Program-made: the position numbers and the translations under genes
From: Desulfuromonadales bacterium
GTDB lineage: Bacteria > Desulfobacterota > Desulfuromonadia > Desulfuromonadales > UBA2197
DNA length: 64,000 nt
Assembly: GCA_034370465.1 (NCBI GenBank)
Contig: JAXMLA010000317.1
Coordinates: forward strand, 270 to 64,269
Reading direction: 5' to 3'
Shown: one piece after another, positions 1 to 64,000 of the stretch
How positions within the stretch are numbered: position 1 is the first letter of the stretch
Layout of the letters: each line of letters starts with the position of its first letter
Notes under the pieces: model-generated
Told to the model about the DNA's origin: nothing
The model's input: only the letters and a program-made list of their open reading frames with translations
Database searches by the model: none

Positions 1-758
1 CTCAGCTTCGTGCCGCCTGAATTTGCCCGAACGAAAATTTCCAAAATGCGTTCATGATCGGGATCCGTTTCCGTGTAAAAAGAAATGGCATCGTCAGCCC
101 AGATTGCCTCGTATAAACGCGTCAGGTTGTGTTCTACAACGCTTACCTCATGAGGCGTTAATCCTCGAATATCCCTGATATCCCTAACCTTTCGATCAAC
201 AAGACTTTGCAGCCCAACATCGAGATCCACATCCATAATACGACCGACCTCAAACCAGTAACTGCTCTTATTGAGCAAGCTCGGAGTGTAGTCATAAAAT
301 TCAAAACGATAAAATATCTCATCATCCGCATTTGGGACTCTTCCGTCATGCAGCAGGTCTAAAAATAATTTCTTTGGTACAGCGGTTCTCGCTCCTTTTC
401 CACTCTTCATTTTTCTGCCGACGTAAGTACCTTGTAAACCGACTAAAATCGCCGTCAATCTTTGCTGCCCGTCCAAAACAAATGTAATTTCTGACCTTCC
501 GAGTATGCGGGCCAATGGCGCCCTATTTTGTGACTCTTTTACGTTATATAAAAAATCATAGGCCTCAATATCGTATCGTGAATGGGGGGGAACCTGCCAA
601 AACAGAAATGAACTGATTGGGTACCGCCGCATTAATGAATCAAACAATGCGCTTATCTGCTCGGTCGTCCAAACAAACTCACGCTGCATCGCTGGAAGAA
701 ATAACTTCGTGTTAATTCGAGGCAGAACAGCAGCAATGGTTTCAGATTTGTAACTCAT
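1..758 (-). CDS. DUF262 domain protein (ParB-like / GmrSD N-terminal type), partial; gene continues past the window start
   Basis: Frame checked codon by codon and open from ATG 758-756 down to position 3. There is a TAA just upstream and an AAGGGGGG SD 4 nt before the ATG. Translation MSYKSETIAAV...PAMQREFVW...SFLFWQV...VLDGQQRLTAI...FVRANSGGTKL shows the QRxFVW and DGQQR motifs of DUF262. It is absent from the ORF track because there is no stop in the window. The segment is visibly AT-richer than its surroundings. Confidence 0.8.
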   Translation of the reverse strand, partial: MSYKSETIAAVLPRINTKLFLPAMQREFVWTTEQISALFDSLMRRYPISSFLFWQVPPHSRYDIEAYDFLYNVKESQNRAPLARILGRSEITFVLDGQQRLTAILVGLQGTYVGRKMKSGKGARTAVPKKLFLDLLHDGRVPNADDEIFYRFEFYDYTPSLLNKSSYWFEVGRIMDVDLDVGLQSLVDRKVRDIRDIRGLTPHEVSVVEHNLTRLYEAIWADDAISFYTETDPDHERILEIFVRANSGGTKL

Positions 759-1003
759 TTAGCCCCCCTTAATTGGATCGCAAAAAATCGGAAAACTTTT
801 CATAAAAAACAAAATCGCCCAGACGACTACTGCCATCGGGCGGACCGTTCGCTGGTTCACGTTGTTGCCAGCCGGCGTTTGCCATTACCCTTCTCCCTGT
901 AATCATTACATAAAAATCATTGGCGAAAATTAGCATAAAACACGGCTCGGAACAATGGATTAGCTGCAATTTGCAGCAAAAAATTAGCACTTACTACCTT
1001 GAT

Positions 1004-1237
1004 CTACTCCTTATCTCTAAAAGGATCGAATTTTTCTCCTCTGCGCACTAGATGCATACGGACATTCTCTATCTGAAAACCGTGTCCCTTGTTGTCATGA
1101 TCTACTAAAAACTTGTTGGCGTCGATTGCATCAAATCGAAATGCAGAATTAGGCTTTTTTGTATAGTAAACCCGATGGGTCACTCTGCTGAATCCTTTAA
1201 CGAATACTCCATTATGTTGAATGATTACCTTGGGCAT
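1004..1237 (-). CDS. hypothetical small protein (77 aa)
   Basis: Part of track ORF 1004..1303. The internal ATG at 1237 (MPKVIIQHNGVF...) is preceded by GGAGAG 5 nt upstream. I recognise no family. It lies 245 bp upstream of the DUF262 gene on the same strand. Confidence 0.4.
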   Translation of the reverse strand: MPKVIIQHNGVFVKGFSRVTHRVYYTKKPNSAFRFDAIDANKFLVDHDNKGHGFQIENVRMHLVRRGEKFDPFRDKE

Positions 1238-1682
1238 ACCTACTCTCCAGCCTCCTTGACTGTCGAAATATCCAATCTCTGAATGACTACAACCAAGTGT
1301 CAAATTAGCCTTAACAGGCGGGTCGCGTCCCGCCAGACGCCATACTTTTGTCCAAACGGCAACAAAAAGTACGCAAAAAATGCCTTTCTCCTGCGGAGGG
1401 CATCTCTGTCTCCCGTCTTCTTCTGATCAACTTATTGTCGATGCATTGACTGGCGCAGCACTCCTCGGCACGAAGAGCGGGGCACGATTCTTATGCGGGC
1501 ACCAAGGGCGGTGAAAGCTCATTTTCTGCCGCAATTAACTCTTGGCAATTGCCCCCCGCAGTCTTGACCCTAAAGCGGGCGAAAAATATTTCGCCCCTAC
1601 GCAAAAGCAATGGCGGGCTGGTGAATGAGCGGGGATGGTCAGATGATGTTCACCGTTTTCGGAAAAGAGAAGGGATCTCCGT

Positions 1683-2873
1683 TCAGCGCTGCAAGTAATC
1701 ATCGATTTCCCCAAACCGCTTAGCGTCCTGTAGCGGCACACCGCAAGCCGTGAACTCCTCCCGCCAATGCGCAACGGCAGCAAAGACCTCTTCGACAATG
1801 GTGGCCGCGCCGGAAATCTTCCATGAGCGACCGAGTTTTTCCAGATTAGCACGTCCGGGATAAACGGGATCTAAGTCAAAAAAGAGGACGTGTTCGCCCC
1901 GTTGCCCGATATCGGGAACCAGGTCAAAGGCGGGAGATAGCCGCCAACCGGTTTCGCGGTCACACAACATCCAAAAGTTCTTCAAGTGATCATCCGTGTT
2001 GTGCACCACAGCATTGAAGACCATCTGGCGGAACAACCGTTCTGAATCTTCCTGAGGGTCGGCGCTGACCTTGCGCACCACATTCAGTAGGTCTGCATAG
2101 CGACACAGGTAATGCCCTGTAGCTTTCAAAAGGGTTTGCAGACTGATCATGTGGCGACGCCCTGCCGGGGCCAGGTCGAAGCGGCGGACCAGCAGCACCG
2201 GTTTGCTCCCGCATTCCACCAAGCGAGTGAACGGGACAATCAGCCCCGCCCTTGCGGCCAAATTCATGGTGGCGGCTTCGATGCGAACGACATCAACATG
2301 GTCTTTGATGCTGGGGAACTTGGCGAGATAATGCTCATCCGCTTTTTCGTCGTAGACCAAAGCTTTGGGACGTGCTCCCCCCGGTGAGCTTCCCGCGCCA
2401 AGCAGCAAATTGATATCCGTATCCGTAGTCTCTCCACGTTCGAAGGCTTCAGCGGACTGGACCAGGCGATCCAGATTAAGAACAGAAGCTTCCGCAGACG
2501 AATGAACAGGAGTTCCGAGTTCGGTATAGGAGAGGGCTCCGAGTCCGGAATCCCCCAAAGCCAGGAGTAAGGTCGGCAGGTTCTGCTGGTGGGGGGTGAT
2601 GCGGTGCTTGCGAACCAACAATTTCCTTCCCCAATCATCGGGAAGGCTGTCTTCGAACACCCCGAAGACTCCGGGATGATCGATAGCGAAATCTCCCTCA
2701 CGCAACGGCAGAGAAACAGGGTCCAGAGAAAAAGCATCGGATCGGCTCAGGTACCCCGACGCATAACGAAAGGCCCCACGATTGCGACTGCCGGCGACAA
2801 TTTCGCAGACCATCTCTCCGGCAAGAACGCGCCCGGCGGCCAGCGTAATCCAGACCTCGATGCGATAAATCAT
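1683..2873 (-). CDS. hipA: type II toxin HipA-family serine/threonine kinase
   Basis: 396 aa with a HipA N-terminal coupling region (SLDPVSLPL...FGVFEDSLPDDWGR) and the GSSPGGARPKALV motif. It overlaps the upstream HTH gene by 4 bp. Confidence 0.9.
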   Translation of the reverse strand: MIYRIEVWITLAAGRVLAGEMVCEIVAGSRNRGAFRYASGYLSRSDAFSLDPVSLPLREGDFAIDHPGVFGVFEDSLPDDWGRKLLVRKHRITPHQQNLPTLLLALGDSGLGALSYTELGTPVHSSAEASVLNLDRLVQSAEAFERGETTDTDINLLLGAGSSPGGARPKALVYDEKADEHYLAKFPSIKDHVDVVRIEAATMNLAARAGLIVPFTRLVECGSKPVLLVRRFDLAPAGRRHMISLQTLLKATGHYLCRYADLLNVVRKVSADPQEDSERLFRQMVFNAVVHNTDDHLKNFWMLCDRETGWRLSPAFDLVPDIGQRGEHVLFFDLDPVYPGRANLEKLGRSWKISGAATIVEEVFAAVAHWREEFTACGVPLQDAKRFGEIDDYLQR

Positions 2874-3184
2874 TTATGCTCCTTGCGAGAAGCGCGTTGC
2901 CGTTTGGGGACTTTCAACTGTTCATACTTGGCAAAGAGGTCTTCTGTCGGTGCCAACAAATGGTCGAAATCCTCGACACGACCAAGGATATCCAGGGCTA
3001 CAGCCCATTGCCCAATTGGTACGCTGGGGTCACCGTGCTCCATCTTGTAATACGTCGGAATAGACACCCCGATCCGCGAAGCGAACACCTGCTGAGTCTC
3101 ATTACGCCGCAATCGCCCCTCACGCAATCTGGCGCCTAAAGACTTCAACCGGTCATTTGTTTGTTCAGAAAGAATCATACTCAC
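2870..3184 (-). CDS. hipB: XRE-family HTH antitoxin (HipB-like)
   Basis: 104 aa with the HTH_3 pattern LREGRLRRNETQQVFASRIGVSIPTYYKMEHG. It is translationally coupled to hipA by a 4-bp overlap. Confidence 0.85.
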   Translation of the reverse strand: MSMILSEQTNDRLKSLGARLREGRLRRNETQQVFASRIGVSIPTYYKMEHGDPSVPIGQWAVALDILGRVEDFDHLLAPTEDLFAKYEQLKVPKRQRASRKEHK

Positions 3185-3330
3185 CGTTAACTTTAAATAT
3201 ATTTTGCACTATAAATAAAAATTACTCTTATGCAAACATTTTTTTGTTTTAAAATCTATCTTTCTGGCGAAGAGGGATGATCAGCGTATGAAAAACTGGC
3301 GAAAAGTTCACTTCCGCATTTTCTTGAAAT

Positions 3331-3365
3331 AAAAAAGGCCGCCTCCAGTGATGAAGACGGCCTTT
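3331..3365 (-). terminator. intrinsic terminator downstream of tRNA-Asn
   Basis: 8-bp stem AAAGGCCG (3334-3341) / CGGCCTTT (3358-3365). It is followed on the minus strand by a T-run (plus-strand A-run 3331-3336). Confidence 0.6.
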
Positions 3366-3373
3366 GATTCGTT

Positions 3374-3449
3374 TGGCTCCCCGAGCAAGACTCGAACTTG
3401 CGACAAGGCGATTAACAGTCGCCTGCTCTACCGACTGAGCTATCAGGGA
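3374..3449 (-). tRNA. tRNA-Asn (anticodon GTT)
   Basis: The reverse complement folds as a cloverleaf: TCCCTGA TA GCTC AGTCGGTA GAGC A GGCGA CTGTTAA TCGCC TTGTC GCAAG TTCGAGT CTTGC TCGGGGA G CCA. Length is 76 nt with an encoded CCA. Confidence 0.95.
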
Positions 3450-3645
3450 ACGGTAGTTGTGTCTCGTGCTGGTCGATTTCTTAAGTTACTGCCTTGTCAT
3501 CGGCGGGCAACCGGAAAGATGCTTCCCTGAAAATCTTTGTAGCGTCGGGACGGGAAATCTTATACAACGGGGATAAAATGATGTCAAGAAGGAATCTGCA
3601 TCGCCCTCCAGCAAAACGGGCTGGCGCATGCTGCCAGGAGTTGAC

Positions 3646-4428
3646 ATGTCTAACCCCTTGATCATAGCGCACCGCGGCGCTTCATTCGATGCTCCGGAGA
3701 ATACCCTGGCCGCCTTCCACTTGGCATTTGCGCAGGGGGCGGACGGGATTGAAGCGGATTTTCGCCTGAGCAGCGATGGTGAGATTGTCTGCATCCATGA
3801 CGCGATGACCGGTCGCACAGCCGAGCGCAATCTGCGCGTTGCAACCCACTCCCTGGCCGAACTGCGTGGTCTCGACTTCGGGGGATGGAGGGGGCCGCAA
3901 TGGCAGGGGGAAAAAATTCCGACCCTTGCCGAGGTGCTGACGATCTTGCCGACCGGGAAGAAGTTCTTTATCGAGATCAAGTGTGGCGTTGAGATTATTT
4001 CGCCGCTCCACAAACTCTTGACCACGACCGCCACCGCCACGGAGCAACTGTGCTTTCTCACTTTTGATGCGTTACTACTTGCAGCTCTCAAAGGAGCGTT
4101 TCCGACGATCAAGTCCTGTCTCAATGTCGAATATCACCGCACCGGACTGGTCGGCGCGTGGCAACCTTCGGCGGAGGAGCTGGTGCGAATCCTGTCGCAC
4201 TGCGGCGCCGCGGGCCTCTCCTCCCAGGCCCACCGCTGCATCGACGCTGACTTTATCGAACGCTTGCGCTCATCCGGGAACGAACTGCACATCTGGACGG
4301 TTGATTTTTTAGCCGACGCCCGTCATTATCACGCGCTGGGAGTCGATTCCCTGATGTCGAACCGGCCGGGTTTTCTCCGTCAGGAACTCCTGGCCGCATC
4401 GTTATGGTCCCCGCTTGCCGGAAGGTAA
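3646..4428 (+). CDS. glycerophosphodiester phosphodiesterase family protein
   Basis: GDPD signature IIAHRGASFDAPENTLAAF...GADGIEADFRLSSDGEIVCIHD. ATG 3646 has an AGGAG SD 5 nt upstream. The track start at 3628 is an alternative. Confidence 0.85.
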   Translation: MSNPLIIAHRGASFDAPENTLAAFHLAFAQGADGIEADFRLSSDGEIVCIHDAMTGRTAERNLRVATHSLAELRGLDFGGWRGPQWQGEKIPTLAEVLTILPTGKKFFIEIKCGVEIISPLHKLLTTTATATEQLCFLTFDALLLAALKGAFPTIKSCLNVEYHRTGLVGAWQPSAEELVRILSHCGAAGLSSQAHRCIDADFIERLRSSGNELHIWTVDFLADARHYHALGVDSLMSNRPGFLRQELLAASLWSPLAGR

Positions 4429-4431
4429 AAA

Positions 4432-6603
4432 ATGAACCGTCGTGCCTATCTGACTTCCGGTCGCGCCATCGCGCTCCTCGAAAACCTGTCCCGCGTCCGC
4501 ATCAACATGCATGGCCGCGAAAACCTTTCTGCTGCCCCGACGATCTTTGTCGTCAATCACTTTACCCGCATCGAGACCCTCCTTCTCCCTTTCCATATCT
4601 ACTCTCTGACGCAGCGGCCAGTCTGGTCTCTTGCGGATGCCGCGCTCTTTCGCGGCACCTTCGGCAATCTCCTCGATGCTCTCGGCGCGGTCTCGACCAG
4701 AGCCCCGGACCGCGATCGCTTGATGGTCAAGAGTCTGTTGACCGGTGAAGCCAACTGGATCATCTTTCCGGAAGGGTGCATGGTCAAGGATAAGGTGATT
4801 ATCGAGCAGGCGCGTTACGCCATCTCCTGCGCCGGCGGCCGCAAGCCGCCCCACACCGGCGCCGCCACCCTGGCTCTGCGCACGGAGTTCTACCGGAAAA
4901 GGCTGCAAACCCTGACTAACGACCTCCCGGACGAGGCGGAGCGACTCAGGGCACTCTTCGGCATCACTGCACCGACGGACATCCTGACGACTCCGACGCA
5001 AATCATTCCGGTCAACATCACCTACTACCCTCTCCGCGCCAAGGAGAATGCCCTCAGCCGCCTCGCTGAACGCTACCTCGGGGATTTACCGGAACGCTTT
5101 CACGAAGAGCTGTTGATCGAGGGGGCGATGCTGCTGGAAGGAGTGGATATTGACATCCGCTTCGGCGCACCGCTGGCGGTCGGCGAGAACCTCGACTGTA
5201 GTGAGATCATGAACGATATCAAATCCGTGCAGCGCATCGATTTCGAAGATCGCCTCCCATCCCTCCATGCCATGCGCAAAGAAGCGTTCCGCATCATGCA
5301 GAGTTATATGGAAGCAATCTACAAGCTGACGACGGTGAATCACGATCACCTTTTCGCCTCGCTGCTTCGCACTTTCCCCTTCAGCAGAATGACTCCCGCC
5401 GATTTTCGCCGACGGATCTTTCTCTTGAGTAACGACCTGACCTCTCTCGGCTTGCATAAGCACCAAAGCCTGGGAGAAGGGCAGTTAGCCCTCTTGACCG
5501 ACGACCGTTTCAATAAATACCACGAATTTCTTGCCCTGGCCCTGGAGACCGGAGTTTTGCGCCAGGAAGGAGACTACCTGGTCAAGGATCCGACGAAATT
5601 CTCTTCACCTTTGACCCTCAATCGCGCCCGCATCGACAATCCCATCGGCGTCCTCGCCAACGAAGTCCTACCGTTGAGCAAGCTGCAAAAGAGGATCCGC
5701 TTTTATGCCTACCTCCCGCCGATGGCGGTCCGTTACCTGGTAGCGAAACAGATTATCAAGGGGGCGGAGCAGGAGTTTGCAGTCGATTATCAGAGTTTTT
5801 TCCGGGCCGGAGAGTCCAAAGAGCAGGAGATAGGGAGACCAGTACTGCTGCGCGGTACCTCCCGTAAACTCGGGATCATTCTCATCCACGGTTTTTTGGC
5901 TGCTCCCCGCGAAATGATCGAGCTTGCCAACTACCTGCAGCAGCGCGGCTGGTGGGTCTACGTCCTCAGAGTCAAGGGGCATGGCACATCGCCGGCTGAT
6001 TTGGCCCGGCGGAAAGGGAGCGACTGGCAGAACTCTGTCGACGTCGGTTATGCCGCCCTAAGTAGCCTTTGTGACAAGGTCATCGTCGGTGGTTTCTCCT
6101 TCGGCGGGGGGTTGGCCCTCGACTGTGCGGCCCGCATCCCGCAGATAATTGCGGTCTTTGCCGTCTCTCCGCCGATGCAACTGCAAGATCTGTCTTCAAG
6201 ATTTGCAACGACGATCGCCGCCTGGAATCGCTTGATGGACAGGTTGAAACGGGAGGCGGGGAAGAAGGAGTATGCCGAGATCGTCCCGGAACATCCCGAG
6301 ATCAACTATCACCGCCTGCCGATTGTCAGTCTGGTTGCCATGGGGAATGTCATGAGAGCGCTCGCGGCCAAACTGCCGGCGATTACCGTACCGACCTTGA
6401 TTGTCCAGGCAAAAGGTGATCCAGTGGTAACGCCGAACGGATCAAGGCGCCTCTTTGAAAAGCTCGGAGCCAAGGAGAAGGAGTATCTCCTCGTTGACCT
6501 GAATCGTCACGGCATCCTTTCAGGCCCCAGCGCTGAGCAGGTCCATAGCGCAATTGCTGCCTTTATCGAGCGGGTTTTGAAGCTAAAGGAGACGAAAGAG
6601 TAG
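4432..6603 (+). CDS. fusion protein: PlsC-like acyltransferase domain plus alpha/beta hydrolase (lysophospholipase-like) domain
   Basis: The N-terminus has VNHFTRIE (H-x4-E/D block) and IIFPEG blocks. The C-terminus has ILIHGF...KGHGTSP and the nucleophile elbow GFSFGG. Confidence 0.75.
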   Translation: MNRRAYLTSGRAIALLENLSRVRINMHGRENLSAAPTIFVVNHFTRIETLLLPFHIYSLTQRPVWSLADAALFRGTFGNLLDALGAVSTRAPDRDRLMVKSLLTGEANWIIFPEGCMVKDKVIIEQARYAISCAGGRKPPHTGAATLALRTEFYRKRLQTLTNDLPDEAERLRALFGITAPTDILTTPTQIIPVNITYYPLRAKENALSRLAERYLGDLPERFHEELLIEGAMLLEGVDIDIRFGAPLAVGENLDCSEIMNDIKSVQRIDFEDRLPSLHAMRKEAFRIMQSYMEAIYKLTTVNHDHLFASLLRTFPFSRMTPADFRRRIFLLSNDLTSLGLHKHQSLGEGQLALLTDDRFNKYHEFLALALETGVLRQEGDYLVKDPTKFSSPLTLNRARIDNPIGVLANEVLPLSKLQKRIRFYAYLPPMAVRYLVAKQIIKGAEQEFAVDYQSFFRAGESKEQEIGRPVLLRGTSRKLGIILIHGFLAAPREMIELANYLQQRGWWVYVLRVKGHGTSPADLARRKGSDWQNSVDVGYAALSSLCDKVIVGGFSFGGGLALDCAARIPQIIAVFAVSPPMQLQDLSSRFATTIAAWNRLMDRLKREAGKKEYAEIVPEHPEINYHRLPIVSLVAMGNVMRALAAKLPAITVPTLIVQAKGDPVVTPNGSRRLFEKLGAKEKEYLLVDLNRHGILSGPSAEQVHSAIAAFIERVLKLKETKE

Positions 6604-6621
6604 CGGGAGGAAAAATCATAT

Positions 6622-6655
6622 AAAAGGCCTCAAGTCTGATGACTTGGGGCCTTTT
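6622..6655. terminator. bidirectional intrinsic terminator between convergent genes
   Basis: AAAAGGCCTCAAGTC tgat GACTTGGGGCCTTTT, with one mismatch and A/T runs on both sides. Confidence 0.6.
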
Positions 6656-6693
6656 ATATGGAACAAATAGCGAGAAAGACAGATGTGCCGGCA

Positions 6694-7287
6694 TCAACCG
6701 CCGGTCCCTTGGCGAAGTTCGACGAGAATCAACTTGGCGACAGCCTTGAGCGTTTCAAAGACCCCTTCACCGGTCGTGGCGCAGGCCTGAAATTCTGGCA
6801 CGCCCTGGGGATTAAGGAGGGCTCGCAGCTCTTCCAGCGGAGTGACGTTCGGCAGATCACACTTGTTGTACTGCATGACAAAGGGAATCTTGTCGAGATC
6901 GTAGCCCTGCTCTTCGAGATTGATCCGCAGATTGTCGAGGCTTTCGATATTGGCATCGAGACGCTCTTCCTGCGAATCGGCGACAAAGACGACACCATCG
7001 ACCCCTTTAAGGATGAGTTTACGCGAAGCATCATAAAAGACTTGACCGGGGACGGTATAAAGGTGGAAACGGGTCTTGAAACCGCGAATTTCGCCAAGGG
7101 CCAGCGGTAAAAAATCGAAGAAGAGGGTGCGTTCGGTCTCGGTCGCCAGGGAGATCATCTTCCCTTTGGCATCGGGAGCGGTTTTTTGGTAGACGTGCTG
7201 CAAATTCGTCGTTTTGCCGCACAGCCCGGGGCCGTAATAAACGATTTTGCAGTTAATTTCCCGTGAAGCATAGTTGATAAAAGACAT
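6694..7287 (-). CDS. mglA: Ras-like GTPase MglA
   Basis: [30 protein letters not shown]...[35 protein letters not shown] is near-identical in pattern to Myxococcus MglA. Confidence 0.95.
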
Positions 7288-7301
7288 AGGACTCTTTCCT
7301 G

Positions 7302-7802
7302 TCAGCTGAACAGGTTATCGATATCGTCGTCGGTAATTTCGGCAAAGGGGCTGAGGGCGTTGCCGCTCTTCTCCTGAACCTCGGCCTTTTTGGCGAGGTC
7401 GTAGAAGATTTGGGTCAGCTCTTCACTCCCTTTCTTCACCCGCAGACGCACCAGTCCGAGGGAACTGCGCTGGTCGAAGATGACGACAAGGATGACCCGT
7501 TCGGCGACGATCGAGATATGGAGATTATCCTTTTCCCCTTCATGAAAGAGGATGGAGAACTCCTTTTCGCCGATGAGTTTGGCCAGCCCACCGGTGGCGG
7601 CAATATTTCCGGCGGTCAACGAGGCGAGACTGGTGGTGTCGAGGTGCTCGGTTTCGCCGACAGCGGAAATCAGCTGGCCGTTTTTATCGACTAGAAAGAT
7701 CACCTTGGCATTCGCATCCCGCAACAGCTTTTCGATGATGAGATTGATCCGCTTGAACTCTTCGTCGTACATCACGAAGGACGACGTATTGGGACCGAGC
7801 AT
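7302..7802 (-). CDS. mglB: MglB, Roadblock/LC7-domain GAP of MglA
   Basis: VMYDEEF...[18 protein letters not shown]...[24 protein letters not shown]...[25 protein letters not shown] 7802 has AAGGAG 8 nt upstream. The track start at 7808 is TTG. Confidence 0.9.
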
Positions 7803-7906
7803 GGGCAAAGCTCCTTGGCATAAGTACTAGATTGGTCTTTATAGCACCTTGCCCTGACTCTTTCAAGATTATCCTTTACGGGATGTCACGGCTTCTACCT
7901 TCGGCG

Positions 7907-7950
7907 AAAAAAGAACCCCCGGTGCCTTGAGGCGATCGGGGGTTCTTTTT
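7907..7950 (-). terminator. intrinsic terminator after PFOR gene
   Basis: 9-bp GC stem GAACCCCCG (7913-7921) / CGGGGGTTC (7937-7945), flanked by an A-run and a T-run. Confidence 0.65.
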
Positions 7951-7994
7951 CAGCCTGTCTGCTTAACTAATCAACTATTCATTTTTATCAAATG

Positions 7995-11552
<3,558 letters not shown>

Positions 11553-11676
11553 CGATAAAATCCTCCTTGGGCTGGGTTATTCAGTCGTTCTGACATGAGC
11601 GAAACAGGAATCAGCACTGATACGGGAACAGCTTTGCTACTTTTGAACAAATTTTAGTATGCGCGCAACGGTAAAA

Positions 11677-12276
11677 TCAAAGGTCTCGACGCCCCTCAAT
11701 CGCCCGACTCACCGTGGCATCATCAACATATTCAAGATCGCTCCCCAGCGGGATCCCGTAAGCCAGGCGGGTCACCCGGATCCCCAGGGGACGCAGGCGT
11801 TGAGCCAGATAAAGGGCGGTCGCTTCTCCTTCCACCGAGAAGTTGGTGGCAACGACAACCTCCGTGACCTCTTCGTTCTGCACCCGTTCCAGGAGTTCAC
11901 GGATACGCAATTGCTCAGGACCGATGCCGTCGAGGGGCGAAAGTGCCCCGTGCAGAATATGATAGCGGCCATGAAAAGAACGTCCTCGCTCAATGGCGAG
12001 GAGATCCTGCGGCTGCTCGACAATACAAAGGAGGTGCCCGTCGCGGGACGAATCACAACAGATCGTGCAAGGATCGGCCTCGGTCAGGTGGAAGCAGCGA
12101 CTGCAGAGACGAACCCGAATCTTGACATCACGAATGGCCACGGCGAGGGCTTCCGACTGCTGCTCGGGCTGACGCAGCAAATAAAAAGCCAACCGGGTCG
12201 CTGTCTTACGACCAACTCCCGGAAATTTGGCAAGCTCTGTGACCAGACGAGCAAAAGATGGAATGGAATCTAGCAT
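11677..12276 (-). CDS. recR: recombination protein RecR
   Basis: LAKFPGVGRKTATRLAFYLL HhH motif, C4 zinc finger CSRCFHLTEADPCTIC, and a Toprim region. Confidence 0.95.
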   Translation of the reverse strand: MLDSIPSFARLVTELAKFPGVGRKTATRLAFYLLRQPEQQSEALAVAIRDVKIRVRLCSRCFHLTEADPCTICCDSSRDGHLLCIVEQPQDLLAIERGRSFHGRYHILHGALSPLDGIGPEQLRIRELLERVQNEEVTEVVVATNFSVEGEATALYLAQRLRPLGIRVTRLAYGIPLGSDLEYVDDATVSRAIEGRRDL

Positions 12277-12445
12277 GAGAGTCGATAAAATCCAAGTTTT
12301 TAAAATATTGTTTTACTTTTTAAGGTTGACGAAAAATCTTGCATCTAGCTAAAAAACAAGGGGTAACTCATCTGACAAAAGCAGAATCATCACCCCCGGT
12401 CGAGAATGGAAATCTAACAGCAACGCTCAATTTTCGGCGCTGTTT

Positions 12446-12760
12446 CTACATGAGGCCGGGGAGATTGAAGCCGCCGGTCACCTTCCCCATCTCTTCCTGT
12501 TGAATCTCCTGGCTCTTCTTGATCGCTTCATTCACGGCCGTGATCACCAGGTCCTGAAGCATGTCGATATCTTCCGGGTCGACCACACTCTTGTCGATCT
12601 TCAATGAGACGAGCTTCTGACGGCCGGTAACGGTCGCAGAGACCACACCGCCGCCGACGGAAGACTCGATGCGCAGATGCTCCATCTCTTCCTGCATCTT
12701 TGCCATCTTTTGCTGCATCGCCTGCGCCTGCTTGACAATACCACCAAAACCACGGGACAT
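12446..12760 (-). CDS. ybaB: nucleoid-associated protein YbaB/EbfC
   Basis: 104 aa with the typical QAQAMQQKMAKMQEEM...GGGVVSATVTG...INLPGLM-type ends. It sits in the conserved position between dnaX and recR. Confidence 0.9.
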   Translation of the reverse strand: MSRGFGGIVKQAQAMQQKMAKMQEEMEHLRIESSVGGGVVSATVTGRQKLVSLKIDKSVVDPEDIDMLQDLVITAVNEAIKKSQEIQQEEMGKVTGGFNLPGLM

Positions 12761-12795
12761 TTTGTTACCTCCTTGAAATTATGACGGGACGAACT

Positions 12796-14562
12796 TTATG
12801 CGTCGCCATCCTCGGTTTCCTCGATCGTCGCTTCGATCGGAATCATCACGGGTCGGACTTCGACAATCTCGCCGCCCAAAAGGTCACAGACCGAGCGAAC
12901 CACCGGATTGCCGCGTGCTTCATCGTTCAGCTCTTTCGTTAAGTTCTCTTCAGCTGCCCGCCGACTCTGTTGTAATGACGGCGGCGCGCTCCCCTGCACT
13001 TCTGCTTCACTCAGAGGGACGAAACGGAGATCGACCTTACTGCCAAAAAAAGCGTCGGCAAGGGCGCGCAACTCGGTAATGACGGTCTCTTCCTGCAGCA
13101 TCTCCAGAGCCAGTGATCCCTTGGGCAAGCCGAGACGAATGGTGGGTAAGGCCATCTCCAGAAGGCTGGCCTGCTCCAAAACATTGACCAGACGCGGCCG
13201 CTTGGCCGCCCGGACATGGGCGATCATCCCTGGCCAATCTTGCGTCCCCCCGGCCGCCGGCGAAACCACGACCGGCGCAGGAGTTTCTGCTGCAACGTTC
13301 GTCTCTTGGGGCGCAACCCGTGGAGACGCGACGGGAGCAGAAGGGGTTGCCGGCTTGAGCGGTGCAGAGGACGCTGGCACCGGCGGACGCGGCGGGGACG
13401 CCATCCCTTTACCATTGCCGAGACGGCGCTCCAACTCGTCAATCTTCCCCAACAGCGCCGCAATCTCACGGGTCGGCGGCAGATAACAGAGGCGAATCAG
13501 GGTCATCTCCAGCAAGAGTCGCGGGAAGGTCGAGTGCGCCAGTTCACTCTCGGTCCGCAGGAGCAAGGTCATGGCCCGCTGCAGATCCTCCACCGTCGCC
13601 CGCTCGGACAGAGATTGCAACTTCTGCCGCTCTTCCGTCGTCACATCCAGGAGATCGCCGGGGTCGCTGGTCACCTTGAGCAGGATCAATCCGCGCAGCG
13701 CCTCGACCAACTCCTGCGCAAACTGCCGGAAGGCATAGCCCTGCTCATCGATGCGGCGTAAGGTTTCAAGGGCGAGATGGCTTTCCCGGTTGACAATCGC
13801 TTCGACAGTATCGTGAATCAAGCGACGGTCAACGAGACCGAGGAGACCCTGGACATCGGCATCGGCCACGACCTCACCACAAAAGGCGAGCATCTGATCG
13901 AGGGCGGAGAGGGCGTCACGCATGCTCCCTTCGCCGCGCCGGGCGATCAGGGTCAGAGCGAGATCGGAGATGGTGATCTTTTCGGCATCGACAATACTCC
14001 GCAAACGCGCCACCAAAGGGCTGAGACTGATCTTGCGGAAATCAAAACGCTGGCAGCGGGACAGGATGGTGATCGGGATTTTATGGGGTTCGGTGGTGGC
14101 GAAGATAAACTTGACGTGCGGCGGCGGCTCTTCGAGGGTCTTGAGCAGGGCATTGAAGGCGCTCGTCGAGAGCATGTGTACTTCATCGATGATGATGATC
14201 CGGTAGCGACCGCGCGACGGGAGATAACGGATACTTTCGCGCAGTTCGCGAATTTCATCGACGCCATTGTTGGAGGCGCCGTCAATCTCGAGGACGTCGA
14301 TCCCCTGGCCGTTGGTGATCTCGACGCAGGAAGGGCAAAGGTTGCAGGGGGTGGGGGAAAGTCCGGCTTCGCAGTTGAGGGCTTTGGCGAGGATGCGGGC
14401 GGCCGAGGTCTTACCGACGCCGCGGGCGCCGGTAAAGAGGAAAGCATGGTGAATGCGGCCGCTCGCCATAGCATTCGCCAGGGTCCGGCTGACATGTTCC
14501 TGACCGACCAGGTCGTCAAAGTTCTGCGGTCGCCATTTACGCGCCAGCACCTGGTAAGACAT
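12796..14562 (-). CDS. dnaX: DNA polymerase III subunits gamma/tau
   Basis: MSYQVLARKWRPQNFDDLVGQEHV...FTGARGVGKTS...IIIIDEVHML, a zinc module CNLCPSC, and a Pro/Ala-rich linker. Confidence 0.95.
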   Translation of the reverse strand: MSYQVLARKWRPQNFDDLVGQEHVSRTLANAMASGRIHHAFLFTGARGVGKTSAARILAKALNCEAGLSPTPCNLCPSCVEITNGQGIDVLEIDGASNNGVDEIRELRESIRYLPSRGRYRIIIIDEVHMLSTSAFNALLKTLEEPPPHVKFIFATTEPHKIPITILSRCQRFDFRKISLSPLVARLRSIVDAEKITISDLALTLIARRGEGSMRDALSALDQMLAFCGEVVADADVQGLLGLVDRRLIHDTVEAIVNRESHLALETLRRIDEQGYAFRQFAQELVEALRGLILLKVTSDPGDLLDVTTEERQKLQSLSERATVEDLQRAMTLLLRTESELAHSTFPRLLLEMTLIRLCYLPPTREIAALLGKIDELERRLGNGKGMASPPRPPVPASSAPLKPATPSAPVASPRVAPQETNVAAETPAPVVVSPAAGGTQDWPGMIAHVRAAKRPRLVNVLEQASLLEMALPTIRLGLPKGSLALEMLQEETVITELRALADAFFGSKVDLRFVPLSEAEVQGSAPPSLQQSRRAAEENLTKELNDEARGNPVVRSVCDLLGGEIVEVRPVMIPIEATIEETEDGDA

Positions 14563-14644
14563 GGATACAAAGACTCCGTCGCCGGGGGTTGACTTTCGAA
14601 GGAACTGAAGGCAAAGAGTGAATCAGACTAGAACCGGAAAGAAT

Positions 14645-14777
14645 GTTGCCGTCACAAGTGACAGCCAGGCACCCCCGCGGCACACGACTAAGACCGTTAC
14701 CGCTGCTCCCTTCCGGGCCTGACGGGGTTGGCGATCCGCCGTTGCGCGGGACCCGGCTGTCACTTCTAACGGCAACC
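14645..14777 (-). ncRNA. ffs: signal recognition particle RNA (4.5S/SRP RNA); ends approximate
   Basis: The minus strand contains CCCCGUCAGGCCCGGAAGGGAGCAGCGGUAA, matching the conserved domain IV GUCAGGUCCGGAAGGAAGCAGC. It is closed by GUGACAGCC(GGG)/(CCU)GGCUGUCAC (14763-14755 / 14666-14658), with a further GUUGCCGU/ACGGCAAC extension. It has the classic location upstream of dnaX. Confidence 0.8.
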
Positions 14778-14818
14778 GCACTAGGCAGAGCTGCACTGGA
14801 ACCCGAAGAATCGCCGAC

Positions 14819-14847
14819 AAAATACAACAGGCGCGCAGGGGTGTAAA
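14819..14847 (-). promoter_or_regulatory. putative sigma70 promoter for ffs
   Basis: Minus strand TTTACA (14847-14842), 17-nt spacer, TATTTT (14824-14819). Confidence 0.4.
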
Positions 14848-14949
14848 GGGATTTTTGTTTAGGCAGAAAAGCCGATTGACAACGCACGCAACTCCCCCTA
14901 AAATCGCCGCCAACCGACCCTTATTTATCGTCACTGGAGTGCAGCACAC

Positions 14950-15648
14950 ATGGAACAAAGTCAAACGAAGATTCTGCTGGTCGATGAATCCAGATTCTTT
15001 TTGACGATAGAGAAACAGTTTCTCCGCAACATCCCCGTGACCCTCCTTGAGGCTCAAAGCGCTGCCCAGGCCCTGGCCTTCTGCCGCGATGAGAAGCCGC
15101 AGCTTATCTATCTCGCCCAGGAGATCACCGGTATGCCGGGGTCGCAATGTTGCCTGCAGATCAAAGCCGACCCGGCTCTCCGTCAAATTCCGATCATCAT
15201 GATCTGTGAACCCGGTGAAGAGAATCTCTGTCACCTGGCCGGCTGCAATGCGGTTCTCCTCAAGCCCCTCGATCGCCACCGTTTCCTTGAGGTCGGGCGC
15301 AGCTTTCTCGCCGGTATCCGCGAGCGTCGGCGCTCCTGCATTGTCAGCACCACCGTCAAGAGCGAGATCATCAACTTTGCCGCGCGCGGCCTGGATATCA
15401 GCGGCGGCGGCATCTTCCTCGACACCACGGCCAATCCACCGATAGGAACAGCCGTCCAGCTCGATATTCATCTCGCCCGTCCCCACGAAACCGGCCCGCA
15501 TATCCATTGCTCCGGAGTGGTGGCTTGGCACAATACCAGAGAGAATCCGCAAAAACCGAATCACCCGGTCGGCCTCGGCATAAAATTTCATGCGCTCTCC
15601 ACCCAAACTGCCGCCGTCCTCAACGGTTTTCTCCACTCTTTTGATTAG
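14950..15648 (+). CDS. receiver-domain / PilZ-domain protein (c-di-GMP effector candidate)
   Basis: The N-terminal REC fold has ILLVDES and VLLKP. The expected phospho-acceptor position reads LIYLAQEITGMPG, with no Asp. The C-terminal PilZ motifs are RERRR (RxxxR) and DISGGG (DxSxxG). Confidence 0.85.
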   Translation: MEQSQTKILLVDESRFFLTIEKQFLRNIPVTLLEAQSAAQALAFCRDEKPQLIYLAQEITGMPGSQCCLQIKADPALRQIPIIMICEPGEENLCHLAGCNAVLLKPLDRHRFLEVGRSFLAGIRERRRSCIVSTTVKSEIINFAARGLDISGGGIFLDTTANPPIGTAVQLDIHLARPHETGPHIHCSGVVAWHNTRENPQKPNHPVGLGIKFHALSTQTAAVLNGFLHSFD

Positions 15649-15667
15649 GGTCACAGCTCTAAAAGAC

Positions 15668-15706
15668 AAAAAAAGCGCGTCGGCCAGGAGGGAACGCACG
15701 ACGCGC
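15668..15706 (-). terminator. intrinsic terminator oriented for the minus strand
   Basis: 8-bp GC stem (15675-15682 / 15699-15706). A run of 7 T follows on the minus strand (plus-strand A-run 15668-15674). No T-run follows on the plus strand. Confidence 0.6.
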
Positions 15707-15721
15707 AAAGGTTTACTAATT
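15668..15721 (-). ncRNA. predicted ~55-nt small RNA (orphan promoter-terminator unit)
   Basis: It lies between the promoter at 15728-15755 and the terminator hairpin GCGCGUCG/CGACGCGC plus U7. The loop is UGCGUUCCCUCCUGGC. There is no ORF. This is a structural prediction only. Confidence 0.35.
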
Positions 15722-15727
15722 TCTTAA

Positions 15728-15755
15728 AGTTTAATTCTGGAAAGCTTTTTGTCAA
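15728..15755 (-). promoter_or_regulatory. sigma70-type promoter on minus strand
   Basis: Consensus -35 TTGACA (15755-15750), 16-nt spacer, -10 TAAACT (15733-15728). Confidence 0.45.
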
Positions 15756-15767
15756 CACGGCGGAGAA

Positions 15768-15818
15768 GAAATAACGAAGAGGCCGGAACAATTTTTGTTC
15801 CGGCCTCTTCGTTATTTC
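15768..15818. repeat. perfect 24-bp-stem palindrome (probable bidirectional terminator/insulator)
   Basis: 15768-15791 pairs perfectly with 15795-15818 around a 3-nt loop. The outer parts of both arms are A/T-rich, so the GC core hairpin is followed by GUUAUUU on either strand. Confidence 0.5.
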
Positions 15819-15923
15819 CACCCATCAGGATCTAAAAAGATGAAATCCTTGCGCAAAGCGCTTCAGAACTATAAACTGCCAGCGTTTTTTAAGAAGAATC
15901 CGGAAATTCAGGTTGGAGTCATT

Positions 15924-16691
15924 GTGGATAAAGTCTATTTCGTCGGCGCCGGTCCGGGCGACGCTGAATTGATCACAGTCAAGGGAGCACGGCTCCTTGC
16001 CGAAGCGCAAGTGGTTCTTTATGCCGGGAGTTTGGTCGATCGCGCTCTGGTCAACACTTACGCACCGCAGGCGGAGATCATCGATTCGGCCGCATTGAAT
16101 CTCGCCGAGACGACGCAAATCCTCGTCACCAGCAGCCGTGCCGGCAAGAAGACGATTCGCCTCCATACCGGTGATCCAGCTATCTTTGGCGCCATCCAGG
16201 AGCAGATGGCCGAACTCGACGCCCACGGCATCGATTACGCCGTCATCCCCGGCGTCACCAGCGCCTTTGCCGCGGCCGCCGCCCTGCGCCAGGAGTTGAC
16301 CCTGCCGGAGGTCTCGCAAACCGTTATCTTCACCCGTATCGCCGGCCGCACTCCGGTTCCGGAAAAGGAAGCTCTCGAAAAACTCGCAGCGATCGGGGCG
16401 ACGCTGGTGATCTACCTCTCGGTCGGCATGATCAACCAGGTTGTGGATGCCCTTTTAGCCGGCGCCTACACGCCAGAGAGTCCGGTCGCTGTCGTCGCCC
16501 GTGCTTCCTGGCCCGATGAACAGGTCCTCGAAGGGACACTTGCCGAAATCAGTGAACTCGTGCGCGCCGCCGGGATCAATCGTCAAGCCCTGATCATTGT
16601 CGGCGACGTTCTCGCCGCCCGTAAAAAAGGGCTAACCGCGAAATCGCTCCTTTACGACGCCGACTTCCGGCACGGCTATCGCTCATCATGA
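15924..16691 (+). CDS. cbiF: cobalt-precorrin-4 C11-methyltransferase
   Basis: KVYFVGAGPGDAELITVKGARLLAEAQVVLYAGSLV. GTG 15924 (GGAG 5 nt upstream) gives the usual N-terminus MDKVYFVGAGPGD. In-frame upstream alternatives are ATG 15840 and TTG 15795 (the track start). Confidence 0.85.
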   Translation: MDKVYFVGAGPGDAELITVKGARLLAEAQVVLYAGSLVDRALVNTYAPQAEIIDSAALNLAETTQILVTSSRAGKKTIRLHTGDPAIFGAIQEQMAELDAHGIDYAVIPGVTSAFAAAAALRQELTLPEVSQTVIFTRIAGRTPVPEKEALEKLAAIGATLVIYLSVGMINQVVDALLAGAYTPESPVAVVARASWPDEQVLEGTLAEISELVRAAGINRQALIIVGDVLAARKKGLTAKSLLYDADFRHGYRSS

Positions 16692-17767
16692 CCCTGGCGA
16701 TCTGTGCCATCACCGCGGGAGGTGCCGCCCTTGCCCGCCGCCTCGGCACCCTCCTGCCGGAGGCGGAGGTCTGGCTCCCCGAGAAGTTGCGGTCTGACGA
16801 TCAGTGCCGCTACAGCGCTGCCGGGATGGCAAAGCTGCTGCCGCAACTCTTTGCGCGCGGCCACAGCCTGATCTGCATCATGGCGACCGGCATTGTCGTG
16901 CGCAGCCTGGCTCCACTACTGCGCAGCAAAGCCAGCGATCCGGCGGTCGTTGTCCTCGATGAAGCCGGACACTTTGCCATCAGCCTTCTGTCCGGTCACC
17001 TTGGCGGCGCCAATGCCCTGACCCGCCAGGTCGCAACTCTCCTCGGCGCCACGCCGGTGATTACCACGGCCACCGATGTCAACAATTTGTGTGCCTGGGA
17101 CGAAGCCGCCCGCTTCGCCAACCTCGCCGTCGAACCGCTGGAGCGGATCCGCACCCTCAACAACCTCCTGTTACAGGGGGAGAAGATCGCTCTGGTCGAT
17201 CACCACCGCCTGATCGCTGCACACTTTGCGACAACCACGGGGGTAACGATGGCCGCCAACTTCAGCGCCGCCGGCCAGACCGGCGCGGCGGGACGAGTCT
17301 TTGTCACCGAGCGGCTTATCCCTGAGCTGGCCGCACAGGAGGATCTTCTCCTGCTGCGACCGCGTCGTCTGGTCCTTGGCATCGGCTGCAACCGCCACAC
17401 CAGCAAAGAAGAGATCGACCAGGCGGTCGAAAATGTCCTCAAGAAGGTTTGGCTGGCGCGCCTGGCGGTAGGGCGAATAGCCACGATTGTCGAGAAAGGG
17501 GATGAAACCGGTCTCCTCGCTTTTGCCGAAGAGCTGCGGCTCCCCCTGATCACCTACAGTCGCGAAGAACTCAACCGTGTTCGTTGTCCATCCCCTCCTT
17601 CCGCGCATGCTCTCGCTGCGGTCGGTGCCCATGGCGTCTGCGAACCGGCGGCGCTTTTGGCAGCAGAAGGCGGGCCTCTCCTCATCCCGAAACAGAAGTG
17701 TGGTCAGGTCACGGTCGCTGTGGCCCGACTCCTTGCCCCCACCCCTTGCGAAGACGACCAAACATGA
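16688..17767 (+). CDS. cbiG: cobalt-precorrin-5A hydrolase
   Basis: 359 aa with the CbiG N-terminal, middle and C-terminal pattern (LAICAITAGG..., GIGCNRHTSKEEIDQAV). It overlaps both neighbours by 4 bp. Confidence 0.9.
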   Translation: MTLAICAITAGGAALARRLGTLLPEAEVWLPEKLRSDDQCRYSAAGMAKLLPQLFARGHSLICIMATGIVVRSLAPLLRSKASDPAVVVLDEAGHFAISLLSGHLGGANALTRQVATLLGATPVITTATDVNNLCAWDEAARFANLAVEPLERIRTLNNLLLQGEKIALVDHHRLIAAHFATTTGVTMAANFSAAGQTGAAGRVFVTERLIPELAAQEDLLLLRPRRLVLGIGCNRHTSKEEIDQAVENVLKKVWLARLAVGRIATIVEKGDETGLLAFAEELRLPLITYSREELNRVRCPSPPSAHALAAVGAHGVCEPAALLAAEGGPLLIPKQKCGQVTVAVARLLAPTPCEDDQT

Positions 17768-20073
17768 ACGGAAAACTTTACATTGTCGGCATCGGTCCCG
17801 GCGGCGCCGAACACATCACCCCGGCAGCCGCCAGGGTGATCGCCGTTGCGACGTTAATCGCCGGCTATCAGACCTACCTCGACTTTATCCCGCAACTTTT
17901 GGGTGGCAAGAAGCTCCTTTCCACCGGGATGATGCAGGAAGTTGAGCGGTGCCGCGCCGCCCTTGATGCCGCCCAGGCCGGCGAGATCGTCGCTCTGGTC
18001 TCTTCCGGCGACGCCGGCATCTACGGCATGGCCGGCCTGGCCCTGGAGATGCGCGAAGCCCTGAACCTTGATCTGGAGATCGAAGTTATCCCCGGTGTCT
18101 CGGCGGTGCAGGCAGCAGCGAGCCGTCTCGGGGCTCCACTCATGCACGACTTTGCCGTCATCTCCCTCTCCGATCTCCTCACCCCCTGGCCCCTGATCCG
18201 CACCCGCCTCAAGGCCGCAGCCGAGGCCGACTTTGTCGTCGCCCTTTACAATCCCAAGAGTCGCGGCCGCACCACTCAGCTCAGCGAAGCCTGCGCCATC
18301 TTCCGTGCCTGTCGCCCGGCGACCACCCCGGTCGGGATTGTCCGCAACGCCTGCCGTAATGATGAGTCACTGGTCATCACCGACCTTGCCGGTCTCGTTG
18401 ACGCTGAGGTCGACATGCTCTCGCTGGTGATCATCGGCAATGCCTCGACCTTCATCGACCGCTTTGGCAAGATGGTGACGCCGCGCGGCTATGAAGTGCG
18501 CAGTGGAACAACTCCCCCCTTTGCCAAAGGGGGAAGTGAAAACCACAAAGCCCGCGCCCTCTTTGTCGGCGGCACCGGCTCGGATGTCGGCAAGAGCGTG
18601 GTCACCGCCGGCCTCTGCCGTCTCTTCAAACGGCGCGGCTACCATGTCGCCCCCTTCAAAGCGCAGAACATGGCGCTCAATTCGGCGGTGACGCCGGAAG
18701 GGGGGGAGATTGGCCGGGCGCAGGCGCTGCAGGCCGCGGCCTGCGGCATTGCCGCGCATACCGACATGAACCCGATCCTGCTCAAACCGAATTCCGCGAC
18801 CGGCTCACAGGTGATCGTGGCCGGCAAGGCGCTAGGGAATATGTCGGTCAGCGAATATCATCGCTATAAACCCGAAGCCTTCGCGGCGGTCGAGGCTGCC
18901 TTTGCCCGACTGCAGGCGCAGTACGAGCTCGTCGTCCTTGAAGGGGCGGGGAGCATCGCCGAGATCAACCTCAAGGCGCACGACATTGTCAACCTCCGTG
19001 CCGCGCAGATGGCGGCCGCCCCGGTCCTCCTCGTCGCCGACATCGACCGCGGCGGCGTCTTTGCCGCGATCATCGGCACGATTGAACTCCTCCCCCCGGA
19101 GGAGCGCGCCAGCGTCGCCGGAATCATTATCAATCGCTTTCGCGGCGACGCCAGCCTCCTCACCCCGGGGATCACGGCGATTGAGGAACGCACCGGCATT
19201 CCCGTCCTCGGCGTCATCCCCTGGATTAAACTACAGCTGCCGGAAGAGGATTCGGTCGCTCTCGGCCGTAAACCGGTCGCGGCCCAATTGCACCACACTC
19301 TGCGCATCGGCGTGATCCGCTTGCCCCACATCTCCAATTACACCGACTTCGATCCCCTCGAAGGAAGCGCCGGGGTCGAACTCCTTTATATCAGCGAAGC
19401 AAGTCAGATGACCGGCCTCGATCTCCTTATCCTCCCCGGCAGCAAAAGTACCATCCCCGACCTTTCCTGGCTGCGGCAAAGCGGTATCACCCGGGCGATC
19501 CACGATTACCGTCAGGCCGGCGGCGAGATCATCGGCATCTGCGGCGGCTACCAGATGCTCGGCAGAACGGTCACTGATCCGGATGGTGTCGAGTCAGATC
19601 TCGACCTCTGCGAGGGGCTCGGTTTCCTCGATGTCACGACGATCCTCACCGGTGAGAAGCAAACCCATCAGGTCGCCGGCTGCGCGCTCGCAGGCGCAGA
19701 ACAGCTCGGACTGGGGCAGGATGAGGTCGTCAGCGGCTACGAAATCCACATGGGGGAGACGACGATCGGGCCGCTGGCGCAGCCACTTTTGCGCTTGACC
19801 ATGCGCTCCGGCTGCACGGTTGTCGTCAACGACGGTGCCATCAGCGCCGATGGCCGCGTCTGGGGGAGCTACCTGCACGGCCTCTTCGACAACGAATCGA
19901 TCCGCCAACCGCTGCTGTCCCGCCTGCGGCAAAAGCGCGGTCTGGAAACGGTGGAGGACAAGGCCGCAACCGAGCTGGAGAGCGAACTCGATCGCCTCGC
20001 GGACCACTTACAAGCCCACCTCGACGTCGAGCGCATCCTCGCCCTCCTCGTCCCCCCCGGCGGCCAGGGATGA
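17764..20073 (+). CDS. fusion of CbiH (precorrin-3B C17-methyltransferase) and CobQ/CbiP (cobyric acid synthase)
   Basis: ATG 17764 overlaps the cbiG stop (ATGA). The N-terminal part is MNGKLYIVGIGPGG...SSGDAGIYGMAG...MVTPRGY. A ~20-aa linker follows. Then comes LFVGGTGSDVGKSVVTAGLCR...NPILLKP plus a GATase-like C-terminus (ICGGYQMLG). There is no stop between the two parts. Confidence 0.85.
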   Translation: MNGKLYIVGIGPGGAEHITPAAARVIAVATLIAGYQTYLDFIPQLLGGKKLLSTGMMQEVERCRAALDAAQAGEIVALVSSGDAGIYGMAGLALEMREALNLDLEIEVIPGVSAVQAAASRLGAPLMHDFAVISLSDLLTPWPLIRTRLKAAAEADFVVALYNPKSRGRTTQLSEACAIFRACRPATTPVGIVRNACRNDESLVITDLAGLVDAEVDMLSLVIIGNASTFIDRFGKMVTPRGYEVRSGTTPPFAKGGSENHKARALFVGGTGSDVGKSVVTAGLCRLFKRRGYHVAPFKAQNMALNSAVTPEGGEIGRAQALQAAACGIAAHTDMNPILLKPNSATGSQVIVAGKALGNMSVSEYHRYKPEAFAAVEAAFARLQAQYELVVLEGAGSIAEINLKAHDIVNLRAAQMAAAPVLLVADIDRGGVFAAIIGTIELLPPEERASVAGIIINRFRGDASLLTPGITAIEERTGIPVLGVIPWIKLQLPEEDSVALGRKPVAAQLHHTLRIGVIRLPHISNYTDFDPLEGSAGVELLYISEASQMTGLDLLILPGSKSTIPDLSWLRQSGITRAIHDYRQAGGEIIGICGGYQMLGRTVTDPDGVESDLDLCEGLGFLDVTTILTGEKQTHQVAGCALAGAEQLGLGQDEVVSGYEIHMGETTIGPLAQPLLRLTMRSGCTVVVNDGAISADGRVWGSYLHGLFDNESIRQPLLSRLRQKRGLETVEDKAATELESELDRLADHLQAHLDVERILALLVPPGGQG

Positions 20074-21014
20074 CAACAGCCCTCCTTGCCGCCGCCTGGG
20101 GACTCGACCTCCTCCTCGGTGACCCACGTTCCCTGCCCCATCCGGTCGTGGCCATCGGCCGGCTGATCCGGCGCGCCGAAGATTTTTGGCCCAAGATACT
20201 AAAGAACCGCCGCAATGCCGGTATCGTCCTGACTCTTTCCGTACTGGCGTTGACAGCGGCCACCACCTGGGGCATCCTTTTTTTGACGGCGACCCTGGCG
20301 CCGTGGCTGACCGTGCTGACGACGATCTGGCTGAGCTACACCTGCCTGGCGACCCGCTCCCTGCACCGGGAGAGCGCCAAGGTGATCCGTGCGCTGGAAG
20401 CCGGCGACCTTCCCGGCGCACGGCTGGCCCTGTCGTGGATCGTCAGTCGCGACACCCGTGAGCTCGAGGAGGAAGCGATCCTCCGCGCCACCTGCGAAAC
20501 TGTCGCCGAGAATACCTCAGACGGCATCGTTGCTCCTTTACTTTACCTCGCTCTCGGCGGACCGATTCTGGGGATGACCTATAAAGCCGCCAGCACCCTC
20601 GATTCGATGGTCGGCTACAAGAACGCTACCTATCTCCAGCTCGGCTGGGCATCGGCACGTCTCGATGATCTCCTCAACCTCATCCCGGCGCGATTGACCG
20701 TCGTCCTGATTGCCCTGTGTGCGCCGCTGGTCGGTCTCAGTGGCGCACAGGCTCTGCAGGCGGCCCGTAACGATGGGGGCAAGAGCAGCAGCCCCAACGC
20801 CGGCTACCCGATGGCGGCGATGGCCGGGGCGCTCGGGGTGACCTTCGGCGGCGTTGCCACCTACTTTGGCGAGCGCGTTGAAAAGCCGACCCTCGGCCGC
20901 GCCTGCCACCCCTTGACGCTGGCGGATTATCATCGAACCATCCGTCTGATGTACACTGTTTCCCTGACCGCCCTCCTCCTCTGCGGCGGGCTCCTGCTTT
21001 TGTCGAAAGGGTGA
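20070..21014 (+). CDS. cbiB: adenosylcobinamide-phosphate synthase
   Basis: MTTALLAAAWGLDLLLGDPRSLPHPVVAIGRLI. Membrane protein of CobD/CbiB type. Confidence 0.9.
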   Translation: MTTALLAAAWGLDLLLGDPRSLPHPVVAIGRLIRRAEDFWPKILKNRRNAGIVLTLSVLALTAATTWGILFLTATLAPWLTVLTTIWLSYTCLATRSLHRESAKVIRALEAGDLPGARLALSWIVSRDTRELEEEAILRATCETVAENTSDGIVAPLLYLALGGPILGMTYKAASTLDSMVGYKNATYLQLGWASARLDDLLNLIPARLTVVLIALCAPLVGLSGAQALQAARNDGGKSSSPNAGYPMAAMAGALGVTFGGVATYFGERVEKPTLGRACHPLTLADYHRTIRLMYTVSLTALLLCGGLLLLSKG

Positions 21015-22087
21015 TCATGTCCCGTTATCAGCACGGTGGCGGCATCCATCAAGCCGCCGCAGAACTGCAGCGACCCGTTGCCGAGCTCCTCGACTTTTCG
21101 GCGAGCATCAACCCGCTGGGGATGCCATCAGCCGTGCGCGCCGCTGCCGCAGCCGCCCTGAACGATGCCATCCACTACCCGGAGATTCACGCGGAATCGT
21201 TCCTCTCCGCCCTCGCCGCCTATCATCATCTCGATCCCCGCCATTTCCTTGCCGGCAACGGCTCAACCCCGCTCTTTACCCTCTTTGCCCGGACCCTGCG
21301 CCCCCGCCGCGCCCTGGTCGTCCGGCCCGCTTTCAGTGAATACCAGCGGGCTCTGGAGATCGCCGGGACCGAGATTGACGTCTTCGATCTCGATCCGGCA
21401 AAGGACTTCACCCTCGATCTCTGCCAACTCCTCCCGCAGGTCACGCCGGCAACCGATCTCCTCCTGATTGCTACCCCCGGCAATCCGAGCGGTGCCAAAA
21501 TCGAAGCGACAACCATCCTGACCCTGGCCCATGCACTACGGGAACAGGCGATCGTTGCGGTTGACGAAGCCTTCATCGACTTCTGTCCCGACGCCTCCAT
21601 CCTCACAGCGACCGCCAGTGAGCCAAACCTTTACGTCTTTCGCTCCATGACCAAGTTTTATGCCATCCCCGGTCTGCGCGTCGGCTATCTAGCCGGTCCG
21701 ATCAACGGCATTTCCCGCTTGAAGGAAGAGACCGAACCTTGGGCGCTCTCCAACATCGCCATTGCCGCCGCCAAGGCAGCGCTGACCGCAACAGCCTACA
21801 AAGAAGAGAGTCTGCGGCTGATCCCGCAACTGCGCGAACAGCTCGCAGACGGTCTGCGCAACCTCGGTCTGCACGTCTACCCGTCAGCGGCCAATTATCT
21901 CCTCCTCCGCCTTGTGGCAGCACACGCCGATGAAATTGTTACAGCCCTCCGCCAGGAAGGAATCCTTCTCCGCTCCTGCAGCAATTTTTCGCCGCTCGAT
22001 GCCCATTATCTGCGGGTGGCAGTACGGACGGGCGAGGAGAATCAGCGACTGATTAATGCGTTGACCGAACTTTTTAATCAAGGATGA
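21011..22087 (+). CDS. cobD: threonine-phosphate decarboxylase (class I/II aminotransferase fold)
   Basis: YQHGGGIHQAA...LLDFSASINPLGMP, plus cobalamin operon context. GTG 21011 overlaps the cbiB stop. ATG 21017 is an alternative. Confidence 0.85.
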   Translation: MIMSRYQHGGGIHQAAAELQRPVAELLDFSASINPLGMPSAVRAAAAAALNDAIHYPEIHAESFLSALAAYHHLDPRHFLAGNGSTPLFTLFARTLRPRRALVVRPAFSEYQRALEIAGTEIDVFDLDPAKDFTLDLCQLLPQVTPATDLLLIATPGNPSGAKIEATTILTLAHALREQAIVAVDEAFIDFCPDASILTATASEPNLYVFRSMTKFYAIPGLRVGYLAGPINGISRLKEETEPWALSNIAIAAAKAALTATAYKEESLRLIPQLREQLADGLRNLGLHVYPSAANYLLLRLVAAHADEIVTALRQEGILLRSCSNFSPLDAHYLRVAVRTGEENQRLINALTELFNQG

Positions 22088-22091
22088 GCGG

Positions 22092-22553
22092 ATGACACTC
22101 TGGCCCCGCGACTATTCTCTGGAAGAACTCAATCGCCTCAATGCCGGCAACTTGCTGGGCCATCTCGGCATTGAATTTGTCGCTATCGACAGCGGCTCCC
22201 TGACCGCGCAGATGCCGGTCGATCACCGGACCACTCAGCCCTTCGGACTACTCCACGGCGGCGCCTCGGTCGCCCTCGCCGAATCGGTCGGCAGTTTTGC
22301 CGCCTTCCTCGCTTTACGCGACAGCAGCAGAACAACCGTCGGACTCGAAATCAACGCCAATCATCTGCGCCCGGTCACCGCCGGTTTCGTCTCCGGCGTC
22401 GCCCGCCCCCTTCATCTCGGCCGCAATACCCAGGTCTGGGATATCCGCATCAGCGATGATAAAGCGCGTCTGGTCTGTGTGGCCCGGCTCACGGTTGCGG
22501 TCGTCCCTCGCCCCAAAGAGCGCCACGAAGAGGATAAAAATTCCCGTCTGTAA
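22092..22553 (+). CDS. PaaI/hotdog-fold thioesterase
   Basis: LGIEFVAIDSGSLTAQMPVDHRTTQPFGLLHGGASVALAESVGS. Confidence 0.8.
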   Translation: MTLWPRDYSLEELNRLNAGNLLGHLGIEFVAIDSGSLTAQMPVDHRTTQPFGLLHGGASVALAESVGSFAAFLALRDSSRTTVGLEINANHLRPVTAGFVSGVARPLHLGRNTQVWDIRISDDKARLVCVARLTVAVVPRPKERHEEDKNSRL

Positions 22554-22669
22554 ATAATTTACATCCCTTGCACTAACTCTGTTTGTCTGTGGCGTACCTC
22601 TTCTTGATCGTTAATCTGTCCGATTATTGGGAAAAAACTGATCTTTACAAAATTTAATAAATTAATTGG

Positions 22670-22697
22670 TTGCATTTTCTTTTGAGCTTGCTATATT
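22670..22697 (+). promoter_or_regulatory. sigma70-type promoter of small-peptide unit
   Basis: TTGCAT (22670-22675), 16-nt spacer, TATATT (22692-22697), in an AT-rich island. Confidence 0.45.
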
Positions 22698-22752
22698 TTA
22701 TAAAACAACGTTATCGCTATTTAACAGCAAGCCCACAGAGAGGAGAAAGACC

Positions 22753-22896
22753 ATGTTGTTCATCATCGCATTGTTTGTCGTCCCCGCCATCGCCGCATTT
22801 TCCTTCCAACTCATTTGCTATGTGAATTACAAGGGCACCGCTGCACGGTCTTCTGCTCTAAAGTGGGGGCACCGTGAGGGACTGCAGAGTGCCTAG
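22753..22896 (+). CDS. 47-aa small membrane peptide, unknown function
   Basis: ATG 22753 is preceded by GAGAGGAGAAAG. The peptide MLFIIALFVVPAIAAFSFQLICYVNYKGTAARSSALKWGHREGLQSA has one TM helix and a basic tail. It has its own promoter and terminator. Confidence 0.5.
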   Translation: MLFIIALFVVPAIAAFSFQLICYVNYKGTAARSSALKWGHREGLQSA

Positions 22897-22919
22897 TCTT
22901 CCTTCTCGCCATAGACGCA

Positions 22920-22959
22920 ATACGGGGGCCACACTAACTGTGTGACCCCCGTATTTTTT
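22920..22959 (+). terminator. intrinsic terminator of small-peptide unit
   Basis: 14-position stem 22921-22934 / 22940-22953 with one mismatch, a 5-nt loop, then TTTTTT 22954-22959. It is plus-oriented only. Confidence 0.7.
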
Positions 22960-22978
22960 GAAAAATATCTGCCGCGAA

Positions 22979-24130
22979 TTAAATTCGATTGCGGCGCAGT
23001 TGGTCGAGAGGATAAAAGGTTCCACGCCAGAAAATCCCTCCCTGATAAAGGTTGAGGATCATCGTTCGCAGCAAAATCCAGCAAAAGAGGCAGAGGCCAA
23101 GCGGAAAGCCCCAGGCGAAACGCCTGCGTTCGCCGTGCAATGTCGCCCCCCGCATCAATAAGGCGGTAAGTAGCAGGACGCTGAGCAGATTCAGCCCCCA
23201 GATCGTTCCCTCCGTCGCCAGCAGGGCAAGATAAGGCCAGAGGCCGAAGGTCAAGAGCACGGCAACCCCCCCCAGCACCATCCCCACCCGATAATCACAG
23301 CCGGCAAAAGTATTCTTCTCCAGACCCCGGATCGCTTCACCAAGGGACGCGTACCATTCGACCGCGAGAAACTCCGGCGCATAAGCGACATTCTGCCGAA
23401 AGCCGGCTCTTTTGATAATCTTGCCGAGCTTGAGGTCATCATCCGGACGGAGTGCAATCGTTTGGTGGCCGCCGACCGCACGATAAACGCTGCTACGGAG
23501 GAGATTAAAGGCGCCGATGCCGATATGGCAGGAACTGTTTGGCTCAGCGGCGCGCCAGGGCCGGGTAAAAATGCCGAAAAAGAAGATAAAGGCAAGGCCG
23601 AGAATCGGCAGCAGGGTGCCGGGCAGAGTCATCCGCGGAGTCAGCGCCAGATGATCGAGCCCCTCACTTTGCAGGCGGTTGACGGCGCGGCTCAAGACCG
23701 TCTCCTCCATGATAATATCGCCGTCGGTGAAGAGGAGGAGTTCCCCGGCGGCACGACAACTCCCCTGCCAAAGGGCATGATTCTTCCCCAACCATCCCGC
23801 CGGCAGAGTCTCAACCCGCTGCACTTTAAGTTGCGGGAAGTGGGCAGCCAACTCTGTCAGGATGACCGGCGTACGATCGTCGGAACGATCATCGACGACG
23901 ATGAGCTCATAGGCGGGATAAGCGAGGCGGAGGAGAGAGGTGACGGCAGCGTGAAGATGACGTTCTTCGTTGCGCACGGCAACAACAATCGAGACCAGCG
24001 GCCAGGGACCGGGTCCGTCGCCTGGCGTTGCACGTAAGGGTCGCAGGCGGCGTTCCCCCCAAAGGAGTTCAACGGTAATGAGCAGGGTGCCCAGCAGGGT
24101 TACCAGGGCCAGGATCAAGAGTACTGTCAT
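22979..24130 (-). CDS. family 2 glycosyltransferase, membrane-anchored
   Basis: VSIVVAVRNEERHL...YELIVVDDRSDDRT...LLFTDGDI, followed by C-terminal TM segments. Confidence 0.85.
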   Translation of the reverse strand: MTVLLILALVTLLGTLLITVELLWGERRLRPLRATPGDGPGPWPLVSIVVAVRNEERHLHAAVTSLLRLAYPAYELIVVDDRSDDRTPVILTELAAHFPQLKVQRVETLPAGWLGKNHALWQGSCRAAGELLLFTDGDIIMEETVLSRAVNRLQSEGLDHLALTPRMTLPGTLLPILGLAFIFFFGIFTRPWRAAEPNSSCHIGIGAFNLLRSSVYRAVGGHQTIALRPDDDLKLGKIIKRAGFRQNVAYAPEFLAVEWYASLGEAIRGLEKNTFAGCDYRVGMVLGGVAVLLTFGLWPYLALLATEGTIWGLNLLSVLLLTALLMRGATLHGERRRFAWGFPLGLCLFCWILLRTMILNLYQGGIFWRGTFYPLDQLRRNRI

Positions 24131-24436
24131 GACGACCTCCTTCCCTTGACAGGATAATCAGCAATGACCACATTGCCAAGGACAATGCGCCAACAACAAA
24201 AAAAAGCCGGAAACAAGGGGAGGCACCTTGATCCGGCGGAAAAATTCCTCTCTACTGGGGATAGAGAGTTATGTTGGTAGGAAAATTTCGTTCCTTGATG
24301 GGGTGACTTTACTTTGGCAGGGACGGAAAAAGTACGTGGCTCTCCGTATATTTTCCCGTCATTTTGAACGATCCGGTACTGTGTATTTGCGCAACAGGGA
24401 TTTTGCTTTATCTTTTCTATACAACGAAAGGACACG

Positions 24437-27046
24437 ATGATGGATCTCAACAAGCTGACCATTAAATCGCAGGAAGCTTTCCAGAGCGCGCAGGAATTAG
24501 CAGCGCGACGCGGCCACATCGAGGTCGATGGCGAGCACCTCCTTGCGGCCCTCCTTGAGCAGGAAGGGGGCCTGATTCCGCGTTTACTGCAAAAGCTGAC
24601 CATTCCCGTCGAGAGCATGCTCCAGGCGGTGCGGGCGGAGCTGGATCGCCGACCATCGGTCTCCGGTCCCGGCGCCGAAGCCGGGAAGATCTACGTCACC
24701 CAGCGCCTCAACCAACTCCTGCTCAAGGCCGGCGATGAAGCCAAACGTCTCAAGGATGACTTTATCAGCGTCGAACACCTGCTTCTTGCCCTCGTTGACG
24801 AAGGGGGGAAGAGTGCGTCCGGGAAGATCTTCTCAACCTTCCGTCTCGACCGCAACCGTATCCTTGCTGCCCTCACCTCGATTCGCGGCAACCAGAGGGT
24901 GACGAGTCCCGAGCCGGAAGCGACCTATGAAGCGCTGGAAAAGTACGGACGCGATCTGGTGCAGGAAGCGCGCAAAGGGAAGCTCGATCCGGTCATCGGT
25001 CGCGACGGAGAGATCCGCCGGGTGGTGCGCATCCTGTCACGCAAGACCAAGAATAATCCGGTCCTGATCGGCGAAGCCGGGGTCGGCAAGACCGCCATTG
25101 CCGAAGGTCTGGCGCATCGCATCGTCCGCGGCGACGTCCCCGAGGGACTGAAGAACAAAACGATCTTCTCCCTCGATATGGGCGCCCTGATCGCCGGGGC
25201 CAAATATCGCGGCGAATTTGAGGAACGGCTCAAGGCGGTCCTCGCCGAAGTCAAGGAGAGCGAAGGGAAGATCATCCTCTTTATCGATGAACTCCACACC
25301 ATCGTCGGCGCCGGCAAGAGCGAAGGAGCGATGGACGCCGGCAACATGCTCAAACCGATGCTGGCGCGTGGCGAGCTGCACTGTATCGGCGCTACCACCC
25401 TTGACGAATATCGCAAGTATATCGAGAAGGATCCTGCTCTGGAGCGGCGTTTCCAGCCGGTGCTGGTCGAACAGCCGACAGTGGAGGATACCATCTCGAT
25501 CCTCCGCGGCCTCAAAGAGCGCTTCGAGGTCTTTCACGGTGTACGCATTCAGGACAACTCGCTGGTCGCCGCCGCCACCCTGTCGCACCGCTACATCACC
25601 GACCGCTTCCTCCCTGACAAAGCCATCGACCTCATCGACGAAGCCTGCGCGATGATCCGCACCGAGATCGATTCGCTGCCGACGGAACTCGACGAAGCGA
25701 GCCGCCGCGTCATGCAGCTGGAGATCGAGGAAGCCGCCCTGAAGAAGGAGAAGGATCGCGCCAGCAAGGAGCGGCTCGACATGCTGCGCAAGGAACTTGC
25801 GGAGCTCAAACATAGTGCCGACACCCTGCGGGCGCAGTGGGATGCCGAGAAGGAAGGGATCAAAAAACTGCAGGGCTTGCGGGAAACGATCGAACAGGTG
25901 CGCCAGGAGATTGTTATTGCCGAGCGCCAGTATGATCTTAATAAAGCGGCGGAACTTCAGCACGGTCGCTTACCGCAACTGGAAAAGGAGCTCAAGGAAG
26001 CAGAAGCTCACGCCGCCGAAAGCGGTGGCCCGCGCCTGTTGCGTGAAGAAGTCACCGAAGAAGAGATTGCCGAAATCGTTGCCCGCTGGACCGGGATTCC
26101 CGTTACCCGGCTGGTGGAGGGGGAGAAGGAGAAGCTGCTCAAGCTCGACACCATCCTCCATCAGCGCGTTGTCGGTCAGGATGAAGCGGTGCAGCTCGTC
26201 GCCGATGCGGTGATCCGCGCCCGCTCCGGCATCAAGGACCCGCGCCGGCCGATCGGCTCTTTTATCTTCCTCGGGCCGACCGGGGTCGGCAAGACCGAAC
26301 TCGCCCGCACCCTTGCCGAGGCGCTCTTCGATACCGAGGAGAATATCATCCGCATCGACATGTCCGAGTATATGGAGAAGCACACCGTCAGTCGCCTGAT
26401 CGGTGCACCGCCCGGCTATGTCGGCTATGAGGAAGGGGGGCAGCTCACCGAGGCAGTGCGGCGCAAACCGTACAGTGTCATCCTCTTTGACGAGATCGAG
26501 AAGGCCCATCCCGACATCTTCAATGTCCTGCTGCAAATCCTCGACGATGGCCGGGTCACCGATGCCCAGGGGCGGACCATCGATTGTAAAAATACGGTGA
26601 TCATCATGACCAGCAACATTGGCAGCCCTTATCTCCTCGATGGCGTCAGTGCGCAGGGGGCGATCAAGGAGAGCGCCCGCAAGCAGGTCATGCAGGAGTT
26701 GCGGAGCGCCTTCCGTCCGGAGTTCCTCAACCGGGTCGACGACATCGTCCTCTTCAAGCCGCTCAGCAAGACAGAAATTACCCACATCATCGTCCTGCTC
26801 ACTGATGATCTGCGCAAACGCCTGGCCTCCCGCCATATCGGTCTGGAATTGACCCCGGCCGCCTGTGACTTCATCGTCAGTGCCGCTTATGATCCGGTTT
26901 ACGGCGCCCGCCCCCTCAAGCGCTACCTGCAGCACCAGTTGGAGACCAAGATCGGCCGCGCGATTATCGCCGGCGAGATAAGCGATGGCGACAAGATGAT
27001 CATCGATGCCGATCCCGAGGGACTAAAAATAGCCGTCAATCCTTGA
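24437..27046 (+). CDS. clpB: ATP-dependent chaperone ClpB
   Basis: 869 aa with a Clp_N repeat, two AAA+ modules ([21 protein letters not shown]) and a middle coiled coil. Confidence 0.97.
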
Positions 27047-27127
27047 TTTCTATAAATTTTGCTTGTCTAATCTTAATGTTTTAGTTGATTATTATTTTTC
27101 AGCAGAACTTATCAGAAAGCGGGATAA

Positions 27128-28006
27128 ATGGCAGTGACGACAAAAAAGAAGTTCGGTGAAATCCTTGTTGAGGCCGGCGTCATCTCCGAGATAGCATTAC
27201 GGCAGGCTCTCGACCGCCAACTGATAACCGGCTGGCGCCTCGGCAAGGTCCTCGAAGCGATGGGGGTCATTGCCGAGAAAGATATCGCCGTCGCGTTGAG
27301 CAAACAGTTCGGTTTTCGCACCGCCAAAGATTTTGCCGCGCATGTCTTTGCCGCTGAACTTCTCGACTTGATTCCGGAAAAACTGGTGAAGAAGGCTCAG
27401 GTCTTCCCGTTGAAACGGGAAGGGAGCTCTCTTTATCTGGCAATGGTCAATCCCCTCGACATCCCCGTGATTGATGACGTTTCCAGGATCGCACGGCTGC
27501 ATATCATTCCAGTGGTGACGACCGCGAGCGAAATCGCCGCAGCTATCCGCCGCCATTATGACGAAAGAAGTGTCGCCATCAGGGGAGGGGTGATGGTCGG
27601 CCAGGAAATAGCAACGTTGCTGGTGATCGATGCTATCCCGGCCTCGCGGCTCAAGCTTGTCACCTTCTTGCAGGGGGCCGGTTTTCTCGTCGAACATGCC
27701 GGCAGCGAAGCGGAGGCGTGCGCCTTGATTCGCGACCATCTCCCCCACCTGGCTTTAGTCGATAGCGAATTTCCGGATCAGCTTAATCCACAAAAGCTGC
27801 TGCAAGACCTCGGCGATATCCCTCTGATTGCCATTGGCCCCAACCCGGTCAAAGAAGAAGTTGTTCTCCTCAACAGCGGCTTTGTCGATTTTATCCACAA
27901 ACCATTTCATCAGGAGCGACTCCTTGCCCGCATCAACTCGGCACTGCAACTGATCTATGGTGAAGGCAAGGGATCAAGAAAAAGGATGAGCGCACAACTC
28001 GATTAA
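27128..28006 (+). CDS. MshEN (T2SSE_N)-domain / receiver-domain protein
   Basis: Two tandem 24-residue MshEN-type motifs: KFGEILVEAGVISEIALRQALDRQ and RLGKVLEAMGVIAEKDIAVALSKQ. A C-terminal REC follows (LALVDSEFPD...HKPF). Confidence 0.85.
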   Translation: MAVTTKKKFGEILVEAGVISEIALRQALDRQLITGWRLGKVLEAMGVIAEKDIAVALSKQFGFRTAKDFAAHVFAAELLDLIPEKLVKKAQVFPLKREGSSLYLAMVNPLDIPVIDDVSRIARLHIIPVVTTASEIAAAIRRHYDERSVAIRGGVMVGQEIATLLVIDAIPASRLKLVTFLQGAGFLVEHAGSEAEACALIRDHLPHLALVDSEFPDQLNPQKLLQDLGDIPLIAIGPNPVKEEVVLLNSGFVDFIHKPFHQERLLARINSALQLIYGEGKGSRKRMSAQLD

Positions 28007-28017
28007 TGCTGACAGAT

Positions 28018-28069
28018 AGCCCAAAGAAAAGGGATCAACGCACGGGCGTTGATCCCTTTTCTTTGGGCT
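28018..28069. terminator. perfect 24-bp-stem hairpin, bidirectional terminator between convergent genes
   Basis: AGCCCAAAGAAAAGGGATCAACGC acgg GCGTTGATCCCTTTTCTTTGGGCT. Confidence 0.65.
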
Positions 28070-28094
28070 ATGGCGTTACTGCATACTCTCTTCG

Positions 28095-28478
28095 CTAAGG
28101 GACGGCATCGGCAAAGAAGCTGCTCCGGACCGGAGAAAATTTAAAGGCATCGAGGAGCGACAGATCGGTCGGCTTCATCAGCAAGATGGCCAAAAAAGCA
28201 ATAATCAACAGGGCCGCGGTCCAATTCATGAAAGCCGTCAGCCAGGCCCAATCCGGCTCCCGCCGCAACTCCCCTGCAACCGTCTCTTCCTCCTCTTCGG
28301 CGTTGCCGAGCCGGACCTTTCTTAACATCCGGCCGGCGGTTAAAAAGATCACCGCCGTCACCAAAAATTGCGGCATCGCCTCCAGCCCCAAATAACCGCT
28401 ACCGTACATGGCGCCGTAAAAACCGAGGGCACAAAAACCGAGTACGGTTAAATATTGTCCAAGATTTCCCTTCATCAC
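28095..28478 (-). CDS. hypothetical membrane protein
   Basis: 127 aa with two N-terminal TM helices, an acidic EEEEE linker and a third TM. No family recognised. Confidence 0.6.
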   Translation of the reverse strand: MMKGNLGQYLTVLGFCALGFYGAMYGSGYLGLEAMPQFLVTAVIFLTAGRMLRKVRLGNAEEEEETVAGELRREPDWAWLTAFMNWTAALLIIAFLAILLMKPTDLSLLDAFKFSPVRSSFFADAVP

Positions 28479-28562
28479 TTCACGGCTCCTGCACCATGCG
28501 CATTGCTGCTTCTCGCCGGTATGGTTATAAAGTTCATCTATAACTGAGCCGGGGAACGGCTG

Positions 28563-29105
28563 TCAACTCCGCAATGCCGGAAGCTGGCAAAGTCCGGCAA
28601 GGATCGCCAAAGCAAAGGTGATAACCCCGGCCAACAGGAGGACATATCCGAGGGGTGACCAGACAATGACCATGACCAGAGCTTTAAGGAGGAGGGTCAT
28701 CGCCACCGCAGCAAGAAGGAGATGAAAAGAACGCCCGCAATCACTTGGCTGCACCGCAACCCGGGAGGCAAAGAGTCCCCAGAAGAGGAGGAAAACGCCT
28801 TGCGCCGGGGAGTGTGCCGACACATTGCCAAGCTGGGAGATTTGTGAACAGGTAAAGAGGCCAAAGGCGACCAGCACCACCGATTCGAGGTAGCGCTCCT
28901 GACGCCAGGCCTGCAAACCGGCGCCAATCTGGATCACCGCCGCAAGGAAGAGCGGAGCGAGCAATGTTTGAGCACTGGCAGCGACAGGGGAGAGAACAAC
29001 GGCTTCGAGCAGTACGGCGAAGCCAAGCGCCAAGATCCCGGCGACTCGGGTCATCATCCAGGTTTCTTGTGATTTTGCCACGCTAAGGGTCGAGTTTCTG
29101 GCCAT
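28563..29105 (-). CDS. multi-pass membrane protein, possibly GPR1/FUN34/YaaH (SatP-like) family
   Basis: ATG 29105 (MARNS...) has AGGAGG 5 nt upstream and lies downstream of the sigma54 promoter. The track start at 29195 lies upstream of the predicted TSS. AAVIQIGAGLQAWRQERYLESVVLVAFGLF and GVFLLFWGLF resemble SatP [31 protein letters not shown] and GVYLGLWGVF. This by-eye family call is low confidence. Confidence 0.6.
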   Translation of the reverse strand: MARNSTLSVAKSQETWMMTRVAGILALGFAVLLEAVVLSPVAASAQTLLAPLFLAAVIQIGAGLQAWRQERYLESVVLVAFGLFTCSQISQLGNVSAHSPAQGVFLLFWGLFASRVAVQPSDCGRSFHLLLAAVAMTLLLKALVMVIVWSPLGYVLLLAGVITFALAILAGLCQLPALRS

Positions 29106-29204
29106 GATCGCCTCCTGATCAACGTCTTTGTATCCCACTTGATTCGACAGCAGCATATCCGATTTCATCCGAACTCGCCTGGCGTCCGCTTTCACAGATC
29201 TACT

Positions 29205-29220
29205 AGCAACGGCTATGCCA
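29205..29220 (-). promoter_or_regulatory. sigma54 (-24/-12) promoter
   Basis: Minus strand TGGCAT-AGCCG-TTGCT against consensus TGGCAC-N5-TTGCW, with exact spacing. It is ~100 nt upstream of ATG 29105 and immediately downstream of the sigma54 activator operon. Confidence 0.6.
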
Positions 29221-29316
29221 GCCTAAAGACAAACTATAACAACATAAGATTGTTGAAATTATTTTAAACCTCTACAGATAATTCTCTTGCCCCCTCTCTA
29301 CCCTTTGCTGGTTTGC

Positions 29317-29347
29317 AAAAAAAAAGCCCCGATCTTTGCATCGGGGC
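29317..29347 (-). terminator. intrinsic terminator after sigma54 regulator gene
   Basis: GCCCCGAT/ATCGGGGC stem, followed on the minus strand by a run of 9 T. Confidence 0.7.
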
Positions 29348-29385
29348 GAATCGATCACTGGCGAGTCGGGCTTGTACTCCAAAAC

Positions 29386-30774
29386 TCAGCTGTAATCTTC
29401 TTTTTTCAAACCGTATTTTTTAATCTTGCGGTAGATGGTCGCCATATTCATTCCGGCTTCACGGGCGGCCTCGTCAATATTCCCTCCCTTTTTTCGCAGC
29501 AGCATCTTGAGGTAATCGGTCTCAAAGGCGGTCATGGCGGCGGTATAATCGCTATCGAGCATCGCGGTGAGCTGCGATGCTCCGCCGGTAAAGGAGGGGG
29601 GCATCTCGATAAACTGTTCGAGTATCGGCAGGTCGATGAGGGCGTCTTCGCTGCCGATCGCCATACAGGCCTCAACGACATTGCGCAATTGGCGAATATT
29701 CCCCGGCCAGGGGAAGCTCTTGAGGGCTTCGCTCGCTTCCGGACTGAAGCCCTTGACGCTGGTGCCGAACTTTTTATTCTGTTCCTGAACAAAGTGCGCG
29801 GCGAGCAAAGGGATATCTGCGACCCGTTCGCGCAGCGGCGGCAGGCGCAGATTGAGGACGTTGAGGCGATAATATAGATCTTCGCGAAAGGTGCCGGTCC
29901 TTACATCCGCGCTCAAATCGGCGTTGGTAGCGGAGATGATGCGCACATCCACCTTGATCGGCTGCGTATCGCCAATGCGGAGAAACTCCTGCTCCTGGAG
30001 AAAACGGAGCAAAGTCTTCTGCACGTTGATCGGCAGATTCCCGACCTCATCCAAAAAGAGGGTGCCACCATCAGCGGCTTCCAAGAGTCCTTTGCGATTT
30101 TCCGCCGCACCGGTAAAGGCTCCCTTTTTATAGCCGAAAAGCTCACTCTCCAACAGGGATTCGGAGAGGGCACCGCAATTGATGGCGACAAAACGCTTGT
30201 CACGGCGCGGAGAGTTGTAGTGCAGGGCCTGGGCGACGAGTTCCTTGCCGGTACCGGATTCGCCGGTAATCAGCACCGAAGTGTCGCGCACCGCCACCTT
30301 CTCCATGCGCTCGATTAAAGTCTTCAAGGCCGGAGCGCTGCCGATCATCTTGTCAAAACGGAACTTGCCGACCAGCTCTTCGCGGAGTTGACGGTTCTCT
30401 TCGAGAAGTTTGGTCTGCTGCAGAGCATTACGCACCCGGTAAATGAGTTCTTCCGGCTCAAAGGGCTTGGTGAGCATATCGTAGGCGCCACGCCGCAAGG
30501 CCTGAATTGCGGTCTCGACCGTGGCGTAGGCGGTAATCATGATCACCGGGATGGCCGGCGCCTTGGCCTTGATCCGCTCCAGAACTTCAATTCCGTCCAT
30601 CCCCGGCATCTTGATGTCGGAGATGACCAGGTCCCACTCTTCGGCCTTGAAACTTTCCACGGCCTCAAAAGAGCGGGTGAAAGCGCCGACCTTAAAGCCG
30701 TTATCTTTGAGGACCGCCGCCATCATTCGGCAGAGACCTTCTTCATTATCGATGAGCAGAATGCGATTCTTCAC
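29386..30774 (-). CDS. sigma54-dependent response regulator (NtrC family)
   Basis: REC (LVISDIKMPGMDG), AAA+ (GESGTGKE, GAFTGA, RFLQEQEF), and a C-terminal Fis HTH. Confidence 0.95.
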   Translation of the reverse strand: MKNRILLIDNEEGLCRMMAAVLKDNGFKVGAFTRSFEAVESFKAEEWDLVISDIKMPGMDGIEVLERIKAKAPAIPVIMITAYATVETAIQALRRGAYDMLTKPFEPEELIYRVRNALQQTKLLEENRQLREELVGKFRFDKMIGSAPALKTLIERMEKVAVRDTSVLITGESGTGKELVAQALHYNSPRRDKRFVAINCGALSESLLESELFGYKKGAFTGAAENRKGLLEAADGGTLFLDEVGNLPINVQKTLLRFLQEQEFLRIGDTQPIKVDVRIISATNADLSADVRTGTFREDLYYRLNVLNLRLPPLRERVADIPLLAAHFVQEQNKKFGTSVKGFSPEASEALKSFPWPGNIRQLRNVVEACMAIGSEDALIDLPILEQFIEMPPSFTGGASQLTAMLDSDYTAAMTAFETDYLKMLLRKKGGNIDEAAREAGMNMATIYRKIKKYGLKKEDYS

Positions 30775-32747
30775 GATGGGTCATCCTCGGGGTCGAGCGG
30801 CAGCGTCACGACAAAGGTCGTTCCCTGACCGGGGTGGCTGTGCACCTTGATCCGGCCGTGGTGAAAATCGATGATCTGCCGGGTAATGGCGAGACCGAGT
30901 CCGGTCCCCCGTGCTTTCGTGGTGTAAAACGGTTCAAAGATCTGCTCCAGCTGCTCCGGCGCCATACCGACCCCGGAATCGCGGAATTCAATCTCGACAC
31001 ATTTATCGTCAAGCGCACGGGTGCTGACCGTCAGGACTCCCCCCTGCGGCATCGCTGCTCCGGCATTAAGGATAAGATTGATCGCCACCTGCCGCAACTG
31101 ATCACCATCTGCGCGCAGCAGTGGCAAGCCGGTGGTAAAGTTCCTTTCGATCTGCACCTGATGCATGTCAGTATGGTTGGCGGCAAAGTTGAGAATCTCT
31201 GCCAGCAGCAGGTTTAAATCGATCGTCTCCAGCGCCGGTTGTGGCGTCCGGGCGTAACTGAGCAGGTTCTGGACAATCTTTTTACAGCGCTTGCTTTCCC
31301 GTTTGATCTCATGAATGTAGTTATAGTTCGGATCATCTTCGGGAATCTTCCCCTCCAGATAACTGGCATAACCGAGGATGACACCGAGGGGATTATTGAT
31401 TTCATGCGCAACGCCGGAAGAAAGGACCCCCAGGGAGGCCATCTTCCCTTGCTGCGCCAGGGCGGTCTCCATCTCACGGTGACACTTGATCATTTCGGTC
31501 ATGCGATTGAAAGTGGCGGCAAGTTCCCCCATTTCATCGTGACTCTTGACCCGGACCGGTTGATCGAAACGGCCGCGCTTGACCTGGCGGATCCCTTCGA
31601 GCATGCGCTGAATCGGCCGGGTGACGATCTTCGAAACAAAGATCACCAGCAAAATTGAAACCAGACAGGTGGCGGTGGTCAGTAGTAACATACTGACAAA
31701 AGTCCGAACCCGCAACGCGTTGGCGGCTTCGTAAAATTCATCTTCGTACGAACCGACAGCGACCACCCAATCCCAGGGAGCAAAGTAGACGTAACGGGCG
31801 ATCTTCTGGCGCGGTGCCCGTTCCCCTTCATTTTGCCAGGGGTAACGGATCCACCCCTGCTTGTTGGCGCGCATCTCCCGTAAAAAAGCCTTCCCCTCGG
31901 CATCACGGGCATCAAGATGATTCTCCCCTTCACTCAAAGGGTGAATTGTAAAGATCCCGGCGCCATCGATGGCATAGATATAGCCGGTGCGCCCGACCTT
32001 CTTCTCTTTCAGGCGGGCCTTGAGGTCTTCGAAGGATTTTCGCTCAAAAGCGATATCTTCGGCCGTTTCATCGAGATAACCACTGGCGGCAATAATCCAG
32101 TCCCATTGCGGGAAGTAACGGTAGGCGGCAATCTTCATCCGCGCCTGCCGGTCACCGAGCTCCGCATTGCGCCAGGGATAAGTGATAAAGAGGACCTCCC
32201 CGGGTTGCGCCTTAAGTGCCGTCTCGATCATCTCCCGGATGAAGAAACGGCCGTTTTCATCCTGGGCAGCGAAGATATTCTCCCCCTGCTGCGCCACATG
32301 CGCCTGCAGAACCCCCTGGCTGTTGACCGCATAAAGATAGCCGCTCGGGCCGACACTGACTTTGAGTAGCGCTTTGCGGGCCTCTTCCTGAGCGGCCGCC
32401 AGCGGGACCCCGGAACGGCGATGTTGATCGTTCTGGCTCTCAGCAATCCCCCAGGCGATACTGGCAAGGGCCTTGAGATCCCGATTGAAACTCTCGCGCT
32501 TATCTTGACGATAGACCTGAAATTGCTGGTAATGAGCGCTGAGCAGATCGACGGTAAAGGCGGCCATGTGATCGAGATCAGCTTCACTGCTGCGGGTTAT
32601 CCCCAAAGTCGCCTGACTGGCGCCGATGTAACCGACGACACTGCCGACGATGATGACCGGCAGCACCACCAGCGGCAAAACGACGACGAGGAGTTTACCG
32701 CGCAGCTTGAGATTGCGAAACCATTCAACCAGGTAGGGGATCTTCAT
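30771..32747 (-). CDS. sensor histidine kinase with periplasmic double-Cache domain, HAMP, HisKA, HATPase_c
   Basis: Two TM segments flank a ~300-aa region with repeated Cache-like blocks (YLYAVNSQGVLQAH..., YIYAIDGAGIFTIHP...). The H-box is SSGVAHEINNPL. N and G boxes are present. Confidence 0.9.
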   Translation of the reverse strand: MKIPYLVEWFRNLKLRGKLLVVVLPLVVLPVIIVGSVVGYIGASQATLGITRSSEADLDHMAAFTVDLLSAHYQQFQVYRQDKRESFNRDLKALASIAWGIAESQNDQHRRSGVPLAAAQEEARKALLKVSVGPSGYLYAVNSQGVLQAHVAQQGENIFAAQDENGRFFIREMIETALKAQPGEVLFITYPWRNAELGDRQARMKIAAYRYFPQWDWIIAASGYLDETAEDIAFERKSFEDLKARLKEKKVGRTGYIYAIDGAGIFTIHPLSEGENHLDARDAEGKAFLREMRANKQGWIRYPWQNEGERAPRQKIARYVYFAPWDWVVAVGSYEDEFYEAANALRVRTFVSMLLLTTATCLVSILLVIFVSKIVTRPIQRMLEGIRQVKRGRFDQPVRVKSHDEMGELAATFNRMTEMIKCHREMETALAQQGKMASLGVLSSGVAHEINNPLGVILGYASYLEGKIPEDDPNYNYIHEIKRESKRCKKIVQNLLSYARTPQPALETIDLNLLLAEILNFAANHTDMHQVQIERNFTTGLPLLRADGDQLRQVAINLILNAGAAMPQGGVLTVSTRALDDKCVEIEFRDSGVGMAPEQLEQIFEPFYTTKARGTGLGLAITRQIIDFHHGRIKVHSHPGQGTTFVVTLPLDPEDDPS

Positions 32748-32755
32748 CTTGACCC

Positions 32756-33511
32756 TTAACGGCTGACATCACGGGCAGTGCGACGTTTTGCCGCCAGCTC
32801 CTGCCGCAACCAGTCGTACCAGGAAGAAAGACCAACCCCGCTTTGGCAGGAGAGCTCAAAGATGCGGACCTGCGGATTCACCTGCCGGGCAAAAGCTTTA
32901 CACTGCTCGATATCGAAGCGCAGGTAAGGGAGGAGGTCGATCTTGGTAAGGAGGAGAATGTCGGCGGCCTTGAACATATCCGGATACTTGAGGGGTTTAT
33001 CCTCCCCTTCCGTCACCGAGAGGAGGGCAATCTTCGCATCTTCACCGAGGTCAAATGAAGCCGGGCAGACGAGGTTGCCGACATTTTCAATCATGAGGAT
33101 ATCAAGGGGGAGGCCTGCGAAGTTTTCCATGCCGTGCCCGACCATATGCGCATCAAGATGACAGCCGCTGCCGGTATTGATCTGCACGGCCGGCACCCCG
33201 GTGGCGGCGATCCGCTCGGCATCGTTGCTCGTCTGCTGGTCCCCTTCGAGGACGGCAAAATGCACTTCATGCTGCAAATCGCTGAGGGTCCGCTCAAGCA
33301 GAGTCGTTTTTCCGGAACCGGGTGAGCTGACCAGATTATAAACGAGCAGGCCTTTTTCCTGAAAGAAGCGACGATTCCCGGCGGCGAGGCGATTATTCTT
33401 GGCAAGGAGATCTTCCTCAATCCGGACGACCCGTCCCGGACTCAGTTCAGCGACGGGAGGGTGATGGTGATGATGATGGCCGCTCGGGCCACAACCGCAA
33501 TCAGTACACAT
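32756..33511 (-). CDS. hypB: hydrogenase nickel incorporation GTPase HypB
   Basis: MCTDCGC, a His6 stretch, and P-loop SSPGSGKTTLLE. Confidence 0.95.
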   Translation of the reverse strand: MCTDCGCGPSGHHHHHHPPVAELSPGRVVRIEEDLLAKNNRLAAGNRRFFQEKGLLVYNLVSSPGSGKTTLLERTLSDLQHEVHFAVLEGDQQTSNDAERIAATGVPAVQINTGSGCHLDAHMVGHGMENFAGLPLDILMIENVGNLVCPASFDLGEDAKIALLSVTEGEDKPLKYPDMFKAADILLLTKIDLLPYLRFDIEQCKAFARQVNPQVRIFELSCQSGVGLSSWYDWLRQELAAKRRTARDVSR

Positions 33512-33513
33512 GC

Positions 33514-33855
33514 TCAGTCAACCTCCACTTCGACGACGCGCAGCTCCTCCCCCTGCAACCGTTCCAGAGAAAAGCCGCCGCAGGCGGGACAGGCAACGGT
33601 ATAGGTGTCAAGGGCGCACTCGGCGTGACAGTCATAACACCGTCCACGACCGGGGATAAAGACGATCTCCAAACGACTCCCCTCAAGGAGGGTGCCGCGG
33701 CTGCAGGCTTCAAAACAGAACTCGACCGATTCCGGGACAACGCCGGCAAGAGCGCCGATCTCGACTTTGACCGAGCGCACCTGGGTGGCGCCGTTTTTCC
33801 GCGCGGCGCCTTCGGCAATCTCCACCAGATGTTGGGTCAAACCGAGTTCATGCAT
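33514..33855 (-). CDS. hypA: hydrogenase maturation nickel metallochaperone HypA
   Basis: MHELGL start, and zinc motifs CYDC...CPAC. The track ORF begins 5 codons earlier. Confidence 0.9.
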   Translation of the reverse strand: MHELGLTQHLVEIAEGAARKNGATQVRSVKVEIGALAGVVPESVEFCFEACSRGTLLEGSRLEIVFIPGRGRCYDCHAECALDTYTVACPACGGFSLERLQGEELRVVEVEVD

Positions 33856-33934
33856 GTCAATCAGGTCCATTCTGTGTGAGAATAAAAGCTTATAGCATGC
33901 CTTTTACAACGGCGTAAAGGATTGGTCAGGGCCC

Positions 33935-34708
33935 ATGGTCGAACTCTTTGACACGCATATTCATCTTGATCGCCTGCCAGGTGACGATCTGGCAAACGAA
34001 ATCGAACAGGCGCGGCAACAGGGAATTTATTCCTTCCTGATTCCGGGGATCGCGCCAGCGAACTGGGATACCTTGACAAACCTCGCCGGGGAGCATGCCG
34101 GACTCTTCCTCGCCCCCGGCGTCCACCCTTTGGCAGCAGAATCCTGGTCGCCGCAGGTCGAGGAGCGGCTCGTCCAACTCCTTGCGCATCCGGCGGTGGT
34201 CGCCATCGGCGAGATCGGTCTTGACAGCAAGCTGCCCGTTCCCTTGGGGCTGCAGGAACAGGTCTGTCGCGCCCAACTGCGTCTTTCTGTCGCCGCCGGC
34301 CGGCCAGTCCTGCTCCATTGTCGCGGTCTCCTCACGCGCTGTTTAGAAATTTTCCAGGAAGAGCAGGGGCCACGCGTCGGCGGAATCCTCCATGCTTTTT
34401 CCGGTAGCGTCGAGGTGGCAAAGGTGGCGCTACGCTTGAATCTATCCCTCGGTTTCGGCGGCGGCATTACCTGGCCCGAGGCACGTCGCGCTCCGGAGGT
34501 GCTGCGCACCTTACCGGCAACCGCCTTTGTCCTCGAAAGCGATGCCCCGGATCAGAGCCCGGAACCGTACCGCCACGAGCGCAACCGGCCGCAGTGGCTG
34601 ACCCTCACCGCCAGACGCTGTGCCGAACTGCGCCAGTGCTCGCTGGAGGAAGTTGCCGCGCAAACGACAACCAATGCCCGGCGGATACTGAATCTGCCAT
34701 CCTCGTAA
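33935..34708 (+). CDS. TatD-family metal-dependent hydrolase
   Basis: LFDTHIHLD...AIGEIGLD...LLHCR...ESDAPD. Confidence 0.9.
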   Translation: MVELFDTHIHLDRLPGDDLANEIEQARQQGIYSFLIPGIAPANWDTLTNLAGEHAGLFLAPGVHPLAAESWSPQVEERLVQLLAHPAVVAIGEIGLDSKLPVPLGLQEQVCRAQLRLSVAAGRPVLLHCRGLLTRCLEIFQEEQGPRVGGILHAFSGSVEVAKVALRLNLSLGFGGGITWPEARRAPEVLRTLPATAFVLESDAPDQSPEPYRHERNRPQWLTLTARRCAELRQCSLEEVAAQTTTNARRILNLPSS

Positions 34709-34840
34709 ACCGGTCCTGTACTGAATTGAACGAATGGAAGTTTCTACGGATTGAGGTCATCTATGGACTGAAGGTTTTCGCACTTTGGGGGAAGGCGAAG
34801 AATGGAGGCAGGCTGGTCCCCAGGATTCTTGCCGGAGGGA

Positions 34841-35074
34841 TCATTTATCGGGCAAGCGATTGCGAATGATCCGCATAAATAGGACACCGAGAATGGTAAG
34901 GCTCAGCCCGGCAAAGAGGAGGACGTAACCAAAGCTGTCCATGCGCCCCCAGTCGCCATAACTCTGCCCCTTCATCAAGACCATCAATGCGACGCCGCAA
35001 AAGATGCTGATCCCGCCAAGGATATAAAGGATCAAAGAAGCATAGATCAGGACATAACCGGTATTCTTCTTCAT
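34841..35074 (-). CDS. small two-TM membrane protein, hypothetical
   Basis: MKKNTGYVLIYASLILYILGG...VLFMRIIRNRLPDK. There is no clear SD, and it starts ~15 nt after the upstream terminator tail. Confidence 0.45.
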   Translation of the reverse strand: MKKNTGYVLIYASLILYILGGISIFCGVALMVLMKGQSYGDWGRMDSFGYVLLFAGLSLTILGVLFMRIIRNRLPDK

Positions 35075-35086
35075 AGGAGACGCCGT

Positions 35087-35122
35087 CAAAAGTAAAGTGG
35101 GGCGCCGAATGCGGCGCCCCAC
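35087..35122 (-). terminator. intrinsic terminator after cytochrome gene
   Basis: 12-bp stem AGTGGGGCGCCG/CGGCGCCCCACT with a 4-nt loop and a U-rich tail on the minus strand. Confidence 0.65.
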
Positions 35123-35133
35123 TTTCTGTTTAG

Positions 35134-36984
35134 TTAGTGCCCTGATCCGGTCGCCAGGGCCAGAATCATCAGAATCAGGCAACCGAGGCCGGTGAATAAG
35201 GCGATGAAGCCGAAGCCTTTCAGCACAAAGTCATAAAAGACGCCGCTCGGTTTTTTTACAACGTATTTTTCGAGGGTGCCGTCTTCTTCGTAGCGCCGCC
35301 ACTGGTCGCCACGCTCTTCGATAAACTCTTCTTTCGACATCTGACCATTAAAGATAACAAAGTCCATGGGGAACTTTTCCGGCCGCCCGTGCGTGTTGAA
35401 GAAGTGAACGGTGAAGATAAAGCCGGTGGCAAGGAGGGCTTCGTCGGAGTGGACAATCGTCGCGACATTGAAGGCCCAACCCGGCAGGACGACGCCGAAG
35501 ATCTCGGGGAACCACAACATCAGACCGGAGCCGCCGATGGCAAACATACCCCAGAAGACCGCGATGAAGTCGAACTTTTCCCAGTAGGTCCAGCGTTCAA
35601 AGGTCGGTTTCGGACCCATGAAGAGGAACCATTTGACCATCCCGATCACATCTCTGACATCACGGAAGTTCGGACAAAGAGATTCCGGCCCGAAGAGGCG
35701 CTGCAGGAAGTTTCCCTTCACCTTCTTATCGATAAAGAGGAAGTTGATCGTCATGAGGATGGCGGTCAGGAAGTAGGCAAAGGTCAGAACCGCACAAGCC
35801 CGATGGATCAAGCCGGCATTGGCGGTACCGCCAAAGAACTCCATCATAAAACGCGCCCAGCCCTGGTCAGCAAACTTCAGCGGCAGACCGGTGAGGGAGA
35901 GACCGAGGAAACTGACGATGACGGTGAGGTGCATGACAATATGACGACCGGTAAAACGGCGATACTGCTTGTGCCCATCCGGAATAACATGGGCGATATG
36001 ACCAGCGTGCAGCTCTGCCAGCTTTTCCCGGTTTTCGACAAAACCACGGAAGAGCCAGAGGAGGGTATGAATCCAGAAGACGGTGAAAGTTCCGAGGAGG
36101 AGCCCGGTCATCAGCACGAAGGTCCAGTACAGAACCGGATACTCGGCCGAATCGGTCATGTCGGCATGGGCATAATATTCGGTAAAGGGAACCGTTGCCT
36201 TGGGGTGACAGGCGCCACAGGTCTTGACCAGATTGGCCGGGTTGATGCTCGACCGGATATCCTGCGGCGGGAGAATCGAGTGCGAAGTATGGCAATCAGC
36301 GCAACCGGCCGCTTTTTCCGGAAAACCAAGGCGGTAGTTCTTGCCGTGATAACTGTCGAGATAGGTCTTGACCGCAATCTTGGTGATGCCATTGCGCTCC
36401 ATCATCTCTTCATCGGCATGACACTTCAAGCAGACCTTGGTGTGAAATTCTTTCCCTTCTTTCGACGCTTCTTCGCCGATGGGCTGAATCTCGTGCAGGT
36501 TATGGCAGTCATTGCAAGCCGCGGAATCCGGATTGCCGTCTAAAACGGCCTTACCATGAAAGGAGGCCATATAAGTGTCGGCAAGATCATGGCAGTTGCT
36601 GCAAGTCGCAACGACCTTCGCTTTATCCCCTTGCCAGGGTTGATGCACGTGGATATCGGTGTGACATTCAAAACACTTGATGTCATTGAGCATGTGCACG
36701 CTGCTGTAGTGCTCGTTCGTCTCTTTTTTATGACAGCGGACACACTTGACATCGCCCGGCATCTGCTCGCCATCTTCATGGCGTTTCAGGTCGGTAATTT
36801 CGAGATGGCAACTGGTGCAGCCGTTCTGGCCATGGACCGATTGAGAAAAGGTCTTCATCGTCGCGACCTTGTCGTGACACTTGAGGCATTCCTCGGGGTT
36901 TAGGGCGACGCCATCTGCCAAAACTACACACGGTGCCAACAGCAGGAGCGCCAGTACCATCCATCGATAAATCCTCACAACCAT
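35134..36984 (-). CDS. inner-membrane multiheme cytochrome: 9 CXXCH c-type domain fused to HydC/FdnI-like b-type membrane domain (CbcL-like)
   Basis: A signal peptide, then nine CXXCH motifs: CLKCH, CTSCH, CVRCH, CFECH, CSNCH, CNDCH, CLKCH, CADCH, CGACH. Multiple TM helices with conserved His follow. This is the same architecture reported for Geobacter CbcL. Confidence 0.85.
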   Translation of the reverse strand: MVVRIYRWMVLALLLLAPCVVLADGVALNPEECLKCHDKVATMKTFSQSVHGQNGCTSCHLEITDLKRHEDGEQMPGDVKCVRCHKKETNEHYSSVHMLNDIKCFECHTDIHVHQPWQGDKAKVVATCSNCHDLADTYMASFHGKAVLDGNPDSAACNDCHNLHEIQPIGEEASKEGKEFHTKVCLKCHADEEMMERNGITKIAVKTYLDSYHGKNYRLGFPEKAAGCADCHTSHSILPPQDIRSSINPANLVKTCGACHPKATVPFTEYYAHADMTDSAEYPVLYWTFVLMTGLLLGTFTVFWIHTLLWLFRGFVENREKLAELHAGHIAHVIPDGHKQYRRFTGRHIVMHLTVIVSFLGLSLTGLPLKFADQGWARFMMEFFGGTANAGLIHRACAVLTFAYFLTAILMTINFLFIDKKVKGNFLQRLFGPESLCPNFRDVRDVIGMVKWFLFMGPKPTFERWTYWEKFDFIAVFWGMFAIGGSGLMLWFPEIFGVVLPGWAFNVATIVHSDEALLATGFIFTVHFFNTHGRPEKFPMDFVIFNGQMSKEEFIEERGDQWRRYEEDGTLEKYVVKKPSGVFYDFVLKGFGFIALFTGLGCLILMILALATGSGH

Positions 36985-37164
36985 AACGATTCCTCCCTTT
37001 TCTCTCCTGATGACTTCGACTACATGCGACAGATTAAACGCAGAACACTCAATCTAGCGGACACAATCTACAGATTGACCAACTTAATTTCAACAAAAAA
37101 GTTTAATAAAACATTGTTTTTGTTCGCATTGTCATATAATTGCAGAATTTTAATGTCGTCGACC

Positions 37165-37198
37165 AAAAAAAGGGTGCAGCCCTTTGGCAGCACCCTTA
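37165..37198 (-). terminator. intrinsic terminator after atpE
   Basis: AAGGGTGCaGCC cttt GGCaGCACCCTT, followed on the minus strand by T7. Confidence 0.7.
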
Positions 37199-37222
37199 AT
37201 CTTTCAACCGCAGCAATAGAAT

Positions 37223-37498
37223 TTACTGAGCAGCTTGTCCGGCCAACTGCATCACCTGAGCGGTGAAGGGGTTGGCGAAAAGAATAATCATGCAGACAAC
37301 GAAAACATAGATAGCGAGGGACTCGATCATGGCCAGACCGATCATCATCGTGGTCAGGATCTTGCCGCTGGCGCCAGGGTTACGGGCAACCCCTTCAACT
37401 GCGCTCTTGATTGCCAATCCCTGGCCGAGGCCGGTACCGAAAGAACCGATCGCCATGCCGAAACCGGCAGCAATCATACACCAAGCAAAAAACGTCAT
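37223..37498 (-). CDS. atpE: F0 ATP synthase subunit c
   Basis: 91 aa hairpin protein with GLGQGLA...ARNPGA...GLAMIESLAIYVFVV. Confidence 0.95.
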   Translation of the reverse strand: MTFFAWCMIAAGFGMAIGSFGTGLGQGLAIKSAVEGVARNPGASGKILTTMMIGLAMIESLAIYVFVVCMIILFANPFTAQVMQLAGQAAQ

Positions 37499-37574
37499 TG
37501 TACTACTCCTTCCAAAAATGGGGGTTAATTGTTCCTATACAGATAGGACCAAGGCGGAAAACAGTCAGCAAAGG

Positions 37575-38270
37575 TTAATGGGCATCTTCAAGAGCCCCGG
37601 CAATATAGATCATCGCCAGGAGGGAGAAGACAAAGGCCTGAATAAAGGCAACAAGCACCCCCATCAGCATCATCGGAATCGGCAGCAAAAAGGGGACCAG
37701 GGTAAAGAAGATCATCAAAACAATCTCATGGCCGTACATGTTGCCGAATAGACGCAGGGACAAGGAGAGCGGCCGCGCCAGATGCCCGATCATTTCAATA
37801 ATGATCATCAGCGGTGCCAGCCAGATAATCGGGCCGGTAAAGTGCTTGATGTAGTGGGTGCCGTGCTCTTTTAGTCCAATGATATGGGTCATGAAGAAGA
37901 CGATCAAAGCCAAGGCGACATTGGTATTGAGATTCGCGGTCGGCGGGAAGAAGCCCGGGATCAGACCGAGGAGGTTCGATGTCAGGATAAAGAGGGCGAA
38001 GGTGGCGATCAATGGGAAGTAAGCCTTGCCCTTGGGCCCCATCGTCTCTTCCACAAGATTTTCCAGACCGGAGACGACGACTTCCATGAAATTCTGCAGG
38101 CCGCCAGGGACCATCTTCAGCCCACGGGAAGCCGCAAAGGCCAGAGACATCAACAGGAAGAGGACGACCCATGTATATGTGACCGTCCGCAAACTGAGAG
38201 GATCGGCAATCAGGTTGTGCAGCTGCAACTGAGCAGAGAGCCAGTCGAGGAACATAAAAGGATGGATCAT
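37575..38270 (-). CDS. atpB: F0 ATP synthase subunit a
   Basis: 231 aa with the conserved LSLRLFGNM motif. Confidence 0.95.
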
Positions 38271-38273
38271 GAA

Positions 38274-38657
38274 TCAACGCCTCCTTGATACGGTCAATCT
38301 CGCGATCGTGGTCCAGAAGAGACTGACAACCACCACCGAAAGACCTGCTGCCAGGGCCAGGGGGTTCACCCGCAACACGGCAACGCAGAAATAAAGCGCC
38401 GCTGCCACGGTGGCAAGACGGAGCAGATAACTCGATTGAAACCGGCGGGCAGAGCCGGAATCAAGCTGGACAAACATTTTGATCAAACTGAACTGCATCC
38501 AGTGGAAACTGAGGAGAGCCACCGCTCCGCCACACAAAACACCGAGAAAGACGCTCAGCGACTGCCAGAATAGACTTAAAAAGAGCAGAGCAGCAAAGAC
38601 CATCAGATTCCGGCGGGCCAACTGCCAAGGCAACTCTTCATCACTTATTACGGTCAC
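38274..38657 (-). CDS. atpI: ATP synthase protein I-like membrane protein
   Basis: 127 aa four-TM protein immediately upstream of atpB. Confidence 0.7.
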   Translation of the reverse strand: MTVISDEELPWQLARRNLMVFAALLFLSLFWQSLSVFLGVLCGGAVALLSFHWMQFSLIKMFVQLDSGSARRFQSSYLLRLATVAAALYFCVAVLRVNPLALAAGLSVVVVSLFWTTIARLTVSRRR

Positions 38658-38898
38658 CTTCGCTGGAACTTTCCGCCTGCTGCCGCTTTAACTCACGATC
38701 AGTCAGAATGTAAACGTTACGAAATCCGGCCACGATACCGAAACAGAGGAAGACCAGGGTCATCCAGGGGGTGGTTCCGAGCCAGCGATCCAGATAGTAA
38801 CCGATCGCCAGACCGATCAGCGTCGCCGCCACCATCGAGATGCCAAGTCCGGACAAGAACCCCATCGACTTGATGAGCTGGCGGCGCTGCTCTTTCAT
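38641..38898 (-). CDS. AtpZ/ATPase_gene1-type small membrane protein
   Basis: 85 aa, GLGISMVAATLIGLAIGYYLDRWLGTTPW. It is the first gene of the atp F0 cluster. Confidence 0.7.
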   Translation of the reverse strand: MKEQRRQLIKSMGFLSGLGISMVAATLIGLAIGYYLDRWLGTTPWMTLVFLCFGIVAGFRNVYILTDRELKRQQAESSSEGDRNK

Positions 38899-39033
38899 TC
38901 ACTCAGGAACCCTTCTGACCAGCCGGTCTTTCGAGCCGCGTCTTAATATCACACCACCCATATCGTGTCAACCTACTTTACGGCGGAAAAACACGTGTTA
39001 TCCTCTTGACCGCAGAAGGAAAGAACACCGATA

Positions 39034-41274
39034 ATGCGAAAGATAAATCACTTATTACCCCAAACCAAGGGACGGATCGTTTTTATGTTGGACTCTACAT
39101 TGCTACGTCGCTTAAAGTTGCGCTCCCGCTACTGGATCGTTGCCGTTGTCTTTGTTTCCCTCTTTGCTCTCTCCGCGTCCCTGTTGACGCCCTCGGATGC
39201 TTCGAGTCCGACTGCCGCCACAGAAAACTACGCCGCCAATCGCGCCAAGCTGATCAGTTATGTGCTGCGCAATCAATTGGCGCGCCATCATTACAGCAAC
39301 AAAACTTTCGATGACGAGCTTTCCCGCGCCGCTTACAGCCTCTTTCTCAAACAACTCGATGCACAAAAGCGCTTTCTGCTGCAAGCCGACATCGACCAGC
39401 TCCAGCCCTACGCGCTACTGATTGATAACGAAATCAATCAGGGTGTCATTGAACTCCCGGCCATCGCCGCGCGGATCATGGATCAACGCGTCGTGCAAGT
39501 CCAGGACCTGGTGCATGCCCTCCTCAAAGAAGAGATCGACTTCACCAAAAGTGAAAAGATCGAAACCGACAACGCCAAGCTGAGCTACTGTCGCGACCTG
39601 CCGGAACTGCGCGAGCGCTGGCGAAAAATCATCAAGTATCAGCTTCTCAGTCGCTATATGACTCTCCTTGAGGACCAAAAGAGACTCGAAAGCGCCGGTA
39701 AGAAGATCGACAAAGAACTCATGGCTGAAGCTAAAGTCAAGGTTGGCAAGAGTCTTGACCAGTTCTTTACCCGGATGCTGGAACAGAAGGAGCAGGATCG
39801 CTTCGACAGTTACTTTTCCGCCATCACCGAAGCCTTTGACCCCCATACCAACTACCTGCCGCCGACGCAGAAAGAGGATTTCGACATCAGTATGCGCGGC
39901 TCCCTCGAAGGGATCGGCGCCACCCTCCGCGAAGAAGACGGCTACATTAAGGTGACACAGATTATCCCCGGCAGCGCCTCGTGGCGGCAGGGAGACTTAC
40001 AAGCTGAAGACATCATCCTCAAGGTGGCCGAAGGGAAGGCCGAGCCCGTGGACATTACCGACATGCGCCTGCGCGATGCCGTCACCCTGATTCGCGGCAA
40101 GAAGGGGACCGAGGTCCGTTTGACCGCGAGAAAACCGGACGGCAGCAAGATCATCATACCGATCGTGCGCGACGTCGTGCAGATTGACGAAACCTTTGCC
40201 CGCGGCACAACCATCAAGGACGAAAAGAGCGGCAAGATTTACGGTTATATCCGCATCCCCTCTTTCTACCGCGACTTTCAGGAAAGCGGCAAGGGCGGCC
40301 GTAACGTCACGGACGATGTCCGCACCGAGATCGCCAAGCTTAAAGATAGCAATATCGACGGCCTGATTCTTGATGTGCGCAATAACGGCGGCGGCGCCCT
40401 TTCCGATGCCGTGTCGATTGCCGGGCTCTTCATCAATCCCGGACCGGTCGTCCAGGTGCGCAGCAGCAACGGCAAAACCCAGGTCCTTGATGACGACAGC
40501 AAGACCGTTTATAGTGGCCCCCTCGCCATCCTCGTCAATGAATTCAGCGCCTCAGCATCAGAGATTCTCGCCGGCGCTCTACAGGACTATCGCCGCGCCG
40601 TCATCATCGGCAGTGCCCACACCCACGGTAAAGGGACAGTGCAGGCGATGCTCGATCTCGATCGCGACATCAATCTGCGCAATATGGACCAGTTCCTCCC
40701 CCTTGGAGCGCTCAAAGTAACCATCCAGAAGTTTTATCGCGTCAGCGGCGGTTCGACCCAGTATCGCGGCATTGTCCCCGACATTATCCTCCCTGACCGC
40801 TTACAGTACCTCAAGAGCGGCGAGCGCTATCTCGACCACTCCCTTCCTTGGGACACGATTGAAGCGACTAACTATCGCCCCTGGCCGCAAGCGCTCCCGG
40901 ATATGGAGTGGCTGCAAAGTCGCAGTCAGCAGCGCATTAAAACTGATCCGGCCTGGCAGACCATCAACAAGGACGCGGCCCGCGCCAAGGAGCGGAGCGA
41001 AAAGACCGTAGTCTCCTTGCAATTCACTGAATTACATCGCGACTGGCTGGAAGAGAAGAAGCTGGCAGAAGCGCAGCGGGCGGAAAGCGGCATGCCGAAA
41101 CATGGCGAAAAGGGGAGCAAACGTGAGCCGCTGTTGACCGATGCCGACAAGCTCAAGCAACTCGCCAAGGATACCGAAAAGGATCCGGTCGCCAAGGAAG
41201 CAATGGCGGTCCTCACCGATATCACCACCCACCCTACGGCCGCGACCAAAAAGGCGATCAAGCTGATCAATTAG
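39034..41274 (+). CDS. prc: S41-family carboxy-terminal processing (tail-specific) protease
   Basis: A PDZ region (GYIKVTQIIPGSASWRQGDLQAEDIILKV), and catalytic blocks LILDVRNNGGG and SASASEI...TFGKG-like HTHGKGTVQ. ATG 39085 is an alternative start. Confidence 0.9.
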   Translation: MRKINHLLPQTKGRIVFMLDSTLLRRLKLRSRYWIVAVVFVSLFALSASLLTPSDASSPTAATENYAANRAKLISYVLRNQLARHHYSNKTFDDELSRAAYSLFLKQLDAQKRFLLQADIDQLQPYALLIDNEINQGVIELPAIAARIMDQRVVQVQDLVHALLKEEIDFTKSEKIETDNAKLSYCRDLPELRERWRKIIKYQLLSRYMTLLEDQKRLESAGKKIDKELMAEAKVKVGKSLDQFFTRMLEQKEQDRFDSYFSAITEAFDPHTNYLPPTQKEDFDISMRGSLEGIGATLREEDGYIKVTQIIPGSASWRQGDLQAEDIILKVAEGKAEPVDITDMRLRDAVTLIRGKKGTEVRLTARKPDGSKIIIPIVRDVVQIDETFARGTTIKDEKSGKIYGYIRIPSFYRDFQESGKGGRNVTDDVRTEIAKLKDSNIDGLILDVRNNGGGALSDAVSIAGLFINPGPVVQVRSSNGKTQVLDDDSKTVYSGPLAILVNEFSASASEILAGALQDYRRAVIIGSAHTHGKGTVQAMLDLDRDINLRNMDQFLPLGALKVTIQKFYRVSGGSTQYRGIVPDIILPDRLQYLKSGERYLDHSLPWDTIEATNYRPWPQALPDMEWLQSRSQQRIKTDPAWQTINKDAARAKERSEKTVVSLQFTELHRDWLEEKKLAEAQRAESGMPKHGEKGSKREPLLTDADKLKQLAKDTEKDPVAKEAMAVLTDITTHPTAATKKAIKLIN

Positions 41275-41348
41275 CACCGGCAGAGATGAGTTGACAGACG
41301 GCAAAGAGGTGTGATACCTGATTCTCAAATTTTCGGAGTCGTGAAGCG

Positions 41349-41465
41349 ATGAACCAGCGTCCTTTCCATCAAGATCTGCAGACTGCAACCGCACGAGCTA
41401 CCAGCGCGGCTGCCGCGGCAGTCGCAGTTCCATCCGCTGCCCGACGCTACGAGACCCGGTCATAA
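41349..41465 (+). promoter_or_regulatory. candidate leader-peptide ORF (38 codons, Ala-rich) of an attenuator
   Basis: GGAG lies 10 nt upstream of ATG 41349. The peptide is MNQRPFHQDLQTATARATSAAAAAVAVPSAARRYETRS. Five consecutive Ala codons at 41406-41420 overlap hairpin-forming sequence. See findings. Confidence 0.3.
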
Positions 41466-41494
41466 CCCCCTTTTTCCGTCTCTCATAAGATATC

Positions 41495-41530
41495 AGGCCG
41501 CGGCAGACACGTCGCGGCCTTTCCTTTTTC
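41495..41530 (+). terminator. intrinsic terminator ~30 nt upstream of aminotransferase SD
   Basis: AGGCCGCG (41495-41502) / CGCGGCCT (41513-41520), extendable by 2 bp, followed by TTCCTTTTTC. Confidence 0.7.
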
Positions 41531-41561
41531 AACGAGCCAAGATCCTTTAAGGAGAAGATTC

Positions 41562-42866
41562 ATGCGTAACAACATTGTGCCGATCGGTGGCGGAGAGATG
41601 ACTTACGAGATTCGCGCCATTGTCGACATTGCCGACAAACTCAAAAAGCTCGGACTCAAGACCAATATGGAGAATATCGGCGATCCCGTCGCCAAGGGGG
41701 AACAGATCCCCGCCTGGATGAAACAGATCGTCGCCGATCTCGCCATGGAGAATGCCTCCTACGGCTACTGCCCGACCCGCGGCGTCCTTGAGACCCGGGA
41801 GTATATCGCCGAACTGACTAACCAGCGCGGCAAGCTGCAGATCACACCCGAGGATATCCTCTTCTTCAACGGCCTCGGCGATGCCATTCAAAAGGTCTAC
41901 GGCTGCCTGCGCCACGAATGTCGGGTGATTGTCCCCTCGCCGACCTATTCGACCCACTCGTCCGCCGAGGCCGCCCACGCCGGTCAACCGGCGGTGACCT
42001 ACCGCCTCGCCGCCGAGAACCACTGGTATCCCGACCTTGAAGAGCTGCGCAACAAGGTCAAGTTCAACCCGGCGATCTCCGGCATTCTGTTGATCAATCC
42101 CGACAACCCCACCGGTGTCGTTTATCCGGAAGCGATCCTGCGCGAAATCGTTGCTATTGCCAAAGAATATGATCTCTTCATCATCAGCGACGAGATCTAT
42201 CACAATATCACCTACAACGGCACTTCTACCCTGCCGATCTCCGACCTCATCGGCGATGTTCCTGCTATCGCCATGAAAGGGATCAGCAAAGAGTTCCCTT
42301 GGCCGGGCGGCCGCAGCGGCTGGATCGAGGTCTACAATGCCGACAAAGATCCGATCTTCGCCAAATATGTCGCTTCCATCCTCAACGCCAAACTCGTCGA
42401 GGTCTGCGCCACCACCCTGCCGCAGATGGCGGTCAAACCGATGATGACCCACCCGGAATATCCGGTTTATCTCGAAGAGCGCAAGAATCGATACCAGCGC
42501 GCCTCGAATATCGCTTACGACATCCTCAAGGATGTTTCCGGCCTCAAGGTCAATCGCACCAACGGTGCTTTCTATATGGCGGTTGCCTTTGATGACGCTG
42601 TGCTGACCAGCACCCAGAGCTTGCCGATTGCCAACGGGGAAGTCAAAACCCTCGTCGAAGGGCTGGTTAACACTCCCGGCTGCTCCCTCGACAAACGCTT
42701 TGTCTATTATCTCCTTGCTTCGACCGGCATATGCACTGTCCCGCTCACCTCCTTCTGCACCACCCAGCCGGGTTTCCGCATTACCCTTCTGGAGCGGGAT
42801 GAAGCCGAGCTGACGCGCATCTTCCAGACGATTGCGGCGAGTGTGCAGGCGTATTTGAAGTCTTAG
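41562..42866 (+). CDS. PLP-dependent class I aminotransferase, AlaA (alanine-forming) family-like
   Basis: The pattern is shared with E. coli AlaA: Y-IR...NIGDP...GYC...RG...INPDNPTGVVY...DEIY. AAGGAG SD at 41549. Confidence 0.85.
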   Translation: MRNNIVPIGGGEMTYEIRAIVDIADKLKKLGLKTNMENIGDPVAKGEQIPAWMKQIVADLAMENASYGYCPTRGVLETREYIAELTNQRGKLQITPEDILFFNGLGDAIQKVYGCLRHECRVIVPSPTYSTHSSAEAAHAGQPAVTYRLAAENHWYPDLEELRNKVKFNPAISGILLINPDNPTGVVYPEAILREIVAIAKEYDLFIISDEIYHNITYNGTSTLPISDLIGDVPAIAMKGISKEFPWPGGRSGWIEVYNADKDPIFAKYVASILNAKLVEVCATTLPQMAVKPMMTHPEYPVYLEERKNRYQRASNIAYDILKDVSGLKVNRTNGAFYMAVAFDDAVLTSTQSLPIANGEVKTLVEGLVNTPGCSLDKRFVYYLLASTGICTVPLTSFCTTQPGFRITLLERDEAELTRIFQTIAASVQAYLKS

Positions 42867-42886
42867 TCATTGCTGGATAAAAATTA

Positions 42887-42925
42887 CAAAAACGCCGCTG
42901 AGAAATGGCTTCAGCGGCGTTTTTG
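42887..42925. terminator. bidirectional intrinsic terminator
   Basis: AAAAACGCCGCTGA gaaatggct TCAGCGGCGTTTTT, between convergent genes. Confidence 0.7.
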
Positions 42926-42943
42926 TGCTTATGTTGAACCGTA

Positions 42944-43789
42944 TCACGGGATTGAAAATTCAAGGTGGTAGCCGGCGCCGGCATCCTGGCGCAAAAGTTC
43001 GACCAAGGTGGGGAGAACGCTTTGCATTGTTGCGGGCAGAGTGTAGGGAGGATTGACGATAAAGAGGCCGCTACCGTGCATGCCGAAGCCGTCGCCGGAG
43101 GGCGATTGAACCGTGAGGGTGACGTGCAGCCAGCTCGGGAGATTGAGAGCCTTGAGACGATCGGGCAGCGCCTGCGCCTCGCTCCGCTGTAACTGCGGAT
43201 ACCACAGGGCGTAGGTGCCGGAAGCAAAGCGCTTCACTGCATCGCCAAGCAGCTTGACCACCCGCTCGTAATCGCGCTTCTCTTCGTAAGGAGGGTCGAT
43301 GAGGACCAAGGCGCGCCGGGTCGGCGGCGGCAACAGTCCTTTCAAGCCGGTAAAGCCGTCGCTTCCCGCGATTTTCACCTGTTTTCCGGCCGCGCTAAAG
43401 GTGGCGCGCAGCAGTTCCTGATCGCGGGGATGGAGTTCAAAGAGCCACATCCGGTCGTCAGGCCGCAGCAACTGACCGGCCAGCCAGGGAGAGCCGGGAT
43501 AGCGGCTCAGCTCCGGACCGGGGTTGCAGGCACGAATTTGCTGACAAAAGGCCGCAAGGGGCGCCGGGAGACCCTGCTGCTTCCACAGCCGGCCAATGCC
43601 GGCAGCGTATTCGGCATTCTGGGTGGCATACCCCTGATCGAGCTCATAAAAGCCGGCCCCGGCGTGGGTATCAATATAAGAAAAGGGCTTCTCTTTGCGC
43701 CGAAAATAGTTCAGCAGCTCCACCAGCACCAGGTGCTTGAGGAGATCGGCGTGGTTGCCGGCATGAAAAGCGTGGCGATAGCTGAGCAT
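42944..43789 (-). CDS. rlmJ: 23S rRNA (adenine2030-N6)-methyltransferase
   Basis: MLSYRHAFHAGNHADLLKH...IDTHAGAG...LIDPPYE. Confidence 0.9.
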   Translation of the reverse strand: MLSYRHAFHAGNHADLLKHLVLVELLNYFRRKEKPFSYIDTHAGAGFYELDQGYATQNAEYAAGIGRLWKQQGLPAPLAAFCQQIRACNPGPELSRYPGSPWLAGQLLRPDDRMWLFELHPRDQELLRATFSAAGKQVKIAGSDGFTGLKGLLPPPTRRALVLIDPPYEEKRDYERVVKLLGDAVKRFASGTYALWYPQLQRSEAQALPDRLKALNLPSWLHVTLTVQSPSGDGFGMHGSGLFIVNPPYTLPATMQSVLPTLVELLRQDAGAGYHLEFSIP

Positions 43790-43818
43790 CAGAGATCCTT
43801 CAAAAATTTAAAAGCAGG

Positions 43819-44532
43819 TCAAACCGTGCCGAAATCGCCATAGCGATTTTGCAGGACAGCGGCGACCGCCATCCCTGCGGTCTCGGTGCGGAGAATCCGC
43901 TTTCCCAAAGAGACGGGAATAAAACCGGCCATCACCGCCGCGTCTGCTTCCGCCGCTGAAAATCCCCCTTCCGGCCCGACCAGCAGAGCACAGCTGGCCG
44001 GAACTTCCGGCGGCAGGACGCTATTAAGGGGGGTGCTCCCCTCTTCCCACAACATCAGCCGCAGCGACTCGGTTGTCGCTGTCAGCGCCGCCGCCAAAGG
44101 TTGCAGCTCCTCCAGAATGGGGAGGAGGGGACGGCGACTCTGGCGGGCCGCTTCCTGAATAATCCTTTGCCAACGGGCGGTCTTTTCCCCCCGCACCTGA
44201 CTGCGCGCGGTGAGAACCGGCGTAAAGGCGCTGACTCCGAGCTCCACCCCTTTCTCCAGCAGCCATTCAAACTTCTCCCCCTTGGGCAGCCCCTGCAGCA
44301 GCCGCAAAGGGAGGAGCGACTCTCTTTCCTCCCAGCGCTCGAGTACGTCCGCCTGCGCTGTACTCCGGCTGAGCTGCCGCAGGATGCCCCGTACCAGGTG
44401 ACCGCATCCGTCGAGAAGGAGGAGTTCATCCCCGATGCGCAGACGCAGGACGCTCAGATGGTGGAAGGCTTCATCGCTGATCACGACGCTCGACTCCTGC
44501 AGCGCCGCCGGGAGAACAAAGAGGCGATGCAT
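43819..44532 (-). CDS. rsmE: 16S rRNA (uracil1498-N3)-methyltransferase
   Basis: ATG 44532 (MHRLFV...) shares 1 nt with the prmA stop (TGATG). RsmE pattern HHLSVLRLRIGDELLLLDG...LLVGPEGGFS. Confidence 0.9.
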   Translation of the reverse strand: MHRLFVLPAALQESSVVISDEAFHHLSVLRLRIGDELLLLDGCGHLVRGILRQLSRSTAQADVLERWEERESLLPLRLLQGLPKGEKFEWLLEKGVELGVSAFTPVLTARSQVRGEKTARWQRIIQEAARQSRRPLLPILEELQPLAAALTATTESLRLMLWEEGSTPLNSVLPPEVPASCALLVGPEGGFSAAEADAAVMAGFIPVSLGKRILRTETAGMAVAAVLQNRYGDFGTV

Positions 44533-45449
44533 CACGGCCGCCGGTAAAGGAGGCACGACCAGTCCTCATTGTGACGGATCTCCGGCGCTGCGAGTCCGTA
44601 GGCATTGAAAGCATTGATCACCATCGCCTCCTTCTCGATGAGTATCCCGGAAAGGACGAGCCGACCGCCGGGGGCCAGGCGGGCGAGCAGGGCGTCGGCG
44701 AGGCGGATATTCTCTTCCGCAAGGATATTGGCCAAAACCAGATCGAAGCTCCCTTCCAACTCTTCCAGGGGGGCAATGGTGAAGGAGATCTTTTCGTCAA
44801 CCTGATTGAGGATGGCATTTTCAAAAGCAATTGCGCACGCATCCGCGTCGATGTCACAAGCGACGACCTCTTCAGCGCCGTAGGCAGCGGCGGCAATGGC
44901 GAGGATCCCGGAACCGGTGCCGACATCGAGGACGCGGCGCGGCGGCACGGCACTCTCAAAGGCGGCGGCGACCGCTTCGAGACAAAGGCGGGTGGTGCCG
45001 TGCGTGCCGGTGCCAAAGGCCATCCCCGGATCAATTTCGATGACAACATCGTCGGGCTGCGGCGTAAAGGCTTCCCAACTCGGCCGCACCACCAGGCGCC
45101 GGCTGATCCGGGTCGTCGGAAAGTGCTGCTTCCAGCCTTCCGCCCAATCTTCGTTCCGCACCACCGTAAAGCTCGGGGCTTGCGGTTGCCAGCCGGGAAA
45201 GGCCGGCGCCAGTTCACACATCCGCTGATGAATGGCGCTCAGCAAGGCGGCACTATCGTCCGGCTGCGGGAAGTAGGCACGCAGGGCCAGAGTTTCACTG
45301 ACCATTTCCTCCGGATCCGGCGCGACAAAAGTGTCGAGTTCCCGGTTTTCCAGAGTCACCCCTTCACTCCCCATTTCCGCCAGGACAAACCCGACGGTTT
45401 CAGCAACCGTCGCCGGGACAGTCAATACAACTTCAATCCATTCATCCAT
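44532..45449 (-). CDS. prmA: ribosomal protein L11 methyltransferase
   Basis: WIEVVLTV..., SAM motif VLDVGTGSGILAIAAA. Confidence 0.95.
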   Translation of the reverse strand: MDEWIEVVLTVPATVAETVGFVLAEMGSEGVTLENRELDTFVAPDPEEMVSETLALRAYFPQPDDSAALLSAIHQRMCELAPAFPGWQPQAPSFTVVRNEDWAEGWKQHFPTTRISRRLVVRPSWEAFTPQPDDVVIEIDPGMAFGTGTHGTTRLCLEAVAAAFESAVPPRRVLDVGTGSGILAIAAAAYGAEEVVACDIDADACAIAFENAILNQVDEKISFTIAPLEELEGSFDLVLANILAEENIRLADALLARLAPGGRLVLSGILIEKEAMVINAFNAYGLAAPEIRHNEDWSCLLYRRP

Positions 45450-45496
45450 AAAAAACTTCCTTTACACAAATAAATATTTTTTCTCTGAAGCGGTCC

Positions 45497-45525
45497 TTGA
45501 CATCACTCTTTTTCCATTTTAATGT
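45497..45525 (+). promoter_or_regulatory. sigma70-type promoter upstream of ppsR-like gene
   Basis: TTGACA (45497-45502), 17-nt spacer, TAATGT (45520-45525). Confidence 0.45.
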
Positions 45526-45585
45526 TAGTGAGAAATTTAATGAGTAAATATCATAAGTGGTATTTTTTCTACCAAAAAGGCCCCC

Positions 45586-46392
45586 ATGGGAACACAAAAA
45601 TATATCTTTCTGCTCTCGGACGCAACCGGTGAAACGATTGAACGGATGTGCACCGCCGCCCTGACCCAGTTTCAGGACAAGACGGTCACCATCCGGCGCA
45701 TCGCCAATGTCCGCAGCAAGTCGCACCTGCTCGACATCCTCGACGAAGCGAGCCGACTCAATGCTCTGGTCGTTTATACTCTGGTCAATAATGAACTAGC
45801 GCAGATCGCCCATGACGAATGTACCAGTCGCGCCATCCCCTCTCTCGATTTGATGACCCCCCTGCTGCTGCGCATGTCCCGCTATCTCGGCCAGGCGCCG
45901 CAGCAGATGCCGGGACTGCTGCACGGGGTGGACGATGCTTATTACAAGCGAATCGAAGCGGTGGAGTTTACGGTCAAACATGACGACGGCCAGGAGACGC
46001 GCAATCTCCATAAAGCCGACATTGTTCTCGTCGGGGTGTCGCGCACCAGCAAGACCCCGCTCTCCATCTACCTTGCCCACCGCGGCTGGAAGGTGGCGAA
46101 TGTACCGTTGGTTCCCGGCATCGACCCGCCGCCGGAACTCTTCAAGATCGATCAAGGGCGGGTGGCGGCCCTGATCATCGATGCGCACCGCCTTGTCGAA
46201 CTCCGCGCCGCCCGACTGCGCACCCTCGGCCAGGACCCGCGCACCGCGTATGCCGACCTCGAAGAGATCGATACCGAGTTGCGGCAGGTCCGGGCTTTTT
46301 ACCGTCGCCAACCCTGGGTCATGATCGATGTGACCGGTAAAGCGGTCGAAGAGACCGCCAACGAAGTTCTGGTGAAACTTGGACTTAAATAA
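45586..46392 (+). CDS. ppsR: pyruvate,phosphate dikinase / PEP synthase regulatory kinase-pyrophosphorylase (DUF299)
   Basis: [13 protein letters not shown]...[18 protein letters not shown]. Confidence 0.9.
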
Positions 46393-46457
46393 GCAAGGAC
46401 AGCGGTTATCCGCGCGTTACTGATTACCCCAAAACCTAACACAAAAGGAGAGATTTC

Positions 46458-47129
46458 ATGAAAATTCTGGTTGTTGAAGATGAAAAAAAAGTCGCCAGCT
46501 TTATCAAGCGCGGCCTCGAAGAAGAAGGATTTAATGTCGACCTTGCTCATGACGGGGAAGAAGGGCTGTTTATGGCCGAGGCCAACCAGTACAGCTTGAT
46601 CCTGATGGATTTGATGCTGCCGAAAAAGGATGGCCTGACCGTGCTGCGCGAATTGCGTGACAAAGGGGTCAGTACCCCGGTCCTTTGTCTGACTGCCAAG
46701 GACAGCATCGATGATGTCGTCTCCGGTTTCAACTCCGGCAGCGACGACTATCTGACCAAACCCTTTGCCTTTGCTGAACTCATCGCCCGGGTGCGCGCCT
46801 TGCTGCGGCGCGGCACCATGGATCGCGGTGCCGAACTCCGCTTTGCCGACCTGCGCCTCGATCCGGTCGCCCATAAAGTTTGGCGCGGTAGTGATGAGCT
46901 CGACCTCACCGCCAAAGAGTACGCCTTGATCGAATATTTCATGCGCAATCCCAATCAGGTTCTCACCCGCACAATGATCGCCGAGCGGGTCTGGGACTAC
47001 ACCTTCGATTCCTTTACCAATATTATCGATGTCTATGTCAATTACCTGCGTAAGAAGATCGATCGCGACTACGACAAAAAGCTGATTCAGACAGTACGGG
47101 GCATCGGCTACATGCTCAAGGAGGACTGA
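46458..47129 (+). CDS. OmpR-family response regulator (CusR/CopR-like)
   Basis: MKILVVEDEKKVASFI...LILMDLMLPKKDG...DDYLTKPF, plus a winged-helix C-terminus. Confidence 0.9.
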   Translation: MKILVVEDEKKVASFIKRGLEEEGFNVDLAHDGEEGLFMAEANQYSLILMDLMLPKKDGLTVLRELRDKGVSTPVLCLTAKDSIDDVVSGFNSGSDDYLTKPFAFAELIARVRALLRRGTMDRGAELRFADLRLDPVAHKVWRGSDELDLTAKEYALIEYFMRNPNQVLTRTMIAERVWDYTFDSFTNIIDVYVNYLRKKIDRDYDKKLIQTVRGIGYMLKED

Positions 47130-48599
47130 TTGCCCCACCGCCCTTCGATTCGCTCCTCGATCCGGTACAAGTTAACCCTGTGGTTTGCCTTGATCCTGGC
47201 GATACTGATGCTCTCCAGCGAAATTTTCTGGGATCGCCATCTCGCCACCATTCTCGAAGGGAATACCGACAACCGCCTGGCGCGGACCGGTGAGATCCTC
47301 GCAGATCTGAGTCACAAAGAAGCATACGATGCGCCCGGCGTGGAAGACGCCCAATGTGAGGAGATCAAGAATTTTTTGCAGCGCCATAACTGGGGGGTCG
47401 CGATCCAGCAACGCAACCCGCACGGCGAACCGACCTGCATCACTGAGAACCTCGGCGATCTCCGCTTTCCCCTCAATCGCCGCGCCCTGCGGCAACTCAG
47501 TCAAGGGGAAACGTACTTCGAAACCTTTACCAGCGAGACCGGGGAGCGTTACCGGGTGATGACCATGCCCCTATATGATGACGGCGACCGCCGCCTGGTC
47601 GACGTGCTGCAGGTCGGTGAAAATCTGGAAGCGAACGACACCGCTCTGGCGCTGTTACTCTGGAAGCGCATCATCTACACACCGCTGCTGATCCTTATGT
47701 TGAGCGTGTGCGGCTGGTTTCTGGCCGGTCGCGCCCTCTTGCCATTACAACGGATTACCGATGATATCCGCAAAATTACTGTCGAAAACCTCAATCTGCG
47801 CCTCCCGGTCGGTAAAAAACCGAATGAACTGACCGAACTCAGTATCAGCTTCAACGAAACCCTCGAACGCCTCGCTAACTCTTTCAGCCGGATCAAACAA
47901 TTTACCGGCGATGCATCCCATGAATTGCGGACCCCGCTGGCCATCCTCAAGGGGGAGACCGAAGTCTCCCTGCGCTGGGCCAAAGGAGAGGAGGAGTTGC
48001 GCCAGACTCTGGCTTCCAATCTTGAAGAGATCGAAAGAATGGAAAGGATCACCGAGGGACTCCTCCATCTTGCCAAGAGTGAATCCGGCGAATTTCACCT
48101 CAATCTCAGCGTCTTCTCTCTCAACGATCTGCTGCAGGATCTCTACATTCACAGCAAAACCCTCAGTGATCCGAAAAAGATCGAAACGATCCTGCAGTTG
48201 CAGGTCGATCATGAAGTCTTTATTCGCGCCGACCAGATGCACCTGCACCGCGCCCTCCTTAATTTTATCACCAATGCGATCAAATACACCCCGGAAGGAG
48301 GGCTGGTGACCATCGCTCTGGCGCTGAACGATGAACAGGAGGCGCGAATTCATGTCAGCGACACCGGCATGGGGATTCCCGCTGTACATCTCCCCCACAT
48401 CTTTGAGCGCTTTTACCGGGTCGATGAAGCCCGCAACCGCAATATCGGCGGCACCGGACTCGGCCTCTCCATTGTCAAAGCGATTATCGACGCCCATCAT
48501 GGTCGCATCCGCGTCCTCTCCACCCCCGGCCAGGGGAGTGAATTTATCGTTTACCTGCCGCTCGATCAGGCGACCACACCGGCTTCGGTGCCATCATGA
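47130..48599 (+). CDS. sensor histidine kinase (CusS-like)
   Basis: TTG start abuts the regulator stop. It has two TMs, HAMP, the H-box FTGDASHELRTPL, and HATPase_c (GTGLGLSIVK). Confidence 0.85.
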   Translation: MPHRPSIRSSIRYKLTLWFALILAILMLSSEIFWDRHLATILEGNTDNRLARTGEILADLSHKEAYDAPGVEDAQCEEIKNFLQRHNWGVAIQQRNPHGEPTCITENLGDLRFPLNRRALRQLSQGETYFETFTSETGERYRVMTMPLYDDGDRRLVDVLQVGENLEANDTALALLLWKRIIYTPLLILMLSVCGWFLAGRALLPLQRITDDIRKITVENLNLRLPVGKKPNELTELSISFNETLERLANSFSRIKQFTGDASHELRTPLAILKGETEVSLRWAKGEEELRQTLASNLEEIERMERITEGLLHLAKSESGEFHLNLSVFSLNDLLQDLYIHSKTLSDPKKIETILQLQVDHEVFIRADQMHLHRALLNFITNAIKYTPEGGLVTIALALNDEQEARIHVSDTGMGIPAVHLPHIFERFYRVDEARNRNIGGTGLGLSIVKAIIDAHHGRIRVLSTPGQGSEFIVYLPLDQATTPASVPS

Positions 48600-48685
48600 A
48601 AAGGCGGACTGTACGGCTCAATTCGGCAAGCGCTGCTGTGCTATCGCACAGTGCATTCCCTCTAATGCTGTGATATTTTTCAACC

Positions 48686-50041
48686 ATGCGCCTCCCCCTG
48701 AAATTCAAGATTATCCTCGCCCCGGCCACGGTCCTGCTCCTGCTGACCCTGCTCCTCGCTTTTCTTCAGTACACATATTGGGACATGTCGAAGAAGAATC
48801 AAACCTCGAGTCACCTTCGCGCCGCCTTTATTGCCCTGGTAGAAGCGGATATGGCGACCAAGCGCCTTTATGCCCTCGGCAGTACCTCCCACCCCGAAAC
48901 GTCGGAGAGTGCCTTTGACGGCAAGATTCATGAAGAGTTGAGCCTCCTTTATGCGCGGCTGATCAGCTCGCTGCAAACGATCAAGGTCATGCTCCCCGCC
49001 GAAGAATCGTTGCTCGAAAATGGGGAAAAACTCAACCCGGAACGAAGCTTCTTTGGCGAAGATTATCGTAACGCCGTCATCGATCTGCGCAGCCGGCTCA
49101 ATGCCCTCAGTGAAGAGATTCAACGCGAACGCGAGCGCATTCAGAACAAAAATAATGATGATATCAGCGAAATTGTTTACCGCACCACCACCATCGGCAC
49201 AATTGTTCTGCTGGTGGCGATCCTCATCGGCGTCTTTATTGCTCTGACCTATGCGCGCCAGATCCTTTTCCGGATCAATCTGCTGAAAGAGAACGCCCGG
49301 CGCATAGCCGGCGGCGATCTCAACCCCCTCCCCTTTCCGGATAAAGCCCAGGATGAACTTGACGACCTGGCGATTTCGATCAACCGGATGACCGAACGGC
49401 TGATCCGCGTGGTCAGCACCGAAAAACTTTTGGAAGGGGCGGAGGAAGAGAGGCGCCGTATTGCCCGCGACCTGCACGATCAAACCCTCGCCGATCTATC
49501 CGCGGTGCAACGCGACCTGGAAGTGCTGCACTGCGGCAAATGTGCCGATGAGGCTCGGCGGGTCGGAGAAGATTTGCGGCGGGCGATGGCGAATCTGCGC
49601 GACGTCATGGAAGATCTCCATCCGCAGTCCCTCGATATCCTTGGCCTCGGGGCAGCCCTGGAATCGTTTCTCGATCGGACGATGTCGCGCGAAGGCTTGC
49701 CCGAATACCAGATCTACATTTCGCCGGCCAGTGAAGAACTCGTCCTTTCCCGGCATATTCAGCTCGCCATCTACCGTATTGCCCTGGAAGCGATTCACAA
49801 CGTCATCCGCCATGCGCACGCCAGTCGCTATGAAGTCGTCATCGAACGCCGCGGCGAGGATTTCGTCCTCTCGGTCGAGGACAATGGCAACGGCTTCAAT
49901 CTGGAGACCGCCCAGAACGGCGGACGCGGCCTGAACAACATGCGCGAGCGCGCCCGCACCATCAATGCCCGAATCAGCTGGAGTCCCTCCCGCTTCAGCA
50001 GCGGCACCCGTTTTGAACTTTCCTACAACACAACCTCCTGA
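48686..50041 (+). CDS. sensor histidine kinase, HisKA_3 (NarX/LiaS-type)
   Basis: Two TMs, HAMP, the H-box ERRRIARDLHDQTLADLS, and HATPase_c. Confidence 0.85.
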   Translation: MRLPLKFKIILAPATVLLLLTLLLAFLQYTYWDMSKKNQTSSHLRAAFIALVEADMATKRLYALGSTSHPETSESAFDGKIHEELSLLYARLISSLQTIKVMLPAEESLLENGEKLNPERSFFGEDYRNAVIDLRSRLNALSEEIQRERERIQNKNNDDISEIVYRTTTIGTIVLLVAILIGVFIALTYARQILFRINLLKENARRIAGGDLNPLPFPDKAQDELDDLAISINRMTERLIRVVSTEKLLEGAEEERRRIARDLHDQTLADLSAVQRDLEVLHCGKCADEARRVGEDLRRAMANLRDVMEDLHPQSLDILGLGAALESFLDRTMSREGLPEYQIYISPASEELVLSRHIQLAIYRIALEAIHNVIRHAHASRYEVVIERRGEDFVLSVEDNGNGFNLETAQNGGRGLNNMRERARTINARISWSPSRFSSGTRFELSYNTTS

Positions 50042-50046
50042 AGGCG

Positions 50047-50808
50047 GTGAATATGGAACAGACCATCGACATCCTGATCGCGGAAGACAACCCTAAAGAC
50101 TTCGAATTTCTCGAATCGATCTTCAAGTCCTATGCTGATCGCAATTGCCGTTTGCAGAGGGCACAGAACGGCCTGGTTGCCCTGGAGATGGCGCTGGAAC
50201 GGGAAATTCCCCTGGTGGTCAGCGACATCCAGATGCCCGAGCTCAACGGCATCGACTTTGCCAAGGCGCTGTGGAGCCGCAATCCCAAGGCGCGCATCGT
50301 CCTGTGGAGCCAGCACAAAGATGAAATGTACGTCCGCGCCCTGGCGCGCATCGTCCCGGCCGAGACTGTCTACGGCTATATCCTCAAATCGAATCCGCGC
50401 GAGCGGATCGCCGCCGCCATCGCCACCGTCCTCTTTGACGACCAGTGCTGGATCGATCCCGAAGTCCGCAAGGTGCAGGGCCGCACCGGCCACAGCCAGA
50501 CTGCCCTCTCCGATATCGAATACGAAGCTCTGGTCGACATCTCCCTCGGCCTCACCGACAACCTTATCGCCCAGCGCCGCTACCTGTCGCGGCGCGGCGT
50601 GCAGAGCCGCCTCAACTCCCTTTACGGCAAACTCGGTCTCGATCTCGATCAGTTCCAGAGCGACAAGGTCGGCGATGCCTTCAACCTGCGCAACCGTGCG
50701 GTCTCGGTCTCGATCCGCCGCGGCCTGATCAACGCCTTTGAACTGGAGAGTGAAGAGGTCGAACTGCAGAACTGGATCAAGCGTTACAAAGGGAGCCTGA
50801 AACAGTAA
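50047..50808 (+). CDS. NarL/LuxR-family response regulator
   Basis: REC (LVVSDIQMPELNG), and a GerE-type HTH (LSDIEYEALVDISLGLTDNLIAQRRYLSRRGVQSRLNSLYGKLG). Confidence 0.85.
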   Translation: MNMEQTIDILIAEDNPKDFEFLESIFKSYADRNCRLQRAQNGLVALEMALEREIPLVVSDIQMPELNGIDFAKALWSRNPKARIVLWSQHKDEMYVRALARIVPAETVYGYILKSNPRERIAAAIATVLFDDQCWIDPEVRKVQGRTGHSQTALSDIEYEALVDISLGLTDNLIAQRRYLSRRGVQSRLNSLYGKLGLDLDQFQSDKVGDAFNLRNRAVSVSIRRGLINAFELESEEVELQNWIKRYKGSLKQ

Positions 50809-50914
50809 AATGGCGTCCTCGGCTCTCCCTTCCTGCCTTTGCTTTTTATCGCCCGTTTATGCTAAAAATGACGCTTTGGCGCCGGAGCGGCGCGATCCAT
50901 CCTGAGGAGTCTCC

Positions 50915-52387
50915 ATGTCTCTGCGTCTTTATAATACCTTGAGTGGCGGTAAAGAAGAGTTTGTGCCGTTGCGACCGGGACACGTCGGCATGTACGTCTG
51001 CGGCGTCACCGTCTATGACTATTGCCATGTCGGGCATGCCCGCGCCAACATCGTCTTTGACATCATCTACCGCTATCTGCAGTTTGCCGGCTTTGAGGTT
51101 ATCTATGTCCGCAACTACACCGATGTCGACGACAAAATCATCAACCGCGCCAATGAACGCGGCATCGACAGCAACGCCCTTGCGGAAGAGTTTATCCGCG
51201 CTTTTGACGAGGATATGGCGGCTCTCGGCCTGAAGAAGCCGACGATCGAGCCAAAGGCGACGCTGCATATCGAACAGATCATCACCCTGGTACAACGCCT
51301 GATCGCCAACGACCGCGCCTATGCCAGCGGCGGCGACGTCTATTACGCGGTCGAGAGCTTTCCCGACTACCTCAAGCTCTCCAAGCGCAATATGGATGAG
51401 ATGCGCGCCGGCGCCCGCATTGCGCCGGGCGAGTTGAAACGCCATCCCATGGATTTCGCTCTGTGGAAAGCCGCCAAAGCCGGCGAACCGGCCTGGGAAT
51501 CCCCCTGGGGCCCGGGGCGCCCCGGTTGGCACATCGAATGTTCAGCGATGAGCATGCAGTATCTCGGCGAGACCTTCGACATTCACGGCGGCGGCAAGGA
51601 TCTCGTCTTCCCGCACCACGAGAATGAAATCGCCCAGAGCGAAGGGGCGACGGGAAAACCCTTTGTCAAGTACTGGCTGCACAACGGCTTTGTCAACGTC
51701 AACCACGAGAAGATGAGTAAATCCCTCGGCAACTTCTTCACCATCCGTGACATCCTCAAGACTTACGATGCCGAAGTGCTGCGTTTCTTCATCCTCACTG
51801 CCCACTACCGCTCCCCCATCGACTTTTCCGATCAGAACCTCGACGAAGCGCGACTGGGCTTGAGCCGCTTTTATCAAGCCCTGGCCGCTGCTGACGCCTT
51901 TTTAGAGCAAGGACAGCCACAGACCAATCAACCGGAGCAGGAAGAGATTGCCGAGCTGAATGAGCGGGCGAAGAACCTCGAAGCCCGCTTCAAAGAAGCG
52001 ATGGATGACGACTTCAACACCGCTTTGGTCATCGGTCACTTCTTCGATCTCGTTCGCGCCCTGAACCGGGTGACGGCGATCCCCGAACTCGCCAATGACA
52101 GCGCCGCCCTGGCCGCCGCTCAGTCCGCCCGCGACAAGATGGTCCAACTCGGCAACGTCCTCGGTCTCTTCAGCTCACCGCCGCAACTCTGGCTGGAGAA
52201 GCAGAAACATGCCGGCCTTGGCGAGACCGGACTGAGTGCCGAAAAGATTGAAGAATTGATCAGCGCCCGGCAAAGCGCTCGTGCCAACCGCGACTTTGCC
52301 CGCTCTGACCAGATTCGCGATGAACTCGCCGCCAAAGGGATTCTCCTTCTCGACAGCGCCCAGGGGACGACCTGGAAACGCAAATAA
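50915..52387 (+). CDS. cysS: cysteine--tRNA ligase
   Basis: [18 protein letters not shown] (HIGH) and KMSKS motifs. Confidence 0.97.
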
Positions 52388-52391
52388 ATTG

Positions 52392-52955
52392 ATGCCAATG
52401 CGCTACCTCTCTTCGCAGCGAGGGATGACCCTCTTCACCGTCCTCTTGGCCGTCGTGGTCATCGGTTTGATGCTCAGCCTGACCGGGCAGACCTGGTCAA
52501 AGGTGATGCAGCGCGAACGGGAAGCTGAACTCCTCTTTCGCGGCGATCAGTACCGCCGGGCGATCGAAAGTTATTATGCAACCGGCCATGGCGGGGTGGG
52601 AATCTACCCCCGCAGCGTGGAGGATCTGCTCAAGGATCCCCGCTCCCTGCAGACCAAGCGGCATCTGCGCAAAGCCTACCTCGATCCCTTTACCAATGAT
52701 GAGTTCGAGCTGATCGGAGCCGGTGGCGACGTCGGCGGCGAAACTGTAGCCGTCCAGAGCCTCGGCCGGATCAAAGGGGTGCGCAGCACCAGCACCCTCC
52801 CCCCCTTCCGCCAGGACGGTTTTCCGGAAGAATACGAAAACTTCAAAGGTGCTGCCAGCTACGACAAATGGGAATTCACCTACACCCCGAAGAGTACCCT
52901 CCCGTCGCAGACAGAGAAGCTTCTCTCCGTCCCCGACAAGCCTGTGAACCCATGA
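52392..52955 (+). CDS. prepilin-type N-terminal domain (pseudopilin-like) protein
   Basis: MPMRYLSSQRG/MTLFTVLLAVVVIGLML is a class III signal-like sequence, but with Thr at the +5 position normally occupied by Glu. The stop overlaps the mltA start. Confidence 0.7.
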   Translation: MPMRYLSSQRGMTLFTVLLAVVVIGLMLSLTGQTWSKVMQREREAELLFRGDQYRRAIESYYATGHGGVGIYPRSVEDLLKDPRSLQTKRHLRKAYLDPFTNDEFELIGAGGDVGGETVAVQSLGRIKGVRSTSTLPPFRQDGFPEEYENFKGAASYDKWEFTYTPKSTLPSQTEKLLSVPDKPVNP

Positions 52956-54184
52956 CCTCTTTTCTAAAACTTCTCGTGACCCTTTTCACTCTTTGCTGCC
53001 TCAGCGCCTGTACGCTCCCTGCACCGGTCCCGGAAGTTCCGCCACCGACACCGCCCCGAGAGGAGCCGGCAGTGCCCCTGGAGCCGGTAATTCCCCTGGA
53101 ACCGGCCCCGCCAGCACCGCCGATCCTCCCCCTCAACCCGGTCGAATGGGACACCGTCGAAGGCTGGCGCCTTGACGACCCCACCGCCGCGCTCGACGCC
53201 TTTCTCAAGGGGTGTGTCAGCATCAAAAAACGGCCGGACTGGAGCGCGGTCTGCGCTGACGCCGGCCAGGTCGCCGCCAACCGTGACGCCGTCCGGAGTT
53301 TTTTCGAGGAGCGTTTCATCCCGCATCAGGTGCGCAACCCCGACGGCAGCGACACCGGCCTGGTCACCGGCTATTACATCCCCAATATCAACGGCAGCCG
53401 GCAACGCAGCGACCGCTACCGCTACCCCCTCTACGCTGTCCCCGATGACCTGCTGATTGTCGATCTGCGCAGCGTCTATCCCGATCTCGCCAACTACCGT
53501 CTGCGCGGCCGCCTGGTCGGGCGCAGAGTCGTCCCCTACTACAGCCGCGCTGAACTCGATAGCAATCCAGCCCCCCTGGCCGGCAAAGAACTCTTCTGGA
53601 TCGACGACCCGGTCGAACTCTTCTTCATGCATATACAAGGCTCAGGCCGCGTCCTTCTCGACGACGGCAGCGCGGTCATGGTCCACTTTGCCGACCAGAA
53701 CGGCTACCCCTTCCGCTCCATCGGCAAACTCCTCATCGACCGGGGGGAGATGACCAAAAACCAGATGTCGATGCAGAACATCAAAGCCTGGGCGCAACAG
53801 CACCCTGACGAAACCGCGGCGCTGCTCAACGAAAACCCCAGCTACATCTTCTTCGAAACTCTCCCCGGCAGCCCGGATACCGCCCCCGGCGCCCTCGGCA
53901 TCCCCCTGGCGGCCGAACGCAGCATCGCCGTCGATCCCCGCACTATCCCTTTGGGCGCGCCGGTCTTCCTCTCGACGACCCGCCCCAGCAGCAAGGAGCC
54001 GCTACAGCGCCTCGTCCTCGCCCATGACACTGGCGGCGCCATCCGTGGTCCGGTGCGCGCCGATTTCTTCTGGGGACAAGGGGAGGCGGCCGGAGCCTTG
54101 GCAGGACGGATGAAACAACAGGGAAAAATGTGGGTGCTGCTGCCGCGACTAGAGCCGAAAGAGCTCGCCCCGGCCCCGCAGTAG
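52952..54184 (+). CDS. mltA: membrane-bound lytic murein transglycosylase A (lipoprotein)
   Basis: ATG 52952 gives MTSFLKLLVTLFTLCCLSAC (lipobox). A Pro-rich linker follows, then the MltA and 3D domain pattern (GYYIPNINGSR..., LAHDTGGAIRGPVRADFFWG). Confidence 0.9.
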   Translation: MTSFLKLLVTLFTLCCLSACTLPAPVPEVPPPTPPREEPAVPLEPVIPLEPAPPAPPILPLNPVEWDTVEGWRLDDPTAALDAFLKGCVSIKKRPDWSAVCADAGQVAANRDAVRSFFEERFIPHQVRNPDGSDTGLVTGYYIPNINGSRQRSDRYRYPLYAVPDDLLIVDLRSVYPDLANYRLRGRLVGRRVVPYYSRAELDSNPAPLAGKELFWIDDPVELFFMHIQGSGRVLLDDGSAVMVHFADQNGYPFRSIGKLLIDRGEMTKNQMSMQNIKAWAQQHPDETAALLNENPSYIFFETLPGSPDTAPGALGIPLAAERSIAVDPRTIPLGAPVFLSTTRPSSKEPLQRLVLAHDTGGAIRGPVRADFFWGQGEAAGALAGRMKQQGKMWVLLPRLEPKELAPAPQ

Positions 54185-54218
54185 ACGTTTAGCGTTTTTC
54201 ATCGGCAACAAAATCGGC

Positions 54219-54247
54219 TTGCATTTCCTCCCCGCCCATGCTAATAA
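54219..54247 (+). promoter_or_regulatory. putative sigma70 promoter of tRNA-Pro
   Basis: TTGCAT (54219-54224), 17-nt spacer, TAATAA (54242-54247). Confidence 0.4.
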
Positions 54248-54273
54248 AGCCGTCTGTTAAAAAGAAGTCACGT

Positions 54274-54350
54274 CGGGATGTAGCGCAGTCTGGTAGCGCA
54301 CTTGCTTCGGGAGCAAGGGGCCGGAGGTTCAAATCCTCTCATCCCGACCA
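54274..54350 (+). tRNA. tRNA-Pro (anticodon CGG)
   Basis: CGGGATG TA GCGC AGTCTGGTA GCGC A CTTGC TTCGGGA GCAAG ... TTCAAAT ... CATCCCG A CCA. Length is 77 nt. Confidence 0.95.
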
Positions 54351-54359
54351 GTAAATACG

Positions 54360-54398
54360 GTGGCTTACGGAATTATTCGTAAGCCACTTTTGTTTATT
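54360..54398 (+). terminator. intrinsic terminator after tRNA-Pro
   Basis: GTGGCTTACG (54360-54369) / CGTAAGCCAC (54378-54387), followed by TTTTGTTTATT. Confidence 0.65.
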
Positions 54399-54472
54399 CA
54401 AATTTTTGTTGCCGTTTTGTTGCCCTTTTCCACCTTGCTTGCGTACAATATTCCTGCTAATCGCTTCCTCCC

Positions 54473-54516
54473 CGACCGATCAACGACCGATCAACGACCG
54501 TTCAACGACCGTTCAA
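54473..54516. repeat. four contiguous 11-bp direct repeats CGACCG(A/T)TCAA
   Basis: Units lie at 54473, 54484, 54495 and 54506. Two have A and two have T at position 7. A degenerate partial copy (TTCAACG) follows. Confidence 0.9.
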
Positions 54517-54770
54517 AATTTCAACGCAGTTATAACAACCGGCAGCTCATCCAGCCTTGTCGTATAACGCGGCGTCCTCTTTTCCGCCTTCATCGCCCAG
54601 CGCTGATCCGTCCCTTCCGCCAGCAGTTTAATCGTCCCCCGCCCCATCAACAAAACGTCTTCATCCAGTTGATCAGTGTAGTAAGGGCGGACCAAGGCCG
54701 TCTGAATCGACCGACGGCGCTGGCTATTGTCGATGTCATGCCTTAAGTTACTCCTCCGGACCAAATCCAA
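54513..54770 (-). CDS. hypothetical 85-aa protein (uncertain gene)
   Basis: A track ORF whose start overlaps the ORF6N gene end by 23 nt and whose stop lies inside the 11-bp repeat array. No family recognised. Confidence 0.3.
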
Positions 54771-55278
54771 TCTTCCGCTTTTTTGTCTCCGGCGGCGTCA
54801 TGAGTTGGCGAATGGCATCAAAAACCATGCTGAACCGGACATCGTATTTTTGCTCCAGCTCGTCCAGTCGCAAAGACAACTCCCTGTTGGAGGCGACCAA
54901 CTCCCGCAGTTTGACAAATGCTCGCATGATCTGAATGTTGACATCAATGGCCCGATCACTATTCAGAACACTGGAGAGCATGGCGACGCCTTGCTCGGTA
55001 AAGACCTGCGGTAAATATTTGCGGTGTTGCCCTCGCCCGCCTTTTAAGATCACAAAATGTGATCTTAAAGCCTGGCACTCGGTGTATTCTTCAGCCATAA
55101 GTTGAAACATGAAATCGTCGGGGAATCTTTTGCTGTTACGTTTGACTGCTTGATTGAGAACTCTGATTTCAACCCCGTAAAGCTCCGCCAAGTCTTCGTC
55201 GAGCATGACCTTTTGTCCCCGTACCAACAAAATCGAACGTTCGATCAGCTCCTGGGGGATGCCGACATCTGTTGACAT
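54748..55278 (-). CDS. ORF6N (KilA-N-related) domain DNA-binding protein
   Basis: [42 protein letters not shown]...[45 protein letters not shown]. Confidence 0.85.
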
Positions 55279-55337
55279 AATTGCCCTCCTTTATCACTGA
55301 CAGTTCAAAAAAATTCCGGGGCGGAACCTCCCCCACG

Positions 55338-55868
55338 CTACTCCAGACCATACTTCTTCAACCAATTGCTCAGCGTCTGATAGTTCGGCAGACCGAGAAT
55401 CTGTGCGGCTTTGCTCTTGTTTCCCCCCGCCTCACTCATCGCCCGCGCCAGATAATGTCGCGCAACATCTGCCATGACCTCCGGCAACTTGAAATCCTCC
55501 GTCAAGCCGCGATGGAGAATATGCTCCTCCGCCTGCAACTCCACGGAAAACAAGGCTTCACGAATATCGTCCGCCTGAATTGTGTCGCCGGCCGCCCAGA
55601 CCGAGGCGCGGCGCAGAGTATTGATCAGCTCGCGCACATTCCCCGGCCAGGGGTGCGCCAAGAGAAGATTCCTGGCGCCGCTGGAAATTTTCTTCTGCAA
55701 GCGCGCATCGTCTTGCAACACATGCTCGACCAGTAAGCCGATATCCCCCTGCCGTTCGCGTAGCGGCGGAATAAAGAGGACCGCGACCGCCAGACGGTAG
55801 AAGAGGTCGGCACGGAAGCGCCCGGCAGCAGGGTAACGATTGACACAAAACCGCATCCGGTTTATCAA
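55338..55868 (-). pseudogene. truncated sigma54-dependent activator (only AAA+ lid plus Fis HTH retained)
   Basis: It begins at FRADLFYRLAVAVLFIPPLRERQGDI...WPGNVRELIN...SKAAQILGLPNYQTLSNWLKKYGLE. Walker A/B, GAFTGA and any sensor or receiver domain are absent. An in-frame stop lies 2 codons upstream of the TTG at 55868. The upstream space is occupied by an opposite-strand gene starting at 55874. Confidence 0.6.
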
Positions 55869-55873
55869 GATTC

Positions 55874-56722
55874 ATGACCATCCCTCCCTCCTTACAATCA
55901 GCACTCTTCTATCTCGGCCAGGCCCTCGTGGTCAGCGCTGAGCAGTTGCTGCTCCTCTTCGGCCCTCTCCTGCTCATCGCTACGGCGATGCACTTTCTGG
56001 CGGTGACAATTCGCGCCCGCGCCGCCCGGCTCATGGGCGAAAAGGTTCACATCTGGCTGACCGCGCCGGGGACGGTGGTGCATGAACTCGGCCACGCTCT
56101 CTTCTGCGTCCTCTTCGGCCACACCATCCGCGACATCTCCCTCTTCCGCCCCCGCAAGGACGGCGTCCTCGGTTATGTCAAGCACAGCTGGAACAAGAAG
56201 AATCTTTACCAGAATATCGGCAACTTCTTTATCGGCACCGGTCCAATCTGGCTCGGTTCGGCGCTGATTGTCCTTATCTCTTTCGCCCTTTTCGGCGCTG
56301 AACTCTGGCGACCGCTGCGCGCCATGCAGATGGTGCCGACCGACTTTGTCACCTGGCGCGGCCAACTCCGTCTCGGCGGCGAGTTCTGGCAAGCCCTCCT
56401 CGCTCTTTTTCAGCAGATCCTCAATACCGGGCTTTACCACGACTGGCGCTTCTATCTCGGACTCTACCTCATCTTTTGCATCGGCAGCCATGTCACCCTC
56501 AGCCCCGCCGATCTGCAAGGCGCCGGCTCCGGATTTGTCACCCTAGCCCTCCTCGTCTTCATTTTCAACCTCGCCACCCTCTGGCTCGGCAACTTCGCCC
56601 TTGCCGCCTGTCTCAACATCGCTCAGCTCGGCGCGCTCCTCACCGTCCTCCTCCTCTTTGCCCTCACCCTCAATCTGGCGGTCGCCGGACTACTGATTTT
56701 GTTGACCAGCTTTTCACGCTGA
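55874..56722 (+). CDS. polytopic membrane protein with HEXXH motif (putative intramembrane zinc metalloprotease, M50-like)
   Basis: VVHELGHALFCVLFGH lies in a predicted TM region. A later GSHVTLSPADLQG resembles the S2P LDG-type motif. There are ~7 hydrophobic segments. Confidence 0.65.
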   Translation: MTIPPSLQSALFYLGQALVVSAEQLLLLFGPLLLIATAMHFLAVTIRARAARLMGEKVHIWLTAPGTVVHELGHALFCVLFGHTIRDISLFRPRKDGVLGYVKHSWNKKNLYQNIGNFFIGTGPIWLGSALIVLISFALFGAELWRPLRAMQMVPTDFVTWRGQLRLGGEFWQALLALFQQILNTGLYHDWRFYLGLYLIFCIGSHVTLSPADLQGAGSGFVTLALLVFIFNLATLWLGNFALAACLNIAQLGALLTVLLLFALTLNLAVAGLLILLTSFSR

Positions 56723-56724
56723 TT

Positions 56725-58638
56725 TCAGAATGCACTCCGCGCAAAGTGCCGGCGGGTGGCGTCCTGCAGCTTGCTGACCGCCTGCAGGGCTTCCTTGAGG
56801 AGTTCCCGTTCGGGCTTGGCCAGGGTCAGGGGATTGAGGTAGGAAGAGGGGTGCTGACCGGCATCGAACTGAGCCAGTTCATTGCGCAGCCGCAGATAAC
56901 TCAGGGCTTCAAAGGCCGCGCGCACATGTTCGGCGGTTTCGTTATCGAAGACATTCAGCCCTTCCAGGCCGCTCAAGCGGTCGAGGGTGCGGGTCACCGG
57001 CAGCCGCCGCTCCAGAGCAAAGATGCGAATGCAATCGACAAGATAGATCAGCCCGCCTTGCTTGATCGAAATCTCCCCCTGATGCTCGCCGCTCTTCTCC
57101 AGAACAAAGCGCCCGAGGAGACTCAAGGGGACTTTGTGGCGGAGGTCGAGGGTCATCATCTGATACAAAAACCCCTCGAAGGCCTCGATCTCACTGGCAA
57201 TCGCGACGCGCAGATCATGGGCGAGATCGACTTCACCATACAGGGGGAGAAAGTCGAAGAAGATGGATGAAGAGCGAATCTTCATCGGCTCGGGATCGTT
57301 GACCCAATCCTGAATTCGGCGCTTCCAGGTGCGGAGCGTGCCGCGCCAGGGCGGGTTACTCGCCATCACCCCCCCGTCACAGAGGGGATAGCCGACCGCC
57401 AGGAGATTCTCGGTCAGTGTTGCACCGAAGCGGGCAAAGAACTCTTCAGCCGCGCGGGCCATCGCTCCGGCCGGGAGATCTTCCCAGATCAAGCCGTGAT
57501 CCTGATCCGGGGAAAGAAGCATCTCCCGCCGTCCCGCGCTCCCCATGACCAGCAACGACCACCGCACTGCCGGCGGTTCCACCCCCGTTGCCGCCAACTG
57601 TGCCAAGGTCAATTCGCAGGTGCGGCGCATAATGCCGTGATGGATATAGGTCAGGACTTCGAGGATCTCCGGCGTGCCGCGATTCTCGGCCAGAAAGGAA
57701 CGGACCAAAGGGGGGAGGCTATTGCGAATCTGCGCCAGCCCGGCCAGGGTCGCTTCTTCCCGGACATTGCCCAGAAGGAGCATCGGCTCCTGACTGCGAT
57801 AATGGAGGAGATCGCGCGGCGTGACGATGCCGGCCAACTCGCCATCGGCAACGACGAAGAGGGCTTTGAGGCGGCGGCTCTGCATCAAGGCCATCGCTTC
57901 AAACATATAGGCATCCGGCGGCAGGAGAGCGGGGACCGCCAACATCAGATCGGCAGCCGTGCATGGCCGCGGGTCTTGCTGCTCAACCAGAAAGTGGCGG
58001 ACCAGCTCCCGTTCGCTGACCAATCCGACCGGACGGTTCTGCGCATCGACGACTGCCAGCAGGCCGATGCCGTGTGTGGTTAAAAGCGGCGCGATCTCCA
58101 GAGCCGGCAGCGTCATCGGCACGCTGAGCACCGGGGTGGTCATGATCTCGGAGAGGCGCTTCTTGAAGGGGTAGGCTTCGAGTTGCGCCGGTGCCCCCTG
58201 CGTCGGCGTAGTAACAATCTGGCTGTAAAGCTGGCGGATGCGGGACAGGACGATGCGGGTAAAGTAGGCGCCGACGCGGGGATGGCGGGCTGCCACCGCC
58301 TTCAGAGTCGCAGCGGGGATCAACCAGCACTCGGTGCGCAGCGCTGCCCGCGCCCCGCCGGTGTAAGTCTCGCCGCTGAAGATCGGGGTGCCGCCGAAGA
58401 ACTCCCCCTCTTTACGGTAATCGACGACCATGTCGCCGCCGCCGGGAGAATGGACGACGATCTCGACCAGGCCGCTGCGAACGATATAAAGCCAGCCGGT
58501 CGGGGGATCCTTCTGGTGGAAGATAAAGGTCCCGGCCGGATAGACCTCGCTGCGGGCGGTGCGCGCCAGCTCGCTGAAACCCTCTTCCGAAAGACGGTCA
58601 AAGGGTTCGGTTTCGCGCAGATGTTTTTTCAGGGGCAT
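56725..58638 (-). CDS. cNMP-binding / tandem CBS / DUF294 nucleotidyltransferase protein
   Basis: An N-terminal cyclic-nucleotide-binding fold (FIFHQKDPPTGWLYIVRSGLVEI), a CBS pair, then the nucleotidyltransferase GSAGRREMLLSPDQDHGLI and a DUF294_C region. Confidence 0.9.
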   Translation of the reverse strand: MPLKKHLRETEPFDRLSEEGFSELARTARSEVYPAGTFIFHQKDPPTGWLYIVRSGLVEIVVHSPGGGDMVVDYRKEGEFFGGTPIFSGETYTGGARAALRTECWLIPAATLKAVAARHPRVGAYFTRIVLSRIRQLYSQIVTTPTQGAPAQLEAYPFKKRLSEIMTTPVLSVPMTLPALEIAPLLTTHGIGLLAVVDAQNRPVGLVSERELVRHFLVEQQDPRPCTAADLMLAVPALLPPDAYMFEAMALMQSRRLKALFVVADGELAGIVTPRDLLHYRSQEPMLLLGNVREEATLAGLAQIRNSLPPLVRSFLAENRGTPEILEVLTYIHHGIMRRTCELTLAQLAATGVEPPAVRWSLLVMGSAGRREMLLSPDQDHGLIWEDLPAGAMARAAEEFFARFGATLTENLLAVGYPLCDGGVMASNPPWRGTLRTWKRRIQDWVNDPEPMKIRSSSIFFDFLPLYGEVDLAHDLRVAIASEIEAFEGFLYQMMTLDLRHKVPLSLLGRFVLEKSGEHQGEISIKQGGLIYLVDCIRIFALERRLPVTRTLDRLSGLEGLNVFDNETAEHVRAAFEALSYLRLRNELAQFDAGQHPSSYLNPLTLAKPERELLKEALQAVSKLQDATRRHFARSAF

Positions 58639-58666
58639 AATCTGGCCTTTGCCGGAAGGAGGAAGT

Positions 58667-60346
58667 TCAATCGATCTTGGCGACGTTGACCCGCTCCGGC
58701 AGACGATGCAGCCGGCGCAGGATAATGTCGCTGTGATCGAGACAGGCTTCGCTTACTTTATCACTGGTCAGGCGCGACACGGCAATATTGATCAGCAGCG
58801 CCAGTGGAGTAATGACTAAAGCCGACGAGGTGGCACTGAGCAGCCCCCCTTCGGCAAAGAGGGGGATGCGGGCCATCCAGCCGACCATGGCGACCAGGGT
58901 CATGCTCAGCCCCCAGATCATCCCGGCCAGGGCACCGTAACGGTTGGAGCCGCTGTCCCAGATCGCCAGCACCAGCGCCGGGAAGATCGTCGCCCCGGCG
59001 ACAGCAAAGGCCATGGCGACGATCTGGGCGATCAGCGCCGGCGGATTGAGAGCGATGACGACGACAAAGACGCAGACGACGACGGTAAAGACCCGGCCGA
59101 TGACCAGCTGTTCCTTCTCCGAACAACCGGGATGGAGGACCGTGCTGTACCAGTCGTGCGCCACTGCCGAGGCGGCCGCCATCAGCAGGGCCGCCACCGT
59201 CGAAATCCCGGCGGCCAGTGCCCCGGCGGCGAGATAACCAAGGAAGATCGGACCGAGCTGCGCCTGCTCCGGAGCGGAAAGGATGATCATATCCGCCACC
59301 GACTGGCCGCCGAGGGGATTCCAGTAACGACCGATCACCGCGTAGACCGGCGACGCCCAGTACAACAGGCCGATAAAGAAGAGGCCCCAGACAACCGACG
59401 AACGGGCGACGTTTTCACTCTGCACGGTGTAGAAGCGGACGAGAATATGCGGCAGCCCGGCGGTGCCGACCATCAGGGTAAAGACCAGGGCGAGAAAGGA
59501 ATAGATATCGCCGCCGCTCCCCCAGGGGAGGAAGAGTTGCCGCAGCCCGGCTAGCTCTTCGCCAAGGAGTTGGCCGCCGGCGCTCGGGCTGACCTTCCCC
59601 TCCATCAGCCCGGAAAGGATCGAACCGTATTCGAGCGGAGGGAAGAGGCCGCTGCCGCCGGCGTTGCGGATGAGGAACCACAACGGGACGGCAAAGGCGG
59701 TGATGAGGATGACGTACTGGAGCTGCTGATTGCGGGTGACGCCGGTCATCCCCGAGAAGAGGAGGTAGATCACCGTAATGCCGGCGGCAAAGAGGACACT
59801 GTGCTTGTAGTCGATGCCGAAGACCCAGCCGCAGACCAGTCCCATCCCCTTGAACTGCGCCACGGCGTAGGTGACCGCGATAATAATCGTGACGGTCGCC
59901 GTCACCAGCCGGACACCGTGCGAGTCGTAACGATCGCCGAGAAATTCAGCGATGGTAAATTTACCGAAGCGGCGCAGCGGCGCGGCAAAGAGGCAGAGGA
60001 GGAGGACATAGCCGCCGGTCCAGCCGAGGATATAGCCGAGGCCGAACCAGCCGCGCAGATAAAGGAGGCCGGCGACACCCATAAAGGAGGCCGCCGACAT
60101 CCAGTCGGAAGCGATCGCCGCGCCGTTGCCGATCGGGCCGATCCCCCGCCCGGCCACCCAGTAGTCAGAGGGGGAGGTAGCCCGGCTGAACAGGCCGATG
60201 AGGAGATAAAGGACAAAAGTGCCGAGAACGATCAGCGCCGGGATCAGCTTGAAGCTGTAGCTGACACTGAAATCCTCCGGCCCGACAGCGGCAAAGAGGG
60301 TGGTCGGCAGCAGGAGCATGCTGGCGGTGAGGAGCTTAAACATCAT
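58667..60346 (-). CDS. sodium:solute symporter family transporter (ActP-related, DUF4212-associated subgroup)
   Basis: ATG 60346 has AAGGAGG just upstream. DYWVAGRGIGPIGNGAAIASDWMSAASFMG is SSS-typical. There are ~13 TM segments. Confidence 0.9.
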   Translation of the reverse strand: MMFKLLTASMLLLPTTLFAAVGPEDFSVSYSFKLIPALIVLGTFVLYLLIGLFSRATSPSDYWVAGRGIGPIGNGAAIASDWMSAASFMGVAGLLYLRGWFGLGYILGWTGGYVLLLCLFAAPLRRFGKFTIAEFLGDRYDSHGVRLVTATVTIIIAVTYAVAQFKGMGLVCGWVFGIDYKHSVLFAAGITVIYLLFSGMTGVTRNQQLQYVILITAFAVPLWFLIRNAGGSGLFPPLEYGSILSGLMEGKVSPSAGGQLLGEELAGLRQLFLPWGSGGDIYSFLALVFTLMVGTAGLPHILVRFYTVQSENVARSSVVWGLFFIGLLYWASPVYAVIGRYWNPLGGQSVADMIILSAPEQAQLGPIFLGYLAAGALAAGISTVAALLMAAASAVAHDWYSTVLHPGCSEKEQLVIGRVFTVVVCVFVVVIALNPPALIAQIVAMAFAVAGATIFPALVLAIWDSGSNRYGALAGMIWGLSMTLVAMVGWMARIPLFAEGGLLSATSSALVITPLALLINIAVSRLTSDKVSEACLDHSDIILRRLHRLPERVNVAKID

Positions 60347-60683
60347 CCCCTCCTTGCCCGGCCTCTGCATGCCACGGTCTTTCGATCTTGCGCAGGGCCC
60401 GCGCCAGCAACTCCGTATAAAGCTTGCACAGCAGGACAAAGGCGATCGTCCCCCCTTGCGCGATCAGCCAGTAATGGAGCGGGAAACCCCCGAAGATGCG
60501 CATCCGGGTCAGCCAGGAAGCGCCGAATCCCTGCGGATCGCCGAGGCCGCAGAGCCAGATAAAGAGGGGGAGGCCAAAGGCGATCAGGGCCCAGAGGAAA
60601 AGGACGATGCGGATGACGGCGACCTCTTGGCGCAGTCGCTCCCCTTGAGGACGAAACAGATTGATTGTGACCCGCTCGGACAT
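60336..60683 (-). CDS. DUF4212 small membrane subunit of solute symporter
   Basis: ATG 60683 gives MSERVTINLFRPQGERL...GFPLHYWLIAQG. It overlaps the symporter start. Confidence 0.8.
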   Translation of the reverse strand: MSERVTINLFRPQGERLRQEVAVIRIVLFLWALIAFGLPLFIWLCGLGDPQGFGASWLTRMRIFGGFPLHYWLIAQGGTIAFVLLCKLYTELLARALRKIERPWHAEAGQGGDDV

Positions 60684-60942
60684 GGCAACAGCCTTAAGAG
60701 GAAATGGGAAAAGTGTGCGCATCTTAAGGGAGGGGAGGTGCAAAATCAAGGCGATGTTCCGACGCCTTACCGATAATTTTCTTCTCAACAGGTATAAATT
60801 ACCATATTTCATTTTCGATAAATAATCTTTACCAAAAATAAAAAGATCGTTGACATTTATTTTAAATAAATTGTATTTATCGTTGGTAAATAAAAATGCC
60901 GCCGCCACCTGGCCCGTTCGACAAGTCAACAGGACCCCCCGC

Positions 60943-61506
60943 ATGGTTGATTACAATATCGGCGCCAAGATCAAAGAGTTACGCCGGGCAAAGAAGTTAA
61001 CCCTTCAGGCGGTGGCCAATGAAACCGGCTTCTCCACCGCCCTGATCTCTCAGATTGAAAACAACAACATCTCCCCGCCGATCGCCACTCTTTCCCGAAT
61101 CGCCGATTATTTTGGCGTCAAGATCGGGATTTTTTTTAGTGAAAACGAAGAGGAATGCCGCTTTGATCTCGTCCGCCGCCACGAACGGACGATTATTCCC
61201 CGGGTGGTGGCGCAGGACGGCACCAACCACGGCTACTTTTATGAATCGTTGTCCCGCCGCAAATACAACAAGAAGATGGAACCCTTCATCCTCACCCTCA
61301 ACGAAAAGGTCATGGATACCAGTACCTACAGCCATGACGGCGAGGAGTTCCTCTTTATCATGCAGGGGACGGCCGAACTCCTCCTTGATGAGCAGCGCCT
61401 CGTCCTGAATGCCGGGGACGGGGTCTACTTCGATGCCAAACTCAAGCATCGCCTCCTTTCCAAAGACGGCGAAGAAGTGAAAGTCATGGCCGTGGTCATG
61501 CGCTGA
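60943..61506 (+). CDS. XRE-family HTH regulator with C-terminal cupin domain
   Basis: ATG 60943. IGAKIKELRRAKKLTLQAVANETGFSTALISQIEN, plus the cupin HDGEEFLFIMQGTAELLL...GDGVYFDAKLKHRL. Confidence 0.85.
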   Translation: MVDYNIGAKIKELRRAKKLTLQAVANETGFSTALISQIENNNISPPIATLSRIADYFGVKIGIFFSENEEECRFDLVRRHERTIIPRVVAQDGTNHGYFYESLSRRKYNKKMEPFILTLNEKVMDTSTYSHDGEEFLFIMQGTAELLLDEQRLVLNAGDGVYFDAKLKHRLLSKDGEEVKVMAVVMR

Positions 61507-61643
61507 TTATTGTAGGGACGCTGCTTGCCGCGCCAAACAAGGGCGGAGCAAGCGCCGCCCCTACACAACAAAGGGAAACAACCCATGCTGGCCACACATC
61601 CATGACCAGATATCAGCATCAACCTTTACCCAAGGAGCTGTAA

Positions 61644-62821
<1,178 letters not shown>

Positions 62822-62825
<4 letters not shown>

Positions 62826-63694
62826 GTATCCTGATCGATAGAAACACCAAAGTTATCACCCAGGGGATTACCGGCGCCACCGGCCTCTTTCATGCCCAGG
62901 GCGCCCGGGACTACGGCACGCAGATGGTCGGCGGCGTTACCCCCGGCAAGGGAGGCAGCTCCATCGACGGTTTTCCGGTCTACGATACGGTCAAGGAAGC
63001 GATGGAGAAGACCGGCGCCACCGCCAGCGTTATCTATGTACCGCCCCCTTTTGCCGCGGATTCGATCATGGAAGCGGTCGATGCCGGCATCGATCTGATC
63101 TGCTGCATCACCGAGGGGATTCCGGTCCTCGATATGGTCAAGGTCAAGCACTACATGAAGGGGAAGAAGAGTCGCCTGATCGGTCCCAACTGCCCCGGCG
63201 TCATTACCCCCGGCCAGTGCAAGATCGGCATCATGCCCGGCTACATCCACAAACCCGGCAAAGTCGGCGTTGTTTCCCGCTCCGGCACCCTCACCTACGA
63301 AGCGGTCTGGCAGCTCACCTGCCTGGGACTCGGCCAGTCGACCTGCGTCGGCATCGGTGGCGACCCGGTCAACGGCACCAACCATCTCGATGTGTTGCGC
63401 CTCTTTGAAGCCGACCCGGACACCGAAGCGGTGATCATGATCGGCGAGATCGGCGGCACCTCCGAGGAGGAGGGGGCCTGGTTTGTCAAGGAACACATGA
63501 CCAAACCGGTCGCCGCCTACATCGCCGGCGTCACCGCCCCCCCCGGCAAACGGATGGGGCATGCCGGCGCCATCATCTCCGGCGGCAAAGGGACCGCCAC
63601 CGAGAAGGTGGCGATCCTCCGCGACTGCGGCATCAGTGTCGCCGACAGCCCGGCCGAGATGGCGCAGGCGCTGCTCAAGATTTACAAGCCGTAA
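62822..63694 (+). CDS. sucD: succinyl-CoA synthetase alpha subunit
   Basis: [17 protein letters not shown]...SRSGTLTYE...MGHAGAII. Overlaps sucC by 4 bp. Confidence 0.97.
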
Positions 63695-63724
63695 GGATCT
63701 ATTTCTGCTGTGAGATCGTTGCCG

Positions 63725-63901
63725 ATGAAAAAAGAGAAGAAAAACCCTCGCAAGGACCACATCATCTCCACCCGGATCAGCGGTGACCAACTGCAGCGGC
63801 TGGAGATGAAGTCGCGCAGCAGCAACAAAAGTATTTCCGACTTGCTGCGCGAAGCACTGCAGGCCATCGCCCCGCCCGAGAAGAGCTACCCCAACAGCTA
63901 A
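63725..63901 (+). CDS. small ribbon-helix-helix (CopG/Arc-like) protein
   Basis: MKKEKKNPRKDHIISTRISGDQLQRLEMKSRSSNKSISDLLREAL shows a beta-strand, helix, helix pattern. The track start at 63710 is an alternative. Confidence 0.55.
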   Translation: MKKEKKNPRKDHIISTRISGDQLQRLEMKSRSSNKSISDLLREALQAIAPPEKSYPNS

Positions 63902-63920
63902 AAGAGCGAAGGAAAAAATT

Positions 63921-64000
63921 ATGAGCAATAAATTAGGAGCCCTCGAATATCACTCCATGGGGCGCAAAGGGAAGATTCAGGTTACCTCGACCAAACCGTG
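63921..64000 (+). CDS. maeB: malic enzyme (MaeB-type), 5' end only
   Basis: MSNKLGALEYHSMGRKGKIQVTSTKP matches the malic enzyme N-terminus (ALxFH..PGKIxVxxTKP). It runs off the window. Confidence 0.75.
   Translation, partial: MSNKLGALEYHSMGRKGKIQVTSTKP

Follow-up and report, generated by a model that had tools for sequence, protein, structure and literature searches.

The 287-bp gap between prc, which encodes an S41 tail-specific protease and ends at 41274, and the downstream gene for an AlaA-like aminotransferase is probably a leader-peptide (ribosome-mediated) attenuator that tunes expression of the aminotransferase to the supply of charged tRNA-Ala. The gap lies in a stretch of 64,000 nucleotides of Desulfuromonadales DNA, analyzed at its full length and referred to here as the window. 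An earlier, sequence-only reading of the window had proposed an Ala leader-peptide attenuator in front of the aminotransferase. Each sequence feature on which that proposal was built was verified in the sequence, and comparison with orthologous loci bore the proposal out, in that the frame of the ORF, its Ala run, the terminator, and an alternative pairing are all conserved there. The comparison shows conservation of the individual parts, selection for Ala at the codon level, covariation in two helices, conserved spacing, and exclusive linkage to one gene. The features of the locus are as follows.

41291-41296, + strand: -35 box TTGACA of the leader promoter (letters read directly)
41310-41318, + strand: extended -10 region TGT-GATACC, which fits the family consensus yTGTGATAAy
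41335-41338, + strand: leader SD GGAG, 10 nt 5' of the ATG of the ORF
41349-41465, + strand: leader ORF encoding MNQRPFHQDLQTATARATSAAAAAVAVPSAARRYETRS, 38 codons (11 of them Ala) and a stop
41385-41399, + strand: A-T-A-R-A, putative first regulatory block, with its Arg encoded by the rare, conserved codon CGA at 41394-41396
41406-41420, + strand: five Ala codons in a row, GCG GCT GCC GCG GCA (letters read directly)
41376-41427, + strand: 5' hairpin around the Ala codons, -23.6 kcal/mol, within the MFE fold
41410-41421, + strand: AT1, candidate lineage-specific antiterminator strand, complementary to 41497-41507
41434-41448, + strand: AT2, candidate antiterminator strand at the family-homologous position in the 3' part of the ORF (covariance model and MAFFT alignment)
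41495-41520, + strand: intrinsic terminator hairpin, AGGCCGCGGC / GTCGCGGCCT, -20.5 kcal/mol
41521-41530, + strand: terminator U-tract TTCCTTTTTC (letters read, terminator search)
41549-41554, + strand: aminotransferase SD AAGGAG, beginning 18 nt past the U-tract
41562-42866, + strand: gene for a PLP-dependent aminotransferase, 434 aa, AlaA-like, the predicted regulated gene, with its ATG at 41562
42885-42927, + strand: terminator ending the monocistronic unit, an 18-bp stem followed by a T-run

The next gene after the aminotransferase encodes RlmJ and is convergent. Since the U-tract and the aminotransferase SD are only 18 nt apart, there is no room for a separate aminotransferase promoter, as had been noted from the sequence. 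The aminotransferase itself matches NCBIfam PRK06855, a family with a generic name, at 723 bits, as well as Pfam Aminotran_1_2, and its homologues are named "alanine-synthesizing transaminase" by several sources. Its closest solved structures are P. furiosus 1xi9 (1.5e-45), which is deposited as a "putative transaminase" and which we take to be the alanine aminotransferase of that species, and E. coli AlaA (4cvq, 5e-42). It is from this similarity alone (about 1e-45) that we infer the substrate of the enzyme.

Distribution of the module and its alanine codons

Of the 78 Desulfuromonadales genome loci with sufficient upstream DNA, 77 carry the module immediately 5' of the orthologous AlaA-like aminotransferase, and the order and spacing of its parts are constant, whatever the upstream gene. 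Cultured carriers include Pelovirga terrestris M08fum (L074), Malonomonas rubra, Desulfuromonas versatilis, and D. thiophila. The sequence-only reading had defined the locus as the gap between prc and the aminotransferase. The link to the aminotransferase held, whereas prc proved to be the immediate upstream neighbor only in the relatives L001 and L168, with another gene in that place in at least 75 loci. Covariance modeling gave exactly one full-length match per locus, always just 5' of the aminotransferase. A test model, R1, constructed from 75 orthologous leaders with the window and L001 left out, matches the window at 41385-41527 (model positions 1-138) with 66.2 bits and an E value of 9e-15, and gives scores of 67-104 bits for the held-out copies L001, L170, and L171. 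Among metagenome sequences, we counted 57 copies at 54 bits or more; in all 54 of those that could be tested, the leader is followed by an aminotransferase orthologue, at 64-89% identity. A scan of the metagenomes with the terminator motif was unspecific, as 30 of its 87 matches were unrelated terminators, but the model score separates true copies (at least 54 bits) from these (at most 43). The comparison spans aminotransferase orthologues down to about 64% identity, and the leader copies counted total about 140. Known RNA families had been named as something to exclude, and no family match emerged when the window and two canonical members were searched against Rfam 15; the best scores were 21-25 bits, compared with gathering thresholds of 38-59, and all were implausible. 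Judged by its recurrence across these genomes, the module is a conserved regulatory unit and no chance arrangement.

The promoter and the translation signals of the leader are conserved along with it. The family promoter reads TTGACw-N13/14-TGTGATAAy; its -35 box is TTGAC[AT] in 73 of the 74 loci scored and TTGACC in one, and the distance to the -10 region is fixed. Of the two boxes called from the window sequence, the TTGACA -35 stood, but the -10 that had been described as weak fits the family consensus TGTGATAAy, and its hexamer GATACC also occurs in L001 and L019. An SD-like motif and a start codon are present in approximately 71 of 77 leaders. Across the family, the leader ORF ranges from 23 to 49 codons, and a single frame is kept despite this variation in length. 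The leader peptide matched no protein family in our search, and its N- and C-termini are not conserved among relatives.

The coding content of the leader is dominated by Ala. In the window, the 38 codons include 11 Ala and 4 Thr codons. Over the whole family, Ala accounts for 31% of codons in the ORF frame versus 7% and 3% in the other two frames. Entropy at the conserved Ala codons is low for the first two positions (0-0.6 bits) and higher for the third (0.7-1.9 bits). On either side of an Arg codon, codons -2, -1, and +1 are Ala in 52-66 of 66 distinct leaders, and codons +4 to +8, which are homologous to the Ala run of the window, are Ala in 37-64 of the 66. Synonymous codon choice is also unusual: GCA makes up 33% of leader Ala codons versus 7.6% in the aminotransferase genes, and 62 of 66 leaders use CGA for the Arg codon, whereas CGA accounts for only 4.8% of Arg codons in the aminotransferase genes. 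Together, the enrichment in one frame, the freedom of the third position, and the bias toward rare codons show selection on the Ala codons as codons. The leader also appears to be tuned by rare codons, with GCA or GCG for Ala and a near-invariant CGA between two Ala blocks.

One element of this region is conserved beyond its coding content. The motif CGAGC is invariant at the nucleotide level, third codon position included, and the attenuator model leaves it unexplained. We considered a hairpin around CGAGC (stem GCCGCxC/GxGCGGC, loop GAGCUAACA), which fits some loci; RNAalifold fails to recover it, and we dropped this candidate.

Competing helices and the position of the ribosome

The family terminator has the stem GGCCATGG, whereas the lineage of the window and L001 has the stem GGCCGCGG; in the window, this stem comprises 10 bp, 8 of them G-C pairs. 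The terminator helix is 97% paired across the family, with changes on both sides in 7 of its 12 pairs, and an AT-to-GC change in the window terminator is compensated on both arms. A T-run lies 3' of the hairpin in essentially all family members.

The strand that competes with this hairpin is conserved as well. It is formed by the last 10 or so codons of the ORF, directly before the stop codon (in the window, the counterpart is at about 41434-41448), and in most relatives GUCCAUUGCCUU in the 3' part of the ORF pairs with AAGGCCAUGGGC in the 5' arm of the terminator. This antiterminator helix is 74% paired across the family versus 32-42% in slid controls, and RNAalifold finds it in two subfamilies when the 3' arm of the terminator is withheld. 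Three-way covariation connects alignment columns 163, 235, and 245; the covariation counts are drawn from related sequences, with few independent changes beneath them. L061, which has an unrelated terminator stem, was examined as an independent test of the antiterminator; its duplex at the expected place over the stop codon is too weak (-12.3) to be decisive. Measured by RNAduplex against dinucleotide shuffles, duplex energies at single loci have a median z of -1.07, with 20 of 77 below -2; as this significance is weak, we base the antiterminator on its conserved position and its covariation. By those two measures, the terminator and a competing antiterminator are shown to be conserved together, with covariation in both.

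The spacing of these parts is compatible with control by a translating ribosome. In 74 of 77 loci, the antiterminator core is followed by the stop codon after 2-14 nt (median 8); the nearest Ala codon 5' of the core precedes it by a median of 15 nt. When full leaders were folded at equilibrium with a ribosome mask, the 12-bp GC-rich terminator was always most stable, so an attenuator model depends on kinetic assumptions. Switching was instead assessed by folding transcripts truncated before the 3' arm of the terminator. As the mask was moved from the Ala run to the stop codon, 44 of 77 loci showed a fall of more than 0.1 in the predicted sequestration of the terminator 5' arm, and 3 showed a rise. 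Consensus folds of the family contain no anti-antiterminator (1:2) or pause hairpin, although for the long subfamily the predictions include a shorter hairpin in the Ala run. With no anti-antiterminator in the consensus, read-through is the predicted outcome for a leader that is not translated, in contrast to the trp system.

Based on this arrangement, we propose the following mechanism. Transcription would begin at the conserved promoter, near 41325 as predicted from the promoter position, and a ribosome would translate the 38-codon leader while RNA polymerase heads for the terminator at 41495-41530. Whenever the strand at the 3' end of the ORF is free, it would form the antiterminator with the 5' arm of the terminator before the 3' arm has been made, and transcription would read through into the gene. 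With ample Ala-tRNA, the ribosome would reach the stop codon 2-14 nt past the antiterminator strand and cover that strand, leading to termination. With scarce Ala-tRNA, it would stall on Ala codons at least 12-15 nt upstream and leave the strand free; read-through under these conditions would yield more enzyme and, in turn, more alanine. Translation of the leader, stalling, and the response to alanine are each predicted from the order and conservation of the parts.

The same architecture could in principle serve as a general translation-stress attenuator that reports overall ribosome progress, with the Ala richness secondary, for example as a by-product of GC-rich pairing. In predictions, the antiterminator forms by default without a ribosome, so any block of leader translation would give read-through, and the leaders carry Thr, Ser, and Arg codons in addition to Ala. 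The closest known case, the whiB7 uORF, likewise answers many kinds of starvation as well as drugs (PMC10274678). We nevertheless consider a general sensor unlikely. The Ala codons are the sole conserved coding feature, fixed at positions 1-2 and free at the third, and the short subfamily keeps its first Ala block even though this block is largely unpaired in the consensus fold. Moreover, the regulated gene is always an AlaA-like aminotransferase, and the bias toward rare Ala codons points to tuning for Ala-tRNA.

The window copy and other readings of the element

The window copy is, by comparison with its relatives, a derived variant of the family element. The 10-mer GCCGCGGCAG occurs at 41412-41421 and 41497-41506, and these are its sole copies in the 64-kb window; counting palindromic overlap, there are 3 matches versus 0.35 expected by chance. 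The suggestion that the two copies pair with each other as an antiterminator holds for the lineage of the window and L001 only, as the rest of the family uses the 3' end of the ORF. In this lineage, AT1 would form a perfect 10-bp duplex whose predicted stability (-24.4 kcal/mol) exceeds that of the terminator (-20.5), and AT1 is missing from loci with the terminator stem GGCCATGG. The stretch AT2 is aligned to the consensus strand UGUCCAUUGCCUU by the covariance model and MAFFT alike, and is predicted to pair with 41493-41503 at -13.7 kcal/mol. The window may thus hold two candidate antiterminator strands, AT1 and AT2. We also considered whether three strands of the window (TCC-GC-TGCC, GGCC-GC-GG, C-GC-GGCC) covary cleanly and rejected this triple; its third leg is ambiguous, since MAFFT and the covariance model align the neighboring register CUGCCCGACGCU (41437-41448) with the consensus strand.

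The Ala run of the window is itself part of a hairpin, in which a bulged stem (41376-86/41418-27) encloses a shorter helix between CGCGG (41405-09) and CCGCG (41413-17). Because L001 has exactly the same pairing, there is no covariation to draw on, and we regard this hairpin as a candidate anti-antiterminator or pause hairpin of the window lineage. In our model, the hairpin at 41376-41427 would be needed in the window to restrain AT1 once the ribosome has passed, and with AT1 so restrained, the leader would adopt the classical 1:2 / 2:3 / 3:4 arrangement. The sequence-only reading had doubted that the ribosome geometry was suitable. This doubt applies to the window copy, as ribosome-mask folding of the window and L001 predicts no drop in sequestration (0.73 to 0.81), but it does not extend to the family consensus, where the geometry fits.

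These features raise the question of whether the window holds a mere remnant, degenerating or rewired, in which the stem GGCCGCGG pairs with the Ala run and the terminator is mostly bypassed or regulated in another way. The element in the window and L001 may then be heading for loss, with the family element a working attenuator. Consistent with such a history, AT1 is energetically stronger than the terminator and is predicted at nearly all ribosome positions, with no predicted drop from the stall to the stop position. The closest third relative, L168, has its leader deleted altogether and a terminator directly after prc, so the leader is dispensable. The pattern of substitutions weighs against decay. 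The window and L001 share 96.5% identity in the leader (110 of 114 nt in the leader ORF) and 100% in the promoter, versus 73% at fourfold degenerate sites of the aminotransferase gene, and identity so far above that of neutral sites points to purifying selection in the window lineage. The ORF and its SD, the promoter, and the terminator with its U-tract are all intact, and the hairpin at 41376-41427 (-23.6 kcal/mol) could trap AT1 kinetically, in keeping with a four-segment logic. We therefore give the idea of a remnant little credence.

It seems still less probable that the element is a structured cis-regulatory RNA, such as a riboswitch or the target of an antitermination protein, with an incidental ORF and with CGAGC and the GC-rich repeats as contacts. 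Several observations would suit an RNA of this kind: coding alone is insufficient to account for the nucleotide-level invariance of CGAGC, the leaders of the window and L001 differ by zero synonymous changes, and the terminator is near-invariant across the family in sequence as well as in structure. On the other hand, Rfam holds no matching family, CGAGC lies in no conserved helix, and little structure is conserved beyond the antiterminator and one small hairpin. The 3-nt periodicity, the conservation of SD and start codon, the maintenance of one frame despite indels, and the constant spacing between stop codon and antiterminator are difficult to account for unless the ORF is translated. Finally, we find it scarcely credible that the hairpin does no more than terminate prc and that the ORF is a chance frame or an independent small protein: the hairpin is the first terminator after prc, L168 has its terminator there without a leader, and AAGGCCATGG...CCATGGCCTTT hairpins are frequent elsewhere as plain terminators, yet the module has its own conserved promoter and stays with the aminotransferase at the 75 or more loci with a different upstream gene, and the peptide has unconserved termini and no protein-family match.

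Relation to known systems and implications

The preferred reading, an attenuator responsive to charged tRNA-Ala, places the element beside the classical leader-peptide attenuators, trpL, hisL, leuL, thrL, ilvL, and pheL of E. coli and Salmonella. Leader-peptide attenuation is a textbook mechanism, yet to our knowledge only a few amino acids have been linked to it (Trp, His, Phe, Leu, Thr, and Ile/Val). As in attenuators of the trp and his type, a short promoter-proximal ORF with its own SD carries a cluster of cognate codons, a terminator lies just before the gene, a mutually exclusive antiterminator involves the 5' arm of the terminator, and the position of the stop codon would let a terminating ribosome block the antiterminator. 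Like leuL, which uses the rare synonymous codon CUA, the leader favors rare synonymous codons. The element differs from the classical attenuators in having Ala as the regulatory amino acid, in sharing no sequence homology with them, and in regulating a single aminotransferase gene rather than a pathway operon. Its antiterminator strand also lies inside the ORF, upstream of the stop codon, and an invariant rare CGA codon is placed between its Ala blocks. In contrast to the trp type, the family lacks a 1:2 anti-antiterminator and its untranslated state is predicted to be ON; such a hairpin characterizes attenuators like that of trp, although attenuation can work without one.

Two further kinds of regulation resemble the element in part. 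T-box leaders with an Ala specifier (e.g., alaS in Firmicutes) also let the charging of tRNA-Ala, as proposed here, decide between terminator and antiterminator in a 5' leader, but they bind uncharged tRNA directly and do not need translation; our Rfam search returned no T-box match to the leader. Known regulators of alanine aminotransferase genes, Lrp (E. coli alaA/alaC) and AlaR (B. subtilis alaT), are DNA-binding proteins that act on initiation. They share with the element a regulated function, predicted here to be alanine synthesis from pyruvate, whereas the switch here would consist of RNA and an ORF downstream of a constitutive-looking promoter.

The closest parallel is the whiB7 uORF of mycobacteria and actinomycetes, which is universally enriched in Ala and contains an antiterminator/terminator switch in which stalling induces read-through (PMC10274678; bioRxiv 10.1101/2025.10.10.681568). 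Its output includes the alanine aminotransferase gene aspC, together with resistance genes, which are activated in trans, and the uORF is longer, varied in composition, and responsive to many starvations and antibiotics (PMC10274678; bioRxiv 10.1101/2025.10.10.681568). The statement of the sequence-only reading that no alanine attenuator had been described must accordingly be narrowed, as the whiB7 uORF senses alanine, but it does so indirectly, via a transcription factor (PMC10274678). The element described here would instead act in cis on the aminotransferase itself and is unrelated in sequence. Nor does it belong to the whiB7 type by its setting, as its downstream gene is an aminotransferase and its hosts are Desulfuromonadales, rather than a gene for a WhiB7 factor in Actinobacteria. 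A literature search for an alanine attenuator, or for an Ala leader in Geobacter or Desulfuromonas, returned the whiB7 papers only. We lean toward regarding the element as an undescribed attenuator class, in which a cis-acting Ala leader peptide would directly control an alanine aminotransferase throughout the Desulfuromonadales, in a default-ON and rare-codon-tuned manner. The default-ON design would have two states, antiterminator or terminator, with no 1:2 helix.

If this interpretation is correct, alanine would join the amino acids sensed by direct attenuation, having so far been known in this role only indirectly, via the whiB7 uORF, and an abundant central amino acid with redundant routes of synthesis would nonetheless be sensed through tRNA charging. 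The element would also constitute a compact natural alanine-responsive switch of about 200 nt. The approximately 140 leaders, in several sub-architectures, form a comparative set for the evolution of attenuators, including conserved rare codons such as CGA; the window lineage is informative in this respect, as its terminator stem changed and a new antiterminator strand appears to have arisen. For the organisms themselves, the attenuator would provide a regulatory argument for seeing the PRK06855 aminotransferases as the enzyme that forms alanine in Desulfuromonas-type metal and sulfur reducers, and would assign a physiological role to this poorly characterized family.

The interval between prc and the aminotransferase gene

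The sequence-only reading had placed a promoter, an Ala-rich leader ORF, competing hairpins and a terminator in this interval, and every feature it listed was found where it had been placed:

39034-41274, upstream flank, S41 tail-specific protease gene (prc)
41291-41296, -35 box TTGACA (read from sequence)
41310-41318, extended -10 TGT-GATACC (read from sequence)
41335-41338, leader Shine-Dalgarno (SD) sequence GGAG (read from sequence)
41349-41465, leader ORF of 38 codons, 11 Ala and 4 Thr
41376-86 pairing with 41418-27, bulged stem with nested hairpin CGCGG/CCGCG (folding)
41495-41520, terminator hairpin, then TTCCTTTTTC
41549, aminotransferase SD AAGGAG; start ATG at 41562
41562-42866, plus strand, downstream flank, 434-aa class I/II PLP aminotransferase (NCBIfam PRK06855)
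42885-42927, very strong, bidirectional-looking terminator with an 18-bp stem, between the aminotransferase gene and RlmJ
42944-43789, minus strand, convergent RlmJ gene

The aminotransferase gene is monocistronic, given the strong terminator and convergent RlmJ behind it. The closest solved structures to its product are E. coli AlaA (4cvq) and 1xi9, which was deposited as "putative transaminase" and which we take to be the Pyrococcus furiosus alanine aminotransferase. In the full-length MFE fold of the leader, which as a whole has a z-score of just -1.98, the SD/start region (41328-41359) pairs with the 3' part of the ORF (41435-41457), including the strand AT2 discussed below; when the RNA is not translated, this modeled pairing could sequester AT2 as well as the leader ribosome-binding site.

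A leader module linked to the aminotransferase gene

Scanning one genome per species yielded 80 loci with an orthologous aminotransferase (68-96% identity), all Desulfuromonadales-type, and blastn showed a conserved "Ala-run" core whose spacing to the gene downstream is constant. A shared module is present in 77 of the 78 loci with sufficient upstream DNA (the exception, L061, has a variant terminator), with the ORF frame and Ala run retained as the attenuator proposal had anticipated. The module comprises a promoter (TTGAC[AT]-N13/14-yTGTGATAAy), an SD and start codon, and an ORF of 23-49 codons with an Ala-rich core (..AAARA[NST]SAAAAAAA.. or ..AAAARAFQAA..VHHP), whose stop codon is followed 17-48 nt later by a terminator of 9-14 bp with an almost constant sequence, AAGGCCATGG[GA]C-loop-xCCATGGCCTTTTT.

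A covariance model built from 75 leaders, with the window and its relative L001 left out of training, matched the window element over its full length (66.2 bits, E 9e-15) and found exactly one copy per locus, every time immediately upstream of the aminotransferase gene. A metagenome pattern scan added 57 copies at 54 bits or more, and an orthologue (64-89% identity) follows in all 54 copies with enough downstream sequence. The element is therefore linked to the aminotransferase gene, and no other gene was seen behind it. The other 30 pattern matches, at 43 bits or less, are unrelated plain terminators. In many metagenome contigs the hairpin AAGGCCATGG-loop-CCATGGCCTTT is found behind unrelated genes, where it is an ordinary terminator (30 loci within L088-L167, e.g., L100, L114, L136, L156), so the leader is not identifiable from its stem sequence alone. 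A weak partial match to the model at 3329-3449 of the window (minus strand; 19.9 bits, E 0.001) is a chance resemblance rather than another leader, coming from a tRNA-Asn gene (3374-3449, minus strand) and the terminator of that gene. Insertions of 100-330 nt separate terminator and aminotransferase start at eight loci (L017, L021, L040, L049, L052, L067, L077, L171); in L049 and L017 they carry GCGCCTC-type and inverted repeats and resemble small mobile or repeat elements.

Coding signal, terminator and antiterminator

Across the family, Ala makes up 31% of residues in the ORF frame versus 7% and 3% when the same nucleotides are read in the other two. At the near-invariant Ala codons (-2, -1, +1, +4 and +5 from the anchor), positions 1 and 2 are almost fixed and position 3 carries 0.7-1.9 bits, while both ends of the peptide differ freely between loci in length and sequence without loss of frame. 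The sequence-only reading had cautioned that GCN codons arise easily from GC-rich palindromes. This caveat does not apply to the first Ala block of the short subfamily: it is conserved yet largely unpaired in the consensus fold, so GC-rich pairing does not explain it. Leader Ala codons are GCA (33%) and GCG (34%) more often than those of the aminotransferase genes (7.6% and 21%). Of 66 distinct leaders, 62 use CGA for the Arg that separates the two Ala blocks, a rare codon that accounts for 4.8% of Arg codons in the aminotransferase genes. With the first two bases (GC) of the Ala codon that follows, this CGA forms a nearly invariant CGAGC (window 41394-41398 and the homologous site in the compared loci L002-L080), for which no conserved pairing partner was found among family leaders. 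CGA may act as a programmed site of slow decoding; the leu leader is known to use rare regulatory codons.

The family terminator is 97% paired, with both-side changes in 7 of 12 pairs. The antiterminator helix, between the ORF 3' end (consensus UGUCCAUUGCCUUGA) and the terminator 5' arm (UCAAGGCCAUGGGCA), is 74% paired, versus 32-42% with the partner slid by 1-3 columns. At one position the antiterminator strand and both terminator arms covary three ways: in the 22 loci with A on the 5' arm, both partners are invariably U. Both alternative pairings thus show covariation, although the counts come from related sequences and independent events are fewer. RNAalifold predicted the antiterminator helix independently in two subfamilies when the terminator 3' arm was withheld. 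The advantage of single-locus duplex energies over shuffled controls is only modest, and equilibrium folding favors the terminator every time. Since the family has no conserved anti-antiterminator (1:2 helix), read-through is expected when the leader is not translated.

When the leaders were aligned without regard to structure, 74 of 77 loci had the stop codon starting 2-14 nt (median 8) past the antiterminator core, and the last upstream Ala codon starts a median of 15 nt before it. The antiterminator strand would thus be covered by a ribosome that has reached the stop codon but left free by one stalled at any of the Ala codons. Truncated transcripts were also folded with a 28-nt ribosome mask: with the ribosome at the stop codon instead of on the Ala run, 5'-arm sequestration was lower by >0.1 in 44 of the 77 loci and higher in 3. 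That the leader senses translation non-specifically we consider unlikely.

The window copy and the probable mechanism

The window and L001 carry a derived variant in which the terminator stem is GGCCGCGG in place of GGCCATGG, with both arms compensated. The antiterminator of the sequence-only reading, formed by the two copies of GCCGCGGCAG (no others in 64 kb; chance expectation 0.35), is indeed present as a 10-bp pairing of the Ala run (41410-41419) with the terminator 5' arm, but it arises from this stem change. The pairing of this lineage-specific strand, AT1, exceeds the terminator in strength (-24.4 against -20.5 kcal/mol) and is close to hairpin 41376-41427 (-23.6); AT2, at the family-homologous place (~41434-41448), pairs more weakly (-13.7). 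Simple mask folding of the window copy did not distinguish a stalled from a terminating ribosome, so the earlier doubt about ribosome geometry holds for this copy, though not for the family consensus, whose spacing fits. The window copy may instead follow a kinetic four-segment scheme close to that first proposed: stalling on A13, A15 or A17 would place the ribosome over the hairpin's 5' half and release AT1, and after unhindered passage the hairpin would re-form and trap AT1.

Between the window and L001, 110 of 114 leader ORF nucleotides and the entire promoter are identical, compared with 73% at 4-fold degenerate sites of the adjacent gene, which clearly points to selection on the leader in this lineage. 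In a third relative, L168 (aminotransferase 92% identical, prc upstream), ~180 nt from the -35 box (GTTGACAGA) to the terminator are gone (L168:1390-1510; compare window 41275-41561); with the -10 region and whole leader ORF lost, the terminator alone is left in an 84-nt gap. This is either a natural attenuator deletion or an assembly artefact of the Logan contig. A rewired or decaying copy in the window's own lineage seems rather improbable. An RNA element acting independently of the ribosome has a very low probability. Among the scanned genome loci prc lies directly upstream in L001 alone, and a mere prc terminator is scarcely credible.

Neither the window nor two canonical members matched a family in Rfam 15, the search proposed for excluding known RNAs, and the element is not homologous to any known leader. 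A full-text literature search found no alanine attenuator before an alanine aminotransferase; prior mention in an attenuator survey (Lopatovskaya et al. 2010) is possible. Among described systems, the mycobacterial whiB7 uORF comes closest: it is Ala-rich, responds to alanine starvation and, via the transcription factor WhiB7, increases the alanine aminotransferase AspC (PMC10274678; 10.1101/2025.10.10.681568). The element has four of the features that define the trp/his/leu class: its leader ORF carries a dedicated SD and a cluster of cognate codons, and it has both an intrinsic terminator and an antiterminator exclusive with it. Ribosome geometry agrees with the family consensus, though not with the window copy, and unlike that class the element has no 1:2 helix. 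At the level of the conserved family, the interpretation as an alanine leader-peptide attenuator is supported by conservation, the coding signal, and the covarying terminator and antiterminator. The enzyme would putatively act on alanine/pyruvate and the leader respond to tRNA charging; the mechanism of the leader is most likely ribosome-mediated attenuation keyed to Ala-tRNA.
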